Of a DNA stretch of 5,867 bases, positions 1-5,867 are shown in pieces. The stretch lies in NCBI GenBank assembly GCA_016840425.1, contig JAEOSI010000150.1, positions 1-5,867 on the forward strand, given 5' to 3'. The notes below the pieces were generated by a model. That model was not told the origin of the DNA. It saw nothing but the letters and a program-made list of their open reading frames with translations, and did no database searches. The stretch's first letter is position 1. Every line of letters begins with the position of its first letter. A program made the translations under genes and the position numbers. This DNA comes from Candidatus Wukongarchaeum yapensis. GTDB taxonomy: Archaea > Asgardarchaeota > Wukongarchaeia > Wukongarchaeales > Wukongarchaeaceae.

Positions 1-80
1 CCCCACAACAAACCCCACAAATACCCCCACAACAAACCCCACAAATGCCCCCACAACAAACCCCACAAATGCCCCCACAA
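1..80 (+). repeat. 24-bp coding tandem repeat, CCCCCACAACAAACCCCACAAAT(A/G), about 3.4 copies visible
   Basis: Units at 1-23 (lacking the first base), 24-47, 48-71 and a partial unit at 72-80. The only difference among full units is the last base (A vs G; Ile vs Met). The array probably continues beyond the window edge. Confidence 0.95.
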
Positions 81-257
81 CCACAGCCACAAGAGGGGTA
101 TGTGCCTACGTGGGAAAGGGTTGAGACCGGTCCTAGTGAGGCTCCGAGTACTTCACCAGCTCCATCAATGGGATTTTCTAATCCAAGGATGGAGATGTTA
201 AATGAGCTTCAACAAAAACTTGCAAGAAGACGGAGAATGATTGAAGGGTTAGAATGA
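3..257 (+). CDS. 3' part of a gene truncated by the window edge: Pro/Gln-rich low-complexity protein ending in an amphipathic/basic helix (WH2/Ena-VASP FAB-like)
   Basis: The frame of the 45..257 ORF is open back to base 3: PQQTPQI-PPQQTPQM-PPQQTPQM-PPQPQPQEGYVPTWERVETGPSEAPSTSPAPSMGFSNPRMEMLNELQQKLARRRRMIEGLE*. The ATG at 45 lies inside the repeat, so it is probably not the true start. The repeat period (24 nt) is a multiple of 3, as expected for coding sequence. Confidence 0.75.
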   Translation, partial: PQQTPQIPPQQTPQMPPQQTPQMPPQPQPQEGYVPTWERVETGPSEAPSTSPAPSMGFSNPRMEMLNELQQKLARRRRMIEGLE

Positions 258-304
258 AACTGTAATCGGGAAAACAGGGATTACGGTTAATTCTTTAATT
301 TTCT
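258..304 (+). terminator. Stem-loop plus U-rich tract directly after the stop codon; candidate terminator or 3'-end stability element
   Basis: AACTGTAATC (258-267) pairs with GATTACGGTT (279-288): 10 bp with one G-U pair and an 11-nt loop GGGAAAACAGG. It is followed by TTCTTTAATTTTCT (291-304). Confidence 0.5.
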
Positions 305-330
305 AAAATATTTTGGCTGGATGTTTTTGA

Positions 331-780
331 ATGGTTGAATTTCCTATAAGGTCTCTTTATGGATCGTCAAGGTATGGGGTTAGAATAACACCTCTGGGAG
401 AATTTGGGTTAGAATTGAAATGCACAGTAGAATTTTTTGATAGGAGGCACAAAGTAAAAGAAATGCAATGTTCAAGCGTGCTTGAACTTGTTTCGATAAT
501 TAGAGATTTTTGGGAAGAAAATGCAAACATGCCTGTTTTTGATAATCGTTTAGCCTCATGGATGGCGGAATATTTTAACGATATAGGGGTTGAGAGAGTT
601 ACAAAATTTTCTATCCTAGAAATGATGAAAACAGCATTAAAGCCCTCCACAGAGAAACAAGAAACTGATATAAGTGATATAAAAACAGCGGAAAAAAAAG
701 AACAGCAAGTAATAGCAACGGAAGAAGCGGAAGAAAAGAGAGAATACAAAGAGGAAGAGAACAAAGAGGTTGAAAGTTGA
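331..780 (+). CDS. Hypothetical protein, 149 aa: about 100-aa globular-looking N-terminal part and a Glu/Lys-rich low-complexity tail
   Basis: ATG-started ORF that fills the gap between neighbours without overlap and has a purine-rich coding-like bias. No family motif recognised. Confidence 0.75.
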   Translation: MVEFPIRSLYGSSRYGVRITPLGEFGLELKCTVEFFDRRHKVKEMQCSSVLELVSIIRDFWEENANMPVFDNRLASWMAEYFNDIGVERVTKFSILEMMKTALKPSTEKQETDISDIKTAEKKEQQVIATEEAEEKREYKEEENKEVES

Positions 781-791
781 GATTAAGAGGT

Positions 792-2045
792 TTATGGGCT
801 CGAGTTTTGTTTACTAATCTTTTCTTTTGCTTTGGCAAGTTCAGATTCTTTTAGACCTAAGACAAATAGTAGGCTTGTTAAGCTATCATTCGTTATGATG
901 CCAGAAGCTACCTTTGTCAATACTGGTTTTGGATTAAAACCTATTCCTAGACCCGCATTCTCCACCATTATCATGTCATTACTGCCATCTCCCACCGTTA
1001 CTATTTCTTCCTTTGATATGCCTTCTCTTTCAGCTATTTTTTTAACTATTCGCCATTTTGCATCGGCGTCTATTATAGGACCTTCTACCTGACCTGTAAG
1101 GATCCCATCCTGTATCACAAGTTTGTTTCCAAAAGCATAATCTAATCCTAGCTGCTTCTTTATTCGGTCAGTAAAGTAAGTAAAACCACCGCTTATAAGG
1201 GCAAGTTTATAACCCATAGCCTTTAACGCTCGTATCAATTCTTTAGCTCCAGGCGTAAAAATGATGTTTTTTGATATCGACTCCAAAATTTCGATCTTTG
1301 TCCCTTTAAGTAAAAGAACCCTTTCTCTTAAGGCTTCTTCAAACGATATCTCGCCATTCATGGCTTTACTTGTCAATTCTTTTACCTTATGCTGAACTCC
1401 CGTAGCTTCAGCCATTTCGTCGACTATTTCTCCGCTTACAAGGGTGTTATCCATATCAAAAACTATCAACCTTTTTTGCATCTCATGAACATATTTTGGC
1501 TGAATTACAAGGCTTAAACCCATTTCTCCACCAGTATTTTCCAACTTTTCCCTCAAAAAACTGATGGACAGTTTAGAATCGCTAACATCCAAAATCATCT
1601 CTGTGGCGATCACTTCTCCTCTAGCAATCATCCTTATCTGTTCAATATTTATATCAGTCTCCCCGAATATTTCACTAAAAGTAGCTATTATACCCGGTCT
1701 ATCCTTCCCAATAAGAGTTAAGCAATAAAGATCCTTCTCTGATTTTCTTCGCCCTGGTCGCCATGGTTCTATCGTTAAAACTAAGCCTAATTCGGCGCTT
1801 ACTTCTTTAAGTTCTGCTAAAAATTTTTCAACAGAATCGTTTATGTAACCAATATCCACTAAAAGAAACATGGCGAATAAGCCGCGTAAAACGGTTTGAT
1901 CTATATCCACAATGTTCGCGTTATACTTTGCGATAACCCTAGTTACACCGTGAACTAGGCCTGGTCTGTCACGACCAAGAAATGAAACTACAAGGATCTG
2001 ATCCTCATTATTTGAATTTTCTAGAGTTTCACTCAATATCCTCAT
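792..2045 (-). CDS. serB: Phosphoserine phosphatase with two N-terminal ACT domains (417 aa from ATG 2045; the track's TTG at 2081 is less likely)
   Basis: HAD motif I FDMDNTL, motif II LISGGF, motif III Lys (DAKW) and motif IV GDGSND, plus the SerB-typical segment MNGEISFEEALRERVLLLKG. ACT signatures LGRDRPGLV..NIVDI and IGKDRPGII..NIEQI. The candidate TATA box at 2084-2091 lies only 3 nt upstream of the TTG, which favours the ATG start. Confidence 0.93.
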   Translation of the reverse strand: MRILSETLENSNNEDQILVVSFLGRDRPGLVHGVTRVIAKYNANIVDIDQTVLRGLFAMFLLVDIGYINDSVEKFLAELKEVSAELGLVLTIEPWRPGRRKSEKDLYCLTLIGKDRPGIIATFSEIFGETDINIEQIRMIARGEVIATEMILDVSDSKLSISFLREKLENTGGEMGLSLVIQPKYVHEMQKRLIVFDMDNTLVSGEIVDEMAEATGVQHKVKELTSKAMNGEISFEEALRERVLLLKGTKIEILESISKNIIFTPGAKELIRALKAMGYKLALISGGFTYFTDRIKKQLGLDYAFGNKLVIQDGILTGQVEGPIIDADAKWRIVKKIAEREGISKEEIVTVGDGSNDMIMVENAGLGIGFNPKPVLTKVASGIITNDSLTSLLFVLGLKESELAKAKEKISKQNSSP

Positions 2046-2083
2046 GCCTCGATAACTAATCAAAGTAAATATCAAAAACAATC

Positions 2084-2091
2084 TATTTAAA
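2084..2091 (-). promoter_or_regulatory. Candidate TATA box for serB (TTTAAATA)
   Basis: Good match to the archaeal TATA consensus, 39 nt upstream of ATG 2045, implying a leader of roughly 15 nt. The region is AT-rich, so a chance match is possible. Confidence 0.45.
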
Positions 2092-2191
2092 AATAATTAA
2101 CATAAGTTTCCATACCAACAAAGCTTTAATCAATTCAATTTATTTTCAAGGTTAAATTTTTGATTTAATATTTTTTATCTTTTCGAAATTT

Positions 2192-3463
2192 TTGGAGGTA
2201 AATACGACGGAAAGACAAGTTGAAAAGGTGATAGAAGCGGTCGATGCTCAAAACAAGTGGCGGAAACTGGAATGTATAAACCTCATTGCCAGTGAAAACG
2301 TGATGAGCCCTCTTGCAACAAAATTATATGCTAGTGATTTTATGCATCGGTATGCCGAAGGAGATATTGCTCATAGACATTATCAGGGTGGAAAATACGT
2401 CGATGAAGTGGAAGGATTAGCCGTCGAATTGGTGAAGAGACTGTTTAACACTACTTTTACGGATTTGCGCCCTTTAAGCGGATCGATGGCTAACCTAGCA
2501 TGTTTTAAAGCTTTAACGGAGATTGGGGGTGTATTATTTACTTTATCAGTACCTTGTGGGGCACACATTTCCCACCAAAATTTTGGAAGCGTAGGAATTG
2601 TAGGGGGGAAAGTTAAACCTTACCCCTTTGACATAGAAAGAATGAATATAGATGTTGATGCTACCATAAGACAAGTTAAGAAAGAAAAACCCGATCTTCT
2701 TGTTTTTGGAGGAAGTGTCTTTCTTTTCCCTAACCCACTAAAAGAGCTTAGGGAAGTAGCTGATGAATTAGGTATCCGAATAATGTATGATGCTGCTCAC
2801 GTTTTAGGCTTAATAGCCGGAAAAATATTTCAAGACCCTTTACGTGAAGGAGCAGACGTAGTCTCTTCATCTACACACAAGACGCTGCCAGGACCCCAAG
2901 GTGGACTGATATTTACAAACGATGAAGAGCTTTTTGAACGGTTAAAAACTGCGGTTTTCCCAGGGATTGTGAGTAATCATCATTGCCATAGGATTCCTGC
3001 TTTGTGTATAACTTTGCTCGAAATGCAAAAATATGGAGAAGAATATGCAAACAATATTGTGAGAAATGCTCAAAAGCTTGCAGGCGCCTTGGTTGAAAGA
3101 GGTTTTAAAGTTCTTGCAGAATCTTATGGTTTCACTCAATCACATCAAGTTCTTCTAGATGTTTCCTCTTTAGGCGGCGGGAGAAAAGTAGCAAAAGACC
3201 TTGAAAAAGCAAACATAATTGTTAATAAAAACCTCCTACCTTGGGACCCTTTAACCTCAAAGGAAAATCCTTCCGGTATAAGGATAGGGGTCCAGGAAAT
3301 GACACGATTCGGCATGGCATATAATGAGATGGATCAAATAGCTGAATTTATGGAAAAAATCTTGATCAAAGGAAAAAACCCTCATCATAAAAAAGAAGAA
3401 GTAATAAGTTTCAGAAAAGACTTTATCACGCCAAAATTTTGCTTTCAAAACGTGGAAATATGA
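2192..3463 (+). CDS. glyA: Serine hydroxymethyltransferase, archaeal type (PLP-dependent); exact start uncertain
   Basis: Motifs NLIASEN, RYAEG..R.YQG, GAHISH, YDAAHVLGLIAG, STHKTLPGPQGG (PLP Lys230, codon 2879-2881), SNHH, ANIIVNKN and PSGIRIGVQEMTRFGM. YQG, SNHH and GVQEMTR are typical of archaeal SHMTs. Confidence 0.97.
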   Translation: MEVNTTERQVEKVIEAVDAQNKWRKLECINLIASENVMSPLATKLYASDFMHRYAEGDIAHRHYQGGKYVDEVEGLAVELVKRLFNTTFTDLRPLSGSMANLACFKALTEIGGVLFTLSVPCGAHISHQNFGSVGIVGGKVKPYPFDIERMNIDVDATIRQVKKEKPDLLVFGGSVFLFPNPLKELREVADELGIRIMYDAAHVLGLIAGKIFQDPLREGADVVSSSTHKTLPGPQGGLIFTNDEELFERLKTAVFPGIVSNHHCHRIPALCITLLEMQKYGEEYANNIVRNAQKLAGALVERGFKVLAESYGFTQSHQVLLDVSSLGGGRKVAKDLEKANIIVNKNLLPWDPLTSKENPSGIRIGVQEMTRFGMAYNEMDQIAEFMEKILIKGKNPHHKKEEVISFRKDFITPKFCFQNVEI

Positions 3464-3483
3464 CTAAATACGGGGGAGAATTT

Positions 3484-3990
3484 CTAAATTCTTTTACTAC
3501 AGATCTTAACCTCTGTTTCCGTAATTAATTCTAACAAATCGTTCAATTTTTTCTTCTTTTCTTGTCGGTCTACAGTATACAAAGCTTTTTCTCCATATTT
3601 TTTTGCTTCTGATACTTTAATTTCTAAATCTATTAAAAATTTTAGTATGAGAACAGCGCAGTAAAGACCGTTCCATACATAATTCCTTTCCCCTTTAGAA
3701 ACTGATACTTGTACATTGTTGAAAAAGCGCTTTTCAAAAGGATCCAAAGTTCTTGAAGATAAAAACCCTATCTCTTCAGGCGCTGGAAAACTTTCCCAAT
3801 AGCTCAATAAGCCAGGTATTTCTTCAACAACGGATAATACTCCCTCACTAAAAGCTGATGAAACAATTAAAATTATCTTCTCGGGCGTAATTTTCTCCCC
3901 ATAATACCCTACCCTATCTTTTTGTGTTCTACCAAAATCTTTTAGAATTGACAAGATTTTTACTTCCAATCTCTTTTCATAACTTCCCAT
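3484..3990 (-). CDS. Hypothetical protein, 168 aa, with a charged helical C-terminus
   Basis: ATG-started ORF that does not overlap its neighbours and converges on glyA, with a well-placed TATA box upstream. No family recognised. Confidence 0.75.
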   Translation of the reverse strand: MGSYEKRLEVKILSILKDFGRTQKDRVGYYGEKITPEKIILIVSSAFSEGVLSVVEEIPGLLSYWESFPAPEEIGFLSSRTLDPFEKRFFNNVQVSVSKGERNYVWNGLYCAVLILKFLIDLEIKVSEAKKYGEKALYTVDRQEKKKKLNDLLELITETEVKICSKRI

Positions 3991-4014
3991 CCATTAGTAG
4001 ATAATACATACTCT

Positions 4015-4022
4015 TATTTAAA
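4015..4022 (-). promoter_or_regulatory. Candidate TATA box (TTTAAATA) for the 3484..3990 gene; leaderless or near-leaderless transcript
   Basis: The box ends 25 nt upstream of ATG 3990, the spacing expected when transcription starts at or next to the start codon. No Shine-Dalgarno sequence is present. Confidence 0.55.
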
Positions 4023-4113
4023 CTGATATTAAACATGCATCAAATATTCGATAATAATTAAAAATCACGAGGGAAACTAATCAGTGGACTATTAATTGTT
4101 TAGGGGTTAATGA

Positions 4114-4236
4114 AGCCCCCGGTGGGATTTGAACCCACGACCCACCGCTTTCTCGCAACCCTCCTATTTTTTGGCTCCTCTAATACTCTAATCAAATTAC
4201 GAGGCGGTTGCTCTAACCAGGCTGAGCTACGGAGGC
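4114..4236 (-). tRNA. tRNA-Thr(CGT) with an intron at 37/38; CCA not encoded
   Basis: Minus strand folds as: acceptor GCCTCCG/CGGGGGC, D arm GCTC-AGCCTGGTTA-GAGC, anticodon stem ACCGC/GCGGT with loop CT-CGT-A^A, variable GGGTC, T arm GTGGG-TTCAAAT-CCCAC, discriminator U73 followed by TCA. Mature length is 75 nt before CCA addition. Confidence 0.97.
4150..4197 (-). other. 48-nt tRNA intron at the canonical 37/38 position
   Basis: Exon C32-U33-C34-G35 pairs with intron CGAG as the 4-bp central helix. The 3-nt segments U36-A37^A and A-A^A38 occupy the two cleavage-bulge positions, and removal restores a 7-nt anticodon loop. Confidence 0.93.
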
Positions 4237-4249
4237 ACCAAATTTCGTT

Positions 4250-4293
4250 AACCTATTGTAAAACCTGTTTAACTTTCAGGTTTTTTATAGGTT
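4250..4293. repeat. Imperfect inverted repeat (15 paired bp) upstream of the tRNA
   Basis: AACCTAT (4250-4256) pairs with ATAGGTT (4287-4293), and AAAACCTG (4260-4267) pairs with CAGGTTTT (4277-4284), around a 9-nt centre. Confidence 0.85.
4267..4277 (-). promoter_or_regulatory. Candidate BRE-TATA of the tRNA gene (GAAAG-TTAAAC)
   Basis: A purine-rich BRE-like GAAAG directly precedes TTAAA, which ends 32 nt upstream of tRNA position 1. This is consistent with a 5' leader of about 8-10 nt. Confidence 0.5.
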
Positions 4294-4390
4294 TTTATAG
4301 TACATCCTATCTAAAAACCGACCTGTCAAAAAAGAAGAAAAAACACCGAGAAGAATAATTACAATGAGTTAACGTAGAACAGTTGGCTCG

Positions 4391-5506
4391 CTAACTTTTA
4401 TTACTTACTTTTTGAACTGCTGTACGAAAATCTTTTAGCTTTGTTAAACATTTTGTAGCGCTTCCTACTACCCGCCTCAGGCTTATTTTCTTTCCTAATT
4501 TTTTAACAAAAGATATTCTTGAGGGGGTGTTTAATGGTCTTAAAAGATAATTTAAAGCTAAATACTGAGCGGTCATCATATCTGTTTTTTCATAATGGGC
4601 TATTCTTTTTTTATAGTGAATGGGCGTCAAAGAATTCCCTATAAGTTCCGTCATAGTAGCTTCCGGTCCTGTAAATCTATTTGTATCGACCCGCGAACAC
4701 AGTTTTTGACCAGTATTAATCATCTCTTTAAAAGTTTGTATTATCGTGTCTCCCATCTCTCTTAGATTGAGGATTGATGCGAAATGTTGAAGTGTGTACT
4801 GGCTTGTCTCCCTTAACGTAGGTATAAGCCTTGATGGCTGAGGATTACACCCTCTCAAATTAACAAAATTTCTTACCTCTTCTTCCATAGCCATAATCAA
4901 CCATAAAATCGTAGTGTCTTCATCACCTTTTTCCAGAGATATACGAGCATTCCCGGTCCATTTTTCAATCCTTTTCTCGTAAATCTTTGACCGTCCAGAA
5001 ATCCTCTCAGGTGTAAAAAACATCTCTCTTATTTGCTCCTGTATTTCTCCAAAAACTCCCTCCTCTTTATTCTCAATAGGTACTGCCTCGCTCACCGCCC
5101 ATTCCAATTCCGGCGTTATATTATCAAATAATAACGCGGATACTGGCGCATATATCTCATCTATAATGTAACCTTTATGCACAGCTGTACGGTTTATTCT
5201 CGTACTCATTTGACCATCATAATAAGCTTCTTCCTTTTCTAACATGACCACTAAAAGATCTATATCGGAACCTTCATGGACCTCTCCCCGTGCCATTGAA
5301 CCGATCAAAGACACGCTAATAGCACCTTTATTTAAAAGCTTTCTCGCTTTTTTTATAACAAGATCAGGAACCTTCACTTTATGACCTTGATTATTTTCTA
5401 AATCATCGGAATTTAAACCCATATCAAGTTTTTTCCTCTTTTCTGGTAACATACCCATCTCTTCTTTTCCCACTTTTTTACGATTAAAAAGCTTCAAATA
5501 AAGCAT
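4391..5506 (-). CDS. Nucleotidyltransferase of the DNA polymerase beta superfamily (MNT/KNTase-like N-terminal domain plus helical C-terminal region), substrate unknown
   Basis: Motif LIGSMARGEVHEGSDIDLLVV matches hGS-x-a-RG-x(5)-SDxD (G69-S70, D81, D83), with a candidate third carboxylate in YIIDEIY (D116). The start could be M1 (5506), M17, M19 or M29. Confidence 0.85.
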   Translation of the reverse strand: MLYLKLFNRKKVGKEEMGMLPEKRKKLDMGLNSDDLENNQGHKVKVPDLVIKKARKLLNKGAISVSLIGSMARGEVHEGSDIDLLVVMLEKEEAYYDGQMSTRINRTAVHKGYIIDEIYAPVSALLFDNITPELEWAVSEAVPIENKEEGVFGEIQEQIREMFFTPERISGRSKIYEKRIEKWTGNARISLEKGDEDTTILWLIMAMEEEVRNFVNLRGCNPQPSRLIPTLRETSQYTLQHFASILNLREMGDTIIQTFKEMINTGQKLCSRVDTNRFTGPEATMTELIGNSLTPIHYKKRIAHYEKTDMMTAQYLALNYLLRPLNTPSRISFVKKLGKKISLRRVVGSATKCLTKLKDFRTAVQKVSNKS

Positions 5507-5530
5507 AAATAAAGTAAAAAAATCTTCATG

Positions 5531-5546
5531 ATTATATGCTTTTTAC
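5531..5546 (-). promoter_or_regulatory. Possible BRE/TATA for the nucleotidyltransferase gene (TAAAAAGCATATAAT-like)
   Basis: ATATAA ends 26 nt upstream of ATG 5506 and is preceded by an A-run. The match is weak and the context is AT-rich. Confidence 0.3.
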
Positions 5547-5615
5547 CGCCAAAAAAATTCGTAAAATATTCCTTACATATTATCAATTATAACTTAAATA
5601 AAAATTTATCGCCAT

Positions 5616-5670
5616 AAAACCCCGAAAATCCCCAAAATTCTCCAACAAAAAACGGAATACAAAATCCCCG
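5616..5670. repeat. Short degenerate direct repeats AAAA(T)CCCC in an intergenic region
   Basis: AAAACCCC at 5616-5623, AAAATCCCC at 5625-5633, AAAATTCTCC at 5634-5643 and AAAATCCCCG at 5661-5670. Confidence 0.6.
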
Positions 5671-5682
5671 CGCTAATAGTTT

Positions 5683-5693
5683 AAAATAAAAAA
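5683..5693 (-). terminator. Possible oligo-U terminator of the right-edge gene
   Basis: TTTTTTATTTT on the minus strand about 25 nt after stop 5718. Archaeal terminators are often oligo-U tracts, but such runs are common here. Confidence 0.3.
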
Positions 5694-5717
5694 TATATTA
5701 TTATTTGAATTGTTTTT

Positions 5718-5867
5718 TTATGCTACTGCCATTAATTCTGCTTCTTTGGTTTTCCTTTTGCTTTTCAGCCATTCCTGCACGCTAACAATGTTCCGCTTTT
5801 CAATCGCCTCTCTATGAATACTGTTCATCGTACAGAAAGGTATGATTTTCGCGACGCCCTGGTCTAT
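5718..5867 (-). CDS. 3' end of a gene truncated by the window edge: probable tetraether lipid synthase (Tes/GDGT-MAS, MJ0619 family) radical SAM protein
   Basis: Not in the ORF track. Minus-strand frame from 5867 reads IDQGVAKIIPFCTMNSIHREAIEKRNIVSVQEWLKSKRKTKEAELMAVA*. IIPFCxxN..HR..IE resembles the C-terminal motif I recall for this family (G[RK]IIPFCxxN). Only 49 aa are visible. Confidence 0.65.
   Translation of the reverse strand: MDQGVAKIIPFCTMNSIHREAIEKRNIVSVQEWLKSKRKTKEAELMAVA

Follow-up and report, generated by a model that had tools for sequence, protein, structure and literature searches.

Does an Asgard archaeon make an actin-filament regulator of the Ena/VASP kind? The question is raised by the first bases of a 5,867-nucleotide stretch of DNA from Candidatus Wukongarchaeum yapensis (the whole of which is hereafter referred to as the window), where an open reading frame (ORF) closes with a short basic helix. 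The initial annotation of the window likened this helix to the F-actin-binding motif (FAB) of Ena/VASP proteins and to the WH2 helix, and suggested that, if the host were an Asgard archaeon, the protein might regulate actin filaments. Eukaryote-like actin, profilin and gelsolin are found in Asgard archaea, some of which crawl with actin-filled protrusions (PMC13716822). In a 2026 paper on Asgard crawling, formins and Ena/VASP are listed with the filament polymerases that serve migration in metazoans and amoebozoans, and the motility of Asgard archaea is regarded as an ancient and simpler form. The Asgard literature that we searched covers profilins, gelsolins that contain an internal WH2-like motif, small GTPases, roadblock proteins and crawling based on actin. 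The actin regulators named in it are profilin and gelsolin only, with no filament-binding adaptor, bundler, polymerase or elongation factor, and neither the tail family presented below nor a free-standing FAB-like or WH2-like protein was found described there.

A gene split at a coding repeat

The three elements on which the initial annotation was built, a Pro/Gln repeat, a Ser/Pro linker and a C-terminal helix, are all present in the window (Table 1). Codons 62-81 of the ORF (bases 186-245) translate exactly to RMEMLNELQQKLARRRRMIE; the statement that the protein ends in these residues was nearly exact, as GLE follows before the stop codon. The window is an entire contig (C155 of the host genome, G000); the ORF therefore runs in from beyond base 1, and just the C-terminal third of the protein falls inside. 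The contig breaks at this base because of a tandem DNA repeat within the coding sequence. The repeat, which a looser 48-nucleotide period extends to base 92 (TRF), encodes a Pro/Gln arm of the form PQQTPQ[I/M]P. Among three close relatives it varies in both copy number and wording, and hence the arm varies in length. In a second genome of the same genus (G001), the same gene (91% identity) is also cut at a contig start within the repeat.

A k-mer search of G000 found the Pro/Gln repeat on no other contig, and the 5' part was sought among contig ends as open frames running out in Pro/Gln. On the minus strand of contig C244, a 170-amino-acid ORF with a GTG start ends in ...QEEAITTPITAKPQPQPQP at the contig end. 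The two pieces are bridged by a metagenome contig from JGI (Ga0209427_10092805; L058): its first 54 nucleotides are identical to this end of C244, and beyond them the frame stays open across a shorter Pro/Gln arm and reaches the same tail, the C-terminal region being 98% identical in protein to the window ORF. Since L058 overlaps both pieces, the window ORF and the C244 ORF constitute one gene of about 260 codons, and the full gene is, on the evidence of these overlaps, split over two contigs. The part upstream of the window, which was out of reach of the initial annotation, is thereby recovered. Upstream, the gene is flanked by an ORF whose translation, inspected by eye, resembles a class I lysyl-tRNA synthetase. 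For annotation, the consequence is that assemblers regularly split the tail gene at its coding repeat; this split, together with the roadblock-like head tentatively assigned below, is new here.

Table 1 Coordinates of features in the window and in related loci (G000, host genome; G001, genome of the same genus; positions without a prefix refer to the window)
Feature	Position	Strand	Evidence or remark
Gene 3' end, 84 codons and TGA	3..257	+	ORF reading, frame 3; 5' part on G000:C244:1-510 (-)
Tandem DNA repeat	1..92	+	24-nt unit CCCCACAACAAACCCCACAAATGC, 3.4 copies over 1-81, 98% matches (TRF)
Short block EGYVPTW between repeat and linker	93..113	+	Identical in three close relatives
Ser/Pro-rich flexible linker ERVETGPSEAPSTSPAPSMGFSN	114..182	+	Variable among close relatives; pLDDT 61-74
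Conserved end helix PRMEMLNELQQKLARRRRMIEGLE	183..254	+	Tail profile, alignment, AlphaFold2; encloses 186-245
TGA stop codon	255..257	+	ORF reading
149-amino-acid ORF	331-780	+
ACT-ACT-HAD phosphoserine-phosphatase-like gene	792-2081	-
Serine hydroxymethyltransferase	2192-3463	+	Pfam SHMT, 242 bits
tRNA match, 123 nt	4114-4236	-	Rfam RF00005, 53.6 bits, full model
371-amino-acid nucleotidyltransferase-domain protein	4391-5506	-	NTP_transf_2/Pol-beta type near N terminus, long C-terminal part
SWIM-like gene	L026:2045-2458 (+), L027:521-931 (-), L028:2417-2725 (+)		Matching ORFs in L029, L048-L050
Two-helix variant	L100:992-2005 (-), L105:799-1758 (+), L106:1225-2127 (+)
N-terminal motif proteins	L097:63-1511 (-), L102:4-1410 (-), L108:881-1738 (+)
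Complete actin of G001	L059:1501-2652		384 amino acids
Reordered actin ORFs	G000:C97, G000:C20; G001:C7, G001:C20		L019, L020, L022, L023 (G000); L060-L063 (G001)

The end helix is conserved across the phylum

We built a hidden Markov model (HMM) from 15 tails of other Asgard lineages, leaving out the host genus, and searched it against the 32,911 six-frame ORFs of G000. The window ORF was the sole match (E = 9.6e-7, 29.4 bits), the next-best ORF of the genome having an E value of 2.1; a single genomic match of this strength indicates that the helix is more than chance. The window tail aligns without gaps to the 15 other members, and the family consensus is [S/P]-x-R-x-x-[L/M]-x-x-E-L-[K/Q]-x-x-[L/F]-[A/E]-[R/K]-R-R. 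In an AlphaFold2 prediction based on a 17-row tail alignment, residues P61-L83 form one continuous helix (block-mean pLDDT 87-97). The linker that precedes it contains the element GFSN, which is common to a member of Asgard family f31 (AGFSN in the member from genome G306).

The last 28 residues of the protein are identical in three close relatives. When the window is compared with G001, the 24 tail codons carry two synonymous and no non-synonymous changes, whereas the 30 codons before the tail (93-182) carry four synonymous and five non-synonymous changes, which identifies the tail as the constrained part of the protein. Across Asgard families, the tail is also the only part that can be aligned, as the heads differ. 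Homologues thus retain the helix, which the initial annotation had named as a point on which its proposal depended: the motif is phylum-wide, and conservation of the protein is concentrated in the helix. By profile, alignment and codon changes, the window helix genuinely belongs to a motif that is kept at the extreme C terminus of a phylum-wide protein family.

The tail is found on diverse heads

The motif was detected in 121 of 400 Asgard genomes (full tail profile, E <= 0.001). Its usual carrier is a protein of 140-220 amino acids, composed of a coiled coil of about 70 amino acids, a variable Pro-rich arm and the end helix. This unnamed Asgard family, an example of which is NCBI Q6363_001435 from Candidatus Njordarchaeota, has the same end helix behind a variable Pro-rich arm as the host protein; the two differ in the head, which is the coiled coil in the former and an orphan globular domain of about 150 amino acids in the latter. 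A profile of the coiled-coil head (A1) places the family in several Asgard families, most strongly in f12 (18/19 genomes) and f17 (4/5), and almost all ORFs that it recovers end in the motif, the exceptions being weak head-profile matches. The weak tblastn matches in other Asgard genomes were likewise all small proteins with a helical head of about 70 amino acids, a Pro-rich linker that varies in length and a basic helix at the extreme C terminus. A canonical coiled-coil member of 182 amino acids is present in the same order as the host (genome G002). In both G000 and G001, the window gene is the only tail-bearing gene.

Other proteins carry the tail on different heads. In several lineages, proteins of about 415-515 amino acids bear it at the C terminus, behind an Arf/Gtr1_RagA-like GTPase (Pfam Arf, 67-86 bits), a coiled coil and a Pro-rich linker, and still other proteins bear a tail-like helix at the N terminus or internally. 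On these architectures, the tail is a portable element that would work independently of the head, be it a coiled coil, a GTPase or a roadblock-like domain. The tail was not detected in Asgard families f4 (0/31 genomes) and f14 (0/12 genomes), and gelsolin was found in 20/21 f4 and 7/7 f14 genomes sampled; all 30 best gelsolin loci are without the tail. Our search for a gene neighbour common to all subfamilies found none.

Several loci of the family have features of their own. A SWIM-like gene of about 100-140 amino acids (CxC...CxH) lies directly downstream of the canonical gene in seven loci, which belong to f17 and f31 only. A two-helix variant of 300-340 amino acids comprises a coiled-coil head, a PPS-rich stretch and a Lys-rich end, and its two motifs are an internal GGMS[I/V]R[S/M]AMM[A/S]EIK followed by GGL[T/V][K/S]KMNKLLD[D/T/A]KFQ. 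N-terminal copies of the motif (for example, MSLISELKEVLARRRKIL) are found on unrelated proteins of about 470-480 amino acids without a Pfam family, two of which had no usable match in ESM-Atlas.

An orphan head in the host genus

In the host genus, the orphan domain of about 150 amino acids replaces the usual coiled coil of about 70. The A1 profile has no match in G000, G001 or G002, and tblastn of coiled-coil heads against G000 gave noise only. The orphan domain itself has no Pfam family match and no relative in 40 related genomes; a word-index search gave no match, and 1.84 billion representatives, searched exhaustively with phmmer, yielded just a 55-amino-acid fragment of the domain itself. 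Its nearest language-model clusters in ESM-Atlas are of the Robl_LC7/MAPKK1_Int (LAMTOR3-type) family, with scores of 0.90-0.91, and this family is set on 80 of the best 100 matches, an Asgard cluster included. G000 encodes at least eight roadblock paralogues; aligned to eight of them by hhalign, the head gave a weak, in-register match (E = 0.072). A single-sequence AlphaFold2 model of the head was unusable (pLDDT 36).

The head thus resembles roadblock/LC7, MglB and LAMTOR domains (PF03259, PF08923) in its language-model features and, as judged by eye, in its size and its alpha-beta-beta-alpha-beta-beta-alpha pattern; it differs from them in having no Pfam match, a weak hhalign score and no homologue among the 1.84 billion representatives. 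We tentatively regard it as roadblock/LC7-like, an assignment made from language-model features only. Roadblock domains are dimerization modules. If the assignment holds, the design of a pairing head, a flexible arm and an end helix is therefore kept in the host genus. We know of no roadblock protein that bears a Pro-rich arm with an end helix of this type.

Comparison of the tail with Ena/VASP and WH2

In human VASP, the FAB comprises residues 259-278, and the WH2-like GAB comprises residues 223-APGLAAAIAGAKLRKVS-239 (PMC10340426). The VASP FAB aligns to the window tail without gaps, with 6/16 positions identical; its match to the Asgard tail profile, gapless over 16 profile positions, amounts to 10.4 bits. 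This score was reached by 1/5000 composition-preserving shuffles when the profile was made without the host genus, and by 3/5000 when all rows were used. The resemblance to FAB put forward in the initial annotation is thus real and depends on the order of the residues; it covers few positions, and the motif was selected post hoc among many. Because FAB was picked out of many known helical motifs, the shuffle P value overstates the case, and ten bits over 16 residues are far below database significance. A likeness of this length is not evidence of common descent. A search of PDB sequences with the tail profile returned nothing below an E value of 0.59.

What the Ena/VASP FAB and the Asgard tail have in common is a short helix-prone [L/M][M/L]x[E][M/L]xxxLARRR[K/R], accompanied by a Pro-rich region and an oligomerizing element. 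The order of the parts is reversed in the host protein, in which the head comes first, the arm second and the helix at the very end. Furthermore, Ena/VASP proteins contain an EVH1 domain, a GAB/WH2 element and a C-terminal tetramerization coil, and the host protein is without all three: its head has no Pfam family and its nearest features are roadblock-type, not EVH1, and the protein stops three residues past the motif, with no Pfam match to the coil (PF08776). Profilin-binding polyproline tracts (five or more Pro) are absent from the host arm. The longest Pro run is two in the window ORF, in the C244 end and in the bridging contig, and runs of 6-7 are seen in some other members of the family. 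The part of the VASP analogy that concerns profilin recruitment therefore has no counterpart in the host protein. The Pro-rich arm followed by a helix, in which the initial annotation recognized the layout of actin factors, stands; a polyproline run, an EVH1 domain and a tetramerizing end are absent. Membership of the Ena/VASP family is ruled out by the missing EVH1 domain and tetramerization coil; the host protein is at most an analogue of the FAB part.

The WH2 reading had to be abandoned. Pfam WH2 (PF02205) gave no match up to E = 10 in four full proteins and 17 tails, and the VASP GAB scored -1.0 bits on the tail profile, with 4166/5000 shuffles equal or better. The tail does share with WH2 helices (thymosin-beta4, WASP and VASP GAB) an amphipathic R-x-x-[L/M]-[L/M]-x-x-L start, followed by Leu and basic residues. 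However, the WH2 motif LKK[T/V] is represented in the tail by LARR, with the final Thr/Val missing, and WH2 is composed of a short helix and an extended strand, whereas the 23 residues of the tail are predicted to form one helix.

The actin system of the host

The actin proposal presupposed an Asgard host that encodes actin and profilin, and such is the case. The host genome (2.16 Mb, 92% complete) has genes for a canonical actin, which scores 444 bits to Pfam Actin, for a profilin, whose 28 bits exceed the cut-off, and for gelsolin domains; the complete actin of G001 is 98% identical to that of the host. Outside the host genus, canonical actin was found in 9 of the 10 tail-bearing genomes checked (5/5 in the Njord-type f17, 2/2 in f7 and 2/3 in f31). 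As actin is near-universal in Asgard archaea, however, its co-occurrence with the tail says little.

Beside the canonical actin, both genomes of the host genus have two long ORFs (582-754 amino acids) in which actin-matching stretches are reordered: the match to actin residues of about 80-374 lies upstream of, and in frame with, the match to residues of about 12-90. From this order, they look like circularly permuted actin-related proteins.

Candidate partners of the end helix

The arrangement of the family can be accounted for if the window helix were the 'hook' of a module, portable among Asgard proteins, in which a disordered Pro-rich arm ends in a basic amphipathic helix of about 23 residues. 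The end helix would dock a paired head, on its flexible arm, to a conserved cellular partner. Among named partners, the most likely would be the actin filament, bound in the way that the Ena/VASP FAB binds it; an oligomer with at least two hooks would, in that case, tether or bundle the filaments or bring a GTPase-platform domain to them. We offer this docking module, with the actin filament as its likeliest named partner, as a tentative reading. Its general part is the firmer one: the end helix is probably a protein-docking helix of some kind, and both its mean hydrophobicity of about 0.1 and the net charge of 0 to +1 in the largest subgroup favour a protein over a lipid partner. Actin filaments in particular are a somewhat unlikely partner when taken on their own. 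The strongest form of the claim is unlikely: in it, the helix would genuinely bind actin filaments, as the archaeal counterpart or precursor of the Ena/VASP FAB, and its carriers would be the first factors known from prokaryotes to tether, bundle or elongate actin. Were it true, a small-GTPase switch would be connected directly to the actin cytoskeleton in the host genus and in the GTPase fusions, before the origin of eukaryotes. The family is thus an unproven candidate, put forward on sequence grounds, for the missing archaeal actin regulator.

The known fusion partners of the tail are parts of the small-GTPase system, not actin binders, and the presence of the tail on Arf/Rag-like GTPases and on a roadblock-like head points to small-GTPase or membrane platforms as much as to actin. 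The helix may accordingly dock on a conserved non-actin protein of the small-GTPase, roadblock/longin or ESCRT machinery, a reading that we consider doubtful without dismissing it. The partner could be, for example, a GTPase platform or an MIT-type helix-binding domain, which would gather GTPases, regulators and coiled-coil adaptors. The fusions to Arf/Gtr1_RagA-like GTPases in several lineages, the proximity of the host head to Robl_LC7/MAPKK1_Int clusters and the roadblock paralogues of G000 are all consistent with such a hub, although no neighbouring gene is conserved in all subfamilies. ESCRT-III MIM motifs, too, are C-terminal helices that follow a flexible linker. The MIM1 consensus at the C terminus is (D/E)xxLxxRLxxL(K/R), with Leu residues spaced i, i+4, i+7; in the tail they are spaced i, i+4, i+8, and Glu replaces the Arg of the consensus, on which grounds MIM1 itself was rejected.

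It is less likely still that the helix, basic and amphipathic as it is, targets membranes and anchors the head to the cell membrane, as a functional analogue of the hypervariable region and lipid anchor that Asgard GTPases lack. Asgard small GTPases are without prenylation signals (PMC10933270), and a basic, amphipathic helix that ends a long flexible linker, on GTPases and on a GTPase-platform-like head, would suit such a role. HeliQuest-type figures are mediocre. For the window tail, muH is 0.47, H 0.09, z +2 and D 1.11, and D ranges over 0.36-2.15 in the family; Njord-type members (D 1.7-2.2) lie above the HeliQuest-type threshold of 1.34, but the largest and best-conserved subgroup has D values of 0.36-0.71, its low net charge and acidic residues after the helix. 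Mean hydrophobicity is about 0.0-0.3, bulky residues are scarce, and position-specific conservation, which includes the Glu, is tighter than is usual for lipid-binding helices. Together, the mediocre figures and the tight conservation favour a protein partner. Self-pairing of the helix, or its pairing with its own head (coiled-coil closure or auto-inhibition) with no outside partner, is highly unlikely: a heptad-like hydrophobic stripe (L5, L8, L12, I19 and L22) and the coiled-coil head of most members would allow it, but the tail type is unchanged when the head is a GTPase or roadblock-like, and it is also found at the N termini of unrelated proteins.

Docking of a paired head to a protein partner thus being the preferred reading, the conserved, portable helix that resembles the VASP FAB is a concrete candidate to test as an Asgard filament-binding adaptor. 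Binding to actin would link GTPase signalling to the cytoskeleton in archaea, and binding to membranes or to a GTPase hub would explain the localization of Asgard GTPases that have no lipid anchors; either outcome bears on eukaryogenesis.

Other features of the window

The ORF directly downstream of the tail gene encodes a protein of 149 amino acids with a very acidic C-terminal tail. It has no Pfam family match, and it is also found downstream of the tail gene in the bridging metagenome contig L058. ARAGORN reported no tRNA in the window; the Rfam match listed in Table 1 covers the full model, and this tRNA probably carries an intron. The phosphoserine-phosphatase-like and serine hydroxymethyltransferase genes form a divergent pair of ordinary serine/glycine metabolism.
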